Position numbers and translations under genes: made by a program
Source of the DNA: an uncultured bacterium
GTDB taxonomy: Bacteria; Bacillota; Clostridia; Christensenellales; CAG-917
DNA length: 64,000 nucleotides
Reading direction: 5' to 3'
NCBI GenBank assembly: GCA_949432885.1
Contig: CASQXY010000008.1
Location: 663 to 64,662 of the forward strand
In this document: positions 1-64,000 of the stretch, one piece after another
How the letters are laid out: each line of letters opens with the position of its first letter
Numbering within the stretch: position 1 is the first letter of the stretch
The notes under the pieces: generated by a model
Databases searched by the model: none
The model's input: only the letters and a program-made list of their open reading frames with translations
Told to the model about the DNA's origin: nothing

Positions 1-1
1 T

Positions 2-145
2 CTGCCCTCCGCGCGTTTGGAGCCGCCCTATTCGGGAGCTAAGGATATGATTCTCGTAGAGGACTTGGACGATAAGAGATTTCTGATTGAATTATTCGAA
101 GCGATGTATCCCGAGCTACCCTCTCCTAAGCCCAAAAAGAAGTAA
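2..145 (+). CDS. 3' end of an unidentified CDS that enters from the left edge (48 codons, ends ...PSPKPKKK*)
   Basis: The frame is open from the window edge to TAA at 143-145. A strong hairpin follows at 181-214. The fragment is too short to assign a function. Confidence 0.35.
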   Translation: MPSARLEPPYSGAKDMILVEDLDDKRFLIELFEAMYPELPSPKPKKK

Positions 146-180
146 CCCAATAATCTAAACGAATATAATTCTGCTAAAAA

Positions 181-214
181 CACAGGGACGGAAGCAACCG
201 CTTCCGCCCCTGTG
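181..214. terminator. Bidirectional stem-loop terminator between convergent genes
   Basis: CACAGGGACGGAAGC-AACC-GCTTCCGCCCCTGTG is a near-perfect 15-bp stem. It lies between the left-edge CDS (+) and the feo operon (-). Confidence 0.65.
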
Positions 215-263
215 CGCTAAAAAAGAGAGAATATTTCGCTCTGCAAAATGCAAAGAGCTACCG

Positions 264-518
264 TTATGCGTTTGAATCCTCGGGGACTCCGCTCTGTTGC
301 ACTTGCTCATCGCACTCGCAACAATACTTGCCAACCTGCTCTGCCGTATTACCCGAGCCGTGACAACCGCCGCCCGCAGCGCTTTTACAGCTTGCGGCAT
401 ACGGACAGCTTCCGCAGCCCGACGGCTTTCCTTTGAGCTTTCTTACTATCGCAACCGCCGCAAAGGCTATGACAATCACAACCGCCGCGACGATAATCAC
501 AATTTCAACAGGTCCCAT
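264..518 (-). CDS. FeoB-associated Cys-rich small membrane protein (84 aa from the ATG at 518)
   Basis: It has an N-terminal TM helix (VEIVIIVAAVVIVIAFAAVAIV) followed by GCGSCPYAASC...GGCHG. It sits directly downstream of feoB. RBS AGAGGTGA lies 5 nt before ATG 518; the ORF track begins at an upstream TTG. Confidence 0.75.
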   Translation of the reverse strand: MGPVEIVIIVAAVVIVIAFAAVAIVRKLKGKPSGCGSCPYAASCKSAAGGGCHGSGNTAEQVGKYCCECDEQVQQSGVPEDSNA

Positions 519-536
519 ATTCACCTCTGAATACAA

Positions 537-2840
537 TTACTTAGCGCTATCCGCTCTTTTCTTATTCTTCGGATTTAGCTTTGAGAAAAACGAGTTTACG
601 TCGATTTTACCCAAGTTGTTCAAAACTATAATCGTAATTATGCCTGCCCACAGTGCGAGGAAGATGAACAGCGTCCACCACCACGAGCCTATCAGATATA
701 TCATCATGGATACGGCGTAGGACACGATCACCCAGAACAGCAACGTCATGCGGAAGGACTTCTTGCTCGGCGACTCCGCCTTAGCGGTAGCGACAGCCGC
801 AAAGCACGGTATCGTGAGCATATTGAACGCTATAAACGCTATCAGACCGGGAATGCCAATACCCGTCGCTCCGATAAGCGCTTCTATTGAGTCTACGCCG
901 CCGAGAGCTTCGTCCGCAACGAAACCGCTGACCACACATGCCGCAAGCGTTCCAAATGTAGCTATAACGTTCTCCTTTGCGATGAGTCCAGTTATTGCCG
1001 CGACCGCGAACACCCAACCGAACGAGCCTAGCTGACTGCCGAAGCCTACGGGCGTAAAGAGCGGTTGAATAAGCTGACCTATGTTTGCGAGGATACTGTT
1101 GTTCATCTCCTCGTCGGGGAGATAGCCCCAACTCCAAGAGAAGTGACTGAAAAACCAGATAGCTATCGTTGATACGAGTATGATTGTAAACGCTTTCTTT
1201 ATAAAGTGTTTGAGCTTATCCCACAGGTGAAGCATAAGGTTTTTGAACTGCGGCGCGTGATAGGCGGGCAACTCCATGATAAACGGCGGAACTTCGCCTT
1301 TCATAGTGGTATTGCGCATAAGCAGTACGGCGCAGATTGCGACGACTATGCCGAGCAAATACATACTGTACGTAATTATATCGGCGTTGTTTATATTCGC
1401 CAAAGTCAGTATGCCGCCCGAAACCGCCGTCAGAATAGGCAATTTCGCTCCGCAGCTGAAAAACGGAATTACTCTGAGCGTAGCCGTCCTTTCGTTCTGG
1501 TCCGCCAGCGTTCTTGTATTTATCATCGCGGGAACGGAACAGCCGAAGCCCATTATCATCGGCATAAACGCTCTGCCCGACAAACCGAATTTTCTGAAAA
1601 TTCTGTCCAGTATAAACGCGACTCGCGCCATATAACCGCTGTCTTCGAGAATAGAAAAAAACAGGAACAACAACAGGATCTGAGGCAGGAAGCTCAACAC
1701 CGAAAACAGACCTCCGAGCACGCCGTCGCATATAAAACCCGTCGCCCACTCGGCAACACCGCCGCTTTCCATTGCGCCGCGTATTGCGTCTGTAAGAGAA
1801 TCCGTGCCAAGGCCGAGCAAGTTCTGCAAAAACACTCCGGGTGAATTGATTCCGCTCTCTCCGAACAGCCCTTCCGCGGCTGTGCCTTCCAGCGAAACCC
1901 ACCCTTCGGGCAGACCATAGCCTATAAACAGGAAGTTTTCGGAGAACGTAAGATGGAATACCGCAAAAAGAATAAGCAGGAAAATTGGAATACCCCAAAT
2001 CTTATGCGTAAGCACCCTGTCCGCTTTATCCGAGCGCGACAGCTTTTCCTTTTCATTACCCTTGTTCTTCACTACGACGGACGAATAATTTTTGGAGATA
2101 TACTTATATCTGCTGTCGGCGACTATCGCCTCGAAGTCGCTTCCGAACGTATCATCCTCGAAAGTCTGCTTGAACTCCTCGACCATATGAGCGGATTCGG
2201 GGTGCATTTTAACTTCGATTTCGTCAAGCTCCACAAGCTTAATCGCATGGAAAAGCGAATTGTCCACCTTCTGACCTTCGAGCGCGATTTTGCAGTCGCG
2301 TATAAGGTGCATAAGTTGGGTTCCGTCGAGTACGGTAGAGCCCGTTCTCGGCTCTTTGGATATCTCGTACGCGCGCCTCATAAGCTCGTCGAGTCCGCTT
2401 TCTTTAAGCGCGGATATTGCGACTACCGGCAGCCCCATCTTTTCTTCGAGCTTTTCGGGGTCGATTTTATCCCCGTTTTTCTCGACCGCGTCCATCATAT
2501 TAAGAGCAATGACGATAGGAACGTCGATTTCCATAATCTGAGTGGTGAGATACAGATTCCTTTCGAGATTGGTTGCGTCTATTATGTTTATGATACAATC
2601 GGGCTTTTCATCGAGTATGTAATTTCTCGAAATGACTTCCTCGGGAGTATAGGGCGACAGCGAATATATCCCCGGCAAATCGACTATGGCGATTGGCTCG
2701 CCGCACTTTTTGTACACGCCTTCCCTTTTATCTACTGTCACGCCCGGCCAGTTGCCTACGTGCGCGGTAGATCCCGTAAGGCTGTTGAACAACGTGGTTT
2801 TGCCGCAGTTGGGATTTCCCGCAAGAGCAAACTTTTTCAT
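537..2840 (-). CDS. feoB: Ferrous iron transport protein B
   Basis: 767 aa. It has an N-terminal small-GTPase domain (GNPNCGKTTLFN, DLPG) and a polytopic C-terminal gate domain. Its start overlaps the feoA stop by 4 nt. Confidence 0.97.
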   Translation of the reverse strand: MKKFALAGNPNCGKTTLFNSLTGSTAHVGNWPGVTVDKREGVYKKCGEPIAIVDLPGIYSLSPYTPEEVISRNYILDEKPDCIINIIDATNLERNLYLTTQIMEIDVPIVIALNMMDAVEKNGDKIDPEKLEEKMGLPVVAISALKESGLDELMRRAYEISKEPRTGSTVLDGTQLMHLIRDCKIALEGQKVDNSLFHAIKLVELDEIEVKMHPESAHMVEEFKQTFEDDTFGSDFEAIVADSRYKYISKNYSSVVVKNKGNEKEKLSRSDKADRVLTHKIWGIPIFLLILFAVFHLTFSENFLFIGYGLPEGWVSLEGTAAEGLFGESGINSPGVFLQNLLGLGTDSLTDAIRGAMESGGVAEWATGFICDGVLGGLFSVLSFLPQILLLFLFFSILEDSGYMARVAFILDRIFRKFGLSGRAFMPMIMGFGCSVPAMINTRTLADQNERTATLRVIPFFSCGAKLPILTAVSGGILTLANINNADIITYSMYLLGIVVAICAVLLMRNTTMKGEVPPFIMELPAYHAPQFKNLMLHLWDKLKHFIKKAFTIILVSTIAIWFFSHFSWSWGYLPDEEMNNSILANIGQLIQPLFTPVGFGSQLGSFGWVFAVAAITGLIAKENVIATFGTLAACVVSGFVADEALGGVDSIEALIGATGIGIPGLIAFIAFNMLTIPCFAAVATAKAESPSKKSFRMTLLFWVIVSYAVSMMIYLIGSWWWTLFIFLALWAGIITIIVLNNLGKIDVNSFFSKLNPKNKKRADSAK

Positions 2841-3172
2841 ACGTCAGCCTCCTCTTCCGTTTTGCGGCTTTTACTCTTAAAAAAGCCGAATCTCTTCTGC
2901 TTCTTTTCCTCTTTCGCGGAATTGAGTCTGCGCTCCTCGTCCTCGGAGCACTCACAGGTAACCGCCTGTGCCTCCGTGTTTCTGAGCGTAAGCTCGTAAC
3001 CGCGCATCGTCACCTCTATCGGGTCGCCGAGAGGCGCTTTTTTTCTGAGCGTTACGTCCGCTCCGGGAGTAACGCCCATATCGAACAGTCTTCGTCTGAT
3101 TTTTCCGTCGCCTCCGACGGCGGTTATGACGCCCGACTGTCCGATTATGAATTGGTCAAGTGTCTTTTTCAT
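2837..3172 (-). CDS. feoA: FeoA-domain protein with a charged C-terminal tail of about 35 aa
   Basis: FeoA/SH3-like core (GQSGVITAV...RRRLFDMGVTPGADVTL). It is translationally coupled to feoB. Confidence 0.85.
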   Translation of the reverse strand: MKKTLDQFIIGQSGVITAVGGDGKIRRRLFDMGVTPGADVTLRKKAPLGDPIEVTMRGYELTLRNTEAQAVTCECSEDEERRLNSAKEEKKQKRFGFFKSKSRKTEEEADV

Positions 3173-3182
3173 ATCTGCTCCT

Positions 3183-3395
3183 TTATGCCACTAAAATTTT
3201 TGTCGCAAGATTTTTGTCAAGAGCGAGACGGCCGTCCTTTATCATACAGATTGTACTGCCTCCGCTCTGAGACACGATACTTATCGTGGACGACAGCGTA
3301 ATCCCGAGACTTTCCAGATGCTTTTTCGTCTTATCGTCGGTAAGTATCTTAACGATTCTAAGCTCTCTGCCTATCGGCGCAACTACAAGCGGCAT
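3183..3395 (-). CDS. feoA: FeoA-domain protein (second copy, 70 aa)
   Basis: Short FeoA fold (LRIVKI...LESLGI...G..I). It is the first gene of the feo operon. Confidence 0.85.
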   Translation of the reverse strand: MPLVVAPIGRELRIVKILTDDKTKKHLESLGITLSSTISIVSQSGGSTICMIKDGRLALDKNLATKILVA

Positions 3396-3436
3396 AAACC
3401 CTCCCGTTTCATATTGTAATCGATTGGGATTGCAAA

Positions 3437-3532
3437 TGTGAAACTTATTTCATATTTTTAGCGAATACATAATAGCACCGAGAATAAAATTCCGTCAACC
3501 GTTTTTATTAAAAATATGAAAAATTTTTCACA
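3437..3532. promoter_or_regulatory. Pair of inverted 18-bp operator-like sites in the feoA/tetR divergent region
   Basis: The sites are TGTGAAACTTATTTCATA (3437-3454) and TATGAAAAATTTTTCACA (3515-3532). The reverse complement of the second matches the first at 15/18 positions. Each is internally palindromic (TGAAA..TTTCA). Confidence 0.4.
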
Positions 3533-3550
3533 TTTACGAAATTTTGTTTA

Positions 3551-3579
3551 TTGCTTTATTTTCAAAACGGCATTATAAT
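3551..3579 (+). promoter_or_regulatory. Sigma-A-type promoter for tetR
   Basis: TTGCTT, 17-nt spacer, TATAAT (3574-3579). Confidence 0.5.
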
Positions 3580-3596
3580 CAATAAAAAGGGCGCAT

Positions 3597-3610
3597 GCGC
3601 ACGCGTGCGC
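3597..3610. promoter_or_regulatory. Perfect 14-bp GC palindrome between the tetR -10 box and RBS (candidate TetR auto-operator or 5'-UTR hairpin)
   Basis: GCGCACGCGTGCGC is its own reverse complement. It is embedded in an otherwise AT-rich intergenic region. Confidence 0.4.
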
Positions 3611-3619
3611 GCATTATAG

Positions 3620-4225
3620 GTGAATATGGAACGTGAAGTGCGCGAGCCCAAACAGGAACGCTCGATAGAAAAGAAAAACAAAATTCTGCAAGCGGGATAC
3701 GAGCTTTTTTCAAACGTAGGCTATTACAGTACGAATACCGCTCAGATAGCAAAACGTGCGGGAGTGTCCACCGGCATAGTTTACGGCTATTTCAAGGATA
3801 AGCGGGATATATTGCTTGATGTGCTCGGCATATATGTGGAAAGAGCGTTTTCTCCCGTTCTCAAACTTATAGATTCCCTCAAAGCGCCGATAAATTATTA
3901 TGTCCTTGCCAAGGACGTGCTTGACAACGCGATTGACATTCACCGCAACAACGCCAAAATTCACGAGGCTCTGCACTCTATGTCGCATACGGATACCGAT
4001 GTCAACGCCAGATTCATAGAACTCGAAGACAGCATAACTCTCAGAATATCCAACAAACTTGCGGCGCTTGGAGCCGACGCGCCCAACCTTACGGAACGAG
4101 TGCATTTTGCCATGGATATCGTCCAATCCTTTTCGCACGAATGGATTTTCGACAATCATCCCTACATAGATTATGCCGCTATGCGTACGATAGTCGAAAA
4201 CACATTGGTTGCTCTGTTTATCTGA
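3620..4225 (+). CDS. TetR/AcrR-family transcriptional regulator
   Basis: N-terminal HTH (YYSTNTAQIAKRAGVSTGIVYGYFKDK). The ORF opens at GTG 3620; ATG 3626 is an alternative start. Confidence 0.9.
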   Translation: MNMEREVREPKQERSIEKKNKILQAGYELFSNVGYYSTNTAQIAKRAGVSTGIVYGYFKDKRDILLDVLGIYVERAFSPVLKLIDSLKAPINYYVLAKDVLDNAIDIHRNNAKIHEALHSMSHTDTDVNARFIELEDSITLRISNKLAALGADAPNLTERVHFAMDIVQSFSHEWIFDNHPYIDYAAMRTIVENTLVALFI

Positions 4226-4447
4226 TTTCTTTTCTCAGTTCGCATTTAAAATTCAATCAATAGAACTACTTAAAAACTCCGCGAAGGCAGCATAAACCTG
4301 CACACAGATATTCCGAAAATAAACTGTCAGCAGCTAAACGCAAAAACCGGTTTAAATGCGCAAAACAAGGCTATAAACATATCTTTCGGTAAAATAGTTC
4401 GGTTTTTGATTGTAACATTCGATATCAAATCGCTTCAAGTATAATTA

Positions 4448-5383
4448 TCAGCCGACGAGTATATGCATGTTTCTAAGCTCGGCATTCTTTATTTTCTTCA
4501 AAATCGCAAACCCGTACGGCTCCAAATAACCGTCTTTGCAATCCGCAAGCTCCTGCCGTTTTATTTCGTTTGCTACGGCGAGAGAAATATCCTCGATTAT
4601 GTCGAGTTTTATTCTCCTTCCATCGCCGTCATTGTCGGCAGTGAGCAAAAATTCCAGCGGCGCCGTCATGTCAGAAAGTATTTCGAGAGAGCGCATGGCT
4701 TTGAAGGACCACTTGAAGTACGGACAGTGCTTCCTGTTAAGCAAAAATATAATCTCCGCGGCATTTCTCACAAATTCTGAAAGCGCGAGCATAGCCGCGC
4801 CCTCTTCTTTGTGCGCAAGACAGCGCGCATAATTATACTGTCCGCTCTGAGCCATTCTCACCGCCGCCGCGGCTGTTTTTTTCAGACGTACGTCCTCGGG
4901 CATTCCGTTTGCTATAATATCTCTGATACGTGAAAATTCTCCGAGGTCGTCGCGGAAAACCTTGCCGTTGACTGCCTCCGCAAAATACGCGCTCTCTGTG
5001 AACAGCCAGTCGCGCAGAGTTTCTGGCGCACCGAGGCAACCCGTATATCTTCTGTAAAACTCTCCGATAACGGAAACTCCCTGCGAGTTCGCTCCTATCG
5101 CGCTGGTATGTTTGAGCTTCGCGCCGCCGTATTCGGATTTTAGCGCGTCGTACGCCCTCGTAAGTCTGAAACCTATTTTTTCCTCGTCCTCGCGCGTTAG
5201 CCAAAGGCAGAAGCCCGTTTCAAAATCGTGGTCCTCTGACACCTCGTCGTCGTATCCGAAACACTCCGACCCGTGTCCCGCGAGACCGACCGCTATGCGG
5301 TTTGCATACTCGGGAAATTCGCGCTCTATCATCCGAGCGCCGCACTCCATATAAAATTTTTCGGCATTTATCAATCCGTTCAT
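4448..5383 (-). CDS. DUF4037 domain protein
   Basis: The N-terminal signature GLAGHGSECFGYDDEVSEDHDFETGFCLW is recalled as typical of DUF4037. Confidence 0.75.
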   Translation of the reverse strand: MNGLINAEKFYMECGARMIEREFPEYANRIAVGLAGHGSECFGYDDEVSEDHDFETGFCLWLTREDEEKIGFRLTRAYDALKSEYGGAKLKHTSAIGANSQGVSVIGEFYRRYTGCLGAPETLRDWLFTESAYFAEAVNGKVFRDDLGEFSRIRDIIANGMPEDVRLKKTAAAAVRMAQSGQYNYARCLAHKEEGAAMLALSEFVRNAAEIIFLLNRKHCPYFKWSFKAMRSLEILSDMTAPLEFLLTADNDGDGRRIKLDIIEDISLAVANEIKRQELADCKDGYLEPYGFAILKKIKNAELRNMHILVG

Positions 5384-5411
5384 GACACAGTTATCCGTTT
5401 ACGCGTCGAGA

Positions 5412-6212
5412 CTACGCGTTGTTTGCCTCGTAAATTTTTTTTACTCTTTCTTCCAACTCGCTTTTTTCCAAAAAGTATCCGAAGAACCCGAAAACGGAAG
5501 AGCATTTTTCACAGCTCCTCGCATAGTTTCCGTCCCTCGGTATCGACTCGTCGTTAAGACATTCGTAGGCAAGTTCCAGAAAACCTTCAATCATATTCTC
5601 GTTCACCTCATAATTTCCCGGCTCCGTGTCATAAACCAATAAAGCATAATTGACATAAGTCACCGCAAGCTCGCTGTATCCGCCCTTCTTTTTCAAGACG
5701 GCGATAGCCTTGATGTACATATCGCGGGCTTCGTCGTTTTTGCCTCCGACATCGCTCAGCGCGGATGCATAATTATTATATAATCCCGCGAGGCGGAAAT
5801 CGTCGTCGGGGAGCAGCCGTTCGTACACGTCTTTCGCCTTCTCATAATACTCCATCGCCTCCGCCGCTTTGCCGAACGCCTTCATGGTCGTTGCGCAGTT
5901 AAGATATATCGTGGCGTTTGCCACGCTGTCACCGCTATCGGTACAGTTCAAAAGTCCCAGCGCTTCATTCACCGCACGCAAGCCCTTTTCCTCATCCTCC
6001 ATACTGCGATAATATCCAACCTGTTCGCTCAGAATTTCCAAAAGTCCGCGCGTATCATTCAGCGCGCGCGCTTCATTCTCCCAATATTCGAGCAGTCTGC
6101 CCGCCTCCGCCATATCGTTTTTGTCGAAAAGCATATCGAGCTTATCTAATATACGCATTATCGGGATACTTCCCATTGGCTCCTTAGAGCAACAGCATTT
6201 TCCTTCGGACAT
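5412..6212 (-). CDS. Tetratricopeptide-repeat protein (partner of the DUF4037 gene)
   Basis: Repeated A..YY.KA..vYe-type TPR helices. Start moved to ATG 6212 (RBS AAGAAGGAG). The N-terminus is MSEGKCCCSKEP. Confidence 0.75.
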   Translation of the reverse strand: MSEGKCCCSKEPMGSIPIMRILDKLDMLFDKNDMAEAGRLLEYWENEARALNDTRGLLEILSEQVGYYRSMEDEEKGLRAVNEALGLLNCTDSGDSVANATIYLNCATTMKAFGKAAEAMEYYEKAKDVYERLLPDDDFRLAGLYNNYASALSDVGGKNDEARDMYIKAIAVLKKKGGYSELAVTYVNYALLVYDTEPGNYEVNENMIEGFLELAYECLNDESIPRDGNYARSCEKCSSVFGFFGYFLEKSELEERVKKIYEANNA

Positions 6213-6225
6213 AAGCGTCTCCTTC

Positions 6226-6798
6226 TTAATGTATTTTATCAAATCGGATTATGGATTTGAATGCTTCCGTTACATTCTCTCTAAGCTCCGACAGACTTCC
6301 AGAATTATCAACGACGAAGTCCGCCGATTGGAGCAGAATACCTTCGTCTGCCTGTGCGTTTATTCTTGCAAGCGCGTCGCGCTCCGACATACCTCGCGCG
6401 GCAAGCCTTTCCAAGCGTATTTCGAGCGGCGCGTATATGAGAATGGTTTTATCGAAGAGCTTCTGCGCGCCTATTTCATAAAACAGCGGCATTTCCGCAA
6501 CGAGGGGGTCGGATTTTTCCTCTGCGATACGGCGAAGAATGGACGGATGCGCTATTGCGTTCAGTTTTTTCAGCTCTTCATCGTTTGCAAATACTATATC
6601 CGCAAGCTTTCTCCTATCCAATTTCCCAAAGTTTACGACGGACGGAAAAGCGGCTGCAATCTCTTTTATATATTCGGGAGATTGCAATAGTACGGAATTT
6701 ATCTCGTCCGCACTCAACGTAAAAAAACCGAGTTCCGCCGCTATTTTCATCGCCTCGCTTTTCCCTGAACCTATTCCGCCTATAATCGCAATTCTCAT
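6226..6798 (-). CDS. coaE: Dephospho-CoA kinase
   Basis: P-loop IIGGIGSGKS at the N-terminus. Size is 190 aa. It lies downstream of polA, as in many Firmicutes. Confidence 0.9.
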   Translation of the reverse strand: MRIAIIGGIGSGKSEAMKIAAELGFFTLSADEINSVLLQSPEYIKEIAAAFPSVVNFGKLDRRKLADIVFANDEELKKLNAIAHPSILRRIAEEKSDPLVAEMPLFYEIGAQKLFDKTILIYAPLEIRLERLAARGMSERDALARINAQADEGILLQSADFVVDNSGSLSELRENVTEAFKSIIRFDKIH

Positions 6799-6881
6799 GT
6801 TTCTTTCCGTTTGCGGCGCAATCTATGCCGCTGTATCCGCGTTTGCTGCGCGCGGCGCAACGCTTTTTCGCTATCGCAAAA

Positions 6882-9389
6882 CTATTTCAACGCGCCCCAG
6901 TCCTCCGCCGACGCTGCGTTCGCCACAAGCGGCACTTTGAGCTTAACCGCCCTTTCCATCTCGCAGATGAGAATATTCATAACCTCGTCCGCCTCGTCCT
7001 TAGCCGCGTCGATAATAAGCTCGTCGTGTATCTGTAAAATCATCTTGGACTTTTTGTCCTTCAAGCGGTTTTCGACGTCTATCATCGCCAGCTTGATTAT
7101 ATCAGCCGCCGACCCCTGCAAAGGAGTATTCATTGCCATACGTTCCGCCGCCGAACGCACAGGATAACTCGAAGCGTTCAAGTCTGACATATTTCGCCGC
7201 CTGCCTAGCATAGTTATTGCATAGCCCTTTTCTCTCGCCTCGCGCACGCACCCGTCCATGTAATCTCGCACGTCGGGGTGCTCCGTGAAATAATTGGCGA
7301 TGAACTCTCGCGCCTTATATTGCGGAATAGATAGGTTTTCGGCAAGTCCGAATCCGCTTATCCCGTATATGATGCCGAAATTGACCGCCTTTGCGTCCCT
7401 GCGCTGCGCGGCAGTAACCTGTGATATAGGTATCCCGAGTATCTGCGACGCGGTTATCGCATGGATATCATCTTCATTGTTGAACGCGTCTATAAGCTGT
7501 TTGTCGCCGCTCATATGGGCGAGCAGTCTAAGTTCTATTTGAGAGTAATCAGCAGAAACGAGCACGTTTCCCTCGCTTGGCAAAAACGCGCTCTTTATGT
7601 CCTTTGCCTCCTCACTGCGCGTGGGGATATTCTGCAAATTGGGATTGGTGGACGACAGTCTGCCCGTAGTCGTCACGCATTGATTAAACTCCGTATGGAT
7701 ACGTCCTCTGTTTATCAGCGGCTGAAGCCCTACGACGTAAGTCGATTGGAGCTTAGAGTAATGTCGATATTCCAAAATATCCTTCACTATGGGGTGAGCG
7801 TTGACCAGATTCGCAAGCACGTCCTCGCTCACGGAATAACCCGTCTTTGTCTTTTTGCCGTGCGGCAATCCAAGTTTGTCAAACAGAATTTCGCCAAGTT
7901 GCTTGGGCGACGCGATATTAAAAACGCACCCCGCTCCGTCGTATATGCGCTTTGCAAGTCTGTCTATAATTTCGCCGTATTTAGATTCCAACTCCTTCAA
8001 TTTGTCGTACGAAACGTGCACTCCGCGCTCTTCCATATTGCGCAAAACCACGCAAAGCGGCTGTTCAACCTCAAAAAACAACTTGTAAAGTTGCTTTTCG
8101 TGTAATAAGGCGGTCAATTTATCGCATTCCGCAAACAGTTCCGCCGCTCCGACGGAGTAGCCGTCTGCTCCCAAAACCTGCGCAAGACTCTTTATGGGCG
8201 CACTCTCGCGTGCAAGGTGCGCGGCAATCATAACGTCGAAGAATTTTTCGTTTTGAAAGCCGTATTTCTTGGAAAGAGATTTAAAATCGTAACAGACGAG
8301 CTCCTTATCCGCCGTGCCCTTGCGCACGATTTCAATCGCGTCGTCGAAGAACATTCCGTCGCTGAATAAGTCCTCTGCGCAGTTGACAACATACTCCGTC
8401 CTGCCGTCCACAGAGAAAGAAACGTTATCGTCGATAACAAGCGCGACCCTGTCCCCCGCCAGCGCGGAATTTATTTCCTCTGCGGATTTCAGCGCCACAG
8501 TGTTCTTATCGAATTCCTGCGGAGTCGGCTCGCTTTCGTCAAACTTCATCCTGCTTGCAAGCGTTGATATTTCAAGCTCCGCGAGCTTTGCTTTTACCTC
8601 CTGCGTGTATACGGGAGTAAACTTCAAATCGTCCAGCGTACACTCTACGGGCACGTTTAAATCTATTGTGGCAAGCCTTCTGCTGAGCAATGCGGAATCT
8701 CTGCCGTTCTGGACCTTTTCTCCCAATTTACCCTTTATATCCGCCGCATGCTCCAACACTCCGTCCAGCGAACCGAAATCGGCAATCAACTGCTTTGCGG
8801 TCTTCTCACCGACGCCGGGGATACCGGGTATATTGTCGGACGGGTCTCCCATAAGCGCTTTATAGTCTATGAACTGCGCCGTAGTAAAGCCGTCCGAAAG
8901 CAGTCGCGCTTCGTCGTAAATCTCTATCTCAGTGACTCCGCGCTTCGTCCAGAATACGCGCGTGCTCGGACTTACGAGCTGAAAACTGTCGCGGTCGCCC
9001 GTCACAATAATGCTTTCGTCGTCAAAACGCCTCGACAACGTGCCCAATATGTCGTCGCCCTCGTAACCTTGAAGACTTACGATTTTTATACCCATCGCCG
9101 TAATCAGACTTTTGAGAGGCTCCACCTGCTGGCGAAGCTCCTCGTCCATAGGCTTGCGCGTCGCCTTGTAGCCGTCGTACATTTCGTGTCTGAAAGTCGG
9201 TCCTTTGAGGTCGAACGCCGCTGCGATATGCGTGGGCTGCTGCTCCTTGATAAGTCTGAGCAAAATATTCAAAAATCCGAAAATCGCACCCGTATACTGA
9301 CCTGTGGTCGTTTTTAAGTTCGGCAAAGCGTGATATGCCCGGTGCATAAGACTGTTGGAATCCAAAAGCAATATTCTGTTCTTTGACAT
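6882..9389 (-). CDS. polA: DNA polymerase I
   Basis: 835 aa. It has a 5'-nuclease N-terminus, motif A (VSADYSQIELRLLAH) and motif C (LQIHDELIID). Confidence 0.97.
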   Translation of the reverse strand: MSKNRILLLDSNSLMHRAYHALPNLKTTTGQYTGAIFGFLNILLRLIKEQQPTHIAAAFDLKGPTFRHEMYDGYKATRKPMDEELRQQVEPLKSLITAMGIKIVSLQGYEGDDILGTLSRRFDDESIIVTGDRDSFQLVSPSTRVFWTKRGVTEIEIYDEARLLSDGFTTAQFIDYKALMGDPSDNIPGIPGVGEKTAKQLIADFGSLDGVLEHAADIKGKLGEKVQNGRDSALLSRRLATIDLNVPVECTLDDLKFTPVYTQEVKAKLAELEISTLASRMKFDESEPTPQEFDKNTVALKSAEEINSALAGDRVALVIDDNVSFSVDGRTEYVVNCAEDLFSDGMFFDDAIEIVRKGTADKELVCYDFKSLSKKYGFQNEKFFDVMIAAHLARESAPIKSLAQVLGADGYSVGAAELFAECDKLTALLHEKQLYKLFFEVEQPLCVVLRNMEERGVHVSYDKLKELESKYGEIIDRLAKRIYDGAGCVFNIASPKQLGEILFDKLGLPHGKKTKTGYSVSEDVLANLVNAHPIVKDILEYRHYSKLQSTYVVGLQPLINRGRIHTEFNQCVTTTGRLSSTNPNLQNIPTRSEEAKDIKSAFLPSEGNVLVSADYSQIELRLLAHMSGDKQLIDAFNNEDDIHAITASQILGIPISQVTAAQRRDAKAVNFGIIYGISGFGLAENLSIPQYKAREFIANYFTEHPDVRDYMDGCVREAREKGYAITMLGRRRNMSDLNASSYPVRSAAERMAMNTPLQGSAADIIKLAMIDVENRLKDKKSKMILQIHDELIIDAAKDEADEVMNILICEMERAVKLKVPLVANAASAEDWGALK

Positions 9390-9505
9390 AACGACCTGCC
9401 GAATTTGAGATTAATATACGCGTTTATAATATAATAATTATAACACCATATTGCGTATTTTACAATGCATAAACTTTATTTGCGCGCACCTTTATTTATG
9501 CTCTG

Positions 9506-9562
9506 AAAAAAAACGTCCTCGCCCCTTCCGCGGCATATTGGCACACTGTTCGGGCGAGGACG
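9506..9562 (-). terminator. Rho-independent terminator after the 1092-aa gene
   Basis: On the minus strand, CGTCCTCGCCC...GGGCGAGGACG forms an 11-bp stem with a large loop and is followed by U8. Confidence 0.6.
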
Positions 9563-9583
9563 CAACTACGATATTCGGATATT

Positions 9584-12500
9584 TTATCTCATTCCGTGCA
9601 AATGCTCTATAAATCTCGAATCGATTACAAAAGTGGACATAGGCGTGATATCCGACTGGTCGCTATATCCGTAAAACACCAATTCCATTTTCGATATGAG
9701 CAGTTCTGCGGCAGCCAAATCGGGGCTCGTGGTTTTCACATCTCTGGTGCGAATGGGTTCTTTGATAAATCTGTCGTCCTCAAAGCGTATATCAAGATAT
9801 ACGGGCTCGTCCAAAATGCCGTCTCCGAAGGATATTCCCGACGACAAAAAGCCCAAATGGAAATACATCGAGTTATCTTCTTCTCTTAGATATCTGCACT
9901 TGGCAAACGTGGGATTTTCCTTAATCAGTCTGCCGGCAAGCGTGCCAATCATCTTGTTGGTGTTCGCGTCGCCCGTATCTATCAGATTGGCATTGTTGAC
10001 GTTCTGCCAGTTGTAAATATCCAAAAAGCCCGTCTGAATTATTGTATTAGTTATTCCTTTTGACAGGAAATGCTCCTTGAAATATTCCGCATTGGCGACA
10101 GGGTCTTTTCTTATAAACCTGCCGTCTCCCGCAGAGCAATTCGGGTACGGATTGGCGTCTCCCGTCTTTTCTACGACTGTAAATCTTTCAAACGGATACG
10201 AACCGATAGAACTTATACAGTTTGAGAAAACGCAGTTGTTGAAATGAGTTACGGAAAATACGGGATAGGTGATAAGCCCGTCTGCGTCGTCAATCGTTTT
10301 CATTCTCGCGGGGATATAGAATGCGGTATTGGATATATTTCTGATGACCACACCGTCGAACGTGCAATCCGCATTGTGGGTCTGTCCCGCTCTTCTGGCG
10401 TTTTCCATAATACAGAATTCGATTCTTATTCCCGTAACCCTCACCTTATCGATATCGGCGTACGGCTGTACGATGACGCACTCGCCACCCAAGCCGTTGG
10501 TTTCGTCGGCGGACAAAGTGCCGTCTTTTTCCATTTTATTCGCACGGAAGTTTAGATTGCTGACCGTAACGTTGCTCCAAACGATATACGTCATCGCTTC
10601 CCATTTGATCAACTGGTCGGTTTCGCATTCCAGCCTATGACCGTTTCCGTACACGTTTCCGAAGAATTTCACATTATTTTCGCTGTCGATTTGCGGAATC
10701 GGTCTCGTATCTTTCTTTCCTTCGTCGTTAGTGAAATCCTCGTATCCGTAGAATTCAAACGCGATATCGCTTGCAAAAACTATGCCGTAATTATGCTTGC
10801 TGTACTCGGATTTGTAATACCTGTACACGTCCGTTCTTCCCTCGGAATAGTTGATGTGCTGGAAACCGAGCTCTTTGGGCATCAGATTATCCGCAGCTCT
10901 CGCATAGGTCTCTTGGTCGGCGCTCGCCTTGCGCAGCTGCTCTATGCTTTCCACCTCGACTCCGTAAACCACCGCGATATCCACGGTATCCGTAGTGAGA
11001 TTTGTCGTGCTCTCGTATCTCGGATACTTGGCGCTGACTTTGACCTTTATTATCTGTTTATCCTTGCCTTTGAGGGCGGAGGGATTGAACACAAGCCGGT
11101 TCGGCTCGTCCGCGCTGTCAGAGAAACGCGCATACTCCGCGCCTTCTGCGACTTCGTAGTTATAGGCGCTGTAAAACAGCCTCAGTTTCGCCGCGAAGGA
11201 GGCGTCCGTATCGGTCTCCGTTCTCTTGGGCGCGCCTATAATTTGGATGAGAACGCTGTTGGCAAACTTCGTGTTATCGTTCTTGTCGGAGTTGGTATAT
11301 TTTTCCGCGGCAAAGACGGTTTCGAGTGCGAGACCTACTTTAAGCGATTCGTTTGAGGTGCGCAGATTCATGGAAACCAGCTTAACCTGTACGTTGAGAA
11401 GCACGCTCGCGGTCTTGCTGTTGCGCTTCGCGTATATCATAGCAAATCCGCTTCCTTTTGCGGACACCTCGCCATTTTCGACATGCACTATATTCTCGTC
11501 CGACTCCGCCTCCCAGCTCACGTTATCGGGCGCGCCCTCTTTAAGAGCGTCCGTCCACACTGCTTTGAGCTTCAACGGCAGTTCACTGACGGCAAACACG
11601 TATCCGCTTTGCGACGAATATATATCCGCGTTTTCTATGGATATGTCGTCCACGTCGCACTTTGTAACGGTGACAGTGCCTCGTGACGTGGTTATATGCG
11701 CCACGTTTTCGGTCAACGTAACCGTGCCGCCTCTAATCGTGCAACCGTCCGACGCAATCACAATATCATCCATGCCCGCGTCCGAAAGTTTAAATGCGTC
11801 AGAAACGCTGAACGAGTCTCCGAATTTGCTCGCGCCCTCCTCAACCTCGACTGTATAAGCCTCGCTGGTCACAAAAACGGTCTTATCGTCGTAGCGGTTT
11901 GCTTTCACGGTTATATCCGCGACGCCCGCTGCATGAGCCGTAACAACACCGTTCGCGTCTACGGACGCGACCTCGGGATTGGAGCTGCTCCATTCCGTCC
12001 TCGTAACGATACTGCTTATGGGATTGTATTTGGCTTCCACAAGCATTCTTTCGCCGACGCGCAGTTTATTGTCGTCCTCGCCAACGTTTGCGATACGTAT
12101 ACTTTCCACGTTGTAGCCTTCGACGGTAACGGTAAGCGTTCTGCTTATACTCTCTACCTGCACGACGACGTTAAATATGCAATACGTGTTGATTTGGAAT
12201 TTCCCCTCTCCCGTATTGCTTACCACCTCGTTGCCCTCGTCGTCTATAAGGCAAGCGGGCGCGGCGACTTTAACGACTTCGGGAGCTTTGCCGAGTGCGT
12301 TTTTCTGCTCGTTGAGCTCGTTGAGCTTCGCGTCCCTCTGCGCCTTTTCCGCATTATACTCTTCTCTGATTTGGGCTTTTATTTCTTCTTTCTCATACGA
12401 AGAAATAGTCTTGTCCTCGTCCACTTTTATTATTTTGGCTTCAAAGTCTCTTTCCGCCACGGCGATTTCAGCGACGACAGCGCTGATTTTATCCTCAATC

Positions 12501-12862
12501 TGCTTAACGTCGGACAGATATCTGTTGTAGACCTCGAGCTCGGCAAGATAGTTGTCGTACTTCGCTTTATATAACTCGTCCGTGCATACTATATCCCCGG
12601 AGATGCGCCACTCCACGGTATACCTGTTTGCATATTCCGGAAAAACCTTGACTGTTACGTAATCGGTAAAATTCTGTTTTATCGACGAACCAGAAAACTC
12701 CACCGTAATATTCTCGGCTTCGAGACCCGTAACCTTATCTATAACTGCTATATCGTCGACTGCAATCCAAGCGGCAATCTGCAAGAGATTGGACACCGCA
12801 ACGACTATCACAAGTATCAAAATCGGTATCAAGATGAGGATACCAATCATAACTTTTTTCAT
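9584..12862 (-). CDS. Large membrane-anchored surface protein: coiled coil, Big_2 Ig-like domains, C-terminal beta-helix-like region
   Basis: N-terminal TM anchor. Heptad-rich segment at about aa 95-190. Classic Big_2 motif (SSSNPEVASVDANGVVTAHAAGVADITVKA). The C-terminal third has repeats of the form NVTVSNLNF / VTGIRIEF / FDGVVIRNIS / FNNCVFSNC. An RBS lies 14 nt after the upstream permease stop. Confidence 0.8.
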   Translation of the reverse strand: MKKVMIGILILIPILILVIVVAVSNLLQIAAWIAVDDIAVIDKVTGLEAENITVEFSGSSIKQNFTDYVTVKVFPEYANRYTVEWRISGDIVCTDELYKAKYDNYLAELEVYNRYLSDVKQIEDKISAVVAEIAVAERDFEAKIIKVDEDKTISSYEKEEIKAQIREEYNAEKAQRDAKLNELNEQKNALGKAPEVVKVAAPACLIDDEGNEVVSNTGEGKFQINTYCIFNVVVQVESISRTLTVTVEGYNVESIRIANVGEDDNKLRVGERMLVEAKYNPISSIVTRTEWSSSNPEVASVDANGVVTAHAAGVADITVKANRYDDKTVFVTSEAYTVEVEEGASKFGDSFSVSDAFKLSDAGMDDIVIASDGCTIRGGTVTLTENVAHITTSRGTVTVTKCDVDDISIENADIYSSQSGYVFAVSELPLKLKAVWTDALKEGAPDNVSWEAESDENIVHVENGEVSAKGSGFAMIYAKRNSKTASVLLNVQVKLVSMNLRTSNESLKVGLALETVFAAEKYTNSDKNDNTKFANSVLIQIIGAPKRTETDTDASFAAKLRLFYSAYNYEVAEGAEYARFSDSADEPNRLVFNPSALKGKDKQIIKVKVSAKYPRYESTTNLTTDTVDIAVVYGVEVESIEQLRKASADQETYARAADNLMPKELGFQHINYSEGRTDVYRYYKSEYSKHNYGIVFASDIAFEFYGYEDFTNDEGKKDTRPIPQIDSENNVKFFGNVYGNGHRLECETDQLIKWEAMTYIVWSNVTVSNLNFRANKMEKDGTLSADETNGLGGECVIVQPYADIDKVRVTGIRIEFCIMENARRAGQTHNADCTFDGVVIRNISNTAFYIPARMKTIDDADGLITYPVFSVTHFNNCVFSNCISSIGSYPFERFTVVEKTGDANPYPNCSAGDGRFIRKDPVANAEYFKEHFLSKGITNTIIQTGFLDIYNWQNVNNANLIDTGDANTNKMIGTLAGRLIKENPTFAKCRYLREEDNSMYFHLGFLSSGISFGDGILDEPVYLDIRFEDDRFIKEPIRTRDVKTTSPDLAAAELLISKMELVFYGYSDQSDITPMSTFVIDSRFIEHLHGMR

Positions 12863-12876
12863 AATTTATCCTCCTC

Positions 12877-14589
12877 TTACGGTATAATGCGTTGATATTT
12901 TTTATTCAGATTTACAAACAAAGCGGACAAGGTTGAGCCCAGCAGTATAAGTGAAATCAACGCCAGTATAAGATATAGATTCCCTATATCTCCGCCGGGG
13001 GCTGAAATCTGCCAGTCGCCGACTTTTATGGGAATAAAGCTGAACACCATCGCAAACACGCCGTAAATCACTGCGACGAGAATGCCCACAATCATCGCTA
13101 TTGCGATATTCTTGTTGGCGCTGACAAGTTCGCCGTCGCCCGCGACGTTGAAGGTAGGCGACTTGATATCGATAAGCATATACAGGCTGGTAAGGCTTAT
13201 TACAAGAATCTCGCTGATTCCGAAAATCGCGCCCACATCCTTTGCCGAAAGCATATGTCCGCCTGCGTCGGAGGTGTAATACACGCCGCTCACAAGACAG
13301 CAGAGCGCGACCGACACGGAGGCGATACCTGCGTACAGAGCGAATTTAACGAGCGTTTGAGTCATATAGCTGACGGGAATTATCTTCGTATGATATATGC
13401 AGTTGCCCTCTCTCGAAATACAGGTCGAAGCAAACGAGACGACTATCGTCACGAAGATGATGATAACCATAAGCGTAAGCCCCGGCATGATATCCGCGCC
13501 TAAACTTTCCGCTCCCATAGTCGCGGCAAGCCTGTTGCAGAAAAACACCATGAGAGGCGCGGCGCACGCCATTGCAAAATACTGGAATGAATAATTGAAA
13601 CTCCTCAGTATCAAAAAGAACTCGCGCCTGTAAAGCGCCCAAAATACGGGCTTCTGAACGTCCTTGATTTTCTTCTGGAAGGAGGTTTTTTCTGTCTCGA
13701 TTCCGTAAAGTATTGTCTTGTAATACTCCTTGGTCGTGATAAAATACGCCGCAACGCCGAGAGCGCCGTTTATAAGAAACAGATAAAGGAATCTCAATGC
13801 AAGCTGACCCGAGGAAAGTCCGCCGTACAGCTTTCCGTTTATCAGCTCTGCATACCAGTTGAACGGATATGCAAATTGAGCGAATCTCTGAAAATAGTAA
13901 ATCGTTCCGCCCGACACGAGCGTTTCTCCCTCTCTTCTCATATAGTTGAGGAAGGTGCTCAGCGAGTTGAGATAAAACACAAAGACTCCGCAAACGACCG
14001 CTATCGTAAGAATGAGCACAAGCACAAACTGATTTTTGACCGCGTTCATCAGCTTCATAACGGGCACGGCGATAATATTCGCTATAAAGAACGGGAGAAG
14101 GGAGGAGAACAGCGTAATCAGAATGTACACGAAATAGTCTCCTACTCTCGCGTTAGTGACCGCGCCGAAGGAAATATAAAACGGAAGCATCAAAAGCGCG
14201 CATACTATGAGATTGTGCAAATAGCAGTATATTGTTTTTGCGACAAGGATTTCCTTTCCGCTCACGGGGAAGCGGAGCAGCATTTCGTTGTCGCCGTTCT
14301 GATACAGATTTTTGATGACCGTACCCGTGCTCACCGCAGTCGCTATCGCAATGGTTATCGTTGCGGCAACCGTCAGAAATTCCAGACGAAGATTGCCGTC
14401 CACCGCAAACATTCTCGTGAGATAATAGATGCCGTATATCAGCAACGCGTAAATTAGCACGAAAAACAGGTAGTTGGAATACTGCAATATCCTGTACTTG
14501 ACCCCTCGCTTATGCGTGGAACCGAATCGGGAAAGCAAATCCAGCTTAAAGAGCGTCCTTACGCTCCGCATGGAAAATTCGCCTTTCAT
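12877..14589 (-). CDS. Polytopic membrane protein, putative ABC-2-type exporter permease (570 aa)
   Basis: At least 10 hydrophobic segments. The ATGA start overlaps the stop of the upstream ABC ATPase. Confidence 0.75.
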   Translation of the reverse strand: MKGEFSMRSVRTLFKLDLLSRFGSTHKRGVKYRILQYSNYLFFVLIYALLIYGIYYLTRMFAVDGNLRLEFLTVAATITIAIATAVSTGTVIKNLYQNGDNEMLLRFPVSGKEILVAKTIYCYLHNLIVCALLMLPFYISFGAVTNARVGDYFVYILITLFSSLLPFFIANIIAVPVMKLMNAVKNQFVLVLILTIAVVCGVFVFYLNSLSTFLNYMRREGETLVSGGTIYYFQRFAQFAYPFNWYAELINGKLYGGLSSGQLALRFLYLFLINGALGVAAYFITTKEYYKTILYGIETEKTSFQKKIKDVQKPVFWALYRREFFLILRSFNYSFQYFAMACAAPLMVFFCNRLAATMGAESLGADIMPGLTLMVIIIFVTIVVSFASTCISREGNCIYHTKIIPVSYMTQTLVKFALYAGIASVSVALCCLVSGVYYTSDAGGHMLSAKDVGAIFGISEILVISLTSLYMLIDIKSPTFNVAGDGELVSANKNIAIAMIVGILVAVIYGVFAMVFSFIPIKVGDWQISAPGGDIGNLYLILALISLILLGSTLSALFVNLNKKYQRIIP

Positions 14590-15701
14590 TGCTCGTCCTC
14601 CTTGCTCTCTGCCGTTTCGACGGCGGCATTCTCCTCGGGAGCTTCGCCGAAATCCGCACTTTCTTTACTATCTTCCGCGCCGCCGACCGTTCGCGCAACG
14701 GCGCCCGCTTCATCAATCGCGGTCTTGTCCGCTTCGGCTGTTTTTATATCCTCGTCGGATAAGCCGTTATCCTCCGAAGCGTCGACGCTCTGCGCCTGCA
14801 ATTCCGCGTCGTCCTTCGCCTTCTTTTTGCCTTTCGCGCCTTTAAACAGGGCGGACAGCTCTCCGATTATGGATTTTTTCTTCGTATTCGGGGCCGATTC
14901 CTCCTGCTCGGCTTCCTTTACCGGCAATTCGGGACGCATATCCTCGCTTTCCTGAGAGATATAATCCTCAAACAATCTCTGGTCGTACGTGCCAGTAATG
15001 CGGAAAAATCTCTCTTCGAGATTGGCTTTATTCTCTTCATTGCCTTCTAGATCGATAAGGTCTATCAGCCTGCCCTCGTTGACGATAGCCACTCTGTGGC
15101 ACAGCTTTTTGACCAAATCGAGGTTATGACTGGAAAAGAACACCGTATTTCCTTTCGCGCAGTGCTCGCGCATATGAGCGATTATTTCTGCCGTAGACTG
15201 CGGGTCCAAACCCATCATAGGCTCGTCTAGCACCCATAGCTTAGGCTCGTGTATGAGTGCGGCAATGATACAAATTTTCTGCTTCATCCCGTGAGAATAG
15301 GACTTGATTTGCCTGTCCATCGCATATTCCAGACGGAAAAGTTTGGCAAATCTGTCCATACGAGCTTTTCTCAGGTCGGACGGAACTTTATAGAGGTCCG
15401 CGACGTAATTAACGTACTCTCTTCCCGTGAGCTTTTCGTATACGGAATGGTTGTCGGGAACATATCCCATGTTCATCTTGGCTTTTATCGGATCTTTTAC
15501 GATATCGTATCCGCAGATTTCGATTGAGCCGCTGTCGAAGGGCAATATCCCCGTAAGACACTTTATGGTCGTGGATTTACCCGCTCCGTTCTGTCCGAGA
15601 AAACCGAAAATCTCGCCCGAACGCAATTCAAAAGATATATCATTTACAGCAATCCTATCGCTTTTGGGATAAGTTTTAATCAAGTTTTTTATAGTAAGCA
15701 T
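14586..15701 (-). CDS. ABC transporter ATP-binding protein (ABC-2/DrrA-like) with an acidic C-terminal tail of about 130 aa
   Basis: Walker A GQNGAGKST, signature YSHGMKQK, Walker B LWVLDEP. The tail is E/D/A/K-rich low complexity. Confidence 0.93.
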   Translation of the reverse strand: MLTIKNLIKTYPKSDRIAVNDISFELRSGEIFGFLGQNGAGKSTTIKCLTGILPFDSGSIEICGYDIVKDPIKAKMNMGYVPDNHSVYEKLTGREYVNYVADLYKVPSDLRKARMDRFAKLFRLEYAMDRQIKSYSHGMKQKICIIAALIHEPKLWVLDEPMMGLDPQSTAEIIAHMREHCAKGNTVFFSSHNLDLVKKLCHRVAIVNEGRLIDLIDLEGNEENKANLEERFFRITGTYDQRLFEDYISQESEDMRPELPVKEAEQEESAPNTKKKSIIGELSALFKGAKGKKKAKDDAELQAQSVDASEDNGLSDEDIKTAEADKTAIDEAGAVARTVGGAEDSKESADFGEAPEENAAVETAESKEDEQ

Positions 15702-15835
15702 AAAATAATTCCTCCTATGTTTGCCGCGCGAATATAAAATTTACGACGGCATAAATGCTCTCGAAACGAAGCTGTACAAAGTTTTGCTCCGCACCGAATT
15801 AAATTATTTCAGTTTATCGAAAAATTAAAATAAAA

Positions 15836-16372
15836 TCATGCCAAAAGCACGGGGGTCGTCGCAAGAAAAGAGGACGACATCTTACGTGAATCCAATTTGG
15901 AAAGACATCTGAGCGAGCCGTTTACCGTCACCGACGAGGCAATAACGGTTGCAATCTGCGACTTGCGCGAAGCGTCCGCGCAACATAGCACAACAGTCGC
16001 AAGCACCAAAAACAGCATTACGCTGGTCGTCAGACTCGAAATAACAGCAAGCAGACGGAAATAACCTATCGCAACACAACTGAGGTTTTGCAAACAATCG
16101 AAGGTGATGAGCGCAAACAAAAACGCCGCGGCTGCACGCGTGACCAATTTTCTCATACGCATGGGCAAATACTTGATATTCACCGCAAAAATCACAACGA
16201 CGACCAAAAGCCCCGCGAACTTCGCGCAACCAACCACGGCGTCGAGTATCGTAATCAGAAAAGTCAAGGTATCCACGGCTTCTCCCCATCCGTACGCGCA
16301 CGCGGCGCGCGCATAATACGGATAATAAAACACTTTTAATATTTTATCAATATAGAATAATAATGTCAACAA
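15836..16372 (-). CDS. Hypothetical membrane protein (start uncertain; the ORF opens at TTG)
   Basis: Four or five hydrophobic segments. No recognisable motif. No ATG occurs until about codon 71. Confidence 0.4.
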   Translation of the reverse strand: MLTLLFYIDKILKVFYYPYYARAACAYGWGEAVDTLTFLITILDAVVGCAKFAGLLVVVVIFAVNIKYLPMRMRKLVTRAAAAFLFALITFDCLQNLSCVAIGYFRLLAVISSLTTSVMLFLVLATVVLCCADASRKSQIATVIASSVTVNGSLRCLSKLDSRKMSSSFLATTPVLLA

Positions 16373-16556
16373 AATATCGGATTATTGAGCTTAGGCAAGC
16401 CTAATATGCCACTAAAATCGGCAAATTTCGCGCATTATCATGCAGTTTGATGCCGAAAAAAGAATATTTTGCGCAAGTTTTAAGCACAATAACTGCCGCA
16501 ATTCGCTTGACTACTGCGTGCGAAAAGAGTATAACAGTGAAACGGTGAGGTGCACA

Positions 16557-17891
16557 ATGCTGATGCAAAGTCTGTCCGCTATCGAATATTTTGAAATACT
16601 CCTGCCCTTGGCTTTGATACTTCTGCTCGGGAAGTTCTTTTCGCTTATGGGTAAAAAAGTCGGTTTGCCGCAGGTTGTCGGCATGATTGTTTCCGGCATT
16701 GTCATCGGGCTCATAAAATACATCCCCAATCAAAACATTTTTACCCCCGCAACTCTCGAAGGGCTTTCGTTCCTCGCAAAAATAGGCGTAATACTCATCA
16801 TGTTTTCGGCGGGGCTCGGCACGGACTTGAAACAGTTTAAATCCTGCGGATTGCCCTCCGTAATCATCACGACAATGGGCGTTATATTCCCGTTGGCTTT
16901 CGGGTTTATAGTAGCCTCCGCTTTCAACGGCGGTTTCAAGGATATGTCCTCGCACGTCGTGATGTCCAATCTGTTTTACGGGACGATTTTGGCGGCTACG
17001 TCCGTCAGCATAACCGTCGCGGCGCTCAAAGAACTCGGCAAGCTCAACACCAAAGTCGGCACTTCGATTATTTCAGCCGCCATTCTGGACGATATAATAG
17101 GCGTGATTCTGCTTTCTCTCTTCGTAAGTTTGGACAGCGGCAGCGGCGTAGGGAACGTAGGCATAGTAATCGGCAAAATGATAGGCTTTTTCGCGGCGGC
17201 AGCGGCGGTGGGAATAGGCGTGCACTTCCTGCTCAATCTGATTGAAAAACGGCATCCCCACACCCGCAGACTTCCAATACTCGGCTTTGCGATATGTTTC
17301 TTTTTCGCGTATGCCGCGGAAAAATGGTTCGGAGTAGCGGACATAACGGGCGCGTTTGTCGCAGGTATCATTCTGTCCACCGTCAGAGAGCACGAGTATA
17401 TAGACAGAAAGGTCGAAGTCAGCAACTATCTCATTTTCGCGCCCGTATTCTTCGCAAATATAGGCATAACCGCCGATTTTACGGGTATAAGCGCGACAAT
17501 GGTCGGCTTCGGCTTTGCGTTTATCGCAGCCGGTATTCTCGGCAAAGTGATAGGCTGCGGACTCGGCTCGCTCATATCGAGATATTCCGTCAAAGACAGT
17601 CTCCGCGTAGGCGTAGGCATGATGGTTCGCGCCGAAGTAGTGCTGGTATGCACTCAAAAAGGCGTAGACAACGGACTTGTAGATCCTGCGATTATGCCGT
17701 TTGTGCTTATACTCATAATTTTGACTACCCTGCTCACGCCTCTGCTTCTCAAACTTCTTTACAAGGGCGACAAATCGGATATATCGCTCCTACCTCCTCA
17801 AGACGTATCCTCCGATCCCGAAACGGAGCAAGCGGTACAGCAGAGCGAAGCCCCTCAAACACCCGAAACTCCCCAAACAGAAAACGTTTGA
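16557..17891 (+). CDS. Cation:proton antiporter (CPA2 / Na_H_Exchanger family)
   Basis: About 12 TM segments; LLGKFFSLMGKKVGLPQVVGMIVSGIVIG is typical of the family. Start moved to ATG 16557 (RBS GGTGAGG 6 nt upstream). Confidence 0.9.
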   Translation: MLMQSLSAIEYFEILLPLALILLLGKFFSLMGKKVGLPQVVGMIVSGIVIGLIKYIPNQNIFTPATLEGLSFLAKIGVILIMFSAGLGTDLKQFKSCGLPSVIITTMGVIFPLAFGFIVASAFNGGFKDMSSHVVMSNLFYGTILAATSVSITVAALKELGKLNTKVGTSIISAAILDDIIGVILLSLFVSLDSGSGVGNVGIVIGKMIGFFAAAAAVGIGVHFLLNLIEKRHPHTRRLPILGFAICFFFAYAAEKWFGVADITGAFVAGIILSTVREHEYIDRKVEVSNYLIFAPVFFANIGITADFTGISATMVGFGFAFIAAGILGKVIGCGLGSLISRYSVKDSLRVGVGMMVRAEVVLVCTQKGVDNGLVDPAIMPFVLILIILTTLLTPLLLKLLYKGDKSDISLLPPQDVSSDPETEQAVQQSEAPQTPETPQTENV

Positions 17892-17922
17892 TTCCGATAA
17901 TCTAAATGACTGAATTTGAAAA

Positions 17923-17947
17923 CTGCTCTTTCAAAGAGCGGTTTTTT
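17923..17947 (+). terminator. Rho-independent terminator of the antiporter gene
   Basis: CTGCTCTT-TCA-AAGAGCGG followed by T6. Confidence 0.7.
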
Positions 17948-17971
17948 ATTATACTCTATCGGATACAAAAT

Positions 17972-18064
17972 GCGAAAGAGGCATTTTTGCGAACCGCCTA
18001 ATGTACTGACGTACATGACGGCAAGCAAAAATGCCTCTGACAAGGTTATGCGCCAAATAGCGCG
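17972..18064 (-). repeat. Bulged long-hairpin element, copy 1 (3 nt after the gpmI stop)
   Basis: Minus strand reads ...UUGUCAGAGGCAUUUUUGC-UU-GCCGUC-AUGUAC-GUCA-GUACAU-UA-GGCGGU-UC-GCAAAAAUGCCUCUUUCGC. The outer stem is a perfect 14 bp (17977-17990 with 18025-18038). Related copies lie at 19734-19829, 21026-21146 and 58438-58560. Confidence 0.7.
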
Positions 18065-18067
18065 GTT

Positions 18068-19633
18068 TTACTTGGTTATACTAGCGTCCCAGTGCCCGTC
18101 AGCCTCAAACCCCATCAAATTTGCGACGGTCGCCGCTACGTTGGACAGACCGAATTCACCGTCCGCAATTTCGCAATCCGCATTATATACTACAAACGGC
18201 ACGACGTTCAAGCTGTGCGCCGTACGTACGGCAAGCTCGCCCTTCTTGTTTTTTTCCAACATTTCGTCGGCGTTGCCGTGGTCTGCCGTGACGGCAAGTA
18301 TATAGTTATTGCGCTTAACTACGGGCAGCAGCCTCGCAAGAGCAAGGTCGACCGCCTCCACTCCTATTATTGTAGCGGGGAGGCTTCCCGTATGTCCGAC
18401 CATATCGCCGTTGGGATAATTGCAACGTATAAATCCGTATTCGCCGCTCTCGATTGCCTCTATGACCTTATCGGTAACCTCTGCGGATTTCATCCAAGGT
18501 CTTTGGTCGAAGGACACCTTATCGCTGGGCACCTCCTCCCATACTTCCAGCTTATCGTCGAATTTCTCCGAGCGGTTGCCGTTCCAGAAATATGTTACAT
18601 GTCCGTATTTTTGCGTTTCGGACACCGCGTAGGACTTCACTCCCAGCTCGACAAGCCTTTCGCTGAGCGTATATTTTATTTGCGGCGGCTCCACAAGGAA
18701 ACGCCTCGGCAAATGCAAGTCGCCGTCGTATTGAAGCATGCCTGCGTACTTCACCGCGGGCATTTCTCCTCTGTCAAAGCCGTCGAAGTCGGCGTTATCG
18801 AATGCCATAGACAATTCGATGGCTCTATCGCCGCGGAAGTTGAAAAGAATCACACAGTCTCCGTCCTTCATTGCGCCGACAGGCCGTCCTCCCTCTTTTA
18901 TCACAAACGCAGGCAAATCTTGGTCGATAATTCCTTCGTTCTCGCATCTGTACGTTTCGATAGCCTCGCGCGCGGTGGCGAAGCCTCTGCCCGCGCCGTA
19001 AACGTGCGTATAGAAGCCCGATTTCACCATATCCCAGTTGGCGAAATATCTATCCATAGTTATCTTCATACGTCCGCCGCCCGAAGCGATTTTCGCGTCG
19101 AAACCGCAATCGTTAAGTTGCGAAAGCGCCTCTTCAAGCATATCGACGTATGTAAGCGCGGAGGTTGCGGGCACGTCTCTGCCGTCAAGCAGGATATGCA
19201 CGCGCACGCGCTTTATACCCTCCGCCTTTGCTTCGCGTATAAGTGAAAGCAGATGTCCGATATTGCTGTGCACGTTTCCGTCCGAAAGCAAGCCTATGAA
19301 ATGCATTGCGGAGCCGTTTTCAACGCAGGTGTTTTTAAGCTCCTGCCAAGCGGCGGATTTGTAGATATCGCCGCTTTCGATAGCCTCTTCGACGAGCTTA
19401 GCGCCCTGAGAGTACACCTGTCCGCAACCGAGAGCGTTGTGCCCGACCTCGCTGTTGCCCATATCCTCGTCCGACGGAAGGCCGACGGCGGTGCCGTGAG
19501 CCTTTACGTATGTATGCGGACATTCCGCCAGCAATTTGTCAAGCGTAGGCGTATTCGCCAACGTCACTGCGTCGCCGAGCCCTGTTTTTGACTTTCCGAC
19601 GCCGTCCATAACTACAAGTAAGAGTTTGTTCAT
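18068..19633 (-). CDS. gpmI: 2,3-bisphosphoglycerate-independent phosphoglycerate mutase
   Basis: 521 aa. MGNSEVGHNALG active-site Ser region and a metalloenzyme C-terminus (TADHGNAD). Confidence 0.97.
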   Translation of the reverse strand: MNKLLLVVMDGVGKSKTGLGDAVTLANTPTLDKLLAECPHTYVKAHGTAVGLPSDEDMGNSEVGHNALGCGQVYSQGAKLVEEAIESGDIYKSAAWQELKNTCVENGSAMHFIGLLSDGNVHSNIGHLLSLIREAKAEGIKRVRVHILLDGRDVPATSALTYVDMLEEALSQLNDCGFDAKIASGGGRMKITMDRYFANWDMVKSGFYTHVYGAGRGFATAREAIETYRCENEGIIDQDLPAFVIKEGGRPVGAMKDGDCVILFNFRGDRAIELSMAFDNADFDGFDRGEMPAVKYAGMLQYDGDLHLPRRFLVEPPQIKYTLSERLVELGVKSYAVSETQKYGHVTYFWNGNRSEKFDDKLEVWEEVPSDKVSFDQRPWMKSAEVTDKVIEAIESGEYGFIRCNYPNGDMVGHTGSLPATIIGVEAVDLALARLLPVVKRNNYILAVTADHGNADEMLEKNKKGELAVRTAHSLNVVPFVVYNADCEIADGEFGLSNVAATVANLMGFEADGHWDASITK

Positions 19634-19733
19634 AATTATCCTTTAAATTTTTTGTTTTAAAAGCGTTCAACTAGAATGCTTTATTGAAATCACTCGGATT
19701 AGCGCATTCGCCAGTTAAAATTCTATATCGGTT

Positions 19734-19829
19734 GCATAGCGCGAAAGACGAGCACGCGAGTCGACCGGTGTATCTTCGTACACGACGACAAGCGCGCGCA
19801 AGTCTGACAAAGCTATGCGAAAATGCGAA
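19734..19829 (-). repeat. Bulged long-hairpin element, copy 2 (2 nt after the tpiA stop)
   Basis: Same architecture with a GC-rich outer stem (GCGCGC/GCGUGC) and lower helix GUCGUC/GUCGAC. An extra closing pair GCATAGC (19734-19740) / GCTATGC (19812-19818) is present. It shares the flanks UUGUCAGA and UCUUUCGC. Confidence 0.65.
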
Positions 19830-19831
19830 TT

Positions 19832-20584
19832 TTAGTAATTGACTACGTTAGAGAAGTCAACCGCCTTCAACGAAGCTCCGCCGATAAGTCCGCCGTCGAT
19901 TTCGGGCATAGCCATAAGCTCTTTGACGTTCTTGGGATTCATGCTTCCGCCGTACTGAATACGCACTCTGTTCTCGGCGCACTTGGGGCAGTAAAGCTCC
20001 GCCATAACCTTTCTGATGATTGCGATAGTCTCGTTTGCGACCTCTGCCGTTGCGGTCTTGCCCGTGCCGATAGCCCAAACGGGTTCATATGCGATTACGA
20101 TATTGTCAAGCTCGTCCTTGTCGATACCCGCAAACGCGCCCTTGGTCTGGCGTACGAGCACTTCTTCCACCTTACCAGCTTCGCGCTCTTCGAGCGTTTC
20201 GCCTACGCAGACAATAGGTTTGAGTCCAGCCGCAAGAGCAGCCTTCGTCCTCGCGTTGACAGTCTCGTCCGTCTCAGCAAAATACTGACGGCGCTCGCTG
20301 TGTCCGATGATGACGTACTCAACGCCGAGCTCGACGAGCATCTTTGCGGATATCTCACCCGTAAACGCTCCTTTATCAGCCCAGTGCACGTTTTCCGCTC
20401 CGACCTTGATATTCGTACCCTTGGTCAATTCTACTGCCGCCGCAAGGTCGGTGTACGGCGTGCATATAACCACGTCGCACTGCGCGTCCTTAACGAGCGG
20501 AATGAGCTCGTTTACAAGAGCCTTGGTCTCTGCGATTGTATTGTTCATTTTCCAGTTTCCTGCGATGATTGCTTTTCTTGACAT
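19832..20584 (-). CDS. tpiA: Triosephosphate isomerase
   Basis: [25 protein letters not shown] motifs. 250 aa. Confidence 0.97.
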
Positions 20585-20645
20585 ATTTTCACCTCTGAAA
20601 ATTTTTTATTATTAACAATAGTTAACATTACTTTACTTATTGCAC

Positions 20646-21146
20646 GTCGGGGTCTCTAAATAGAATAACCCCCTTCCTCAGATGTTCCCCTATTGCGGTC
20701 TCTCACATTTAACTCCGTCAAACAGGGACGTTTGACGGAGACCCCAAGTGAGCCTCTCCGCAAGTCTTACGACGTGGGAACACAACGCGATTGGACTTTC
20801 AGTCAACAATCGCTATTCCGTCGCTACGCTTCTTACGGCGCTCGCATATACAAGCATAAAGCTCTGCTTATGCCACTCGCTCGGGAGCGAATAAACGGGA
20901 CTCACTACCTCGCTTGTACAAAGCGTCAAGCTCGGCACTCGAATGGCGCGCGCCTTGCACGCGCTGGTGCAGTCTCTTGATAAAGTGCACGGCGTATTCG
21001 ATTCTTATCAAACTTAATTGCACGGAATAATGCGATATTTGGATGAAGAGCAAGGAAGACGAGCACACGAGCCGCCAAACGTACTTGCGTACGTGACGGC
21101 GAGTGCGCACAGTCTGACAAAGCTATTCGCCAAATAGCGCGTTATT
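20646..21146 (-). repeat. Composite structured element of about 500 nt filling the pgk-tpiA spacer (hairpin module 21026-21146 plus a 380-nt module)
   Basis: The hairpin copy has a GCAA tetraloop. Its outer inverted repeat AATAATGCGATATTTGG / CCAAATAGCGCGTTATT overlaps the pgk stop. The remainder shares ordered blocks with 23281-23564 and 58081-58437. Confidence 0.7.
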
Positions 21147-22452
21147 CATTTAGACAGGCAATGCCGGGAAGGACTTTACCTTCCAAAAACTCCAACGACG
21201 CGCCGCCGCCCGTAGAAATATGAGACATCTTGTCCGCAAAGCCGAGCTGGGCGACCGCCGCCGCGCTGTCTCCGCCGCCGATGATGGTTGTTGCGTCCGT
21301 CTCCGCCATAGCCTTTGCGACAGCGATTGTGCCTTGCGCGCAGGTGGGGTTCTCAAACACGCCCATAGGTCCGTTCCATACGACGGTCTTCGCGCTCTTT
21401 ATGGCTTCGGCAAACAGCTCCTGCGTTTTTACGCCGATATCGAGTCCCATTTTATCTGCGGGAATGGACATACTCTCCACGCACTCAACCTCGATAGGAG
21501 CGTTGATTGGGTCGGGGAATGCAGGGGCGACCATAGTGTCCACAGGCAGATAGATAGTCTTGCCGAGGGACTTTGCCTTTTCAAGCATGCTCTTGCAGTA
21601 TTCAACCTTCTCCTCGTCGACCAAGGAAGTGCCTATTGTACCGCCCTGCGCCTTGATGAAGGTATACGCCATACCGCCGCCGATGATAAGAGTGTCGCAC
21701 TTCCCGAGCAGATTGTCGATAACGTTGAGCTTATCGGCAACCTTAGCGCCGCCGAGAATAGCGACGAAAGGACGTACGGGATTTTCAACGGCATTGCCGA
21801 GGAATTTCAATTCCTTTTCGATAAGGAAGCCGCTGACCGCGGTCTTTGCAAAGCCGTACTGAACGATGCCCGCCGTCGTCGCATGCGCGCGGTGCGCCGT
21901 GCCGAACGCGTCGTTGACGTACACATCGCAGAAATCCGCAAGCTGTCGGCAAAGCTCCTCGCTGTTCTTCTCCTCGCCTGCATAGAAACGGGTGTTTTCA
22001 AGCAACACGATTTCCCCTTCCTTCATAGCCGCGACCTTTGTATGCGCGTCCTCTCCTACGAGGTCGCAAGCAAACTTGACTCTGCCGGGGAAGAGCTCCG
22101 CAAGTCTGTCCGCAACGGGTTTGAGCGTAAATTTCTTTTGGTCGTTTTTCAATGCCTTTGCGATATACTCCGCCTTCGCCGCCTCTCTCTCGTTTTCGGG
22201 AAGAGCCTCAACCGCCTTTTTCTCCTTCTTATTGAGTCCGAAGCCCTCGGTGAAAATATTGTGCGGCTTACCCATATGCGAGCACAGTATCACCTTCGCG
22301 CCGTGATTTACGAGATACGTGATAGTGGGAAGCGCGCCGTTGATACGGTTCTCATCGGTGATAACGCCGTCCACCATAGGAACGTTGAAATCGCATCTGC
22401 ACAGGCATTTTTTGCCCTGTACGTCAATGTCGCGGATTGTCAGTTTTGCCAT
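21142..22452 (-). CDS. pgk: Phosphoglycerate kinase (436 aa, with an insertion of about 40 aa)
   Basis: [18 protein letters not shown] motifs. There is extra charged sequence at about aa 65-106. Confidence 0.97.
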
Positions 22453-22752
22453 AAGATTATCTCCTTACAGAAATTATTTTTAGCTTCATGCGCACGCGTG
22501 AGCACGCAGATATAAACAATATAACACATTAGAAAATAATTATCAATAATTCCGTCCAAATTTTGGCAAACAAACAAAAATGGAAGTCTGCAATTCAGAT
22601 TTCCCGTACGATTCGACGTTACAAAACAATAAATAAATTAAAAACTATTCCGTACTATTGCAAATCTTATCGAATCAAACATAATTGCAAAATCGACAAA
22701 AAGCCAAGTTCATTTGTCAAATTTTGCATATAAAATGCCATTTCGGCTATAT

Positions 22753-23238
22753 TCAATACTTCGTCAGGCGTCCCTGCTCCAAAAGGTTCGCGCCGCCAGT
22801 CTGGCGTATCGCCTCGTATACGACTATCGCCACGGAGTTGGAAAGGTTGAGGCTTCTCGCCTCGGATATCATAGGTATGCGTATCGCTCTGTCATAGTTG
22901 TCGCGCAGAAGTTCTTCGGGCAGCCCCTTTGTCTCCTTGCCGAACACGAGATAGTCTCCCTCGCGGAAATCCGCGCCGTCATATCTCTTTGCTCCTTTTG
23001 TCGTCAGATACCAAAACCGACCGTCTGCGTTTTTTTCAAAAAATTCGTCGAGATTTTCATACACAATGAAGTCCGTAAGGTGCCAGTAATCCAATCCCGC
23101 GCGCTTCAACGCCCTGTCGCTTATGTCAAATCCGAGCGGCTTGACAAGGTGGACCTTGCTTCCCGTCGCCGCCGCGGTGCGCACTATGTTACCTGTGTTC
23201 TGCGGTATTTCAGGTTCGACTAAAACTATATTAAACAT
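22753..23238 (-). CDS. trmL: tRNA (cytidine/uridine-2'-O-)-methyltransferase TrmL (SpoU family)
   Basis: 161 aa. LVEPEIPQNTGNIVRTAAATG and the SPOUT knot C-terminus (LNLSNSVAIVVYEA). Confidence 0.9.
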   Translation of the reverse strand: MFNIVLVEPEIPQNTGNIVRTAAATGSKVHLVKPLGFDISDRALKRAGLDYWHLTDFIVYENLDEFFEKNADGRFWYLTTKGAKRYDGADFREGDYLVFGKETKGLPEELLRDNYDRAIRIPMISEARSLNLSNSVAIVVYEAIRQTGGANLLEQGRLTKY

Positions 23239-23280
23239 ATTCTTTTCCTTTACAAAAACTGCTAGTTTTATACTTTAATT

Positions 23281-23564
23281 GAAAAGCCCCCTCTTTCCCT
23301 TCGGGCTTTTCTCCCACCACTCGAATTAGGAACGTACACTATTTAACGTTCCGTCGCTCGCGGAGGGAGACACTCGGCGCTCGCATATACAAGCTTAGAA
23401 CACTGTTTATATCACTCGTTCGCGGACTTAAACAACAATGTCCGCTCACTTGTACGGAACGTCAAGCTCGGCACTCAGGTAGGCGCGCGCCCTGCACGCG
23501 CTATGCAGCTCCTTGAACGACGACTCGTCGTATTCACACTCGTTCAAGCCGATGAGATTATATA
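23281..23564 (-). repeat. Structured element, 284-nt module only (begins immediately after the dus stop at 23565-23567)
   Basis: It shares blocks and hairpins with 20646-21025 and 58081-58437. The terminal stem is GAAAAGCCC/GGGCTTTTC (23281-23311). The 8-bp hairpin lies at 23483-23501. There are four CGAGUG motifs on the minus strand. Confidence 0.65.
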
Positions 23565-24491
23565 TCAATCGTGTAAAAATTGCTCTATTATCCTTAAAAC
23601 ATCTGAGATACTCTTTGCTTCGCCGACGGCTACGCGCACGGCTTTGGCATGGTCCGAGCCTTTGGCGTAGTGGCAAAGCTGCAACTTCATTACGTTTGCA
23701 ATCACTCTGTCGGGCATATAACTGCGCAGAATTTGTATATGCTCTCTTGCCGTCTCCGCTCTGTCGAATTCAAAGGGCTTGTCCGCAAGCTCCGCGAAAA
23801 TGTAAGGTCTGCCCAGCGCGCCGCGGCCTATCATAAATCCGTCCGCGCCCGACTCCTCTCTGACCCTTTCGAGACTTTTTCTATCCGTTATATCGCCGCT
23901 GGCAATAACAGGTATGGAAACCGCCTCTTTGACCTCGCGCGTAATCGAGTGATCGGCGGCTCCGCTGTAAAACTGCGTCCTGTATCTTGGATGTACGGTG
24001 ACCGCCGCCGCGCCGCTTTTTTCCGCGGCGAGAGCGCATTGAACGGCAAGCGGCTTACCCTCCTCGATGCCCGCTCTCATCTTTACGGTCACTGGCTTGC
24101 CCGACCCCTCGCGCGCCGCATGCACAAGCTCTGCGAGCAGAACTGTATCCGTCATAAGCGCGCTTCCGTCTCCGTTGCCGAAAATCTTCTTGACAGGGCA
24201 GCCCGCGTTTATATCGATTACGTCGAATTTTTGAAGCCTTTCGTCCTTTGCGGCCCTGTACATAAATTCGGGCTCGTGTCCGAACAGCTGTACCGCGCAG
24301 GGGCTGTCGAGAGAAGCCAAAAGCTCGTTATTCTCTCTGCCGTTATAGATTATCCCCTTTGCGCTTATAAGCTCCGTATAAGTAAGCCCCGCGCCGTAAC
24401 GCGAACATAAATGCCTCATCGCAACGTCGGAAAAACCCGCAATCGGAGCAAAGAGCAAATCGCTTTCAAGCTGTACGTTTGCTATATGCAT
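23565..24491 (-). CDS. dus: tRNA-dihydrouridine synthase
   Basis: TIM-barrel Dus motifs (LAPIAGFSD, DINAGCPVKK, VTVKMR). Confidence 0.92.
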   Translation of the reverse strand: MHIANVQLESDLLFAPIAGFSDVAMRHLCSRYGAGLTYTELISAKGIIYNGRENNELLASLDSPCAVQLFGHEPEFMYRAAKDERLQKFDVIDINAGCPVKKIFGNGDGSALMTDTVLLAELVHAAREGSGKPVTVKMRAGIEEGKPLAVQCALAAEKSGAAAVTVHPRYRTQFYSGAADHSITREVKEAVSIPVIASGDITDRKSLERVREESGADGFMIGRGALGRPYIFAELADKPFEFDRAETAREHIQILRSYMPDRVIANVMKLQLCHYAKGSDHAKAVRVAVGEAKSISDVLRIIEQFLHD

Positions 24492-24498
24492 GACTCTT

Positions 24499-25551
24499 TT
24501 ATCCTTTTTGCTCGTCTGCTTTTACCTTGTTCCAAAACACGTCGAGTTCTTCGAGCGTATAATCCTTCATTTCCTTACCCGTCTCGGCAGCCAGTCTTTC
24601 CACGCCCTCGAAGCGGCGCAGGAATTTGAGGCTCGCCTCATGCAAAGCCATCTCGGTTTCCACGCCGTACAGCCGCACGGCGTTGACGGCGGCAAAGAGC
24701 AAATCCCCCGCTTCTTCCGTCCTATGCGCGCCGTCGGCGGATTTGAGCTCCTCTATTTCCTCGTTCAGCTTATCTATCGCACCGTCGGGAGTCTGCCAGT
24801 CAAAGCCCGCTTTCTTGGCAATCTTCTGAACCTTTTCGGCATACAGCAACGCGGGAAGGTTTTTAGGCACCCTGTCCATAGCGTCGGAGTTAGACTTATA
24901 CTTCTTCTCCTTCTTTTTGGCTTCCGTCCAGAATTTCAAAGCCTCCTCGGGATTGCTTGCGTGATTCTCGCCGAATATATGCGTATGCCTGTCTATCAGC
25001 TTGCGGCAGAGGTTTGTCAGCATATCGCAGTAGCCGAACTCGCCCTCATTTTGTGCAATCTCCGTATGGAAAACAGCCTGCATAAGCACGTCGCCGCATT
25101 CCTCTTTCATCATCTCGGCGTCCTTGCAATCGATAGCTTCCACCAGTTCGTATGCCTCCTCAATTAGGTTTATACGTATACTGTCGTGCGTCTGCGCCCT
25201 ATCCCATTCGCAGCCGTCGTCGGCGCGCAATCTCTTCATAATCTGTACGAAATCGGAAAAATCAAAGCGCTTACATTCCGTCACCTTACACCCGTCGATA
25301 ACAATCGTATCCGCGTCGCAACCGACGTCAAGCGCAGACACTCTCGTTTGTTTTTCACTTCCGTCTGAAAACTCGCAGACGATATCTACGTCTCCGTAAC
25401 GGTCGAGCAGTTTTTCCCGAACCGCTCGGATACAAGAATCGTTCAAGCCGTCGACGACAAGCGCGATACGCTTATCGAAAAAAACCGTGGACAAAAAATC
25501 CGCGGCTATGTAGCGCTGATAGGAACCTTTCAAAACTCCGTCAAGTTTCAT
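24499..25551 (-). CDS. mazG: MazG-family nucleoside triphosphate pyrophosphohydrolase (YabN-like, short N-terminal domain)
   Basis: Tandem MazG EEXXE helices (LIEEAYELVEAI, EEAGDLLFAAVN). Its position after the yabM-like flippase matches Bacillus yabN synteny. Confidence 0.85.
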   Translation of the reverse strand: MKLDGVLKGSYQRYIAADFLSTVFFDKRIALVVDGLNDSCIRAVREKLLDRYGDVDIVCEFSDGSEKQTRVSALDVGCDADTIVIDGCKVTECKRFDFSDFVQIMKRLRADDGCEWDRAQTHDSIRINLIEEAYELVEAIDCKDAEMMKEECGDVLMQAVFHTEIAQNEGEFGYCDMLTNLCRKLIDRHTHIFGENHASNPEEALKFWTEAKKKEKKYKSNSDAMDRVPKNLPALLYAEKVQKIAKKAGFDWQTPDGAIDKLNEEIEELKSADGAHRTEEAGDLLFAAVNAVRLYGVETEMALHEASLKFLRRFEGVERLAAETGKEMKDYTLEELDVFWNKVKADEQKG

Positions 25552-27148
25552 CGCTGTACTCCCAAAATCTAACGACCCTGTGGATAGCCCGAAGCATGCG
25601 GCGCATTGGCAGAAACTCGATTTCCTCCTTCCCGACTATGCCGAAGAGGAATGCAAGCCAAACGTAGACAGTCGCGCATACGGCAAATCCCAAAACCGTT
25701 GCAAGTATATCGTTTCTCACGGCGCTGCTTATTCCGAGCCCCGCAAGAGCCATTATAACACCGCTGAGCAGATTTAGACCAACGTTTTTTTCAAGTCGCA
25801 GACCGCATATTTTAAAATAAGCTATATTCACTCCGATAAACGCTACTGCCGCCATGGCAAACGACGCGACGGCGCCTCCCAAAATACCGATATACCGCAC
25901 GAGCACAACACTAAGCACTATCTTCGTTATTATAGCAATAAACAAACTTAACACTGCATATTTAGTCTTGTCAAGTGCCTGTAAGAGCGAAACATATATT
26001 TGCATTGCAGAAAGCAAAACTACGTTTGCGGCTACGATACGCAACAAATTTACAGATACGGAAAGCTGTGCCGCGGTCAGTGCTGGATATATAACGGGCA
26101 GGAGCCGCGGCGCAAATACCATAAAGAAAAACGCGCACGGTACGCCGATAAGATAGGACAGCTTTATGGAAAGCCTGCTTTTGAGCATAACTCCGTCTAT
26201 GTCCCTCTGCACCCTAGACACCGATACGGACGGCACGACTACAACCGCAAGCGACATGATAATCACGACGGGCATATTTACTAAGGAATTGACTGGACCC
26301 GACAGCAAACCGTACTGCGCGGTCGCCACATCCTGCGCAACCCCCGCGCCCTTTAATACGTTGACAAGAATTATACTGTCCAAAAAATTTGAAAGCGGCA
26401 TAAGCACCGCGACTATCGCAATAGGGAACGCCACCCTAAACATCGTGCGCGCGTCGTCTCGGCTGACGTGAAGTCTTTCGGCTTTCAGCTTCCTTCCGCG
26501 CACTAGATAGGTTACAAAAAGATATGAGAGCGCGCACGCCTCCGATATCGCAATTCCAAGCAGCGCTCCGTTCACCGCCGCAGTTACTCCTCTGCTTATA
26601 AAAGCGGCTGACAGACCTATTCCGACCGCGAGCTTTACAACCTGCTCGATTATATTCGACAGCGCTGTGGGCAGCATATACATTTCGCCCTGAAACCAGC
26701 CTCTGAACCCTGCAATCAGACTTACCAGGATTATCGTAGGCGCAATTATCATAAATCCCGAAGCAGTCTCGGCGTTACCCTGCCACCGCGCGATTTCGCC
26801 CGACAGCGCAAACGTCAGGATTGCCAGCACCGTGCCGAGGGTCGCAAGTACGATAATCGCAGATACAAGGTACTTTCTCGCAGGCTTGCCCTCTGCCCTC
26901 TTTTCCGCCACCATACGGGAAAGCGCAGTGGGAATGCCCGCGGTCGCAAGCACCATAAAAAGCGCGAAGACCGGAAATACAAGCTGATACATACCCATGC
27001 CTTCCGCGCCCAGAATATTGGTGAGAGGCACGCGGTAAAGCGCGCCCAGCACCTTTGCCGCCACGCTTCCGATTGCGAGCACCGCCGCACCCGACAGCAT
27101 TCGCCCTTTATTGTTTTTCATCGCCGCGCGCCTGCTCTTGTCGGACAT
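25541..27148 (-). CDS. MOP-superfamily flippase (YabM/SpoVB/MurJ-like polysaccharide biosynthesis protein)
   Basis: 535 aa, about 14 TM segments. The N-terminus KVLGALYRVPLTNILGAEGMGMYQ is typical. It lies immediately after spoVT. Confidence 0.85.
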   Translation of the reverse strand: MSDKSRRAAMKNNKGRMLSGAAVLAIGSVAAKVLGALYRVPLTNILGAEGMGMYQLVFPVFALFMVLATAGIPTALSRMVAEKRAEGKPARKYLVSAIIVLATLGTVLAILTFALSGEIARWQGNAETASGFMIIAPTIILVSLIAGFRGWFQGEMYMLPTALSNIIEQVVKLAVGIGLSAAFISRGVTAAVNGALLGIAISEACALSYLFVTYLVRGRKLKAERLHVSRDDARTMFRVAFPIAIVAVLMPLSNFLDSIILVNVLKGAGVAQDVATAQYGLLSGPVNSLVNMPVVIIMSLAVVVVPSVSVSRVQRDIDGVMLKSRLSIKLSYLIGVPCAFFFMVFAPRLLPVIYPALTAAQLSVSVNLLRIVAANVVLLSAMQIYVSLLQALDKTKYAVLSLFIAIITKIVLSVVLVRYIGILGGAVASFAMAAVAFIGVNIAYFKICGLRLEKNVGLNLLSGVIMALAGLGISSAVRNDILATVLGFAVCATVYVWLAFLFGIVGKEEIEFLPMRRMLRAIHRVVRFWEYSDET

Positions 27149-27149
27149 A

Positions 27150-27677
27150 TCACATCAAAGCCGCGGATATAAGCTCCACGCAGAAATTGAGATACGCTCG
27201 CGCAACGTCGGTCGGCGCGCCGTCAAGCAAGAGCGCAGCTCCGCCTATAAGGTCTCCGCCCACGATAACAGGTTCGAGCACACAATGCGAGCATCCCGCG
27301 TCCCTGTCCGCAAAAATGCCCTTTACGTCGTTTCCGCTGAGCTCCTCGCACTTTCTCGACCGTACTCTGTTCATAAACTCTTCGCTGAGAGGCGCGGATT
27401 GGAAATGCTTTTTGTTCTTACCCTCCGCAACGGTGACTTCGGTCGTATTTACGAAAAGAACGTTTGAATCCGTAGCCTTTGCAAGCAGTTTGGCGGCGGA
27501 GCGTATGATAGGCAATACGCTCTCGAAGCTGCTGTATTTGCGCAGCGTAAGTGCGTCGCCGCTAGACAGTATTTCCATTTCGTCGCCCTCTTTTAGGTGC
27601 ATTGTGCGGCGCATTTCTTTGGGGATTACAATACGTCCCAATTCATCGATTCTTCTGACAATTCCTGCTGTGGTCAT
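27150..27677 (-). CDS. spoVT: Stage V sporulation protein T (AbrB-family regulator)
   Basis: GIVRRIDELGRIVIPKEMRRTMHLKEGD swapped-hairpin domain plus a GAF-like C-terminus. Start at ATG 27677 (RBS GGAGGAATT). Confidence 0.9.
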   Translation of the reverse strand: MTTAGIVRRIDELGRIVIPKEMRRTMHLKEGDEMEILSSGDALTLRKYSSFESVLPIIRSAAKLLAKATDSNVLFVNTTEVTVAEGKNKKHFQSAPLSEEFMNRVRSRKCEELSGNDVKGIFADRDAGCSHCVLEPVIVGGDLIGGAALLLDGAPTDVARAYLNFCVELISAALM

Positions 27678-27943
27678 AATTCCTCCGATTTGCACTTAGT
27701 ATTTTTCAAAAGATTAAGGAATATTCCATACAATCGACCACTTTTATGAATTGACATAATCCTCGGCGAATGATACTTACTTTAACGGCGCTGCTGCGCA
27801 ATGAAAAATATAAACAAGGCGTTGGGCGGCGTCCTCAGCGGCAGTTGGAATTTCGGCACTCGGGAATAAAATTCTCTGCCCGGACAAAGATTTGACAAAA
27901 CAATTCTGAATATTCAAGGTCAAGACCTTCCTTTGCTCCGGCA

Positions 27944-27977
27944 TAAAAAAGTCAAGCGCTCGGCTTGACTTTTTGTT
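27944..27977 (-). terminator. Rho-independent (bidirectional) terminator after the PI-PLC-like gene
   Basis: AAGTCAAGC-GCTCG-GCTTGACTT is flanked by A7 on one side and T5 on the other. Confidence 0.75.
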
Positions 27978-27999
27978 TTGTTTCAAATCTTTATTTTTG

Positions 28000-29046
28000 T
28001 TATACTGCTGTCGGCAACGCAATCATTACGGAATATTCGGACGCGCATTCTTCTTTTACAAGCCCCTTAGAAACGTTCAGCGCAAGCGTGACAGCATTCT
28101 TTCTCGGGCTGACGTAATCGCGCATTACGACGTTGATATATTGAAGATTCTCGCTGTGCGCAAACGCCGCTACGCAATCGTTCATATTCTTTTCATGCTG
28201 ACCTTCTCTGTATCTCGGACCGCATACCAAACAACCGTCCGTCAACTGCGACTGCAAGACGAAGATTCCGCCGACGCTGTTCTTATACATATCTATATAA
28301 GCAGGAACAGCCTTTTGTATATATTTCTCCGAAGAATAATACCTGTTCCACTTCGCCGTATAAAAGGATTGCAGACATCCGTTTTCAATCTGCCCACCGT
28401 CATCGTTGCGGAGGAAATATCTTGAATCGCCCGATACGTATTCGTCATCGTCTCCCCATATCAACAGGCACTTCCCTCTCGCCTCGCCCAGCGTGAGGTT
28501 GCTGATATATTCGAGGTCGGATTTGCCCGAATCGTTGCTTATAAACCTGCCCGCAAGGTATTCGTCGAGCATTGCGACGGTACCGGTCTTCGCTTCTGCG
28601 TTTCCGAACTTATGTACGTCGAGTATAATCGCTTCGCTCGGATTGGCAGTGATAAAGTCGCGCACGTCCTCCAATACGTCTTTCAGATAAAGGCTATACG
28701 CAGGTCCGTGATAAATGCGAAGCTCTCCTTTTTTCTCCTTTATACGCAAATCGAAATATCTCGTGCCGCATTCAAGCTGATTGCCTATATCCCTGTCCTG
28801 CGTTTCACTGTACCAAGGCATACCCGCAGTACCCGCGTCATGCGACCCCGGCGTCGCCACGCGGCTCAAAAGCGCGTCGTCCTTGATATAGGACTGCCAG
28901 TACGAAAGCGCTGCCGCCGGCGTCGTATGGTCGTTCACTCTATGCGCGATAGACGCGCACACGCCCGCCGCGACAATCACGGCGACTACTAGACATACAA
29001 GCAGTATCAAGGTGATTTTCACACCAATTCTCATCTTCCCTCTCAT
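28000..29046 (-). CDS. Membrane-anchored phosphatidylinositol-specific phospholipase C X-domain protein
   Basis: N-terminal TM anchor. PGSHDAGT and TRYFDLRI...RIYHG resemble PI-PLC X-box catalytic motifs. Confidence 0.75.
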   Translation of the reverse strand: MRGKMRIGVKITLILLVCLVVAVIVAAGVCASIAHRVNDHTTPAAALSYWQSYIKDDALLSRVATPGSHDAGTAGMPWYSETQDRDIGNQLECGTRYFDLRIKEKKGELRIYHGPAYSLYLKDVLEDVRDFITANPSEAIILDVHKFGNAEAKTGTVAMLDEYLAGRFISNDSGKSDLEYISNLTLGEARGKCLLIWGDDDEYVSGDSRYFLRNDDGGQIENGCLQSFYTAKWNRYYSSEKYIQKAVPAYIDMYKNSVGGIFVLQSQLTDGCLVCGPRYREGQHEKNMNDCVAAFAHSENLQYINVVMRDYVSPRKNAVTLALNVSKGLVKEECASEYSVMIALPTAV

Positions 29047-29108
29047 AATCCTCTCTTATGCAAATCATTATTTTATCCTACCGTTTTAGCACGGTAAAAC
29101 TCGATTTA

Positions 29109-29393
29109 TCAAATCATATACATTTTGGTCTTTTTATCTTCGACAATGCGCTCGACCAAAAAACAGTCGAAATCCACGTCCTCGATAAAATCGCGCTGTA
29201 TATATTTTGCGCGGTTAAACCTCTCGAAATGCCTCAGATGCGTAGGCAAGGAAACGGGCGCGGCAATATCCAGTCTGTACGCCAATTCCTGCAACAGCGT
29301 TCTGAAATCTTCTTCCGACAGGGACAGCTCGTCCTCGTAAACGACGTCGCGCAGGATTTTGTCCCCTCTCATGATTTTCGCCCAAACCTTCAT
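29109..29393 (-). CDS. Hypothetical 94-aa protein
   Basis: The ATG shares one nucleotide with the upstream TGA (TGATG). No recognisable motif. The longer ORF in the track overlaps the upstream gene. Confidence 0.5.
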   Translation of the reverse strand: MKVWAKIMRGDKILRDVVYEDELSLSEEDFRTLLQELAYRLDIAAPVSLPTHLRHFERFNRAKYIQRDFIEDVDFDCFLVERIVEDKKTKMYMI

Positions 29394-29860
29394 CAGTACT
29401 CCTCTACTATTTCTCCGAAGTAGAACGTGTGCAAATCTTTGGTCGGATACCAATTCTCCACCTGCGAAATATCCATATCTCCCATGGGAAGCTTGCCTAT
29501 AACGCGGCATTCAAAATACTTTTTACATCCGCCCACAACATATCCGTCTACGCTTTTAGCCTCTGCTTTTTCAAGTCCGCAGGTCGTCCATTTCTCAAAC
29601 TCCCTGCCGCTCTTCGTGCCGCAGAATTTCAGCGCGTCCTTCATGCCGCCCGCCTCGGGTATGCTGATGGTAAATGCGCCGCTGCCGTCGATAAATTCCT
29701 TGGTATAGCGGCTTTCGCGGACTGGAACGACATATACTCTTTTGCCCCACATCACGCCCACAAAGCCCCAGCTAGCCACCATAACGTTGTCGCCTGAGCT
29801 CAGAAACGCGCCCGTATTCAAAGCCGAGTTTAGATAGTTCATATTATCGAATCTGTGCAT
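29393..29860 (-). CDS. Flavin reductase-like (FMN-binding split-barrel) domain protein
   Basis: The pattern NVMVASWGFVGVMWGKRVYVVPVRESRYT resembles flavin-reductase-like domains. Start at ATG 29860 (RBS GAAGGAGAAG). Confidence 0.65.
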   Translation of the reverse strand: MHRFDNMNYLNSALNTGAFLSSGDNVMVASWGFVGVMWGKRVYVVPVRESRYTKEFIDGSGAFTISIPEAGGMKDALKFCGTKSGREFEKWTTCGLEKAEAKSVDGYVVGGCKKYFECRVIGKLPMGDMDISQVENWYPTKDLHTFYFGEIVEEY

Positions 29861-30214
29861 ACTTCTCCTTCGGCGCAGCAGCGCCACCGTCTATTCTATC
29901 GCGGAAACCTAAAAAACGTTCATACGTCGAGTCGTCAAATACCTCACACGCACTCCGCCTGCATAATCTTGTTCCGTTTTATGATATCACATACGCTGAT
30001 TATCGGCAATAGCGAAAAACAAAACGGCTTAGGTTTTATCGCTGCTCCGATAAAACCTATCGCATTGTGTTTAAGCGCGAGTCAGAGCACAATATAATGC
30101 GATTTTGCCTAATCGAGCGTTTGCGAATTGCTTTTGAGCTCAAATTGTGATAATCTAAAAGTCACGCATACGGAAATGGGTACGTATTGCCTTACACATC
30201 GAGGGAGGATACAA

Positions 30215-31660
30215 ATGAGCTTTGCAAGGTTTTCAAGCGACTTTCTGGTTGAAACTTTCACTCTTGTCGACAACTTGTTTATTAACGAGTATCTCCCCTA
30301 TTGCGACGAAAAACAAATCAAGGTTTACCTATACGGACTTTACCTGTGCTCAAACCCCGCCACGGACAATTCCATAGACGCCCTGTGCTCGCGCCTCGAT
30401 ATGAAGGAGACGGAGATACTTTCCGCATACGGATATTTCGAGGATATGGGGCTTGTGCAAATCATATCGCGCGAGCCTTTGGAAATTAAGTATCTCAGCC
30501 TAAAAAAATCCATGCAACCGCCGAAAAAATACAAGGGCGAGAAGTGGAACGACTTCAACACTCATCTTCAACAGTTGTTCCCCGAACGCATGCTAACTCC
30601 GAACGAGTACAACGAGTACTATATGTTCCTTGACGAGAGCAGAATGGAACACGACGCAATGCTGATGATTGTGCAGTATTGCATCGACCTGAAAGGAAAC
30701 AGCGTAAGATATCCTTACATACTTACGGTTGCGCGCAACTGGTCTCTCGACGGAGTGCGCACCGCGCAGGACGTCGAAAACAAACTGCGCGAATACGACA
30801 CGCAATCCGAGCAGATGCGCTCCGTGCTCGCAGCAATCGGCAGAAAAGGCGGAGCGGAGCTTGAAGACAAACAAATGCTTCTCAAATGGACGCGTAGTTG
30901 GGGATACGAGCTGGACGCTATTCTAACCGCGGCAAAGACCTTGAAAGGCGGCAAAAGCTTTAAAAAACTGGATTCCCGTCTGGACGAATTTTACAGAATG
31001 TCCGTTTTCACCTCGCAGGAGATGACAGACTATCAGGCTCATCGTGAGCATTTGCGCGAGCTTGCGGTTGCCGTAAACAAAAACCTCGGCGTTTTCTACG
31101 AATCCTTCGAACATGAAATTGAGGTATATATAGTTCCTTGGACATCCAAGGGCTTTGACGACGACGCGCTCGTCAAGATTGCGCACCACTGCTTCATCAC
31201 AAACATCCGCACTTTGGACGGTATGAACAACGTCGTGAACAAGTTCTACGCACTCGGCAGACTGAGTTCTGAGAGCATAACGGAATATCTGCGCCTGCAA
31301 ATCGAGCAAGACGCCAGAATAAAGAAAATAATCGAAAAAAGCGGACGGTCGCGCAACGTAACTTCCTCCGACCGAGAGTACTATAGAACTTGGACGGTGA
31401 CATGGGGCTTTGACGACGACGTTATTCTCTACGCCGCGGAGCAATCCGCGTTCAAGACGTATCCCGTTCCGTATATCAATCAGCTTCTTTCCGGATATAA
31501 ATCGGCGGGGGTTACCACCGTGGAACAGGCGAAAGCTCTGCCCTCGCCCAAGAATAACGAAAGGGAACGCAAAGCCGACTTCGAGCAACGGCAATATACT
31601 GCGGAAGAACTGCATTCGATAGTGACCAGCATAGACAGTTTGAGCGACACGGATTTGTGA
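30215..31660 (+). CDS. DnaD/DnaB-type replication initiation and helicase-loading protein
   Basis: The N-terminal domain (FINEYLPYCDEKQIKVYLYGLYL) and repeated DnaD-like C-terminal modules (ARNWSLDGVRT..., WTRSWGY..., RTWTVTWGF...) are present. It lies upstream of dnaI. RBS GGGAGGA precedes ATG 30215. Confidence 0.8.
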   Translation: MSFARFSSDFLVETFTLVDNLFINEYLPYCDEKQIKVYLYGLYLCSNPATDNSIDALCSRLDMKETEILSAYGYFEDMGLVQIISREPLEIKYLSLKKSMQPPKKYKGEKWNDFNTHLQQLFPERMLTPNEYNEYYMFLDESRMEHDAMLMIVQYCIDLKGNSVRYPYILTVARNWSLDGVRTAQDVENKLREYDTQSEQMRSVLAAIGRKGGAELEDKQMLLKWTRSWGYELDAILTAAKTLKGGKSFKKLDSRLDEFYRMSVFTSQEMTDYQAHREHLRELAVAVNKNLGVFYESFEHEIEVYIVPWTSKGFDDDALVKIAHHCFITNIRTLDGMNNVVNKFYALGRLSSESITEYLRLQIEQDARIKKIIEKSGRSRNVTSSDREYYRTWTVTWGFDDDVILYAAEQSAFKTYPVPYINQLLSGYKSAGVTTVEQAKALPSPKNNERERKADFEQRQYTAEELHSIVTSIDSLSDTDL

Positions 31661-31667
31661 GGAAAGT

Positions 31668-32585
31668 ATGAAAGAAAGAGCCATAAACAAAGCGCTGTCG
31701 AGGAGGCGCGCAAGAATAGACGAAGCAAAACGCGAAGCGGAAAACAAACTCGCCGCCGCGCTTTTGATTCCCGAAATTTCTATCGCGCATTCGCAGTATG
31801 TAGACAAAAAATTCAACAGCATACTAAACGGGAAAAATACCGAGGGCGTAACCGCCGCACACAAAGCATATCTGTCCGCCCTCGCAAAGCACGGCATTTC
31901 AGAATCTGATTTTGAATACACTCCGCTCTGCTCTAATTGCAAGGATACGGGAAGCGTAAACGGCAAAGCCTGCGATTGCGTTTGGTCTGAGTATATAGAC
32001 TGTCTCAAGGAACAATGCAATATTCTCGTAAAAGCCCCTTTCACCTTTGCGGATTGCGACAGCGCCCTTATAATCGACGAAACGCAACGCTCGTCCGTTG
32101 AAAAGCTATACAAATATATGGAGGCGTACTCGGATAAGCTCCCCGACGTAAATTACAAAAATATAGTGCTCTCGGGCTCTGTGGGCACAGGCAAGACCTG
32201 TCTTGCCTCCGCAGTTGCGCGCGCCGCGGTCGAAAGAGGCAAGAGCTGTAAATTTATGTCCGCATACGAGTTCAACAGCGAAATGCTTGCGTGTCATACG
32301 TCGCCTATATCCGAACGCACCGAGCGCCTTCACGACCTACTCACTGCGGATTTGCTTGTGATAGACGACCTCGGCACAGAGCCGATTCTCAAAAACGTGA
32401 CGATAGAATATCTGTTACTGACTCTCGAAGAGCGCCTGAACGCAGGTCTGTGTACGATTATCACGACCAACCTCGACGAGGGCAGGATTATGTCACGTTA
32501 CTTCGAGCGCATATACTCCCGTCTCAGCGACAAGCGGCATTCTCGATTTTTCAATCTGAACGGAAAGGATTTGCGACTGGCATAA
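31668..32585 (+). CDS. dnaI: Primosomal helicase loader DnaI/DnaC-family ATPase
   Basis: Cys-rich N-terminal zinc module (CSNCKDTGSVNGKACDC). Walker A GSVGTGKT and Walker B LLVIDDLG. Confidence 0.85.
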   Translation: MKERAINKALSRRRARIDEAKREAENKLAAALLIPEISIAHSQYVDKKFNSILNGKNTEGVTAAHKAYLSALAKHGISESDFEYTPLCSNCKDTGSVNGKACDCVWSEYIDCLKEQCNILVKAPFTFADCDSALIIDETQRSSVEKLYKYMEAYSDKLPDVNYKNIVLSGSVGTGKTCLASAVARAAVERGKSCKFMSAYEFNSEMLACHTSPISERTERLHDLLTADLLVIDDLGTEPILKNVTIEYLLLTLEERLNAGLCTIITTNLDEGRIMSRYFERIYSRLSDKRHSRFFNLNGKDLRLA

Positions 32586-32605
32586 TCATAAATAATCGTT
32601 TGCAA

Positions 32606-32640
32606 TCAAAAAGCCCGTCGTTTGACGGGCTCATTTTTTA
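32606..32640. terminator. Bidirectional rho-independent terminator
   Basis: AGCCCGTC-GTTT-GACGGGCT is flanked by A5 and T6. It lies between convergent dnaI and the ABC permease gene. Confidence 0.8.
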
Positions 32641-32652
32641 TATTAAAATCCG

Positions 32653-33612
32653 CTACCTTTCCTCTCGGAAATACGATACTCCGAGCGCTGCTGGCGGCTG
32701 AGTCTCTCTCTTGTTGATTATACTTGTCACGATAAGTACAACGACTGTTACAAAATAAGGAATCAACTTGACTATCTCCTTTGTCGCCGCACTCGGAACA
32801 GTCATAAAATCGGGTGAAATATACAGCGCTCCGAACAAAATTGACCCCAGTATACCCCAATTCGGCTTCCAGACGGTAAATATTACAAGAGCCACCGCCA
32901 TCCAACCGAAAGCGTCGATATTATATTCAATATTGCCCCCTAAATGGTCCATTATGAAGAACAAGCCGCCGAGTCCCGCTATCGCGCTTCCCAGTATAGT
33001 TGCTATGTACCTGTATTTTGTAACGTTTATTCCCGCCGCGTCCGCCGTCGCAGGATTTTCGCCGACCGCGCGGAGATTAAGTCCTACGCGCGTTCTTTTT
33101 ATAATAATCGCCGCAATGACCGCGACTATAATTGCGAGATACACCAAAGTGCCGTAGGAGAGGAAAATTTTACCGAACCAACCCGCGCTGTCCGCACAGG
33201 GGAATCCTTTTATAAAATATTCGCTCGCCGCAGTAAAGCCCGTTTTATCGATACGGTTCATATAAAAGCTGTTGAAGCCGATTCCGAAAGTGGTGATTGT
33301 AAGTCCCGTAACGTTCTGATTGCAACGTAGCGTTACCGTGAAAAAGCTGAACAATAAGCCTGCAAGCGCGCCGAAAATCAACGTCATAATTATAGGAATA
33401 ATAACCGCCGCAAATCCGTTAATCTGACTGATATCCGAAAGCGATTTCAAATACAGCGATTCGCCCAGTACGCCTCCCACCGCGCCTATACACATGACGC
33501 CCGGGATTCCGAGATTGAGATGCCCCGATTTTTCAGTTATGGTTTCGCCGGTTGCGCCATACATGAATACGGTGCTGAATCTGATTGCTCTCTGCAAAAA
33601 AGTCCAAAACAT
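32653..33612 (-). CDS. ABC transporter permease (BMP/nucleoside-type, NupQ-like)
   Basis: 319 aa polytopic protein. YGATGETITEKSGHLNLGIPG is typical of this permease family. Confidence 0.88.
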   Translation of the reverse strand: MFWTFLQRAIRFSTVFMYGATGETITEKSGHLNLGIPGVMCIGAVGGVLGESLYLKSLSDISQINGFAAVIIPIIMTLIFGALAGLLFSFFTVTLRCNQNVTGLTITTFGIGFNSFYMNRIDKTGFTAASEYFIKGFPCADSAGWFGKIFLSYGTLVYLAIIVAVIAAIIIKRTRVGLNLRAVGENPATADAAGINVTKYRYIATILGSAIAGLGGLFFIMDHLGGNIEYNIDAFGWMAVALVIFTVWKPNWGILGSILFGALYISPDFMTVPSAATKEIVKLIPYFVTVVVLIVTSIINKRETQPPAALGVSYFREER

Positions 33613-34898
33613 TATGCCTCAACCTCCTCTTTATCTTGAATACTTTCACTTGTTCGCTGCGGAGGCGGAACGGTCTCCGTCGAGTTCAAGACGATTTCCT
33701 CTTCCGATTGACTTTCCGCAATCACAACGCCTATGCCGTCATCGTCTGAGCCGCCGCATGCGTTTTCTTCGGATTCGCAGTCCGCGGAAGGGCTGTCAGT
33801 CTTAGACGTTTCGCGCTTGCGGAGCTTAAACTTTATCTTGTAACCTACAAAAAACTCGCTCGCAATCACGATAAAGAAAAACATTCCCGTGATTATTTTG
33901 GGGAAGGAACCTCCGAAATCGAGAACGGAAGCCGCCTGAGAAGAACCCTGACTTAAAAACGCAACCAAAAACGCGGTAAACGACATGCCTATGGGATTGA
34001 AGTGCGCCAGCCAGCTTATCAGTATTGCCGTAAAGCCTCTGCCGCCCGCCACTTCCGTGCTGACCGTATGACTTGCGCCGCCGACGATGAGCCAACCGGC
34101 TATTCCGCATAACGCGCCCGACAAAATCATAGTGCGAATGATAACTTTCTTGACGTTTATGCCGATATACTTCGCCGTATTCACCGACTCACCTACAACC
34201 GAAAGTTCATAGCCGTGCTTGCTGAAACGCAGATATACAAACACCAAAGCGGTCAAAATCGCAACGATGATTATGTTGAGTATGTACGGATATTTGCCTA
34301 TTTTGGGGAAGTTTCCGAATGGAAGAACTCCGACCGTTCCGGAATTGTTCGGCACCCAAATCGCAATAACGCAAGCAATAAGTCCCATCGCAATATAGTT
34401 CATCATAAGAGTAAACAACGTCTCGTTCGTATTCCATTTGGCTTTGAAAATAGCAGGAATCGTCGCCCAAGTTGCGCCGCCTACGACGCTGAATAAAAGC
34501 ATGATAACAATAAGCAAGCCGTCGTCCACTTTGCCGCCGAAATATTTCATGCACGTCGCGCAAAGCAATGCGCCCATGAGCACTTGACCCTCCGCGCCTA
34601 TATTCCAAAATTTCATTTTGAATGCGGGAGTTACGGCAAGCGAAATACAAAGCAGCAACGCCGTCTCTTCAAAGAGATTTATAGCGCGTCTCGGCGTACT
34701 GAAACAACCTTTGAACATTTGCTCCAAAAAACTGCCGAAACTCCCGGGAGACAGAATAGAACTGATAATTCCGCAAAGCAGAAGAGCGACCAAAACCGCA
34801 ACTCCGCGTATAAGCCAAGTTTTCCATTTGGGAATGTCCGTCCTCTTAGAGATATGAATAGGCGACTCGAATTTAAGTTTTTTTAATACGTTTGTCAC
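33612..34898 (-). CDS. ABC transporter permease (BMP/nucleoside-type, NupP-like) with an acidic C-terminal tail
   Basis: FNIGAEGQ motif. GTG start at 34898 overlaps the ATPase TGA (GTGA) and follows RBS GGGGAGGA. The ORF-track N-terminus further upstream is arginine-rich and overlaps the ATPase gene. Confidence 0.85.
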   Translation of the reverse strand: MTNVLKKLKFESPIHISKRTDIPKWKTWLIRGVAVLVALLLCGIISSILSPGSFGSFLEQMFKGCFSTPRRAINLFEETALLLCISLAVTPAFKMKFWNIGAEGQVLMGALLCATCMKYFGGKVDDGLLIVIMLLFSVVGGATWATIPAIFKAKWNTNETLFTLMMNYIAMGLIACVIAIWVPNNSGTVGVLPFGNFPKIGKYPYILNIIIVAILTALVFVYLRFSKHGYELSVVGESVNTAKYIGINVKKVIIRTMILSGALCGIAGWLIVGGASHTVSTEVAGGRGFTAILISWLAHFNPIGMSFTAFLVAFLSQGSSQAASVLDFGGSFPKIITGMFFFIVIASEFFVGYKIKFKLRKRETSKTDSPSADCESEENACGGSDDDGIGVVIAESQSEEEIVLNSTETVPPPQRTSESIQDKEEVEA

Positions 34899-36847
34899 TG
34901 TAAATCCTCCCCAACGCTGTCGGCGGCTACTCCCGCGCCCGAATTGTTGGTCATCAGTTTTCCCAACACTTCTTTCTCTGCGGTTCTTCCGTCGACTATA
35001 CCCGACACCTTGCCTCCGCAAACAACCATAATCCTGTCGCACAAATCGATAAGCACGTCCAAATCTTCTCCGACAAAAATCACTGCGACGCCTTGTTCCT
35101 TTTGCTCGTTCAGCAGATTATATATGGTATAAGACGAATTTATATCGAGACCTCTGACGGGATATGCCGCCATAAGCACGGTGGGAGCCGCGGCTATCTC
35201 TCTCCCGACCAGCACCTTCTGCACGTTTCCTCCCGACAGTCTGCGCACGGGTGTGCGCGTGCTGGGCGTCACCACCTCCAAATCCGTCACTATATTCTCC
35301 GCAAGATTCTTCGGGCTCTTTCTGTCGAGGAATATGGAAGACCAAACCACGGAGGCGCAATTTGCCACGCCCCGTCCGAATTTCGCAAACGCCTCTTTCG
35401 CCTTATTGGGCTTGCCGTCAGATTTCTTTCCGCCGGAGCTTTCTGCTGCCGAAGAATCTTCCGAAACGGCTTCCGCCACTTTCTCCGTATCCGATTCGCA
35501 TTCCTTCTTTTCGTCCGCTTCGTTATGCTTGACGTTTCTGTACGAGCGCAGCATCATATTGTCGACGAGGTCCATATTTCCGACGAGCCCCATTCCCAAT
35601 CTGTCCTCGGGAACGAAAGACAGACGAACCCCCAAATCGCGTATCTGAACGGGTGTTTTGGCGCGCAAATCTATTTTTTCATTGTCCTTGGTCGGGTCAA
35701 AATACAGTATGTCGCCGCTGTCGATTCTTTGCAGTCCCGCAATCGCTTCCAGCAGTTCGCGCTGACCGCTGCCAGCAATACCCGCAATACCCAGTATCTC
35801 GCCCGAACGCGCAGTAAACGACACGTTGTCCAAGACCTTCACACCGTCGTGATTCGTCGCGGAGATACCGTCTACCACAAGCCTGTCTTCCACGTCATGC
35901 GGCTCGGAGCGGTTTATATTCAAATCTATTTTCTTGCCGACCATCATCTCGGTCAGCTCCTTTTCATCGGTATCTGCGGTGTTTACTGTCGCAATGTGCT
36001 CGCCTTTTCTGAGGACCGCAACTCTGTCAGAAATCGCCATAACCTCGTTGAGTTTATGCGTGATTATTATGATAGATTTCCCGTCATCTTTCATTCGGCG
36101 CAGAACGGCAAACAGCTTGTCTATCTCCTGAGGAGTAAGCACCGCCGTCGGCTCATCCAAAATGAGAATATCCGCATTTCTGTACAGAACCTTTATAATT
36201 TCGACAGTCTGTTTCTCGGAAACGGACATATCGTATATTTTCTTTTTTAAGTCGATTTCAAAGCCGTATCTGTTGGCGATGCTCTGAATCGCGTCCGCGC
36301 GGTTGCGCGAGAGCCAGCCGAATTTGATACGCTTTGCTATCTTCTCAAACGGAAGCGCCGCAATCCTGCGCTTCGTCTCTTTTTCCGAATGATATTTCGG
36401 GGCTTTGAGATATGCCAGCACTCCCGTATGCTCCTCGGGTTTATACGCCGCGTAAGCCGCATTTTCCGCAGAATGCTCTTCTTTTATCCTTTCTGCCTCC
36501 GATTTGATATCGAAACCTTTGTACTCTTCGCCCAGAATAATATTATCCGCCGCACTGAATACGTCCACCAGCTTAAAGTGCTGATGTATCATGCCTATGC
36601 GATGGGCAAAAGCGTCTTTGGGTGAATGAATGGAAGCCTTTTCTCCGTCTATAAAAATCTCGCCGCTATCGGGATAATAGATGCCGGCAATCATATTCAT
36701 AAGAGTAGTCTTTCCGCTCCCGTTTTCACCCAAAATCGAAAGAACTTCACCGCGGTAAACGGTCAAGTCCACATTTTTATTGGCGACCACCTCTCCGAAG
36801 GTTTTGGTGATGCTTTTAAGCTGTATAGCAACAGTATTGTCTTGCAT
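34895..36847 (-). CDS. Duplicated-ATPase ABC protein of the BMP/nucleoside system (650 aa, with two insertions)
   Basis: GENGSGKTT, ILILDEPT and LSGGNVQK motifs. From general family knowledge such proteins are about 500-520 aa; here there are extra charged blocks after each Q-loop region. Confidence 0.93.
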   Translation of the reverse strand: MQDNTVAIQLKSITKTFGEVVANKNVDLTVYRGEVLSILGENGSGKTTLMNMIAGIYYPDSGEIFIDGEKASIHSPKDAFAHRIGMIHQHFKLVDVFSAADNIILGEEYKGFDIKSEAERIKEEHSAENAAYAAYKPEEHTGVLAYLKAPKYHSEKETKRRIAALPFEKIAKRIKFGWLSRNRADAIQSIANRYGFEIDLKKKIYDMSVSEKQTVEIIKVLYRNADILILDEPTAVLTPQEIDKLFAVLRRMKDDGKSIIIITHKLNEVMAISDRVAVLRKGEHIATVNTADTDEKELTEMMVGKKIDLNINRSEPHDVEDRLVVDGISATNHDGVKVLDNVSFTARSGEILGIAGIAGSGQRELLEAIAGLQRIDSGDILYFDPTKDNEKIDLRAKTPVQIRDLGVRLSFVPEDRLGMGLVGNMDLVDNMMLRSYRNVKHNEADEKKECESDTEKVAEAVSEDSSAAESSGGKKSDGKPNKAKEAFAKFGRGVANCASVVWSSIFLDRKSPKNLAENIVTDLEVVTPSTRTPVRRLSGGNVQKVLVGREIAAAPTVLMAAYPVRGLDINSSYTIYNLLNEQKEQGVAVIFVGEDLDVLIDLCDRIMVVCGGKVSGIVDGRTAEKEVLGKLMTNNSGAGVAADSVGEDLQ

Positions 36848-36903
36848 GTTGCTACCTCCGTCGTTTGCAAACGTTCATAAAAACGCAAGCGAAATTTGTA
36901 ATA

Positions 36904-36931
36904 GGTTGGACGGAGAAAACTCCGTCCAACC
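36904..36931 (-). other. Intercistronic perfect 12-bp stem-loop between the binding-protein and ATPase genes
   Basis: GGTTGGACGGAG-AAAA-CTCCGTCCAACC. Confidence 0.6.
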
Positions 36932-36952
36932 CAAAAGCGTCTTATAGCCTAA

Positions 36953-38152
36953 TCAGCTAAGCAACGTAATGCCGTCGATGTCGATATCGAAGTAAGGCGC
37001 GGAGCGGAATGCCGACTCCTTGAAAATACCGTTCTCAATGACCTGCGTATCTTTTTCGAAATTCGCGTCGGAATTCACGTCAGCCATGTAGCTGGTCAGA
37101 TGGTCGCCGTTTACGGTGAACTTGCTGCAATCGAACACTTTGAGAGTGCCGTCTTTGAGCTTTGCCTCGGCAGCCGCCACTGCGTCCTTAGCAGCCTGCG
37201 AAACGCCGTTGCCGTATTCGAGAAGCTGTACGGAGCCCGTAGCCAAAGTGCCCGTCCAATCCTTGTCGATTGCAACGCCGTTGGCAACGCAATCCACAAT
37301 GTATTTGTAATAAGGAGCCCAGTTGATCTTGGAGCCGACGAGATACGTATCGGCGCATTCTGCCTTCGTGCTCACATTATAGGTAACGTTTGGAACCTTG
37401 GGGTTCGCGCTCTGGCAAGCATTGGGAGCGCCCATAGAGTCTGCGTGCTGGCTGATAACCTTGCATCCTCTCTCCATAAGTTTAACCGCGCCGTTCTGCT
37501 CTGCGGTGGGGTCATACCAAGAGTTGGTGAAGGTCACGTCCATGGTAACAGACGGACAGACAGACTTCGCGCCGAGATAGAAGGAAGTATATCCGGATTT
37601 AACCTCCGCATATGCCCAAGCTCCGACGTAACCGAGCTTAGCCTGATCTGCTGTGATCTGTTGGTTTTCAATCATCTCTTTGAGCCTATAGCCCGCTACG
37701 ATACCCGCAAGATAACGGCCCTCGTAGATAGAAGCGAAAGCATTGTGAAAGTTTGCGAGATTTTCCGTATGAGCCTTCGTGCCCGTCGCATGGCAGAACT
37801 GAACGTTGGGATATTCCTTTGCGGCTCTTATCATATGGTCCTCGTGACCGAAGCTATCCGCAAATATAATATTGCAACCGTCCTCCGCGAGGTCGACCGC
37901 GGCGTCATAGCACTCGGAGCCCTCGGGGATATTCTTTTTGATGACCAACTGCTCGCGCTTCATTCCCATCTCGTCAACAGCCTGATACATAGCGTCGATG
38001 AAGTTCTTGTCATAGGTCGAGTTTTCGTCGTGCAAGCAGATAAGACCGATCTTGATACCGTCAAGATTGTCTTTGTTGCAGGCGGCAAGACCTACGCAAA
38101 GCGCGGCTATCATAGCAATTGCAAGCACAAGCGCTAAGATTTTCTTTTTCAT
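36953..38152 (-). CDS. BMP-family (PnrA/Med-like) ABC substrate-binding lipoprotein
   Basis: Lipobox LAAC at about aa 22-25. BMP-family pattern (IGLICLHDENSTYD, FADSFGHEDH). Confidence 0.92.
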   Translation of the reverse strand: MKKKILALVLAIAMIAALCVGLAACNKDNLDGIKIGLICLHDENSTYDKNFIDAMYQAVDEMGMKREQLVIKKNIPEGSECYDAAVDLAEDGCNIIFADSFGHEDHMIRAAKEYPNVQFCHATGTKAHTENLANFHNAFASIYEGRYLAGIVAGYRLKEMIENQQITADQAKLGYVGAWAYAEVKSGYTSFYLGAKSVCPSVTMDVTFTNSWYDPTAEQNGAVKLMERGCKVISQHADSMGAPNACQSANPKVPNVTYNVSTKAECADTYLVGSKINWAPYYKYIVDCVANGVAIDKDWTGTLATGSVQLLEYGNGVSQAAKDAVAAAEAKLKDGTLKVFDCSKFTVNGDHLTSYMADVNSDANFEKDTQVIENGIFKESAFRSAPYFDIDIDGITLLS

Positions 38153-38206
38153 TTTGTTTCTCCTTATATTTAGGGCAAAGCCCTTATTCCGAAAATATCT
38201 CCGCGG

Positions 38207-38779
38207 TCAACGCGCGAACGTAAGCGAGCTGTCCGTCATACTTTCGATGACTGCGAGGCTGTCAATGCGCACACCCTCCGCTCGCAGCTCTCTGCCTCCA
38301 GACTGGAAGCCCTTTTCTATGGCGATCGCGCAGCCCACAAGCGTAGCTCCCGCTTGCGAGATAATGTCTCTGAGCCCGCGTATAGCCGCGCCGTTTGCGA
38401 GGAAATCGTCGACAATCAAAACCCTGTCGTCCGCCGAAAGATATTGCTTCTCCACGATTACGGTCGCAATATTATTGTGGGTGAAAGACGCGACCTGCGC
38501 GCTGTATACGTCATCCGAAACATTGGACGTTTTGCTTTTTTTAGCAAAAAGCACCGGAGCGTGCATATAGTGCGCGGCTGCGCATGCTATTGCGATTCCC
38601 GATGCTTCGATAGTAAGTAGCTTTGTGACCTTTTCCCTGCAAAAGCGCGCGGAAATTTCCCTGCCGATTTCATCCATCAATTTTTCATCGATGAGATGAT
38701 TCAGAAATCCGCCGACTTTGAGGACGTTGCCGGGATACACCCTGCCGTCTCTCAAAATACGCTCCTCCAAAAGTTGCAT
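38207..38779 (-). CDS. xpt: Xanthine phosphoribosyltransferase
   Basis: MQLLEERILRDG...VLKVGGFLNH N-terminus and PRPP motif VLIVDDFLANG. Start at ATG 38779 (RBS GAAGAGGTG). Confidence 0.9.
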   Translation of the reverse strand: MQLLEERILRDGRVYPGNVLKVGGFLNHLIDEKLMDEIGREISARFCREKVTKLLTIEASGIAIACAAAHYMHAPVLFAKKSKTSNVSDDVYSAQVASFTHNNIATVIVEKQYLSADDRVLIVDDFLANGAAIRGLRDIISQAGATLVGCAIAIEKGFQSGGRELRAEGVRIDSLAVIESMTDSSLTFAR

Positions 38780-38865
38780 ATGCACCTCTTCATCCGCGAA
38801 TGCGTGCGGTTTATGCGATAGTCGCATATGTGCGGTTGCATTGATTGCTCTAAAAAGATAAGCGA

Positions 38866-38895
38866 ATTATAAGCTATCGCAAAATGCCGTGTCAA
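38866..38895 (-). promoter_or_regulatory. Sigma-A-type promoter upstream of xpt
   Basis: On the minus strand: TTGACA, 18-nt spacer, TATAAT. Confidence 0.55.
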
Positions 38896-39182
38896 ACGAA
38901 ATAGGGAACATAAGAGGATTTTTTTTGACAAATTTCGCGCAAAAACACGAAAGGTATAATACAGCTTGGTTAACGCTTGCGCGCGACCTGCTTGCAGGGT
39001 GCAAATCGGCGTCCGCACCTCGCCCCACAACCGCCTGTTTTTGCGTGTCTAATTTTGTAAATTGCGCAAACGCTCTCGCAATATTTTTGTATTTTATATA
39101 GCTATATATACCTAAGATTTATAAATTAATTGATAGACGTCAGGCGCAAATCTCCCAATCTTATAATTTCCCGAACATCTAT

Positions 39183-39208
39183 AAAAAAGCGGCGGAAATT
39201 CCGCCGCT
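39183..39208 (-). terminator. Rho-independent terminator
   Basis: On the minus strand, AGCGGCGG-AATTT-CCGCCGCT is followed by T6. Confidence 0.75.
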
Positions 39209-39235
39209 CATAGTCCAATCAAAGACATTTCCTTA

Positions 39236-40363
39236 TTACGCCAAATAAGCCTTGCACGCCTCTTCCAGCTTTTCGCAAACGGAAAGAGCCTCCTCTTCGT
39301 CCTTACCGCGGACAATGACGCCGTGTTGGGCTATTATGCATGCGGGAGCGTCTCCCATAACCTCGCTCACCTTCTTACCCGTGCCCTTAAAGCAGGTCGA
39401 AACGGACGGCGCGCAGGGAATTTCCTCTCCCAAGACGTCGTTATATTCCTCGGGTACGGCAAAGGATTTACCGATAGCGCAAATCACGCCGCAATAATAC
39501 GGATGAGCCAAAATTGCCGTTCCGTCGCCCTCCAAGTCAAATTTGACGTAAGACATTTTTTCTTCGCAACCCGCCGAGCTCTCACCGTCGGCGTCTCCTT
39601 GCGGCTGAGCGTCATTGCTGTCGGCAGGGGACTGAGCGCTCTCCGATGCGGAAGCTTCCTCTTCGCTCGGATTTGCGCTTTCATTCGTTTCGGCTTTTTC
39701 CGCTTCCGAGCTAGTCACGTTCAAATCGGCGGTGTTCTGCGTTTGTACGTTTTTGGAAGATTTTATTCTGTAAACGAGGTGTTCCAGCAAGGCTGAAAAC
39801 GGGTTAAGACTTTGTGTGCAAGCGCCCTTGCTTTCCGCCGTAATATCGGCGTAAGCCGCCTTGTCCAAAACTGCGGTGGCTTGAAGCAGTTCATCGAGAC
39901 TGCGCGCTCTCACCAGCGCGCCCGCGTCGGGCATAAAGCACGCTTCGCGTTGACCCGACAGAGACGTAACGATTTCCGCCGCCACGTTTTTCGACGCGCA
40001 TTTTACGGAAACTCCGCATAATTGCGCCAAATCGTCGAGTATAGGTCTCAACGTTCTGCGCTTGGAAGAAAACTTCAAAATGCTGTCGCTGTCTACGATA
40101 GCCGCGGCTTCCGCGGTCTTATTCTGACGTATCGCGCAGAAGAGTATGACCGCCGCCGCGCGGAAATTGCCCTCAAACGAATCGATATTTTTATCGTTGA
40201 CAAATACGAGGTCGTCCTCTTTTAGCTCCGCGAGATTTGAGCCCGTAGAATTTATAAGAATGCCGTCGCCCTCGCGCACGGCGATATATCCGCTTTCGAT
40301 AAACTTCCTCTCATAAAACCGCTTGGCGGATTTAATAATAGCTGATTTGTCGCTCATATTCAA
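39236..40363 (-). CDS. Class II aldolase/adducin-like domain protein interrupted by an acidic low-complexity linker
   Basis: The ORF is clear. The N-terminal part (GYIAVREGDGILINSTGS...DLVFV) and C-terminal part (IIAQHGVIVRGKDEEEAL) resemble the two ends of the aldolase-II fold. The family assignment is tentative. Confidence 0.5.
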   Translation of the reverse strand: MNMSDKSAIIKSAKRFYERKFIESGYIAVREGDGILINSTGSNLAELKEDDLVFVNDKNIDSFEGNFRAAAVILFCAIRQNKTAEAAAIVDSDSILKFSSKRRTLRPILDDLAQLCGVSVKCASKNVAAEIVTSLSGQREACFMPDAGALVRARSLDELLQATAVLDKAAYADITAESKGACTQSLNPFSALLEHLVYRIKSSKNVQTQNTADLNVTSSEAEKAETNESANPSEEEASASESAQSPADSNDAQPQGDADGESSAGCEEKMSYVKFDLEGDGTAILAHPYYCGVICAIGKSFAVPEEYNDVLGEEIPCAPSVSTCFKGTGKKVSEVMGDAPACIIAQHGVIVRGKDEEEALSVCEKLEEACKAYLA

Positions 40364-40509
40364 CTCCTATAACAGTGCTGTGCACCTTGAAATTTCGGTG
40401 GTTCGTAAAACGTTTCTGTTTTGCGGGTACAATTTTCAATTCCCATAAAGCGTCTCCGTTTTATGGGGTTAATTATTGCCTACTTGATATAATATCAAAC
40501 TATTCAGAT

Positions 40510-40540
40510 AAATAAAAGCACTTTTCCGAATATCGGAAAA
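40510..40540 (-). terminator. Probable terminator after lysC
   Basis: TTTTCCGA-ATA-TCGGAAAA palindrome (40522-40540). On the minus strand it is followed by U-rich sequence. Confidence 0.5.
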
Positions 40541-40561
40541 ATATTCTGAGCAAATAAGGTC

Positions 40562-41887
40562 TCAATCCTCGGCTTTTTCGTCGCAGAAGGCGTGATATAT
40601 TGCGTTTATCGCCTTTTCGTAATCCTCCGCTCCGACGCCTACGATAATATTGAGCTCGGACGAGCCTTGGTCTATCATTCGGATATTAATATTATTTTCC
40701 GCAAGCGCGCCGAACAGTGTAGCCGCAGTGCCGTGCCTAGACGCCATATTGTGTCCAACAGTTGCGATAAGGGCAAGTCCGCTGTGGATATCGATGACGT
40801 CGCCGTTCACGCTATCCTGCAACTTCCCGAGTATTTTCTGCATTTTGCCGTTGAGAAACTCGTCCCTTATGACCACCGACAGCGTGTCTATCCCCGACGG
40901 CACGTGCTCGAAGGAAATCCCCTCTTCCTCCAAGACCGCAAGCACCTTGCGTCCGAAGCCTATTTCGCTGTTCATCATATCTTTTTCTATATTGATAATG
41001 GTGAAGCCCTTTTTGCCTGCGACGCCTGTTATAATCCTATGCTTTTTAGGTAGGTTTTTATCGGCGACGATGAGAGTTCCCGAATGCTCGGGATTAAATG
41101 TATTCTTAATATTTATAGGGATGCCCGCGCTTCTTACGGGGAACACGGATTCGGGGTGCAGAACCTCCGCGCCCATATATGACAGCTCTCGAAGCTCCTT
41201 GTATCCGAGGCAGTCTATCGTCTGCGGATTTTCCACGATACGGGGGTCCGCCGCCAAAAATCCGTCCACGTCCGTCCAGTTCTCGTACACGTCGGCGTCT
41301 ACCGCGGTGGCGATAATAGCGCCCGTAATATCCGAGCCGCCTCGCGTAAACGTCCTGATATCGCCGTAAATATCCGAGCCGTAAAATCCAGGAAAAACCG
41401 CCTTGTCCACTCCGCTTAGGCGGTCTTTAATATTTTCTATCGACTCTTCGAGGAGCAAATTCCCCTCGCCGTCAAAGATTATGAGTCCCTCCGCGTCGAT
41501 AAACTCGACCCCGAGCATAGCGGCGAGAATCCTTGCGCTCATATACTCTCCGCGCGACGCGGCATATTCCCTTGTGGCGTATTTTTTTATGCCGTTTTTC
41601 ACTTCGTCCAGCATTTGCTTCACGTCGAAATCGGGCGCGCAATGTGCGGCTATTTCTTCAAAACGCTGTTCTATGCCCTCAAAAGCGTTATCACAACTGC
41701 CTGTTTGCGTAAATTCGTTATAACAAGCGTAAAGAGCGTCCGTAATTTTGACGTCCTTGACGTCGCGCTTGCCGGGGGCGGAAACTACGATATATCTGCG
41801 CTCCCTGTCGCCGCCTATGACGTCTGAAACCTTATCGAACGTAGCGCCGCTCGCCATTGATGTTCCGCCGAATTTACATACCTTCAT
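40562..41887 (-). CDS. lysC: Aspartate kinase
   Basis: VCKFGGTSMAS, amino-acid kinase fold and C-terminal ACT domains. 441 aa. Confidence 0.95.
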   Translation of the reverse strand: MKVCKFGGTSMASGATFDKVSDVIGGDRERRYIVVSAPGKRDVKDVKITDALYACYNEFTQTGSCDNAFEGIEQRFEEIAAHCAPDFDVKQMLDEVKNGIKKYATREYAASRGEYMSARILAAMLGVEFIDAEGLIIFDGEGNLLLEESIENIKDRLSGVDKAVFPGFYGSDIYGDIRTFTRGGSDITGAIIATAVDADVYENWTDVDGFLAADPRIVENPQTIDCLGYKELRELSYMGAEVLHPESVFPVRSAGIPINIKNTFNPEHSGTLIVADKNLPKKHRIITGVAGKKGFTIINIEKDMMNSEIGFGRKVLAVLEEEGISFEHVPSGIDTLSVVIRDEFLNGKMQKILGKLQDSVNGDVIDIHSGLALIATVGHNMASRHGTAATLFGALAENNINIRMIDQGSSELNIIVGVGAEDYEKAINAIYHAFCDEKAED

Positions 41888-41959
41888 TATTATATACTCC
41901 GATGACCTGCTTCTGTATTGTATTACCGTCGGCAGACTTTCGCCACTTACCGAAAGACG

Positions 41960-43174
41960 TCAGATACGTTTCGCCTCCACGTAATATCTCTTCTCCTGCG
42001 CCTCGCCCATAGAGAACGTCTTCTTGCAAAGCGCCCCGTGCGTTTCGACGTAAGAGAACAGCTCCTGCTTCCTCATGGACGGCATAACGAGCGCCGCGCC
42101 CTTTTCGCGGGAAGCGACGGACATCAAGTTATCCTCTCCGTGTATATAGTCCACAGAGCATTCGGGATGCAACGAGACGTATTCCTCAATAGCCTTCTGC
42201 ACCGAGCTTATGCTTTCAGCGCTGTTTTCGGGCACATCGATTTCCGTCCTCAATCCGTTTGTGTAAACGCTCATGCGCGCGCCTCCCCCGAGCCTTGATT
42301 TGAGGTACTCCTCAAAAGCTCCGTCCGCGCCGAACACAAAGCGATGAATGGGCTCGAAAATAATCCCGTCGTCATACAGGTTTTCCACCTCGCAGAGCGC
42401 ATATCTCGCCGGATGAGTTTGCCTTTCCTCTTCGGAAAGCGTATCTCTTATCTCCTCCCAGTACGCCTTTGCCGAGGCGAGCGAATGGTTGCCGTCGCCG
42501 ACCGCGACGAAGAAATCCTTCCCCTCCTCGCGCTTACGGGAAATGTATCCGCAAAGCAGTCCGTCGATTTCATCCGCGCCGACTTTATAACCGGTGATAT
42601 GACCGCCCTGCATATTCAGGTCGAAATCATACAGTATCTCTCTATCTTGCGCGGCAAGCGTTTCGATAACCGCCTTTTTCTCGTCGTCTATGAGCAGAAT
42701 AACGTGCGGCAGTTCGAGAGGCGCCCCCCTGCGAATGCGCACGCGGGGCGGGATTCTGCTCGCCACGACGTCCTCGGTCGAGCGCACGGCGGAATCGGAC
42801 GGATGTGTGAAACGATACTGCTCCAAATCCACGCCCATAACCAATCCCAGTCTTTCATGCCCGAAAATCGTTGTGCGTCTTACAAGCACGCAGCAGTTTT
42901 CATGTTCTTCAAATATGCCGCCGTTCAGATAATCTTTCATAGCGCGATGGATATCCGAAATACGTTTATCCCCGTCGCTTTCGCCGAGATACACTTCGGG
43001 ATAAATCAATCTGAGGGTGCTTGGGGCTTCTCCGACGTACCCGTCAAGTCTCTGCCAATAGTCGGGCTGCGAAGTGAATTGGTCGCATGCGACAACCGCC
43101 CATTTGGAAAAATCGGCGTTGCGCGGAATAAGAATGTTTACAGGACAAATAGGCTTCATAGAATTAATTTTCAT
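41960..43174 (-). CDS. DUF1015 domain protein
   Basis: 404 aa. The N-terminus (ILIPRNADFSKWAVVACDQFTSQPDYW) is recalled as the DUF1015 signature. The ATGA start overlaps the cdaA stop. Confidence 0.8.
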   Translation of the reverse strand: MKINSMKPICPVNILIPRNADFSKWAVVACDQFTSQPDYWQRLDGYVGEAPSTLRLIYPEVYLGESDGDKRISDIHRAMKDYLNGGIFEEHENCCVLVRRTTIFGHERLGLVMGVDLEQYRFTHPSDSAVRSTEDVVASRIPPRVRIRRGAPLELPHVILLIDDEKKAVIETLAAQDREILYDFDLNMQGGHITGYKVGADEIDGLLCGYISRKREEGKDFFVAVGDGNHSLASAKAYWEEIRDTLSEEERQTHPARYALCEVENLYDDGIIFEPIHRFVFGADGAFEEYLKSRLGGGARMSVYTNGLRTEIDVPENSAESISSVQKAIEEYVSLHPECSVDYIHGEDNLMSVASREKGAALVMPSMRKQELFSYVETHGALCKKTFSMGEAQEKRYYVEAKRI

Positions 43175-44028
43175 AGGAATCTGTGATTTTTAAGCTTTCT
43201 CTTCGCTTTACCTTCTCTCGAAGCGATTACGCTCGGCGAAATGCCGTATGCGATTTCTATTTCGTCGTTCAGTTTATCCATGGTCATATAACGCTTGATT
43301 TCGCCGTGCTTCACAACGGATATGATACCCGTCTCCTCGCTGACTACAATCGAAAGCACGTCCGTCTCCTCCGTAACGCCGATAGCCGCGCGGTGACGCG
43401 TGCCCATCTCCTTGTTGACGTTGCGCTGTGTGAGCGTGAGGAAACAGCCAGCCGCGACTATTCTGTTGCCTCTTACCACAACCGCTCCGTCATGAAGAGG
43501 ACCTTTCGTATTGAAGATGCTTTCCAACAACTGAGCGGAGAGCACCGCGTCCAGTCTTGTTCCAGTATCCAGTATGCTTTCATTGATGTCCCCCACCGAA
43601 TCGAGAATAATAATCGCGCCGACGTCCTTTTTCGCCATGTCCTGACACGCGGTCAGAATTTCCATAGTAGCGGCGCGCAATTCGTCGTCCGTACTGCGAA
43701 GCTCGACGTTCTTTCTTGCGCCCGACGCCTTTTGGAATATATTTTTCAAATCGTTCTGATAGACCACGCACCCCACTACGATATCGAAAATCACGATATA
43801 GTGCGTTATGTATCTGGCGACTTCGAGCACGTTGCCTCCGAGTATGTCGGACAGCACGTTTACGCACACTTCCAGCACTGCGCCTATAAGCAGAACAAAA
43901 AGCATCTTGACGTTGCGTTTGTAAATGAAAAATACCGCCAAAACCGCGAGCACTGCAAGCAAAATCACCGCGTCAATCAAAGCATACACGCTGAGATGTC
44001 TGAAATATTCAACGAAATTGTAAGGCAT
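43171..44028 (-). CDS. cdaA: Diadenylate cyclase CdaA (three N-terminal TM segments plus a DAC domain)
   Basis: DAC motifs GPLHDGAVVV and GTRHRAAIGVTEETD. Confidence 0.93.
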   Translation of the reverse strand: MPYNFVEYFRHLSVYALIDAVILLAVLAVLAVFFIYKRNVKMLFVLLIGAVLEVCVNVLSDILGGNVLEVARYITHYIVIFDIVVGCVVYQNDLKNIFQKASGARKNVELRSTDDELRAATMEILTACQDMAKKDVGAIIILDSVGDINESILDTGTRLDAVLSAQLLESIFNTKGPLHDGAVVVRGNRIVAAGCFLTLTQRNVNKEMGTRHRAAIGVTEETDVLSIVVSEETGIISVVKHGEIKRYMTMDKLNDEIEIAYGISPSVIASREGKAKRKLKNHRFL

Positions 44029-44048
44029 ATCTCCCTCCGTAAATTATT

Positions 44049-44927
44049 TCATATGTCAAATTCGTCAAAGACGTTGTCTTTTCCGTCATTTTCCTGTTTA
44101 TCCGGGTCATAACCGCCGAAAACCGCGTCCGCGTCCGAGCGGAGATTGTATCCGCGGTTATAGTTGTTATCGTAATATTCGCCTCTCGTATCGGGGTCGC
44201 GGAAATGCTTCGCCTGTTTATCGAGCCGCGCTCCGAGGACAATCGCAAAAACAAGAAATACAAAGTAAACGCACATAGCGGTTATACTCGCGGCAATCTG
44301 AACTTTCGTAAATCCCACCTGTACGGTATATCCCATCTGATACAATACGTGCAGAAGCTCCGCGCTTGCGGGACTGCCGTCAGAAAGCAGAAGCACAAGC
44401 CCGTTCTGCCCCACCGCCGCAAGACCTGCAACGACCATATAAATGGTTGCCCACAGCTTATAAGCGTTATATTTTTCGACGGGATTGAAGCGATAGTATC
44501 TCACGATAAACACAAAGAACATAATCAGCAGCGCCGCCGTCAGCGCCGCCATATCCAACACGCTGTTTGCAAATACGTTCACGTTCGGTTCCAGCACGGA
44601 AAATATATCGATAATTCCGACGAGGAATCTGGACGCCGCGGTGAAGCCCATAACGATACAGCAAAAATCCTTGCGGGAGATACAGCGCACGTACCTCATC
44701 GCGCCCACTCTCCACACAATCCAAGCGAACAGGAACGTGACGAGCGCGGGAATGGCTCCCTCGAAAAACACTATGGATATGAGCGCGGTCACTATTCTCA
44801 GCGCGCTTATTTCCGTTATGCCCGCGCAATAAACATAAATGCCGTACGCGTTGCGCACAAAGCAAGCGACGATAAGCGCCGCCCACACTGCCGCATAATA
44901 TTTTCTGTCTATTTTATCGCCTGCCAC
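44049..44927 (-). CDS. Hypothetical polytopic membrane protein with a D/N/Y-rich C-terminal tail
   Basis: About 7 TM segments. GTG start at 44927 with RBS GGAGGT 8 nt upstream. Confidence 0.65.
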   Translation of the reverse strand: MAGDKIDRKYYAAVWAALIVACFVRNAYGIYVYCAGITEISALRIVTALISIVFFEGAIPALVTFLFAWIVWRVGAMRYVRCISRKDFCCIVMGFTAASRFLVGIIDIFSVLEPNVNVFANSVLDMAALTAALLIMFFVFIVRYYRFNPVEKYNAYKLWATIYMVVAGLAAVGQNGLVLLLSDGSPASAELLHVLYQMGYTVQVGFTKVQIAASITAMCVYFVFLVFAIVLGARLDKQAKHFRDPDTRGEYYDNNYNRGYNLRSDADAVFGGYDPDKQENDGKDNVFDEFDI

Positions 44928-44980
44928 TTGCGATTACCTCCGATAAACATATGTATGCTCTCATACGCCGCACCCTGAAC

Positions 44981-45955
44981 TCAAAAGGTCAGAAGTTCCA
45001 GCACCGCCTCGCCGAGCGCGCTGTTCTCCGTACGTCTGCCGCTGAGCACGTCGAATTGTAAGCCGTGAAGATAATCCACGCACTTTTTCAGTTTCATTTG
45101 GGAATATCCGCCTGATACCTGTCTCAGATGATAAACCGCGCCGCCCTTGATACCCAAAAGACTCCCGAGCGCGTCGTTGCTCAAACCCTTGTTCAGCTCC
45201 GCGTGCAGCATTTTGCGGTATTTATCGTAGAGCTGATTTATAATGCGCATCGAGCGTATCCCGTTTTTGTAAAAAGCGTCGAGCACTGCAAGCGCCGTAT
45301 CCGCGTCCTTTTTGCTCACGGCGTCCGCAAGCGCGTATATCTGAAAGTCTATATCCGCAGCGACAGTATCCGCCACGTCGCGGCAGGTCACTCTGCCGTC
45401 GCAGTAATCTTTAAGTTTGACAATCTCGCCCGATATGCGCGACATAAATCCCTGCGTACGCCTGATAAGCTCGTCCGCGGCGTCTCGGTCGATTGTATGC
45501 GTCGGCGCAAACAGCTTGGGAATCAATACCCGCAGGTCGGCGTCGGGGAGTTTGGCGCAGTCCACTCTTTCATAGCCCTTGCCTTTGAGCGTCGCGGCGA
45601 CCTCGGGGTCGCAATCCAGCACAAAAACCGACGTTTCGCTCGGAGAGGCGATATATGCTTTGAGTACTTCTTTATCAGCTTCCGAAAGTTTCTGCGACAA
45701 GCCGAGAACCACCGCTCTGTAATTCCCGAACACGGGATAGGTATAGAGCGCGTCCACCGCCGCCGCAATGCCGTCGTCGGAGGAAAATTTGGACAGATTC
45801 AAATCCGCAAAATCCTCGTCGACAACGCTTGCCAGCGCTGCAACAGCCTTCGCACGCAGACAGTCGTCGTCGCCGCAAACGACATAAGCGGGAGCAAAAT
45901 TTTCCTTGCCCGCAAGCACGTCGCTTATATGCTGTTCGAGTTCGACATATTTCAA
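44981..45955 (-). CDS. holA: DNA polymerase III delta subunit
   Basis: 324 aa. The N-terminal pattern (FAPAYVVCGDD..L) and overall HolA-like length and helical C-terminus fit. Confidence 0.85.
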   Translation of the reverse strand: MKYVELEQHISDVLAGKENFAPAYVVCGDDDCLRAKAVAALASVVDEDFADLNLSKFSSDDGIAAAVDALYTYPVFGNYRAVVLGLSQKLSEADKEVLKAYIASPSETSVFVLDCDPEVAATLKGKGYERVDCAKLPDADLRVLIPKLFAPTHTIDRDAADELIRRTQGFMSRISGEIVKLKDYCDGRVTCRDVADTVAADIDFQIYALADAVSKKDADTALAVLDAFYKNGIRSMRIINQLYDKYRKMLHAELNKGLSNDALGSLLGIKGGAVYHLRQVSGGYSQMKLKKCVDYLHGLQFDVLSGRRTENSALGEAVLELLTF

Positions 45956-46024
45956 AACCCACGCTCCGTCATCTTTTTAAGTATATATTATTATAGCATT
46001 AAATATTAAATTGTAAATAATTTG

Positions 46025-46055
46025 AAAAAATTTGCGCGCTGCGGCGCAAATTTTT
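46025..46055 (-). terminator. Rho-independent (bidirectional) terminator after the amino-acid ABC operon
   Basis: ATTTGCGC-GCTGCG-GCGCAAAT is flanked by A6 and T5. Confidence 0.7.
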
Positions 46056-46079
46056 AATAATTATCCCGACATCTTAAAA

Positions 46080-47435
46080 TCAAAGCACCTTTTTCAAAAA
46101 CTCTTTGAGTCGGGGATGCTTAGGGCTGTCGAAAAACTCGTCGGGGGTTCCCTGTTCGAGTATTTTCCCCTGCGCCATAAACAAAATCCTCGTCCCGACC
46201 TCTCTTGCAAACGCCATTTCGTGAGTGACAATGACCATCGTCATTCCCTCGTTTGCAACCTGTTTTATGAGGTCGAGCACCTCACCTACCATTTCGGGGT
46301 CGAGTGCGGACGTAGGCTCGTCGAAAAGCATGACCTTGGGATTCATTGCGAGCGCGCGCACAATAGCCACCCTTTGCTTTTGTCCTCCGCTGAGGTTGGA
46401 CGGATACACGTCCGCCTTATCGCTAAGACCTATTCTTGCCAGCAGTCTGTCCGCAAGCGCCGAGACCTCCTGTTTTATCCGTTTCGCCGAAGTTTCCACG
46501 GGCAGTTTTTCGAGCGTGCTCATAGGCGCGGCATGGTCTATCTTGCGCTCCGTTTTTTCTAATCTATCGGTCAGTCTAAGCTTTTTCGCGGTGAGCTTTT
46601 TGTCGTAAACGGCAAATGATTTGCCCGCGACTTCCTTTATACCTTTTGTGCTCTCCCACTCCAAAAGCAGGGGTTCAAGCTCCGATTTGAGCTTATCAAC
46701 CTTGTTTTTGTACAATTTAACCTTTTTTTCAAGCGCCCTATTGTGCGACTCTCCGAAAAATTTGTATATGAAATTATTCAATGGAACAAGCGCGTTTCGC
46801 CTTTTGAGCTTGCGCAGATTGGATATGCCGATATGGACGGGCGCAAGCATAATGTTCTTTTTGACCGTCATATTGTCAAACAGGTTGAAATGCTGAAACA
46901 CCATGCCCATCTTCTGGCGCTGTTCGTTGATATTTACCTTGAAATCCGCAATATCCACGCCATCGAAAAATATGTTTCCTGCGGTGGGGTCTTCCAGACA
47001 GTTCAAGCAATGCAAAAACGTCGATTTGCCGCTGCCCGACGGACCTATTACAACGACCTTTTCACCCTCGTATATGGTTTCGGAAATATCGTCAAGCACC
47101 AGCAAATCGCCGAATTTCTTTGTCATATTCCGAATGCGTATGAGCTCTGTTCCGCAAGCTCCGCACGACTCCTCCGCATTTTCGGAGACGGCCGTTCGGA
47201 AAGAAAAATCCGTATCTTCGTCGGCATACGTTTCTCCGCAAGATTCACATTCGGAAACGTTCGTATCCGCTTTATCCGATTTCTTCGCAGAAGCGGCGCT
47301 GTCGCTTGGCGATTCCTCGTCGCAATCCGCAACACCCGCCTGCAAATCGCAAAGCTCCCCGTCCTTCGCAACAGAGGTCTGCTCCGTCAGATTGAAATCG
47401 GCAAATTCCTCCTGTCCGTTTGTGACTTTTCGCAT
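46080..47435 (-). CDS. Polar amino-acid ABC transporter ATP-binding protein with an N-terminal CxxC...CxxC extension and an internal coiled-coil insertion of about 120 aa
   Basis: [26 protein letters not shown] and [11 protein letters not shown] motifs. Start at ATG 47435 (RBS AAGGAGGGGG). Confidence 0.9.
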
Positions 47436-47445
47436 ATCCCCCTCC

Positions 47446-48171
47446 TTACGCATGCTTAAACCTCTTTTCAAGAAGCTTTACGAGCAGTGTGATTAGTATC
47501 ACTATAACCAAATAGAACGCGGCGAGCACGAGATAAGGCACGACGTATTCCAGCGTGCTGTTTGCCATTGCCTGAAACGCCCTTGTCAAATCCACTACAG
47601 TGATAAAACCAGCCACCGAGGTTTCCTTAATCAAAGTGATAAACTCGTTCCCCAAAGTGGGAAGAACGTTTTTAAACGCCTGCGGCAAAACTATGCTGAC
47701 CATAGTACGCGAATAGCTGAGCCCGAGCGCCCGCCCCGCCTTGAACTGTCCCTTGTCGACCGCCGAAATACCCGCTCGCATGATTTCGCTTATATACGCG
47801 CCGCTGTTGAGAGCGAAAGCGATGACCGCCTCCACGACTACTCCGTTTATGACGAAATCGTTTGATACGACTATATTTCTGAAATTCACACCCATAAGAG
47901 GGAAAAGTACAAAGTGGATAATGAGCAGCTGCACCACCATCGGAGTTCCGCGAAAAACAGTCACATACAAATCGCCTATTTTCTGCAAAACGTAAACGAG
48001 CGGCTTTTTTGTCGTAGGCATGGTTTTTACAACCGCGACGAGGCTTCCTATAACAAATCCGATAAGCAAACCGAACACCGCAATTATTACGGTGTTCAGC
48101 AAGCCCGAAAGTACCAGCTTGTAGCCTTGCAGTTCAACGAACTGCCTTACGAATATATCCCAAGCCGACAT
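47446..48171 (-). CDS. Polar amino-acid ABC transporter permease (HisM/GlnP family)
   Basis: 241 aa. The EAA-like loop ([33 protein letters not shown]) is present. Confidence 0.92.
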
Positions 48172-48184
48172 TGTCCCTCACATA

Positions 48185-49045
48185 TCAGACGAGCGAATTT
48201 GTGCTGTCTTTTATCATAATCGCAGGCTGTTTGTCGATGATAACGGCGTTGATTTTGCCGTTTGACAAATCCTTGATAGCAAGCGCGCCAATCGTATAGC
48301 CGTTGGTGGTGAGATTCGCAAAGCCTTCATATCCGAAATCCACGTCGCCGTTGGAGTACATAAAGCCCGTCGTTCCGTTCTGCGCGCCTATTATATAGGA
48401 TTTCGTCTGCTGTGCGAGCACCGCTATTACGTCGTCTGCGGTTTGGCAGCTGTCGAATGACGCGTCGCTTTCCTTGACGACAAGCACCTGCGCCGAGGAA
48501 TAATAGCTGTCCGTAAACGCAAGCGTTTTCAAGCGCTCGGCATTGACCGTAAGACCCGCCATTCCGATATCCGCATGTCCGCCCTGAACGCTGGTCAGCA
48601 CCGCGTCGAAATCCATATCGTCGATATAGAGCGGCTTTTGCAAATAATCAGCAAGAAGTTTTGCAATCTGCATATCCACGCCCGTAAACTTATTTCCGCT
48701 GAAATATTCAAACGGCGGGAAATACGCATTGGTCGCAACGACGAAGCAGCCGTCCTTGTTTGCGGGATTCTCATATGTAAAGGTCGCATTTCCGTCAAAG
48801 AAGGAGTTGATGATATTCTCCAACGTTCCGTTCGCCTTGATTTGGGCGAGGAACGCGTTCGCCTGCTCAACGAGAGCCGTGTTGTTCTTGTTCACGCAAA
48901 ACGCGTAATCTTCTGCGGTCAGCTCGATATCTATCACTTTCACCTTTTCCGCTTTAGTTCCGTTGCAAGCGGTAAACGCAAAGCATGTGCCGATTACTGC
49001 GACGAGCATAAGCGCGGCAATCAAAAACTTAACCGATTTCTTCAT
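48185..49045 (-). CDS. Amino-acid ABC substrate-binding lipoprotein
   Basis: Signal peptide with lipobox FTAC. SBP_bac_3-like pattern (FPPFEY, GFDMQIAK-like, DAVL..V..G.ADIGMAGLT). Start at ATG 49045 (RBS GGAGGAGAGAGA). Confidence 0.9.
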   Translation of the reverse strand: MKKSVKFLIAALMLVAVIGTCFAFTACNGTKAEKVKVIDIELTAEDYAFCVNKNNTALVEQANAFLAQIKANGTLENIINSFFDGNATFTYENPANKDGCFVVATNAYFPPFEYFSGNKFTGVDMQIAKLLADYLQKPLYIDDMDFDAVLTSVQGGHADIGMAGLTVNAERLKTLAFTDSYYSSAQVLVVKESDASFDSCQTADDVIAVLAQQTKSYIIGAQNGTTGFMYSNGDVDFGYEGFANLTTNGYTIGALAIKDLSNGKINAVIIDKQPAIMIKDSTNSLV

Positions 49046-49087
49046 TCTCTCTCCTCCGTATCGCAACCGCAGTCGCGGTGCTTGCAT

Positions 49088-49116
49088 AATATAGCATTTC
49101 GGAAAAATTAATGCAA
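49088..49116 (-). promoter_or_regulatory. Sigma-A-type promoter of the amino-acid ABC operon
   Basis: On the minus strand: TTGCAT, 17-nt spacer, TATATT. Confidence 0.5.
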
Positions 49117-49270
49117 CTATTTTTGTATAAATTATGAATTTTTTTTATTTTTACTCATTATTGCGTTATTTTATGCAATTTTTATACAAAAATGATTAAT
49201 TTAGTGCATGAGCGTGTTCCTGCGCCACGTTTTCCCTCTCACCGCAAAACTTCTGCGAATCACAAATGCG

Positions 49271-49299
49271 TTGACTGCCGCCGCGCGCCGATATATGAT
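49271..49299 (+). promoter_or_regulatory. Sigma-A-type promoter of the Iso_dh-like gene
   Basis: TTGACT, 17-nt spacer, TATGAT. Confidence 0.5.
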
Positions 49300-49366
49300 G
49301 TTCATAACCAATAAAAATTCTAATTTGTTCATAATGCGGAAGGAAATCTGCAAATAGGGAGATTTT

Positions 49367-50362
49367 ATGAATCTTAATATACTTACAATGTCTTATAAAG
49401 AAGATGATATGCCTCGCGCGGCGGAACGCGTACTTACGTTTGCGGCGGAAACCTTCGGCGCAAAAATTGAATATTCGCATATATCGCTTTTAGAATCAAA
49501 ACGCAGTATCCCGCTTGCGAAACTGCCCGACGATTGCATAAGTAAAGCCAAATCCGCACAGGCTGTATTATTTCTTGCGTCGACCGAGGGCGATAACGCG
49601 TCGGAGATACATTCAAAACAAATACTTGCGGATTTGAGCAAAACTCTCAAGCTCTGCGCAAAGGTGAGAAAGGCGCTCGGAAACGGCGGCGTTTGCACAC
49701 TCGTATGCGACGCGTATCGGGGCTTCCGTCCCGACGAAAACGGATTTCGTATAAATCCCATATACGGACGGGAAGCGTACACGACGGAATACTACGGCGA
49801 GCTTGAAATCGAGCGTGTAGCGCGTATTGCCTACGAGCAGGCGATGAACGGTCGCAGGAAGCTTGCGCTTGTCGATATGGGAAGAAATTTTGCAGTCTCT
49901 TCACTGTGGCGGAAGATTGTTACAGACATCAACGAGGATTATCCGTACGTAAACGTAAATTTTTCAACGCCGGAACAAGCGGCGAAAAAGCTGGTTTCGT
50001 CCTCTCACGATTGTGACGTAATACTGTGCCCGAGCGTAATCAGCGAAGGTCTGAGCGGAATATTGTCTGCGATAAGCGACGCACCGACCTCGGAAGAGTA
50101 TCTCGGCGAAACCGCCCTCGGGATATATGCGTGCCTCGCAGAGGCGCATACCTGCAACCCTATGTCGGAAAACGAACGCATCCTCGCCATACTGCTCTCC
50201 TGCGCCGACATGCTTGATATTTCTTTCGGGTTGCCCATAGCGAAGCATATAAAAAATGCGCTATATCAAATCAAACGCCGTTACGGAAACAATTTGAAAA
50301 TGCAAGCAAACGGTCTTGCGGACGAAATCATCTCCGAAATACAAAACTCATTGTCCGAATAA
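49367..50362 (+). CDS. Divergent isocitrate/isopropylmalate-dehydrogenase-fold protein (function unclear)
   Basis: 331 aa with RBS GGGAGA. There is weak resemblance to the Iso_dh family (E.ERVARIAYEQA, LALVDMGRNF-type segments), but canonical substrate and metal motifs were not recognised. Confidence 0.5.
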   Translation: MNLNILTMSYKEDDMPRAAERVLTFAAETFGAKIEYSHISLLESKRSIPLAKLPDDCISKAKSAQAVLFLASTEGDNASEIHSKQILADLSKTLKLCAKVRKALGNGGVCTLVCDAYRGFRPDENGFRINPIYGREAYTTEYYGELEIERVARIAYEQAMNGRRKLALVDMGRNFAVSSLWRKIVTDINEDYPYVNVNFSTPEQAAKKLVSSSHDCDVILCPSVISEGLSGILSAISDAPTSEEYLGETALGIYACLAEAHTCNPMSENERILAILLSCADMLDISFGLPIAKHIKNALYQIKRRYGNNLKMQANGLADEIISEIQNSLSE

Positions 50363-50415
50363 AGTTCGCTGTCTAAGCCTATATAAAACAGTCCCAGATT
50401 TGCCGCAACGAATAA

Positions 50416-50443
50416 TAAAACTCCGCATAGTGCGGAGTTTTTG
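50416..50443. terminator. Bidirectional rho-independent terminator
   Basis: ACTCCGCA-TAG-TGCGGAGT is flanked by A4 and T5. It lies between convergent genes. Confidence 0.8.
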
Positions 50444-50491
50444 TTAAATAATATATATTTTTTGCGCATTCTAAACGCGCGCATTCAAAAA

Positions 50492-50722
50492 TCACTTGAT
50501 TTTGTTTTCTATATACTCCGCGACGCTTGCAACCGTCGTAAATCCGCGCATATCGTCGTCTTCAACGATAAGATTCCATTCCTCTTCTACGGTCATAAGC
50601 ATCTCGACGATATCGAGGCTGTCCGCGCCTATATCCTCGACGATACGGCTGTCAGCGCTCACTTTTTCAACGTCTATGCACATCTGTCGAGCTATAAGCT
50701 CTCTCACTCTATCGAGTATCAT
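50492..50722 (-). CDS. Acyl carrier protein
   Basis: 76 aa with the phosphopantetheine attachment motif IGADSLDIVE. Confidence 0.88.
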   Translation of the reverse strand: MILDRVRELIARQMCIDVEKVSADSRIVEDIGADSLDIVEMLMTVEEEWNLIVEDDDMRGFTTVASVAEYIENKIK

Positions 50723-50769
50723 ATTACTACCTCAAAAATATATTTTCACAGGATAACCTGCAAAGTCGA

Positions 50770-51255
50770 CTATTCCACCGCGGAGCAGTCCATTTCGTAT
50801 GCCAGAATATTCTGCTCCTCTGCGCATACGCAGGCGTGATAGCCGTCGTATACGGGGAAATGCTCGAAATGCGCGTCTTTCGGTACGGGCTTACGTATCC
50901 CGCTTATTCCCTCTCCCGTCATTTTAACATAGCTTTCCCTTTCCGTCCACCTCTCGAAGAATTCTTCTTGGTTTTCCGCGCAAATAAAAGGAAACTTTGC
51001 AATATCTATCTCGCGCACTCTCTCGATATCCACTCCGATTGGAGTATGGGAAATGCCGAGCATAATCACGCCGTCGGAGTGCGAAAGATTGAAGTGCGCG
51101 TCCTCGCAATCGAAGCGAGGCTTGTTTGCGCCGTCGCGCAGAATCTCGACCGACCGCGGCAGCGTGTCGTCGCCTATGATATCCCTGTAATGCTTATAGC
51201 AATACTTGACGAATTTATCGCTATCCACATCTCCGCGAGTAAAAAACAATATCAT
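50770..51255 (-). CDS. 4'-phosphopantetheinyl transferase (short Sfp-type)
   Basis: FNLSHSDG, IGVDIE and WTERESYVK motifs. The start overlaps the malQ stop by 4 nt. Confidence 0.8.
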   Translation of the reverse strand: MILFFTRGDVDSDKFVKYCYKHYRDIIGDDTLPRSVEILRDGANKPRFDCEDAHFNLSHSDGVIMLGISHTPIGVDIERVREIDIAKFPFICAENQEEFFERWTERESYVKMTGEGISGIRKPVPKDAHFEHFPVYDGYHACVCAEEQNILAYEMDCSAVE

Positions 51256-52793
51256 AGCTTTTTCGCTCCGCCGCCCATACGTCCGTACGTGCTGTTCAAA
51301 TCAAGGAAATAATCCCTGTCAACCGTAGTCATAAGGTGATACGGCAGTCTGTACGTCCAGTTGCCTTCCGCAACGCCGGGGATATTCATACGCGTATCGC
51401 CGCCGTAGCCCAGCATATCCTGATAGGGAAGCACAACAAGCGTGGACGACGACATTGCGAGCGTCTTTATTATAGCCTTCGTCGAACCGCAGTCGGGTCC
51501 GCCCGCACCCCATCCTGCGCCCTTAAAACCGCAGTATTTGAGCACGTAATTGCGCGCTCCCTCGTTGAGCTCGTAAAGCCAGCCGAGAGTCGTATTGTTG
51601 TCGTGAGTGCCCGTATAGGCTACGGTGTTGACCTCGTATCTGTACGGAAGGTGCGCGCTCGGCGTGCCGTCGAAGCCGAACTGGAAAACGCGCATAGTGG
51701 GAATCCCCGTGCCGTCGATATACTCCCGACATTCCTTATCTATGAGTCCCAAGTCCTCCGCGATAAACAGCGCGTCGCGGTTGTCCTCGTGTACTAGGTC
51801 TAGGAGCGCGTCCGCAGGGCCCTTTTCCCATACGCCGTTCTCCGCGGTATTGTAATCCCTCGCGGGTATGGAAAAATAATTGTAGAAAGCTCTGAAATGG
51901 TCTAGCCTCAGCGCGTCGTACAGTTTGAGGCAATGCGATATTCTCTTTCTCCACCATTTGAAGCCGTTCTTTTTCATTCTCGCAAAATCGTACAGGCAAT
52001 TACCCCAAACCTGTCCGGTTCTGGAAAACGCGTCCGGCGGAACTCCGGCGATAGCTTTCGGCAAAAGTTTTTCGTCGAGCTGAAACGCCTCGGGATTCGC
52101 CCACACGTCCACACTGTCCGTTGCCACGTAAAAGGGCAGGTCTCCGATAATGCTAACGCCTCTTTCATTTACGAGTTTTTTTGTCGCAAACCACTGTCTG
52201 TAAAACTCGTATTGCTCGAACACGTAGAAGTCTATATCCTCTTTCAGCTCCTCTCTCGCCTGAGTTAAATCCTCTTCTCTGCGGAATTTAAGCCCGTCCT
52301 CCCATCTCCACCAAGCGGTCGAACGCGTTGCGGCAAGAGACATGAACAGCGCGTAGTCTTCCAACCAATATTTCTGTTCGCGTCTGAAAGCCTCTATCCT
52401 GCCTTTGACCTCGTCGTTTATTCTGGAAAACGCGATACGCAGAAATCTTTCCGTATTTATGCGAGCAAAGTCATAGTCCGTCCTATACGGCTCTCCGTGA
52501 TACTTACTTGCGTTCACTTCGTCCGCAGAGAGCAGTCCTTCTTTTTCGAGTTCGGCGGGACAGATGTAAAGCCTGTTTCCCGCGTAAGTGGAAAGCCCCG
52601 AGTACGGGGAATTGCCGCAGCCTATCGTGGTTATGGGCAAAATCTGCCACCAGTGGAAGCCCATATCCGCCGCAATATCCGCAAACACAACCGCGTCCTT
52701 GGAAAAACAGCCGATGCCGTACTCCGACGGAAGCGACGATACGTTGAGCAGTATGCCCGCGGCTCTGTCAAACTGTCTGAATTTCTTTTGCAT
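51252..52793 (-). CDS. malQ: 4-alpha-glucanotransferase (amylomaltase, GH77)
   Basis: 513 aa. The pattern GILLNVSSLPS...GIG...HWWQILP and the catalytic-region segments (RLDHFRAF, IAEDLG, YTGTHDN) are present. Confidence 0.93.
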   Translation of the reverse strand: MQKKFRQFDRAAGILLNVSSLPSEYGIGCFSKDAVVFADIAADMGFHWWQILPITTIGCGNSPYSGLSTYAGNRLYICPAELEKEGLLSADEVNASKYHGEPYRTDYDFARINTERFLRIAFSRINDEVKGRIEAFRREQKYWLEDYALFMSLAATRSTAWWRWEDGLKFRREEDLTQAREELKEDIDFYVFEQYEFYRQWFATKKLVNERGVSIIGDLPFYVATDSVDVWANPEAFQLDEKLLPKAIAGVPPDAFSRTGQVWGNCLYDFARMKKNGFKWWRKRISHCLKLYDALRLDHFRAFYNYFSIPARDYNTAENGVWEKGPADALLDLVHEDNRDALFIAEDLGLIDKECREYIDGTGIPTMRVFQFGFDGTPSAHLPYRYEVNTVAYTGTHDNNTTLGWLYELNEGARNYVLKYCGFKGAGWGAGGPDCGSTKAIIKTLAMSSSTLVVLPYQDMLGYGGDTRMNIPGVAEGNWTYRLPYHLMTTVDRDYFLDLNSTYGRMGGGAKKL

Positions 52794-52794
52794 A

Positions 52795-54060
52795 TTATTC
52801 CTCTACTCTTATGTGCGCGACGACTCTTTCCACACCCGAAAGCTGTTCCGCCGCGAATAGCGCGCGTTTCACGACGCTTTCTCTGACCTCATGAGTGACG
52901 ATTATCAGAGTGCCGTCGTCCTTTTTCAGCACCGTCTTGACGGGAACTCCGCATTTTGCAAACGCGCCCGAAATCTTTCCGAGAGTACCCTCTTCTTCCT
53001 TAACGTCAAAACGGATATAATGCGACGACGAAAAGTCGTCGGATACGGCGATATCCTCTCCGACTTCCGACTGAAAAGGAAACCGCCTGTGCTTATCCTT
53101 TCCCGCGGCAAAGACTATATCGCTTACAATCGCGCTTCCCGTAGGCAGCGCTCCCGCCCCTCTTCCGTACAGCATGATATCGTCCACGCTGTCACCGTGG
53201 ATATAAAGCGCGTTAAACGCGCCCTTGACCGCCGCGAGCGGGTGCGAAGACGGCAGAAACGACGGATGCACTCTCGCCTCGACAACTCCGTTTCCGCATT
53301 TGGAAATCGCAAGCAGTTTGAGCGTATATCCAAGCTCCTTTCCGTATGCGATATCTTTCACGTTTATATTTGAAATCCCCTCTCTGTAAACGCTTTCGAG
53401 GGGAATGCGCACGCGATATGCAAGCGAGCTTAAAATGCAGTTCTTATACGACGAGTCAAAACCGTCGACGTCTGCGGTCGGGTCGGCTTCGGCGTATCCC
53501 AGCCTCTGAGCCTCTTTCAGACATACGTCGTATTCCACACCCTCGTCGCTCATACGCGACAGTATATAATTGGTCGTGCCGTTGACGATTCCTTTAAGCG
53601 AGGTCACGGCGTTGCCCTGCATGCTGTCCGTAAGCGTGCGGATGACGGGAACTCCGCCCACGCAGCTCGCCTCGAAATACAGTCCTCCGCCGCCGCGCTC
53701 CGCCGCCGATTCGAGCTCGCGCCAGCTTTTCGCAAGCATTTCCTTGTTTGCGGTGACTATACTCTTGCCCGCTTCCAACGCCTTGATAAGAAAGCTCTTC
53801 GCAGGCTCGACGCCGCCGAAAAACTCCGCTACAATATCTATATCGGGGTCGTGTACGATTTCGTCTATATCCCTTGCGGCGAGGCTCTCGACTCCGAGCT
53901 GTTTAAGTCTCTCGGTATTTCGGTCGAGCACCCGCCTGACCTCGATATCCACGCCGTCGTTTTTTGCAATCATGCCGCGCTTGTCGCGCAGAATCTCATA
54001 CGTTCCGCCGCCGACGACTCCAAGCCCCAGCAACGCCACGCCCACATGCTTCACACTCAT
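52795..54060 (-). CDS. hom: Homoserine dehydrogenase with a C-terminal ACT domain
   Basis: GLGVVGGG NAD-binding motif, central catalytic domain and ACT-like tail. Start moved to ATG 54060 (RBS GGAGATGAT) to remove the overlap with coaX. Confidence 0.92.
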   Translation of the reverse strand: MSVKHVGVALLGLGVVGGGTYEILRDKRGMIAKNDGVDIEVRRVLDRNTERLKQLGVESLAARDIDEIVHDPDIDIVAEFFGGVEPAKSFLIKALEAGKSIVTANKEMLAKSWRELESAAERGGGGLYFEASCVGGVPVIRTLTDSMQGNAVTSLKGIVNGTTNYILSRMSDEGVEYDVCLKEAQRLGYAEADPTADVDGFDSSYKNCILSSLAYRVRIPLESVYREGISNINVKDIAYGKELGYTLKLLAISKCGNGVVEARVHPSFLPSSHPLAAVKGAFNALYIHGDSVDDIMLYGRGAGALPTGSAIVSDIVFAAGKDKHRRFPFQSEVGEDIAVSDDFSSSHYIRFDVKEEEGTLGKISGAFAKCGVPVKTVLKKDDGTLIIVTHEVRESVVKRALFAAEQLSGVERVVAHIRVEE

Positions 54061-54085
54061 ATCATCTCCGTTACGCGAAATGCGC

Positions 54086-54856
54086 TCATTTGTTTGCGTC
54101 ATAAATAAATTTAAGTCCTTTGAGAGCAAGCGCCCTGTCCACTACGTCGAGCAGAGAGGGTTCCGTCGACGCTACGATTTCGCTGAGTCCGCCCGTAGCC
54201 ACGACTTTCGCCCCTTTCATCTCGGGAATCGCGCCGTACTTCTCCACCATATATTTCACAAGCCCGGTATATCCGTAAATCACGCCGCTTTGCATACAGC
54301 TTCTGGTATCCCTTCCTACGATATCGTCGGGAGGAGTGAGTTCGATTCTAGGCAGTTTGGCGGCGGTCGTAACAAGCGATTCCGTCGCGGTCATAATGCC
54401 GGGAGCAATAGCGCCGCCTAAAAACCCTCCGTTTCCCGTCACGAGATTGAACGTTGTTGCCGAGCCGAAATCCACTTCTATGACGGGACCGCCGTAAAAA
54501 TGGTAAGCGGCGGCGGCGCCTACTATCCTGTCGGCGCCGAGCTCTGACGGGTGGTCGTAGCCGAGCGTAATGCCTGTATTCAGCGCGTGCGAAACAACAA
54601 GCGGCCTGCAGTGCAGATAGTAATTACACATGTGTTCTATCGTATAGTTGAGAGCGGGAGCGACCGACGACATAACCGCGGCGGAGACGTCCTCGAACTT
54701 TAACTTATACTGACCCAGCAAATCGTACAGCACCATGCCGTATTCGTCGGCAGTGCGGTACGCCTTTGTGGAAACTCTCCAAGACGCCACGGGAGTATCC
54801 CCGTCGAAAACGCCCAGCTTCACGTTTGTATTCCCTATATCCATCGCAAGCAGCAT
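54086..54856 (-). CDS. coaX: Type III pantothenate kinase
   Basis: LLAMDIGNTN N-terminus and ASKHA fold. 256 aa. Confidence 0.93.
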   Translation of the reverse strand: MLLAMDIGNTNVKLGVFDGDTPVASWRVSTKAYRTADEYGMVLYDLLGQYKLKFEDVSAAVMSSVAPALNYTIEHMCNYYLHCRPLVVSHALNTGITLGYDHPSELGADRIVGAAAAYHFYGGPVIEVDFGSATTFNLVTGNGGFLGGAIAPGIMTATESLVTTAAKLPRIELTPPDDIVGRDTRSCMQSGVIYGYTGLVKYMVEKYGAIPEMKGAKVVATGGLSEIVASTEPSLLDVVDRALALKGLKFIYDANK

Positions 54857-54957
54857 AGCTTTCTCCGCGCGCGGCGCGCGCCTATGTAATAATTGTATTT
54901 AGTATATCAAAAACCTTTACTATTATCAAGCGCGAATTACGTTTATGCGCGCCTCCG

Positions 54958-55422
54958 TCAATTTTGCATAGCGATATACAGTACGCATACAAACGCGTAT
55001 GCATAGAATACAAACGCGGGGGCGAACTCCACCGCGATTTTGATTTCCTTCAAAAGGAATCTTATAAACAGCGTGTACGCCATTGCGAGCGAAAACGTCA
55101 TAAACACCAAAGCCGCGATTAGGTTTTTCAATCTGAAAAAGCAGAATACAAACATGATATTGAACAACCCCAGCAATGCGAAAAACAGCATGGAAGGGAA
55201 AAAATGCTTGAAGTGCACAAGCCTGCTCACCGCCAGAATACAAGATATATAGCTCACCGCAACAAATACGGTAAACCAGCCTCCGCTCACCACAAACGAT
55301 GGTTTATCCAGCGCAATATACCAGTTTAAGTCTATTTTAAAGATTGCAGAGCTAATCCCTGCGACTAAAAGTACGCAGAAAAGACCGACGACTATTCCGA
55401 CCATTCGTTTCAGGTGCTCCAC
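54958..55422 (-). CDS. TspO/MBR-like five-TM membrane protein (divergent)
   Basis: 154 aa with about 5 TM segments. NWYIALDKPSF...GGWF resembles the WY..L.KP motif of TspO, but the PP..F.VW..LY part is not conserved. Confidence 0.45.
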   Translation of the reverse strand: MEHLKRMVGIVVGLFCVLLVAGISSAIFKIDLNWYIALDKPSFVVSGGWFTVFVAVSYISCILAVSRLVHFKHFFPSMLFFALLGLFNIMFVFCFFRLKNLIAALVFMTFSLAMAYTLFIRFLLKEIKIAVEFAPAFVFYAYAFVCVLYIAMQN

Positions 55423-55527
55423 GTCAAATTATATTTGCCATTTATATTTTCAATGCTTAGGAACACATTTTTTTGAAAAAGCGTAAGGTAATGTAGGAGA
55501 AATCCTAATAAATCGGAGGTACATACT

Positions 55528-55737
55528 ATGAACTTTTTTGCAAACGGTGGCAATAACGGTTGCGGTTGCGGTTGCAACTGCTGCGACATCATCCTTCTCC
55601 TGTTCATTTTGAACAGCTGTGGTTGCGGTTGCGGATGCGGAAATACCGGATGCGGCGGCATGGGCAGTTGCGATCTCGTATGGCTTATTCTCATTCTGTC
55701 CTGCTTGTGCGGTTCTAACAACTGCTGCTGCAAGTAA
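55528..55737 (+). CDS. Cys/Gly-rich small hydrophobic protein (69 aa, 16 Cys)
   Basis: MNFFANGGNNGCGCGCNCCDIILLLFILNSCGCGCGCGNTGCGGMGSCDLVWLILILSCLCGSNNCCCK. A strong RBS (GGAGGT) lies 7 nt upstream. Its own terminator lies at 55757-55782. Confidence 0.7.
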   Translation: MNFFANGGNNGCGCGCNCCDIILLLFILNSCGCGCGCGNTGCGGMGSCDLVWLILILSCLCGSNNCCCK

Positions 55738-55756
55738 TTCGAAAATTTCGTCGGAA

Positions 55757-55782
55757 AGGAACGCCGCTCGGCGTTCCTTTTT
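55757..55782 (+). terminator. Rho-independent terminator of the Cys-rich peptide gene
   Basis: AGGAACGCC-GCTC-GGCGTTCCT followed by T5. Confidence 0.8.
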
Positions 55783-55885
55783 GCTTCGGTGCGATTACAT
55801 TCCTATCTCAATCGATTGACTTTATACTTACTTTTATTTATTATTTTATTTAATCATTATTTGCAACTTTTGATGAGGTGTGACC

Positions 55886-57271
55886 ATGGCTCAGCTTACA
55901 ATGGACAAAATAGTAGCTCTTGCAAAAAACCGCGGCTTCGTGTATCCCGGCAGCGAAATATACGGCGGACTTTCCAATTCTTGGGACTACGGTCCTCTCG
56001 GAGTCGCGCTCAAAAACAATATCAAACAGGCTTGGTGGAAGAAATTCGTTGTGGAAAATCCTCACAACGTCGGCATCGACAGTGCGATACTCATGAACCC
56101 GACCACGTGGCAGGCATCGGGACATATCGGCGGTTTTTCTGACCCGCTTATGGACTGCAAGAGCTGCAAATCCCGTCACCGCGCGGACAATCTCATCGAG
56201 GACTATATGGCAAAGCACGGCGCGCAGGAGAATATCGCGGGTTGGAGCAACGAGCAAATGGAGGCGTATATCGCCGAGCACAAAATTCCCTGCCCCGTCT
56301 GCGGCGCGAGCGACTTCACGGGAGTGAGGAAATTCAACCTCATGTTCAAGACCTTCATCGGCGTCACCGAGGACAGCACTTCCACAGTTTATCTGCGCCC
56401 CGAGACCGCGCAGGGCATATTTGTCAACTTCAAAAACGTACAGCGCACGTCGCGCAAAAAAATACCATTCGGAATCGGTCAGATAGGAAAGAGCTTCCGC
56501 AACGAAATCACGCCCGGCAACTTTATATTCCGCATCCGTGAATTCGAGCAAATGGAAATGGAATTTTTCTGCAAACCCGGCACTGACCTCGAATGGTTTG
56601 CATACTGGAAAAACTTCTGTCATCAGTGGCTCAAAGACCTCGGCATAAAGGAGGAGAATCTCCGTCTGCGCGACCATGACGCGGAGGAGCTCTGCTTCTA
56701 TTCCAAGGCTACGACGGACTTCGAGTTTAAATTCCCATTCGGCTGGGGCGAACTGTGGGGGGTCGCCGACCGCACCGACTACGACCTGAATCAGCATATA
56801 AAGACGAGCGGCAAGGATTTGAGCTACGTAGACCCCGTCACCAACGAGAAGTACGTGCCGTACGTGGTCGAGCCATCGCTCGGCGCGGACCGCGCGTTCC
56901 TCGCTTTCCTATGCAACGCGTATGACGAGGAGACCGTGGGAGAAGGAGACACTCGCATAGTGCTTCACTTCCATCCCGCGCTTGCTCCCGTCAAGGTGGC
57001 TATTCTGCCCCTTCAAAAACAGCTCAACGAAAAGGCGGAGGAGCTGTATATCGAGCTGTCAAAACGCTTCGCCTGCGATTTCGACGCTTCCGCTTCAATA
57101 GGCAAGCGCTATCGCAGACAGGATGAAATCGGCACGCCATACTGCGTAACGGTGGACTTCGACACCCTCGAAGACAGCGCCGTGACCGTACGCGAGCGCG
57201 ACAGCATGGCGCAGGTGCGCATCCCGATTTCCGAGCTTACGGCGTACTTCGAGGATAAATTGAGGTATTGA
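55886..57271 (+). CDS. glyQS: Glycine--tRNA ligase (dimeric GlyQS type)
   Basis: [21 protein letters not shown]-terminus and class II motifs. ATG 55886 follows GAGGTG; the ORF track opens at GTG 55880. Confidence 0.96.
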
Positions 57272-57291
57272 GATTAAAGCATATTTATTGT

Positions 57292-57319
57292 AAAAACAGC
57301 GCGAAACGCGCTGTTTTTA
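57292..57319. terminator. Bidirectional rho-independent terminator after glyQS
   Basis: ACAGCGCG-AAA-CGCGCTGT is flanked by A5 and T5. Confidence 0.85.
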
Positions 57320-57331
57320 TTAATTCCCAAA

Positions 57332-57544
57332 TTATTGAACCGAATTTATACTGATTCTGGTATCTGGCTCATCAATCATACTTGAAACTATCAAATTATC
57401 CGAAATTGTGGATTTATCAATATTCAATTCGATTATTTCTAAAATATAATTTCTCAAATCGACTTCATTTTTTATAATACGTTTATCCGCATCATAAAAA
57501 ATCGTTTCAATATTACTTTCGCATTTCTTTTGGTTTTGTTGCAT
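57332..57544 (-). CDS. Hypothetical 70-aa ORF in the AT-rich islet (possibly a gene fragment)
   Basis: AT-rich composition with no convincing RBS. The longer 90-aa version overlaps the XRE gene start on the opposite strand. Confidence 0.3.
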   Translation of the reverse strand: MQQNQKKCESNIETIFYDADKRIIKNEVDLRNYILEIIELNIDKSTISDNLIVSSMIDEPDTRISINSVQ

Positions 57545-57551
57545 AAAAGCA

Positions 57552-57965
57552 TTGATTGAAGACGAGGGCTTATCGCTTCGCGCGTTCGCAGAAGCCGTCG
57601 ACATTCCGTATCAAGAAGTATACGCCTATGAAAATGACGGATATTTACCATCTGTATATAATGCGGAAAAAATCGCGTTGTTTTTCGATTGCTCTTTTGA
57701 TTATCTTTTCGGAGTATCAAACACTTTTAAGCAGACAACGTATAAAAAAGTAGATATTTCTCTGTTTTATCCTAGATATAAAGAACTTTTAGAGAAAGAG
57801 AAAGTAAGCCATTATAATTTACATAAAACTATTAAATTGAATAATTCCAGTATAACAAAGTGGAAAAACGGTTCTGTTCCAAGAATAGAAAGTTTAATAA
57901 AAATTGCTACCCGCTTTTCAACTCATATTGACTACCTAGTCGGTCGTAGCGATAGTCGGTACTAA
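57552..57965 (+). CDS. XRE-family protein with two tandem HTH_3 domains (start codon unclear)
   Basis: GLSLRAFAEAVDIPYQEVYAYENDGYLPS...FDYLFG and SHYNLHKTIKLNNSSITKWKNGSVPR...IDYLVG. The frame is open from 57498 with no upstream ATG; only TTG codons at 57537 and 57552 are available. Confidence 0.6.
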   Translation: MIEDEGLSLRAFAEAVDIPYQEVYAYENDGYLPSVYNAEKIALFFDCSFDYLFGVSNTFKQTTYKKVDISLFYPRYKELLEKEKVSHYNLHKTIKLNNSSITKWKNGSVPRIESLIKIATRFSTHIDYLVGRSDSRY

Positions 57966-57983
57966 TTATTACAAGATGAGAAT

Positions 57984-58018
57984 TCAGTTGGGTATTATCA
58001 CTGACCAACTGATTTTTT
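57984..58018 (+). terminator. Rho-independent terminator of the XRE gene
   Basis: CAGTTGG-(13 nt)-CCAACTG followed by T7. Confidence 0.7.
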
Positions 58019-58080
58019 TATACACCTTATCAGAATAAGGGTGACTTGGTCTACAAGGGTAGACGGCGTATACTCTAAAA

Positions 58081-58560
58081 AGAAATTGCCCCCTCTTTCA
58101 CTTCGGGTATTTCTCCCACCACTCGAATTAGAAAAGTAGTCTTTTTTACTCTCCGTCGCTCGCGGGGGAGACAGTCGGCACTCGCCTATTGTCATATTAT
58201 TCTATCTATGTCACTCGGTCGCAAACGTAAATTAATAAAGCTCGTTTGCTCCCTAGTACTGCGAAGCTCGGCTCGGCACTCACGGGGCGTTCGCCCTGCG
58301 AACGCTGGCAGTCTCTTGAAAAAGTGCATGTCGTGTACACACCCGCACAAGCTAAGTGCAAGCGCTTTAAGTGCGCAATTAGTCTCTTGAATTATGACTC
58401 ATAGTTCTCTCCACCTTATCAATCTAAGCGTTAAATCAAAACTTCATCATTAAGAGAAGAACGCGAAAGAGACATTTTTGCGAACCGCCTAACGTACTGA
58501 CGTACGTGACGGCGAGCAAAAATGCCTCTGACAAAGTTATTCGCTTAATGATGAAGTTTT
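58081..58560 (-). repeat. Composite structured element (hairpin module 58438-58560 overlapping the rex stop, plus a 357-nt module 58081-58437)
   Basis: The 17-bp perfect outer stem AAAACTTCATCATTAAG / CTTAATGATGAAGTTTT encloses a core hairpin nearly identical to the copy at 17972-18064. The rest shares ordered blocks and covarying hairpins with 20646-21025 and 23281-23564. Confidence 0.7.
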
Positions 58561-59184
58561 GAGTTGCATACTGAGAAGTGCAAGCGAAGCCGCCAAATCC
58601 TCCCCTTTCACCGCTATGTCGGGCGGCAGGCTGAGATGCACGGGTGCAAAGCACCATATCGCTCTTATCCCCGCTTTTACCATTTTATCCGCGACGGACT
58701 GCGCCGCAACCGACGGCACGCAGATTATGCCGAGCTGAATTTTGAACCTGTTCACCACGCTGTCCAGATTGTCCAGATGATATACGGGCTTGCCGTTGAC
58801 CTCTTTGCCGATAGCATCCTCGTTTACGTCGAACGCGGCGACTATATTCAAGCCGTAATTGCGGAAACCGTCGTATCCGAGTATCGCGCGCCCCAGTCCG
58901 CCCGCACCAACAAGCACCGCGTCGCGCGTGTTGTTGTATCCCAGATAGCCTTCGAGGTCGGCAATCAAATCCTTGGTTGCATAACCCGTTTTAGGCTTAC
59001 CCGCAACGGATGCCACAAGCGCGATATCCTTTCTCACCTGCACGGGATTGAGTCCCAGTCCGTTTGCAATCGTCGTACTGGAAACAGTGGGCACGTTTTT
59101 CTTGTCCAGCTGATACAAATACCTTAGATAGGACGGAAGTCTGTTGAGAGTCGCTTTCGACATTTCGGAGTTTTGTTCCTGCAT
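58537..59184 (-). CDS. rex: Redox-sensing transcriptional repressor Rex
   Basis: N-terminal winged helix (ATLNRLPSYLRYL) and Rossmann motif GAGGLGRAIL. 215 aa. Confidence 0.93.
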   Translation of the reverse strand: MQEQNSEMSKATLNRLPSYLRYLYQLDKKNVPTVSSTTIANGLGLNPVQVRKDIALVASVAGKPKTGYATKDLIADLEGYLGYNNTRDAVLVGAGGLGRAILGYDGFRNYGLNIVAAFDVNEDAIGKEVNGKPVYHLDNLDSVVNRFKIQLGIICVPSVAAQSVADKMVKAGIRAIWCFAPVHLSLPPDIAVKGEDLAASLALLSMQLKTSSLSE

Positions 59185-59270
59185 AATCTCACCGCAAAAT
59201 TTTTATCGATAAAAATATAACAATATTTGACCGCATTTGTCAATATTTAACGGAAATTTGACCCCGAATC

Positions 59271-59302
59271 GATAAAAATGCCGCGTTTTTAATGCGCGGC
59301 AT
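59271..59302 (-). terminator. Rho-independent terminator after the SCIFF maturase gene
   Basis: On the minus strand, ATGCCGCG-(9 nt)-CGCGGCAT is followed by T5. Confidence 0.7.
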
Positions 59303-59348
59303 AATATAAAACATATTCCGTATTTAATGCAAAAACAGGTTCGGTCGG

Positions 59349-60728
59349 CTATTGCTGCGAGTTTTGCTCATCCATCATCTCGTCCACTTTGAGCATAATC
59401 GCGCACTCTATGCGCTTTTTGAAGAGGTCGCAGCCGTACGCGTACGTGCCGTTGATGTCCCCCGTAGAATTGTATGCGTTTGCGGCGCAGCCTCCCGAGC
59501 AGTACAGTCTGGCCCAGCATTCCTCGCACTCCTTACGCGAATAGGCGTTGCATTTTTTGAATTTGTCGCGTATATCCGTCCTAGTAACGCCCTGCCATAT
59601 ATCGCCCATCAGGTAGTCTTTATTCCCCACAAACTGATGACAGGGATACAGCTCACCAGTAGGCGTGACGGCGAGGTATTCCGTGCCGCTTCCGCAGCCC
59701 GATATGCGCTTATATATGCACGGACCGCCGTCGAGGTCAAGCATGTAGTGATAAAACGTAAAGGGCTTGCCGGCCTTCCTGCGCTCAATCATCATATCGG
59801 CAAGTTTCTCGTACTGACCGTATATAATTTCTTTATCCTCGTCGGTAAGCGCGTACTTGTCCGTAGGCGGACACACGACAGGCTCCATACTCAACTCGTC
59901 AAATCCGAGGTCGAGCATCGTGGCAATATCCTCGGTGAAGTCGGGATTGAAATGCGTAAATGTGCCTCGCATATAGTAGCTTCCGTTCTTTCTTGCGTCC
60001 ACGAGCTTTTTGAACTTAGGTACTATAACGTCGAAGCTGCCATTACCTCCCGCGGTCTTGCGGAAACGGTCATGCACCTCTTTCCTTCCGTCAAGACTGA
60101 GCACTACGTTATCCATTTCTCGGTTGCAGAAATCTATCACGTCGTCGTCGATAAGCATGCCGTTTGTGGTAAGCGTAAATCTGAAATGCTTGCCGCATTT
60201 CTCCTCAATGTCGCGCGCGTACTCGACCAGCCGCTTCACAACGTCAAAGTTCATAAGCGGTTCTCCGCCGAAAAAATCAACTTCGAGATTATGACGCGTG
60301 CCGCTGTTCTCCACAAGGAAATCGAGAGCTCGCCGCCCCACATCGTAGGACATAAGCGCGCGTTCGCCGCGGTATTTGCCCTGCGCCGCAAAGCAATACT
60401 CGCAATCGAGGTTGCAGGTATGCGCCACGTGCAGGCACAACGCCTTTATCACGGAATCGCGCTTTGCAAGTATATTCGCATTCGGTTTGAACGTATCCTC
60501 CGAAAACAGCTTGCCCCGAGCTTTGATTTCCTCAACGTCCGCAATACATTCCAGCGCCTCTTCGGCGGTTATACCGTGTTTTTCGCATACGGATTTTAAA
60601 ATCTGTTCCTTATCCTCGCGTTCGTACGCGTTGATAACGTCGTAGGCGACTTCGTCCACAACATGCACGCTGCCGCTCGCCGCGTCGAGCACGATATTGT
60701 ATCCGTTTTGTCTGAATGAATGAATCAT
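59349..60728 (-). CDS. scfB: Radical SAM/SPASM thioether-forming SCIFF peptide maturase
   Basis: CNLDCEYC radical-SAM cluster motif. The C-terminus is Cys-rich and SPASM-like (CGSGTEYLAV...C...CEECWARLYCSGGC). It lies directly downstream of the SCIFF precursor. Start at ATG 60728 (RBS GGAGAGAA). Confidence 0.9.
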   Translation of the reverse strand: MIHSFRQNGYNIVLDAASGSVHVVDEVAYDVINAYEREDKEQILKSVCEKHGITAEEALECIADVEEIKARGKLFSEDTFKPNANILAKRDSVIKALCLHVAHTCNLDCEYCFAAQGKYRGERALMSYDVGRRALDFLVENSGTRHNLEVDFFGGEPLMNFDVVKRLVEYARDIEEKCGKHFRFTLTTNGMLIDDDVIDFCNREMDNVVLSLDGRKEVHDRFRKTAGGNGSFDVIVPKFKKLVDARKNGSYYMRGTFTHFNPDFTEDIATMLDLGFDELSMEPVVCPPTDKYALTDEDKEIIYGQYEKLADMMIERRKAGKPFTFYHYMLDLDGGPCIYKRISGCGSGTEYLAVTPTGELYPCHQFVGNKDYLMGDIWQGVTRTDIRDKFKKCNAYSRKECEECWARLYCSGGCAANAYNSTGDINGTYAYGCDLFKKRIECAIMLKVDEMMDEQNSQQ

Positions 60729-60834
60729 ATGTATTCTCTCCGCCGCGGCTATGCAAACGCACAATCGCGCCGCGCTTCAATTTATTTCCGCTGATTATGA
60801 CGGCAGGTATCCGCACAATAAAGTGCGCCGTCAC

Positions 60835-60860
60835 AAAAAACGCCTAGACGGTGCTAGGCG
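60835..60860 (-). terminator. Intercistronic terminator/attenuator hairpin between scfA and scfB
   Basis: On the minus strand, CGCCTAG-CACCGT-CTAGGCG is followed by T6. Confidence 0.65.
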
Positions 60861-60888
60861 ACTTTCTGTATGAAAAATACGGCAGAGC

Positions 60889-61035
60889 TTATTTTGCCGC
60901 TTTCTCGCACTTCTGATTTGCCACACCGCAGGACGTCTTGCAAGCGGATTGGCAGGAAGTTTGGCACTCGCCGCAACCGCCGTTCTTTTTGCTCTCGTTG
61001 AGATTGCGGGTTTTCAATGTAACGATTCTTTTCAT
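60889..61035 (-). CDS. scfA: Six-cysteine peptide SCIFF (48 aa RiPP precursor; below the ORF-track length cut-off)
   Basis: My translation is MKRIVTLKTRNLNESKKNGGCGECQTSCQSACKTSCGVANQKCEKAAK. The GGCGECQTSCQSACKTSC core matches the SCIFF family as I recall it. RBS AAGGAGCAA. Confidence 0.9.
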   Translation of the reverse strand: MKRIVTLKTRNLNESKKNGGCGECQTSCQSACKTSCGVANQKCEKAAK

Positions 61036-61072
61036 ATTGTTGCTCCTTGATTGAGTTTATATATTTTATACA

Positions 61073-61101
61073 ATTATAGTTGCGGTGCGGACAAATGTCA
61101 A
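61073..61101 (-). promoter_or_regulatory. Consensus sigma-A promoter for scfA
   Basis: On the minus strand: TTGACA, 17-nt spacer, TATAAT. Both hexamers are perfect. Confidence 0.7.
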
Positions 61102-61168
61102 CATTTATACGTCACACCGAGAGCTTTTATCCTAATGCGGCATTATGAGTTGCCGTCGGCCATCGGCT

Positions 61169-62698
61169 TTATTCCGCGACGACGGGCGGTCTCTTGAAAT
61201 TCGCGGCTATTTCCTCCGACGATTTCGTCACGACCAGAATATTGTCGGGGAAACGCTTGTGCTCGCTCTCCAAATTCATCCCGTATTCGTAAAGGCACAG
61301 CGCGTATCTGATAAATTCGTGGTTGATAACCTCGCCCTTGCAGATAATAGGGCATCCCGGCGGATATGCCCAAACGTTCTCGGCTACGACCCTGCCCACA
61401 GATTTGTCCAAATCGACAAATTCGTTGTTTAATTTGTCTATTTCGTAAGGTTCAAAATGCTTTTGCGACAAGATTGACGCGTTTATATTGACAAGTCCGT
61501 TGCGCTCCTTCACGTTGCCGTCGATATCGAAGACGGCTTCCGCAAGCGCCATATAGGAATTTATATTGTCGCCCGCTCCGCTCATTGCCAAAGCATAGTT
61601 GGCGCTCGCCATTTCCAGCTCTATCTTATACTTGTTTTTAAGTGCGCGCGACAAATCGAGTCCGCGTAACGCGCTATCCACAGTAAGGAACACCAGCTTG
61701 CTCTTATCGTACGCAAATACGCGTCCGCCCTCCGCCTCGCCGTTGAAAAGCTTGATATGCTTCATATGTGCCATACTGCGGCGAAATCTGTCCAGCATAT
61801 CGCTCCACTCGTCAATAGCGGCAGCCCCGTCCTCACGCAGATATCTTAGACATCCCTCTATCGACGCCATAAGCACGTATGACGGCGAGCTCGTCTGAAA
61901 TATCGCAAGATTGCGGTCCAGCCTGTCGACGTCCACTCTGCCCGAGCATACGTGTACGATAGCCGTCTGCGTCAGGCTCGGAAGGGTCTTGTGAAAGCTG
62001 TTCACAACAATATCCGCTCCTAGATTGCGCGCGCTTTGCGCAAACTTTTTGCTCAGTCCCAAATGCGCGCCGTGCGCCTCGTCCACAAGCAGCTTCGCGC
62101 CGTTTGCGCGGCATACGACAGCTATGCCCTTTATGTCTGAAATCACGCCCTCGTAAGTCGGGCTTGTTATTACAACAAGAGTAATCTTAGGATTTTTTTT
62201 GAGCGCCGTCTCAACGTCCGACGGCAAAACGGAGCCGAAAAACCCGTACTCCTCGAAATATGTAGGCGCGACATAATGCGGCTTTAATCCGCACACCTCC
62301 ACGGCATTGTAAACGCTCCTGTGGCAGTTCCTTGCAAGTAGCACTTCGTCGCCGCCGTGCGTGAGCGTACGAACTGCCGCAAGTATGCCCGCGGTACTTC
62401 CGCAGGTGAGAAACCTGCTCTCGTTCGCCCCGAAGAACAACGCCGCTTTCTTTTCCGCTTCGAGCAACACGCCGTTTGCATTGTGAAGATTGTCGAACCC
62501 CTCGATTTCCGTTATATCCAGCCCTTGAACTCCGCTCAGATGATTGTACGCGGACCTCTTGTGCCCGGGCATATGAAATGGTATATATCCTTCCTCGTCG
62601 TGCTCGCGCAACATAACCGCAAGCGATTTGGAATCTTGCGTTCTCGGGTCCGCGCCCACTCTGTTTTTATAAAGAAATCTCTTTCTCTTTGGTCTCAT
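61169..62698 (-). CDS. PLP-dependent Orn/Lys/Arg decarboxylase family protein
   Basis: IPFHMPGHKR N-terminal motif and the PLP-lysine region NSFHKTLPSLTQ. The C-terminal decarboxylase domain is present. The start could be ATG 62698 or the internal MLREHD. Confidence 0.88.
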   Translation of the reverse strand: MRPKRKRFLYKNRVGADPRTQDSKSLAVMLREHDEEGYIPFHMPGHKRSAYNHLSGVQGLDITEIEGFDNLHNANGVLLEAEKKAALFFGANESRFLTCGSTAGILAAVRTLTHGGDEVLLARNCHRSVYNAVEVCGLKPHYVAPTYFEEYGFFGSVLPSDVETALKKNPKITLVVITSPTYEGVISDIKGIAVVCRANGAKLLVDEAHGAHLGLSKKFAQSARNLGADIVVNSFHKTLPSLTQTAIVHVCSGRVDVDRLDRNLAIFQTSSPSYVLMASIEGCLRYLREDGAAAIDEWSDMLDRFRRSMAHMKHIKLFNGEAEGGRVFAYDKSKLVFLTVDSALRGLDLSRALKNKYKIELEMASANYALAMSGAGDNINSYMALAEAVFDIDGNVKERNGLVNINASILSQKHFEPYEIDKLNNEFVDLDKSVGRVVAENVWAYPPGCPIICKGEVINHEFIRYALCLYEYGMNLESEHKRFPDNILVVTKSSEEIAANFKRPPVVAE

Positions 62699-62812
62699 AT
62701 TGTCATTATAGCATTAAGAAATAAAAATGGCTATGGAAATTTTTACATATACGTGATATAATAGGTTAAAAAGTAAGAAAACGCGGCAAAAACCCGTTTC
62801 CGTCCGAAAAAA

Positions 62813-63619
62813 ATGCGCAAATTACATCCCGTAAAACCGTCATACCTGCTTTTGGCAATAGCAATGAGCGTTATAACCGCGCTCGGCTTATGCGCATGTC
62901 ACAAGGAAGACGATTTCTATTCGCACGACAACAGCTTCGATATTTCGGTGACGGACGCCGAGGACGCGCTTATATACGAGCCGCAGAATATCCCGTACAG
63001 ATACGGTCTCGTGTTCTACGTCGGCACGCTGATTCCGTCGTCGCAATATGCCTATCTCGGCGAGGCGCTTGCAAGACAAGGATATATTGTGATAATCCCA
63101 AAATTTGATAAAGGCTCTTCCTACGGCGCGTACAAAGCCATAGAGCCCGCATTTGAAAAATATACGAACGTAAGGTTTTTCGTAGGCGGACACGGGCTGG
63201 GCGGTGGCGCCGCAGTGCGCCGTGCGCAGGAAAATCCGACCGCCGTACTCGGCATAGCCCTCTACTCGCCCATATGCTCGTCGAGACAGGTGCTTGACAA
63301 GGACGGCAATCTCACCTTCGATGAAAACGGACAGGTGGTAAAGGTTTACGACTCGGTAGCAAATTTATCTCTTCCCACTCTAGTGCTCGAAGCCGACGGC
63401 GAAGGCATAGTATCGGACGAAATGGTCGCGGACTCCAAAACCCGTCTTAACCTAGCCGCTACGCAGTATGTAAGGCTGTCGCACGGAGGTTATACGGGCT
63501 TCTATGCGGTCACTTCGCGCCCCGACAATTCCGCTTTAACGGAGCAGGAAAGGCAAACCCAACTCGCGCAGACCGTAGAGCACACCCTCGCGTTTATGCG
63601 CTCTGTCGTCGCGGGATAG
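62813..63619 (+). CDS. Alpha/beta-hydrolase-fold lipoprotein (dienelactone-hydrolase/chlorophyllase-like) lacking the nucleophile serine
   Basis: Lipobox LGLCAC. GYIVIIP...FFVGGHGLGGGAA occupies the position of the G-H-S-x-G nucleophile elbow, but Gly (GGG codon) replaces Ser. Confidence 0.6.
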   Translation: MRKLHPVKPSYLLLAIAMSVITALGLCACHKEDDFYSHDNSFDISVTDAEDALIYEPQNIPYRYGLVFYVGTLIPSSQYAYLGEALARQGYIVIIPKFDKGSSYGAYKAIEPAFEKYTNVRFFVGGHGLGGGAAVRRAQENPTAVLGIALYSPICSSRQVLDKDGNLTFDENGQVVKVYDSVANLSLPTLVLEADGEGIVSDEMVADSKTRLNLAATQYVRLSHGGYTGFYAVTSRPDNSALTEQERQTQLAQTVEHTLAFMRSVVAG

Positions 63620-63633
63620 AAAAGAGAATTTAT

Positions 63634-63832
63634 ATGCGTAAAACGACAAAATTCATAGTTCTAATCGCCTTAATTCTTTTGTTCTGCTCGATTGACGCTA
63701 TGAAGCTGCGTCGTAACCGCAACCCCAAACTATGCCAATATCAAAAACTTCGACGCGACACTCTACAATCCCAAAAGCGATTGGTTCAATATGCATTTTC
63801 TAGGTAATCAAACACATTTAGTCGGCAACTAG
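63634..63832 (+). pseudogene. Possible decayed or frameshifted secreted-protein gene
   Basis: The signal-like MRKTTKFIVLIALILLFCS in frame 0 runs into basic low-complexity sequence. A protein-like stretch (ATPNYANIKNFDATLYNPKSDWFNMHFLGNQTHLVGN) lies in the +1 frame from about 63704. Further stops follow. Confidence 0.25.
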
Positions 63833-64000
63833 GAAAAATCCGACGAAATATTCAAGGAATTTCCAGATTCAATTAACTTCTATTAGCAGAACCTTCAAAA
63901 CAGAATGTAATCGATACTATAAAAAACTTGAAAAAACAAGCGGCCTACGTTCAGTTTCACCCGATTACGCCTTTACTATAAATAATTCTCCTTTCGGCGA

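Follow-up and report, generated by a model that had tools for sequence, protein, structure and literature searches.

A putative sigma-K-type promoter is conserved across a superfamily of cysteine- and glycine-rich clostridial mini-proteins that may contribute to the spore envelope

The DNA analysed here is a 64,000-nucleotide clostridial stretch, which we refer to as the window. Within it lies a short gene for a Cys/Gly-rich peptide, flanked by a divergently transcribed gene for a TspO/MBR-family membrane protein and, downstream, by glyQS. The translation of the open reading frame is identical to the sequence quoted in a preliminary description of this DNA, whose span of 55423-55782 takes in the coding sequence together with its upstream region and terminator. 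The features of the locus, and of a SCIFF gene pair further downstream, are as follows.

54958-55422, minus strand: TspO/MBR-family membrane protein (PF03073), the divergent neighbor, of 148 residues (ATG at 55404) or 154 residues (GTG at 55422).
55461-55465, plus strand: putative -35 element GAACA (kmACA type, with C at position 4), conserved in 31/31 loci.
55481-55490, plus strand: putative -10 element GCGTAAGGTA, to be set beside nCATAnnnTA; it follows the -35 element at a distance of 15 nt and is near-invariant in 31 loci.
55481-55499, plus strand: conserved 19-mer GCGTAAGGTAATGTAGGAG, comprising the -10 box and the probable start-site region with TGTA; unique in the window.
55494-55507, plus strand: hairpin TAGGA-GAAA-TCCTA, where the mRNA probably begins (RNAfold, RNAalifold).
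55515-55519, plus strand: ribosome-binding site GGAGG, recognized from the sequence, with 8 nt between it and the ATG; GGAGGTACATA..ATG is conserved in the orthologues.
55528-55737, plus strand: coding sequence of the 69-residue Cys/Gly-rich peptide with two hydrophobic cores, identified by translation, orthologues, codon pattern and profile comparison.
55557-55575, plus strand: hexamer array CGGTTG x 3.2, coding for the first Cys-Gly run (Tandem Repeats Finder, 100% match); orthologues vary here by in-frame indels.
55621-55640, plus strand: hexamer array GGTTGC x 3.3, coding for the second Cys-Gly run (Tandem Repeats Finder, 92% match).
55752-55789, plus strand: intrinsic terminator, a 14-bp GC-rich stem followed by a T-run (fold energy z = -3.0).
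59349-60764, minus strand: radical-SAM enzyme of the SCIFF system, directly beside the SCIFF precursor gene.
60888-61034, minus strand: SCIFF precursor (PF13165), forming its own pair with the radical-SAM enzyme.

The peptide contains 16 Cys, 14 Gly, 9 Asn, 9 Leu and 5 Ile residues, in agreement with the length and cysteine count first given for it. Cysteine thus accounts for 23% of all residues and is arranged in C-x-C and CC motifs, and charge is confined to D20, D49 and K69. There are no internal tryptic sites, so that standard proteomics would miss the peptide. The two similar halves noticed previously are readily recognized, each of them running from a Cys/Gly stretch through a single Asp into an 8-residue, purely apolar core and then into a Ser/Asn-Cys pair. 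The cores, IILLLFIL (residues 21-28) and LVWLILIL (residues 50-57), give Kyte-Doolittle hydropathy maxima of 1.84 and 1.83 (19-residue window) and are shorter than a classical transmembrane helix needs. AlphaFold2 places helices over both cores, but the model, based on an alignment of 8 sequences, is of low confidence (pLDDT 46.6) and unreliable.

In the preliminary description the gene is monocistronic, preceded by a strong ribosome-binding site and followed by a terminator of its own. This is borne out by the GGAGG motif 8 nt from the start codon and by the hairpin and T-run at 55752-55789, which has a fold energy of between -21.4 (centroid) and -23.6 kcal/mol. The glyQS genes have a sigma-70-like site of their own, at 55816-55844, past this terminator. 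Upstream of the coding sequence, RNAfold and RNAalifold analysis across the orthologues finds only a short GGA/UCC stem to be kept and no larger conserved RNA structure.

Orthologues of the gene occur in 30 other species, and the reading frame is intact in all 31 sequences. The gene is single-copy and occupies a fixed chromosomal position across these 31 species, and the identical protein is encoded on 21 further contigs. All length differences between orthologues are in-frame and fall within the Cys-Gly linkers, where whole CG units are gained or lost. The earlier remark that the GGTTGC hexamer repeats are prone to slippage therefore holds in part: the arrays are present, and the slippage has yielded only in-frame length variants and none that break the frame. 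An RNA-derived contig of metatranscriptome X25 carries one such variant, a 6-nt in-frame deletion within the second array (55621-55640). A search of four DNA metagenomes for length polymorphism of the gene found none, save for one contig, from run X17, that breaks at this same array.

The substitution pattern points to selection at the level of the protein, because each of the 21 invariant residues with degenerate codons uses more than one codon across the orthologues, and because the 13 nucleotide differences from the nearest relative (L001) are all synonymous. This pattern, with the intact frame, indicates that the preliminary description was correct in treating the ORF as real: the gene is genuine, and purifying selection on it is strong. 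The low-complexity sequence, and the position upstream of glyQS, which often carries a T-box leader, might instead suggest that the ORF is no gene, arising by chance over a GC-rich hexamer repeat or forming part of a glyQS leader. We consider this scarcely credible. As far as sequence evidence goes, such a reading is refuted by the synonymous codon pattern; moreover, the ORF stays with the TspO gene when glyS is elsewhere, and the promoter-like site of glyQS follows the terminator. An Rfam scan of 55300-56000 returned only sub-threshold chance matches and no T-box, and in view of the lack of a T-box or any other Rfam match we conclude that the ORF is not a glyQS leader.

The orthologue alignment assigns different constraints to the two parts of the peptide, with the hydrophobic cores being invariant and the Cys-rich linkers variable. 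Whilst the core-flanking cysteines C19, C48 and C59 are nearly invariant, the number and spacing of the linker cysteines differ between orthologues, the total ranging from 9 to 16 Cys. This contrast bears on the possibility that the peptide is a membrane-tethered, metallothionein-like molecule which binds metals (Zn, Cu, Cd, Fe) or an Fe-S cluster through its CxCxC and CC(C) motifs, a function that would be compatible with a role in the spore. The high cysteine content, the C-x-C and CC motifs, which are typical of metallothioneins, and the near-invariance of the core-flanking cysteines all fit with this idea. However, linker cysteines that vary so freely in number and spacing speak against a defined metal cluster, the peptide could be assigned to no metallothionein or Fe-S family, and no metal-related gene is consistently linked to it. 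We view a metal-binding peptide of this kind as unlikely.

The divergent neighbor of the peptide gene matches the TspO/MBR family (PF03073) with E = 1.6e-7 and a score of 31.6 bits (cut-off 24) over residues 11-144, and precomputed Pfam matches in L031-L034 agree with this assignment. The TspO gene is present in divergent orientation beside the peptide gene in 30/30 orthologous loci, about 105-120 bp away. The pairing is kept where glyS lies on the opposite side (L005, L007) and where coaX/hom have moved off (L012, L016, L017, L023), and it persists as TspO identity falls to 49-68% across the loci. These observations identify TspO as a conserved partner specific to this clade, a pairing that the preliminary description overlooked, and a functional link between the two products is putative. 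One explanation would be that the peptide is a small membrane protein working with TspO/MBR; it could, for instance, contribute thiols to the handling of tetrapyrroles, haem or redox equivalents and have nothing to do with sporulation. In its favor, both products are hydrophobic, and the pairing survives both the rearrangement of the flanking genes and the divergence of TspO itself. Against it, the pairing is restricted to one clade, and no TspO gene was found beside distant homologues of the peptide in three other gene contexts. In addition, the promoter described below is of a sporulation type and not of a sigma-A type. Retained synteny within a single family-level clade is in any case weak evidence, since very short intergenic distances are seldom broken. 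On this basis we regard a dedicated TspO partnership as unlikely.

The SCIFF pair lies 3.6-5.2 kb downstream of the peptide gene. It had been proposed that the peptide gene is not adjacent to any maturase and that the SCIFF system has its own precursor, and both statements are upheld by the gene order: the immediate neighbors are the TspO/MBR gene and glyQS, and the SCIFF pair is self-contained. SCIFF precursors resemble the peptide in being small, Cys-rich and clostridial, and one of them is encoded in the window, but they match PF13165 and have an adjacent radical-SAM maturase, neither of which is true of the peptide. The suggestion that the peptide is a RiPP precursor (of the thioether, sactionine or ranthipeptide type), or else a bacteriocin, could draw on its small size and cysteine content and on the distance of only a few kilobases to the radical-SAM/SCIFF system. 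However, that maturase has its own PF13165 precursor alongside, and neither a maturase or other modifying enzyme nor a gene for transport or immunity lies next to the peptide gene at the 30 orthologous loci or at the loci of the distant homologues. No modifying enzyme co-occurs in any of the three conserved gene contexts. The arrangement of variable Cys-rich parts and invariant cores is also the reverse of the conserved-leader, defined-core layout of such precursors, and the peptide has no leader or cleavage motif. A RiPP precursor or bacteriocin is thus very unlikely, and this part of the preliminary description is not supported.

Profile comparison places the window gene in a much larger group of proteins. 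Aligned by hhalign, the window family (A2) and a Lachnospiraceae family (A4) match with a probability of 97.3% and E = 2.5e-11 over 52 columns, although similarity within such biased composition may overstate homology. An exhaustive profile search reaches distant members with E-values of 6e-5 to 5e-4. The resulting superfamily contains at least 548 proteins from at least 170 species, mostly Lachnospiraceae, and is characterized by two Cys-flanked, ultra-hydrophobic cores with Cys/Gly/Asn linkers in a protein of 60-90 residues, a layout that is also found in the window peptide. These comparisons indicate that the window gene is a divergent branch of a large clostridial Cys/Gly-rich superfamily. 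The iterative profile search and catalogue of neighbors recommended in the preliminary description thus led to a large family, with a gene context that differs between clades.

The Lachnospiraceae family, which includes uncharacterized members from Roseburia, Agathobacter and Blautia, shares with the window peptide a Cys/Gly run, a short Trp-containing core, a Ser/Asn-Cys pair and a Cys/Gly tail within 60-90 residues. The two families differ at their N-termini, which read MNFF.NG in the window family and MSDL(T/S)A(T/S)NCGC in the Lachnospiraceae family, and only the window family has an Asp before each core and a C-terminus of the form C(C)K. They differ likewise in their partner genes. In place of TspO, the Lachnospiraceae loci have a convergent gene for a protein of about 50 residues and genes for proteins of 110-149 and of 92 residues, which are present in 58-63 of 80 loci and belong to no Pfam or NCBIfam family. 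A search of the window and of the 30 orthologous loci for these partners gave none. The absence of the partner genes, together with an N-terminus that reads MNFF and not MSDL, marks the window gene as belonging to a separate subfamily.

In the NCBI database the superfamily proteins are labelled "chorion class high-cysteine HCB protein 13". This large family, already present in the databases under a spurious chorion name, was overlooked in the preliminary description. The Hc-B chorion proteins of silkmoths are secreted eukaryotic eggshell proteins which have a conserved central chorion domain and Cys-Gly repeats and which form a disulfide-hardened shell. The chorion families of Pfam were not matched by the peptide or by any of the 27 window-family members scanned. 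Since the resemblance is one of composition only, we interpret the name as a mis-transfer. By analogy, the peptide would do for the bacterial spore what the high-cysteine proteins do for the eggshell.

More widely, hmmscan of Pfam and NCBIfam at E-values of up to 10 assigned no family to the peptide, to 27 members of its family or to 9 Lachnospiraceae members, and a PDB profile search gave no match. A literature search on the bacterial proteins of the superfamily found no paper, and one for the name "HCB protein 13" returned only a silkworm pharmacology paper, in line with the earlier comment that no functional description of such peptides was known. The sole weak Pfam match, which we judge to be due to chance, was to TisB_toxin (E = 0.29) in one of the 27 family members. 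Taken with the short length and hydrophobicity of the peptide, this match might suggest a small peptide that damages membranes, in the manner of a type I toxin or otherwise. Such a function is exceedingly doubtful given that the match is not significant, that no antisense RNA or repeat structure was seen and Rfam finds nothing, that the composition is unlike that of known type I toxins, that the ribosome-binding site is strong with no obvious translational block, and that the gene is present once at a fixed position in 31 species.

The region upstream of the peptide gene contains a conserved element. Since only a 3-5-bp hairpin is common to the orthologues, we read the conserved block as an element acting at the DNA level. 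Its two parts resemble the sigma-K-type pattern, kmACA followed after a gap of 14-16 nt by CATAnnnTA. The consensus and gap, and the rule distinguishing sigma-K from sigma-E, have been described for B. subtilis (PMC517825), and the consensus and the rule, which rests on C as opposed to T at position 4 of the -35 element, also for C. difficile (PMC3789822). The window site, GAACA-N15-GCGTAAGGTA at 55461-55490, is the sole relaxed two-block match in the 64 kb and ends 37 nt before the ATG. Across the 31/31 loci the -35 element is GAACA, TAACA or TCACA, varying only between G and T at position 1 and between A and C at position 2. This variation fits the sigma-K type because it is confined to the degeneracy of the kmACA consensus. 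The gap to the 10-nt -10 element is 15 nt and lies within the expected range. The -10 box of the window family, CGTAAGGTA, satisfies 5/6 of the specified positions of CATAnnnTA, the form seen in the Lachnospiraceae family, and has G for the conserved A in all 31 loci; one Lachnospiraceae homologue (L099) likewise has CGTA in its -10 box. Reading CGTA where CATA is expected, at so strongly conserved a position, counts against the sigma-K assignment. The 19-mer GCGTAAGGTAATGTAGGAG is kept in all orthologues, with point changes in two of them only (L021 and L022), and has no second copy in the window even when 3 mismatches are allowed. A sigma-70 scan gave a site for glyQS only and none for the peptide gene.

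The same type of site recurs throughout the superfamily. Distant homologues in unrelated gene contexts have textbook sites, TAACA-N14-GCATATGATA and TCACA-N14-TCATATGTTA. Amongst the Lachnospiraceae homologues, 41/78 have strict and 69/78 relaxed sigma-K-type matches, which end 26-35 nt before the ATG, with a spacing to the start codon like that of the window gene, and a TGTAAA motif is found at the equivalent position. By comparison, shuffled sequences give 0.4/78 matches and the other ORFs of the same loci 2/286 and 0/440 (2/726). The sigma-E variant, with T at position 4 of the -35 element, is seen in 0/78 Lachnospiraceae homologues. The convergent gene of about 50 codons that neighbors the Lachnospiraceae homologues often has a sigma-K-type site of its own. 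These data indicate that the peptide gene has a conserved, two-block putative promoter of the sigma-K type and that this is a superfamily-wide property. It is this promoter that is new here, and across the family it is an exceptionally clean conserved site of its type.

Public RNA data for the gene are sparse. Logan contigs touching it come from only two runs, X24 and X25, and four raw metatranscriptomes, examined over 4 kb, contained no reads of this organism; RNA runs bearing the same host label are mostly single-cell host libraries. In X25, one contig alone matches well within 20 kb, and it covers the peptide gene, which favors expression. Its first nucleotide, 55486, falls within the proposed -10 box, and such a start is incompatible with the proposed promoter unless it reflects read-through transcription or contaminating DNA.

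Amongst the roles initially listed for the peptide was that of a spore component, and the sigma-K-type promoter conserved across the whole superfamily now lends that option specific support. The window also contains spoVT-like, spoVB-like and yabN genes, the first two of which score under the NCBIfam equivalog cut-offs, and one homologue of the peptide gene lies 67 bp downstream of a gene for a Csp-type germination protease. Against a spore role, the relatives are labelled as Christensenella or Clostridia MAGs, and according to the predictions of one machine-learning tool (PMC12536801) the majority of MAGs from Christensenellales do not sporulate.

Known spore-associated proteins offer functional parallels and no detectable homology. 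We compared the peptide with two groups of such proteins. The YjcZ family (TIGR01732/Tiny_TM_bacill) comprises very small proteins in which a Gly-rich, partly Cys-containing segment is followed by a highly hydrophobic stretch. These have one hydrophobic segment and far fewer cysteines, whereas the window peptide has two such segments. The YjcZ family HMM did not match the peptide, the 27 family members or the 9 Lachnospiraceae members (hmmscan, E up to 10), the comparison being made through family models and the family description. CotY, CotZ and ExsY of Bacilli, and CdeC and CdeM of C. difficile, are late mother-cell, Cys-rich proteins of the outer spore layers that are thought to be disulfide-cross-linked. 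They are much larger than the peptide, Cys-Gly repeats do not dominate their sequences, and they have no paired ultra-hydrophobic cores; Pfam, NCBIfam and PDB searches revealed no sequence similarity between the peptide and Cys-rich coat or exosporium proteins. For proteins of this kind see also the review PMC9542656. The yjcZ gene of B. subtilis, which encodes a tiny hydrophobic protein, has been assigned to the sigma-K regulon (PMC517825). In function, the peptide would parallel both groups, the tiny YjcZ-type proteins under sigma-K control and the Cys-rich proteins of coat and exosporium.

From this standpoint, we suggest that the peptide is a late, mother-cell-expressed structural mini-protein of the spore envelope, a reading to which we assign a probability of roughly one half. 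Its localization, cross-linking and biochemistry are what we infer from its sequence and context. Late in sporulation, RNA polymerase with sigma-K, or with a sigma-E/K-like factor of the late mother cell, would transcribe the gene into a short monocistronic mRNA, from which the mother cell would produce large amounts of the peptide, lacking a signal peptide. Through its two hydrophobic cores the peptide would then insert into, or associate with, the outer forespore membrane, self-associate in the nascent coat, or both. The variable Cys/Gly linkers would present a dense array of thiols that could form disulfide cross-links, and possibly metal bridges, after the spore has left the reducing mother cell. 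The outcome would be an insoluble, hydrophobic outer spore layer.

A bolder form of this proposal, which we offer tentatively and which is on balance doubtful, is that these peptides are a major and hitherto overlooked constituent of the outer envelope of spores in gut Clostridia (Lachnospiraceae, Oscillospiraceae and Christensenellales-like lineages). The sigma-K-driven, two-core peptides would self-assemble and be disulfide-hardened on meeting oxygen, in a manner convergent with the high-cysteine proteins of insect eggshells, and lineages would adjust how densely the layer is cross-linked through changes in linker length caused by hexamer slippage.

Spores carry many of the dominant gut anaerobes between hosts, and the spore surface of commensal Clostridia is almost uncharted outside C. 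difficile. A family found in at least 170 species and represented by no Pfam or NCBIfam model is a concrete candidate for a conserved late-sporulation envelope component, and the label "chorion class high-cysteine HCB protein 13" on its bacterial members should be replaced. The promoter motif of the family could be used in predicting mother-cell regulons in uncultured Clostridia. For the organism itself, conservation of the putative promoter speaks for the retention, in this Christensenellales-like lineage of the mouse gut, of a functional sigma-E/K-type factor and, possibly, of sporulation.

The plus-strand ORF at 55528-55737 encodes exactly the 69-residue peptide of the preliminary description, whose count of 16 cysteines we reproduce, alongside 14 Gly, 9 Asn, 9 Leu and 5 Ile; apart from D20, D49 and the C-terminal K69, no residue is charged. 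Residue-level inspection bears out the two similar halves with hydrophobic segments, each passing from a Cys/Gly run through an Asp and a purely apolar 8-residue core (IILLLFIL and LVWLILIL) to Ser/Asn-Cys. Kyte-Doolittle hydropathy, as a 19-residue average, has maxima of 1.84 and 1.83, to which the flanking cysteines contribute. An unreliable AlphaFold2 model (pLDDT 46.6) has helices at residues 18-30 and 47-65. The strong ribosome-binding site, dedicated terminator and DNA-level hexamer repeats reported earlier are all present:

8 nt 5' of the peptide ATG, plus strand: GGAGG ribosome-binding site, read from the sequence
55557-55575 and 55621-55640: hexamer arrays within the ORF (Tandem Repeats Finder)
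55752-55789: terminator hairpin, 14-bp G+C-rich stem followed by a T-run (-21 to -24 kcal/mol, z = -3.0)
55816-55844: sigma-70-like site of the downstream gene glyQS

Since glyQS has its own sigma-70-like site after the terminator, a monocistronic peptide transcript is the natural reading.

Orthologues were found in 30 further species (scanning one genome per species), in gut MAGs whose labels include Clostridia, Christensenella sp. and CAG:475, and 21 more contigs encode the identical protein. A frame broken by slippage and a lack of conservation had been named as the outcome that would count against the gene; the opposite was found. All orthologues are intact ORFs of 59-69 aa, with length variation confined to the Cys-Gly linkers and always in-frame, and the motif SCD[IL]VWLIL[IVL]LSC is essentially invariant. 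There are 23 invariant residues, 21 of which are codon-variable, and more than one synonymous codon is used across species at all 21. Compared with its counterpart in the nearest relative (locus L001), the window's peptide gene shows 13 nucleotide differences, every one synonymous, and the neighbouring proteins differ by 4-12% despite the unchanged peptide. Judged from these comparisons, the gene is under strong purifying selection. The ORF is almost certainly a real gene, and the contrary reading, against which the synonymous-only differences and the 21 codon-variable invariant residues both argue, has next to no weight. The predicted proneness of the repeats to slippage is illustrated by a related strain in metatranscriptome X25, which carries a 6-nt in-frame deletion within the second array; together with the in-frame-only variants, this indicates that slippage happens and that only in-frame variants survive. 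Other runs assemble through the second array, whereas the assembly of DNA run X17 breaks precisely there (55619-55633), perhaps a hint that repeat length varies within that sample.

With the E cut-off relaxed to 10, the peptide and its relatives still match no Pfam or NCBIfam model, and a PDB profile search returned nothing. When 1.8 billion representative proteins were searched exhaustively by profile, only nine scored an E below 1e-3, some of which belong to a second, Lachnospiraceae-type group. A profile built from this group recovered at least 548 proteins and, in the genome collection, hits from at least 170 species. Most are Lachnospiraceae (Roseburia, Agathobacter, Blautia, Lachnospira, Lacrimispora and others); some contigs carry an Oscillospiraceae label. 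Its members share the two-module layout, for example MSDLAATNCGC...SCNIIWIILLLSCFCGNG...CCWIIILLLLFC...GCGC, and profile-profile comparison relates them to the window family at 97.3% probability, a figure that biased composition may inflate. The search for similar clostridial peptides and their neighbours, proposed in the preliminary description, has thus yielded a large superfamily with tabulated contexts; the window peptide very probably belongs to it, its TspO-paired MNFF subfamily forming a distinct branch.

Many superfamily proteins bear the NCBI name "chorion class high-cysteine HCB protein 13", which is that of a silkmoth eggshell protein; NCBI and nr carry it on database proteins P0022, P0035, P0053 and others. 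The sole paper found under this name concerns Bombyx and, matching the earlier impression that such peptides lack a functional description, our literature search turned up no work on what the bacterial proteins do. The name is evidently a compositional mis-transfer, an annotation error worth correcting, and the superfamily is wrongly named, lacks a family model and includes no characterised protein. Some Clostridia-type loci (contigs L002, L006, L019, L020, L096 and L105; proteins P0001 and P0102) carry foreign labels (Bacteroides sp., Phascolarctobacterium, Anaeroplasmataceae, Senegalimassilia, Thermoguttaceae, Muribaculaceae), probably because the source assemblies were misbinned or contaminated.

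Alignment of the 125 nt 5' of the peptide gene from 31 orthologues revealed two blocks that are much better conserved than the flanking sequence, G[T/G][A/C]ACACA and, 15 nt on, GCGTAAGGTAATGTAGGAG. In B. subtilis, a sigma-K promoter is defined by a 5-nt -35 element and, after a gap of 14-16 nt, a -10 element of 10 nt; sigma-E shares the -10 element but has T in place of C at -35 position 4 (PMC517825). The C. difficile -35 element likewise differs, being "AC" with sigma-K and "ATA" with sigma-E (PMC3789822). The corresponding window feature is the sole relaxed two-block match on both strands of the 64 kb:

55461-55490, plus strand: putative sigma-K-type promoter GAACA-N15-GCGTAAGGTA

Its single departure from consensus is a G replacing the A in CATA, and the -35 element changes between species solely at two degenerate consensus positions. 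Homologues in unrelated contexts have textbook versions of the site, equally far from their start codons (TAACA-N14-GCATATGATA, AAACA-N15-ACATACTATA, TCACA-N14-TCATATGTTA, GAACC-N14-GCATAATATA).

Promoter pattern counts in Lachnospiraceae homologues and controls
41/78 homologues: strict sigma-K pattern with its end 26-35 nt 5' of the ATG
69/78 homologues: relaxed pattern (CATA or CGTA; TA or TG)
0/78 homologues: sigma-E version (T at -35 position 4)
mean 0.4/78: strict pattern, shuffled upstream regions
2/286: other ORFs, Lachnospiraceae loci
0/440: other ORFs, Christensenellales-like loci

This promoter architecture, as read from sequence, is conserved across the superfamily and is the main new evidence; it lends support to a spore component among the roles first suggested, and makes transcription of the window gene specifically in sporulation somewhat probable. 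Both families have TGTA(AA) beyond the -10 element (TGTAAA 12-17 nt past the -10 box in L048-L127; TGTAGG in the window family, window 55492-55495), and GAAACAnTGACAGGC, which overlaps the -35 element, is common to a subset of Lachnospiraceae promoters; the motifs could be a start-site mark and/or a regulator-binding site, for example for SpoIIID. An RNA element in the conserved upstream block was ruled out, with only a tiny hairpin shared and no Rfam match.

The window also contains three genes ordered as in B. subtilis:

24499-25551, minus strand: yabN/mazG
25541-27148, minus strand: spoVB/yabM-like, below the NCBIfam equivalog cut-off
27150-27695, minus strand: spoVT-like, below the NCBIfam equivalog cut-off

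With both scores below the cut-offs, the window lineage is only a possible spore-former; in a machine-learning study (PMC12536801) most Christensenellales MAGs come out as predicted non-sporulators, family CAG-74 being among the exceptions. On the proposed check for transcription, the expression evidence is thin. In X25 a 191-nt contig lies over 55486-55681 (94% match), the sole good match in 20 kb around the locus, which suggests that the peptide mRNA is relatively abundant; four raw metatranscriptomes contained no reads from the window organism. The 5' end of the X25 contig falls within the proposed -10 box, which the promoter model cannot accommodate without invoking read-through transcription or carried-over DNA.

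A TspO/MBR-family membrane protein gene (PF03073) is divergent from the peptide gene, 105-120 bp apart, at 30 of 30 orthologous loci, even where glyS is on the other side (L005, L007) or coaX/hom has moved away (L012, L016, L017, L023). This constancy would fit a vegetative membrane peptide coupled to TspO, but the pairing is absent in the superfamily beyond the window family, and we consider such a function unlikely. The TspO start is ambiguous (GTG 55422, 154 aa, or ATG 55404, 148 aa, as in public records). The shared intergenic region has conserved AAAnTATATTT (55426-55436) and TTCAATGC (55449-55456), which on the minus strand resemble -10 TATAAT and -35 TTGAAA with a spacing of only 14 nt.

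Downstream of the peptide gene in Lachnospiraceae come a convergent ~50-aa gene and then two co-oriented genes, encoding 110-149 and 92 aa (L044 4311-5212; L047 4361-5227; L035 6592-7255; L038 1195-1964). Among 80 loci the co-oriented pair occurs in 58-63 and the ~50-aa gene, whose product reads MGRLIIDGNSVYEIDEEC..., in 44, often with its own sigma-K-type promoter (e.g. L049, L060, L061, L076, L118, L124). All three lack a Pfam or NCBIfam family and are absent from the window. In one lineage a Csp-type subtilisin-like germination protease (L035 4215-5933, plus strand; CspBA model E ~1e-88, CspC model E ~1e-82) ends 67 bp upstream of the homologous peptide gene. Iron-transport genes feoA/feoB occur in the window (537-3172, minus strand) and also at L035 411-3559, a few kb from the homologue there, probably by coincidence.

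At no locus examined is a maturase, transporter or immunity gene linked to the peptide gene, and the gene map agrees with the earlier observation that the SCIFF system has its own precursor, the two forming a self-contained pair:

59349-60764, minus strand: radical-SAM maturase of SCIFF
60888-61034, minus strand: SCIFF precursor

The suggested role as a RiPP precursor, against which this argues, is improbable. The SCIFF precursor region is deeply covered in RNA-derived run X24 (contig depth up to ~198, several variant contigs), suggesting very abundant SCIFF transcripts in that community.

We favour, at a probability of about one half, a late mother-cell spore-envelope mini-protein. The peptide would be expressed late, in the mother cell; its two hydrophobic cores would bring it to the outer forespore membrane or coat, where the dense, length-variable thiol-rich linkers would cross-link the deposited peptide. 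A specific coat or cross-linking role is the more tentative part of this proposal. The alternatives rank, by weight, from TspO coupling through a metallothionein-like metal binder, doubtful in itself and compatible with a spore role, and the RiPP precursor to a type I toxin-like peptide, which is very improbable, and lastly the absence of a gene. B. subtilis yjcZ, encoding a tiny hydrophobic protein, is in the sigma-K regulon (PMC517825) and so provides a precedent for tiny hydrophobic sporulation proteins. Like YjcZ in size and hydrophobicity, and like coat and exosporium proteins in being Cys-rich, the peptide is of a kind already known among sporulation proteins, and the nature of the family would not shock a sporulation specialist. 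As a possible overlooked component of the spore envelope in gut commensals, the family is a clean and widespread candidate that can be tested directly.

Follow-up and report, generated by a model that had tools for sequence, protein, structure and literature searches.

The window analysed here is a 64-kb stretch of DNA, and the locus of interest lies near its right end, where the gene for the redox-sensing repressor Rex is followed on the same strand by a hairpin module (HP) and a long module (LM). PF06971 and PF02629 are both present in homologues of the gene product, which go by the name Rex. In the direction in which rex is read, the features are:

58537..59184, minus strand: rex coding sequence (215 aa, redox-sensing repressor), from the list of open reading frames; its last seven codons and stop codon lie inside HP
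58429..58568, minus strand: HP module at rex, a ~130-nt stop-codon-anchored palindromic repeat (nhmmer E = 2.9e-38), with the folded hairpin at 58438-58560
58544..58560, minus strand: 5′ arm (mRNA sense) of the HP outer stem, encoding Rex K-T-S-S-L(-S)
58536..58544, minus strand: conserved internal-loop motif GCGAATAAC, from alignments; its TAA at 58537-58539 is the rex stop codon
58481..58516, minus strand: HP apical region, CGCCGTCACGTAC-GTCA-GTACGTTAGGCGG, recognised as a direct-repeat family; its columns are nearly invariant and it is the most conserved part of the HP family
58438..58454, minus strand: non-coding 3′ arm of the HP outer stem, a perfect complement of the coding arm
58361..58421, minus strand: extra 5′ sub-unit of LM (A′), beginning with TGATAAGGTG (58412-58421) and containing TCAAGAGACT (58381-58390) and a small hairpin
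57979..58360, minus strand: LM core, a predicted structured RNA module (nhmmer E = 4.1e-99)
58271-58319, minus strand: core block TCAAGAGACTGC...GAGTGCCGAGC, followed by central hairpins
58088-58168, minus strand: core 3′ domain GTCTCCCCC...GAAAGAGGGGGC, followed by the tail
58023..58032, minus strand: second TGATAAGGTG, the LM unit-boundary motif (exact match), 56 nt past the polypurine end and forming a small hairpin with 58033-58043
57985..58019, plus strand: terminator-like hairpin and T-run of a convergent HTH gene (57552-57965), read from the sequence, which bounds the far side of the element; a consensus terminator scan missed it because its loop exceeds 8 nt

The outer stem of the rex hairpin is a 17-bp perfect inverted repeat, AAAACTTCATCATTAAG (58438-58454) and CTTAATGATGAAGTTTT (58544-58560), which can be read directly from the sequence, as originally described. 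In a repeat search, the arms lengthen to 30 nt at 90% complementarity. The 141-nt stretch containing them has a predicted folding energy of −67.6 kcal/mol, which corresponds to z = −12.5 relative to shuffled sequences. In a sister species (L001), homology to the window stops at 58441, i.e. at the end of the HP 3′ arm.

The Rex protein ends with ...SMQLKTSSLSE*. The codons for K-T-S-S-L and part of the following S lie in the arm 58544-58560, and S-E-stop is supplied by GCGAATAAC (58536-58544, read on the minus strand), in agreement with the preliminary description, which had also proposed that the element might have created this end. In the frame of rex, the consensus 5′ arm of the family, AAA ACC GCG CTA TTG AGC GAA TAA, translates to KTALLSE*, and unrelated open reading frames end alike (...KTALLSE* in L068 and ...KNALLSE* in L071). 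Because the same arm-derived tails occur in unrelated genes, the Rex tail is derived from the element, and it is translated repeat sequence. The proposed comparison with the rex 3′ ends of element-free relatives leads to the same result, as their tails are different and shorter (TKTL*, KSL*, ISRD*). A similar Rex C-terminus without the element had been named as an observation that would speak against this origin. One such case formally exists, i.e. L004, with the tail KTPPLGE* and no folded hairpin, but the arm, the conserved GCGTT(T)TCTTCAT strand, and the GAATAA are all still present at this locus, which identifies it as a decayed HP copy. The rex frame is offset by one base from the terminal TAA of the element, and loss of a T would be the simplest model. 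Owing to this offset, translation continues through seven codons of the 5′ arm and halts at the inner GAA-TAA. The inner TAA of GCGAATAAC is out of frame and unused in most HP copies, and is used by eight open reading frames besides rex.

The arms of the orthologous rex hairpins are paired at 17/17 positions in the window (AAAACTTCATCATTAAG), at 17/17 in L001 (CACGACCTCTTCGTTGA), at 16/18 in L044, and at 15/17 in L045. The arm sequences differ between the four species and all differences are compensated, i.e. drift in the coding arm has been matched by changes in the non-coding arm, and the stem has stayed paired. The HP interior and the rex coding sequence have diverged similarly slowly (79/88 and 592/648 identities, respectively). 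The rex hairpin is a clear evolutionary case of a coding and a non-coding arm that co-evolve while the stem is kept paired.

With nhmmer profiles, four HP and three LM copies were found in the window, and related genomes contain dozens. The additional copies in the window are:

17954..18077, minus strand: HP copy at the stop codon of gpmI, with a canonical terminator behind it (profile match, stop position)
19715..19839, minus strand: diverged HP copy at the tpiA stop codon (nhmmer E = 2.1e-9; sequence, fold, and stop position)
20640..21017, minus strand: LM copy with a variant 3′ domain in the pgk-tpiA spacer (profile match)
21029..21153, minus strand: HP copy at the pgk stop codon (nhmmer E = 6.5e-29), the stop TAA lying within the outer stem
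23201..23555, minus strand: LM copy without HP, between a dus-like and a SpoU-methylase gene (profile match)

HP is a large family in gut Clostridia metagenomes, 50 metagenome loci with HP having been collected, and tandem as well as mixed arrays were found. LM was identified at 20 loci in three Clostridia MAGs, at least 18 of the copies being in a single MAG. At the strain level, the architecture of the window is shared by each of eight conspecific contigs (L035-L042), without polymorphism. Searches of the literature by sequence string and by topic retrieved no description of HP or LM, and phage, plasmid, and viral collections contain no match to them. At the gathering score, Rfam 15, which includes HEARO/IscB RNA, IS605-orfB motifs, group I/II introns, ROOL, GOLLD, OLE, and self-cleaving ribozymes, gave no match in the window or for LM and HP at eight further loci; permissive searches (E up to 10) of regions of the window returned only chance-level snoRNA matches. 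Small open reading frames in HP or LM have no conserved frame, as judged by reading.

LM is a separate multicopy module of 350-440 nt, with a predicted RNA structure in which 98% of the pair positions are paired and 14 pairs covary. On the minus (element) strand, G.U pairs greatly outnumber A.C mismatches (59 versus 5), and the sense fold is more stable than the antisense fold in 11 of 13 copies. The A′ architecture of the window copy recurs in L012, L015, and L034, and in L009 one to three sub-units occur in tandem. LM is thereby a candidate for a new RNA that is multicopy, structured, and absent from Rfam.

The genomic contexts of LM are diverse. The gene upstream is rex, pgk, dus, upp, rplQ, FTHFS, ypeB, an HTH gene, or none; LM is antisense to genes in L097, L071, and L087, and in L022, L028, L032, and L033 it comes after terminators or divergent promoters. 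As LM is found variously in sense, in antisense, or behind terminators, "one composite element" is a loose description of the pair. A link between LM and XRE-type HTH genes, which are its neighbours at four loci, was considered and dropped, as the similarity among their proteins is only generic (22-30%). LM could be an independent multicopy small-RNA gene, e.g. for a regulatory RNA, a ribozyme, or the guide or scaffold of an unknown protein, that adjoins the rex hairpin by chance, so that the composite would consist of two unrelated neighbours. We regard this as possible, though improbable, and as the best of the alternatives. It is compatible with the strong RNA-type asymmetry and covariation, with a tandem G.A motif between covarying pairs and repeated CGAGUG motifs, with the occurrence of LM without HP (23201-23555), antisense to operons (L097), and behind terminators or divergent promoters, and with copies next to SRP RNA and tRNA genes. 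However, different loci share the HP-LM junction GGTTTTATAATATGG-TTGATAAGGTG (L010, L019, L021), no promoter-like site is predicted ahead of the copies in the window, and no Rfam family anchors a function. Guide RNAs of the IS200/IS605 type (omega-RNAs of TnpB or IscB) differ from LM in their context, as no tnpB or iscB gene lies upstream of LM at the loci examined.

HP is defined by its pairing and by its position. In the family alignment, 92.8% of the HP cells are paired, compared with 69.2% after shuffling and at most 48% after sliding; helix 5, in the apical region, reaches 99.6%, and compensatory (double) changes are found at 37 of 40 base pairs. A same-strand open reading frame of at least 80 aa ends within the 5′ arm in 55 of 58 independent copies, and in 42 of these its stop codon constitutes the first paired bases. 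In the antisense control, the number is 8 of 60, at scattered positions. The covered stop codon of the pgk copy, which had been pointed out before (TAA at 21142-21144 within the outer stem AATAACGCGCTATTTGG / CCAAATATCGCATTATT), is therefore an instance of a family rule. HP-bearing genes preserve their native C-termini, e.g. Upp with ...FGTK*, and they are dispersed housekeeping genes in normal synteny (pgk, tpiA, gpmI, rex, upp, rplQ, FTHFS, PEPCK, and others). The upp hairpin is present in three species, with arms that have diverged and are still paired. Between convergent genes, opposite-facing hairpins lie back to back (L059, L089). A "three-frame stop cassette" function of the 5′ arm was considered and rejected, because only 8 of 48 arms close all frames, the same number as for the antisense arm and near that of shuffles. 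We know of no insertion mechanism that explains the base-exact anchoring at stop codons.

The helices of HP do not have the sense-strand RNA signature that the same test reveals clearly for LM: G.U pairs and A.C mismatches are about equally frequent (43 versus 38), and the antisense strand folds slightly better, i.e. in 36 of 48 copies, so that HP could not be assigned to a sense RNA in this way. Consequently, the pairing could be maintained without an RNA function, either by a hairpin at the DNA level or by templated "quasipalindrome" repair. HP might then be a DNA element, i.e. a single-stranded hairpin like those of REPINs, attC sites, or IS200/605 ends, recognised and copied by a HUH enzyme or a tyrosine recombinase, with the stop-codon position reflecting target choice and the pairing serving the enzyme, or being preserved by templated repair, instead of serving the RNA. 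On the antisense strand, a conserved G.T is gained in 45 of 48 copies and a G.T in 19 copies with a sense A.C, tandem arrays exist, and HP is similar to REPINs and attC sites in size and shape. In addition, the interiors of two copies behind non-orthologous genes in two species are identical (88/88), suggesting recent copying. Integron attC sites are imperfect palindromes of 57-141 nt that lie directly behind, and often overlap, stop codons in the same orientation; their bottom strand is functional and their structure is more conserved than their sequence. HP shares the position at stop codons and the uniform orientation, but the R″/R′ cores RYYYAAC...GTTRRRY of attC are absent, and the outermost pairs depend on the locus (TAAAACC...GGTTTTA, CTGAG(GG)...CTCAG, GATGAC...GTCATC, and others). 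Moreover, neither an integron integrase nor a cassette array is found at the HP loci, the genes being dispersed housekeeping genes, no recombinase or transposase was found near the copies, and orthologous copies persist across species. The sense orientation of 95% of the copies, the base-exact anchoring, and the back-to-back hairpins point to a link with translation. We therefore judge it unlikely that HP is a DNA-level element.

Still less likely, in our estimation, is that HP is an oversized intrinsic terminator or attenuator, composed of an A-tract (from TAAAA), a GC-rich stem base (CCGCGC/GCGCGG), and a U-tract, that sets the read-through downstream or into LM. At least five T are present in the 9 nt past the stem base in 24 of 48 copies, the canonical sub-family reads UAAAAC-CGCGC...GCGCG-GUUUUA, and UUUUGAUUUAA directly follows the rex copy. 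In contrast, sub-families starting with TGAG have no U-tract, nor does the rex hairpin of the sister species (L001). Copies lie inside the pgk-tpiA-gpmI operon, those at gpmI and elsewhere are followed by a separate canonical terminator, and the consensus scan predicted no minus-strand terminator at the rex hairpin.

The preliminary description had also noted a 10-mer, CACCTTATCA, on either side of the long module and had suggested that it could be a target-site duplication, while allowing for chance recurrence. The 10-mer is indeed present exactly twice in the 64-kb window, at 58412-58421 as reported and at 58023-58032, the latter copy having been placed one base too low (58022-58031). Chance can be discarded, as 10 matches with at most one mismatch are found in the window whereas 2.8 are expected; the recurrence is non-random because the 10-mer is a family motif, and not because an insertion duplicated it. 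TGATAAGGTG lies 15-50 nt upstream of TCAAGAGACTGC in 10 of 26 LM copies, and in 8 of 20 copies at unrelated loci it follows the polypurine end at a distance of 55-57 nt. Its internal position is the same from one unrelated locus to another, also in other genomes, and it marks the junctions of tandem units as well; owing to this positional conservation, it is not a target-site duplication. LM is built of sub-units that each start with TGATAAGGTG, and the "direct repeat" is a unit boundary.

Around other LM copies, the bracket is the same motif everywhere and not specific for the locus, and the flanks of HP are inconsistent beyond the stop codon. A TA or TAA target duplication for HP was tried and rejected, because the sequence past the 3′ arm does not go on with the base that such a duplication predicts. 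In a filled/empty strain pair (L097/L096), 477 nt replace 110 nt without a flanking duplication. Empty gpmI sites (L096 and L099) are strongly diverged from the HP-bearing locus. As to the autonomous partner that had been postulated, no transposase, reverse transcriptase, or TnpB was seen in ~0.8 Mb of loci or in the phage, plasmid, and viral sets. No transposase-like open reading frame adjoins any copy at the loci examined, and tblastn with approximate Y1 transposase queries, a weak test, found no match in 0.79 Mb of flanking DNA. Although the 10-mer is exact and brackets the module, and LM is multicopy and differs in presence among species and strains, the recurrence of the 10-mer or variants with up to two mismatches at equal internal positions, the replacement without duplication, and the lack of a match to a partner (transposase, RT, TnpB, or IscB) in the sets named make a MITE-like or retro-element insertion of LM very improbable, and the target-site-duplication model is largely refuted.

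The segment is probably a single copy of a lineage-specific mosaic repeat that consists of the two modules HP and LM, belongs to uncultured gut Clostridia (Christensenellales-like), and is similar in kind to REP/BIME or BOX elements. HP and LM are best read as a REP/BIME-like mosaic that would be co-transcribed in 3′ UTRs and operon spacers. HP is a ~130-nt imperfect palindrome placed on the sense strand directly behind ordinary chromosomal genes, its first paired bases normally being the stop codon of the gene itself, and HP and LM may be transcribed as the 3′ UTR or an intercistronic part of the upstream mRNA. HP would probably act like stop-codon-proximal REPs, as a very stable hairpin that is partly melted by terminating ribosomes, and it could protect or process the 3′ side of the mRNA and tune the expression of the upstream gene. 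LM may act as an RNA. The copies may have spread as non-autonomous repeats, probably via recombination or template switching.

Like REP, BIME, and REPIN elements, HP and LM are high-copy extragenic elements behind genes and in operon spacers, with imperfect palindromes clustered into mosaics with other motifs; co-transcription is known for the former and predicted for HP/LM. REPs located no more than 15 nt from a stop codon stall ribosomes and reduce translation, and in one E. coli set about half of the REPs (260/496) are that close (PMC12306157). HP is anchored at 0 nt, the stop codon itself being paired. With ~125-135 nt, it is three to four times longer than REPs (20-40 nt; REPINs about 70-110 nt), it has no GTAG-type head, and its conserved parts are the internal loops and the apex. 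Furthermore, REPs are typical of Proteobacteria and HP of Clostridia, the partner of HP is a putative structured RNA of 350 nt instead of a short motif, and in contrast to RAYT-linked REPs, no RAYT was found with HP (tblastn with approximate queries, 0.79 Mb of flanking DNA).

In Streptococcus pneumoniae, BOX elements are modular (A-B-C), transcribed, and structured, and contain an internal sub-unit in variable tandem number. LM, with one to three tandem 5′ sub-units, behaves alike, although no relationship in sequence was noticed; it is larger and has RNA-type covariation. The Correia/NEMIS elements of Neisseria and the RUP elements of pneumococcus are MITEs of 100-150 bp, the terminal inverted repeats of which fold into long RNA hairpins and which are often co-transcribed. 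The canonical HP ends, TA-AAAC...GTTT-TA, are compatible with a TA flank. MITEs (for the definition, see PMC3184786) have terminal inverted repeats of fixed sequence, and the canonical outer stem of HP is AAAACCGCGCTATTTGG / CCAAATATCGCGGTTTT, yet its outermost 6-17 bp are locus-specific and compensated, i.e. they co-evolve in place. In further contrast to MITEs, HP has no consistent target-site duplication, no related IS was seen for HP/LM in about 0.8 Mb of loci or in the phage, plasmid, and viral sets, and HP copies are retained at orthologous genes across species instead of being scattered. Repeats that lengthen the 3′ ends of genes are known, e.g. Rickettsia palindromic elements, BRE, and RUP/BOX fusions (PMC3184786), and the Rex tail resembles these ORF-fused repeats. 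It differs from them in that the coding arm is still constrained by pairing with the non-coding arm and that the tail stops at the built-in stop of the repeat.

A more far-reaching possibility, which we put forward tentatively and think unlikely, is that HP and LM form an undescribed 3′-end system of gut Clostridia, either a repeat with homing to, or selection at, the precise stop codon of ordinary genes, or a widespread post-transcriptional device made of a stop-sequestering hairpin and a new class of ~350-nt structured RNA. The former would imply that translation termination is linked to the process by which the repeat is copied or selected. In the latter, HP and the RNA would work jointly, e.g. 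as a processing, stability, or ribonucleoprotein module.

If the reading as a REP/BIME-like mosaic repeat is true, many abundant uncultured gut Clostridia carry a conserved stop-codon-based hairpin behind genes of central metabolism and translation, which would offer a testable handle on how mRNA 3′ ends, operon stoichiometry, or translation termination are adjusted in these bacteria. The HP/LM family would also account for unusual C-terminal tails and wrongly called gene ends in the annotation of the lineage, as well as for breaks in MAG assemblies, because contigs end in HP or LM repeats.

On the minus strand of the window, the last codons of rex are followed by a hairpin module (HP, ~130 nt), a long structured module (LM, 350-440 nt), and the terminator of a convergent HTH gene, in this order:

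58537-59184, minus: rex; the protein ends ...SMQLKTSSLSE-stop
58560 down to 58438, minus: rex HP hairpin, directly after/overlapping the last rex codons
58421 down to about 57979, minus: rex-adjacent LM, ~440 nt, 3′ of the HP
57985-58019, plus: terminator of the convergent HTH gene, at the far end of the LM

The observation in the preliminary description is confirmed as such. The 17-bp arms of the hairpin are exact by direct sequence reading; the mRNA-sense 5′ arm (58544-58560) encodes K-T-S-S-L, and S-E-stop comes from GCGAATAAC (58536-58544). A repeat search extended the arms to 30 nt with 90% complementarity, and the fold has an energy of -67.6 kcal/mol (z = -12.5). Upstream of rex lie a SCIFF peptide gene (60889-61035) and the gene for its radical-SAM maturase (59349-60764; together 59349-61035, minus), an arrangement conserved among relatives.

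Self-comparison and profile searches revealed four HPs in the window, all on the minus strand and each where a gene on that strand has its stop codon, as well as three LMs (HP coordinates are from the profile search):

58429-58568, minus: HP at rex
21029-21153, minus: HP at pgk
19715-19839, minus: HP at tpiA, strongly diverged
17954-18077, minus: HP at gpmI
57979-58421, minus: LM 1, beside the rex HP
about 20640-21017, minus: LM 2
23201-23555, minus: LM 3

Every gene of the pgk-tpiA-gpmI run (17954-21153) has an HP at its stop codon; at gpmI the 3′ arm of the HP has decayed, and a canonical terminator comes after it.

A metagenome pattern scan yielded 50 HP loci, and metagenome and genome loci combined gave 104 profile hits. 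The structural alignment of 48 non-redundant copies revealed a single long hairpin made up of outer and inner stems, two asymmetric internal loops, and an apex; the inner stem is variable, the loops and the apex conserved. The fraction of paired cells is 92.8%, compared with 69.2% for shuffled partners and at most 48% when slid, and 37 of the 40 pairs have compensatory double changes.

The position at the stop codon is the most striking property of the HP. Upstream sequence was available for 58 independent “first” copies; in 55 of them, an ORF of 80 aa or more on the same strand ends inside the 5′ arm, while the mirrored antisense control gave a scattered 8/60. In 42 of these copies the stop codon forms the first paired bases (TAA followed by AACCGCGC...); other sub-families start with (C)TGAG(GG)CGCGC. 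The preceding genes are ordinary chromosomal genes (pgk, tpiA, gpmI, rex, upp, rplQ, typA, and the genes for FTHFS, GDH, POR, PEPCK, Fe-hydrogenase, mnmA, aspartokinase, and transporters), and native C-termini are retained, e.g. Upp ...FGTK-stop. Two convergent gene pairs (L059, L089) have one HP per gene, each in sense to its own gene. Tandem arrays have up to four units (L071 318-817; also L052, L054, L060, L073), the later ones with absent or partial outer arms. Several TpiA homologues (P0123-P0128) were called at 265-294 aa versus 250 aa; the long calls may extend into the upstream repeat.

The canonical 5′ arm is T-AAA-ACC-GCG-CTA-TTG-AGC-GAA-TAA-C; when the initial T completes the codon before it, the arm reads K-T-A-L-L-S-E-stop. 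Because unrelated ORFs with unmodified arms share such tails (L068 ...KTALLSE-stop, L071 ...KNALLSE-stop, also L095 and L057), as do the Rex proteins of the clade in a common pattern (KTSSLSE, TTSSLNE, KTPSFSE, ENSSIGE, KTPPLGE, NTPPIGE), and more distant Rex proteins end shortly past SMQL with unrelated residues, the last seven rex codons and the stop are translated repeat sequence. The earlier suggestion that the element was inserted at this site and gave rise to the end of the gene is supported. Loss of T from the terminal TAA of the element, or an insertion shifted by one base, is the simplest model; repeat-driven 3′ extension of genes is a known phenomenon (PMC3184786).

Over the rex locus, nucleotide identity between the window and its sister species, L001, is about 87%; the homology spans rex and breaks off at 58441, precisely where the 3′ arm of the HP ends.

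Co-evolving arms of the rex HP in the window and at three orthologous loci
Window: 5′ AAAACTTCATCATTAAG, 3′ CTTAATGATGAAGTTTT, 17/17 pairs
L001: 5′ CACGACCTCTTCGTTGA, 3′ TCAACGAAGAGGTCGTG, 17/17 pairs
L044: 5′ AAAAACACCTTCATTCAG, 3′ CTGAATGAAGACGTTTTT, 16/18 pairs
L045: 5′ GAAAACTCATCAATAGG, 3′ CCCATTGCTGAGTTTTC, 15/17 pairs

The coding arms of the window and L001 differ by seven substitutions, each with its matching change in the non-coding arm. Divergence of the HP interior is about as slow as that of the rex coding sequence (79/88 versus 592/648 for window-L001, 76/90 versus 503/649 for window-L044), and the adjoining spacer cannot be aligned between species. At upp, an HP is found in three species, with arms diverged yet paired. 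The rex HP is lost or decayed in L043 (Rex tail ISRD-stop, then a terminator), L006 (ENRRI-stop, arm remnant only), and L004 (KTPPLGE-stop; arm, GAATAA, and the GCGTT(T)TCTTCAT strand retained, interior remodelled). The spacer between the convergent rex and glyQS differs completely from species to species; in L001 it contains a BRO-N-like ORF fragment (10850-10960), and in L006 the decayed arm is followed by two tandem hairpin repeats of a different family (10650-10760, GTCATTGCGAGGC...GCCGAAGCAATCC). An HP interior behind a ypeB-like gene of a different MAG species (L019 2951-3100) is 88/88 identical to window 58455-58543, compared with only 79/88 for the orthologous sister-species copy, a hint that HPs were recently copied, are exchanged, or evolve in concert.

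Among HP mismatches, G.U (43) and A.C (38) are equally common, and the antisense strand folds better by 3.8 kcal/mol on average; the pairing of the HP could therefore be maintained in the DNA itself, because the hairpin serves a recombinase as substrate or because quasipalindromes undergo templated correction. An RNA reading is not well supported for the HP, unlike for the LM. However, the sense orientation in 95%, the stop anchoring exact to the base, and the separate HPs of convergent genes speak against a purely DNA-level role and tie the HP to translated mRNA. A U-rich run follows the stem base in half of the copies, but a pure terminator is unlikely because HPs lie within the pgk-tpiA-gpmI operon, TGA-type copies have no such run, and several HPs have a separate canonical terminator behind them. 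E. coli REPs at most 15 nt from the stop codon stall terminating ribosomes and lower translation (PMC12306157), and are the closest functional precedent. From this precedent, the ties to translated mRNA, and the unlikely terminator role, we infer, as the preferred mechanism, that the HP would be co-transcribed as a very stable 3′ hairpin, that its base would have to be melted by the terminating ribosome, and that it could affect how stable the mRNA is, how it is processed, and how much the upstream gene yields.

A genome scan with the pattern TCAAGRRRCTGC...GAGTGCCGAGC detected the LM in three Clostridia MAGs, with at least 18 copies in one; seven matches in other phyla were chance matches inside coding sequence. 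The 5′ part consists of one to three ~94-nt sub-units, from TGATAAGGTG or a variant to GAGTGCCGAGC, followed by central hairpins, a 3′ domain that exists in at least three alternative forms and ends in a polypurine run (GAAAGAGGGGG), and finally a tail. The LM is paired in 98% of cells, with 14 doubly changed pairs in three well-supported helices and a tandem G.A motif with covarying pairs on either side, the structure having been derived from the same alignment of only 13 related sequences. G.U mismatches outnumber A.C (59 versus 5), and in 11 of 13 copies the sense strand gives the more stable fold. These sequence patterns give good support to an LM RNA that runs in the same sense as the gene. 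LM copies adjoin SRP RNA and tRNA genes (L013 174-849; L026 1-541), and XRE-type HTH genes of differing orientation, whose proteins share merely generic similarity (22-30%), lie directly beside the LM at four loci (window 57552-57965, plus; L012 192-395; L015 896-1108; L034 7393-7968). A third repeat, “module X” (...GTGTGCTGTGAGCGCAAAC.CATAAGGGGCAAAAAG-hairpin-CTTTTTGCGAAATA), takes the place of the HP before the LM at L009 (~2290-2560, minus), L017 (~100-330, minus), and L020 (~5750-5950, plus). A short repeat with GGGGTCCC lies downstream of the HP in L047, L048, L050, and L062, and inside an LM variant in L022.

The 10-mer bracketing the LM at rex, proposed earlier as a target-site duplication, is present at 58023-58032 (one base from the position first given) and 58412-58421, its only exact copies in the 64 kb. 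With up to two mismatches, TGATAAGGTG occurs 15-50 nt upstream of TCAAGAGACTGC in 10/26 LM copies and at +55 to +57 past the polypurine end in 8/20, at unrelated loci and in other genomes, and it forms the joint between abutting tandem units in L013, L021, L023, and L027. Duplications made by insertion would vary by locus; the 10-mer, with the same motif at the same positions, does not, and thus is not a target-site duplication.

In kind, the element is a REP/BIME/BOX-like mosaic repeat with unusual features: the hairpins are 130 nt long and anchored on stop codons, compensatory maintenance is long-term and includes the coding arm, and the partner is a large structured RNA absent from Rfam. 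No Rfam 15 family was matched by the window HPs or LMs, even with permissive thresholds; phage, plasmid, and viral collections held nothing resembling either module, and the searchable literature no prior description, which is not proof of absence.

All conspecific contigs of the window species have the identical architecture, and sister species L001 has the rex HP and no LM. Two strains of another species, identical in TpiA, have pgk-tpiA spacers of 200 nt (L096) and 567 nt (L097). In L097, an antisense LM-like module has taken the place of the HP 3′ strand and the remaining spacer, a 110-nt/477-nt replacement (L096 3261-3520 versus L097 2894-3520). The breakpoints lie after CATCCGA and before AGAGGTT, with no duplication there in comparison with L096. 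The change resembles a replacement through recombination or template switching rather than a cut-and-paste or copy-and-paste event with target-site duplication. With this replacement and the positioned 10-mer, the proposed MITE or retro-element origin of the LM with target-site duplication is unsupported. In the short allele, 24 nt partly duplicate the end of pgk and the HP 5′ arm (CAAGCACTAATCGGCGAAyAGCC).
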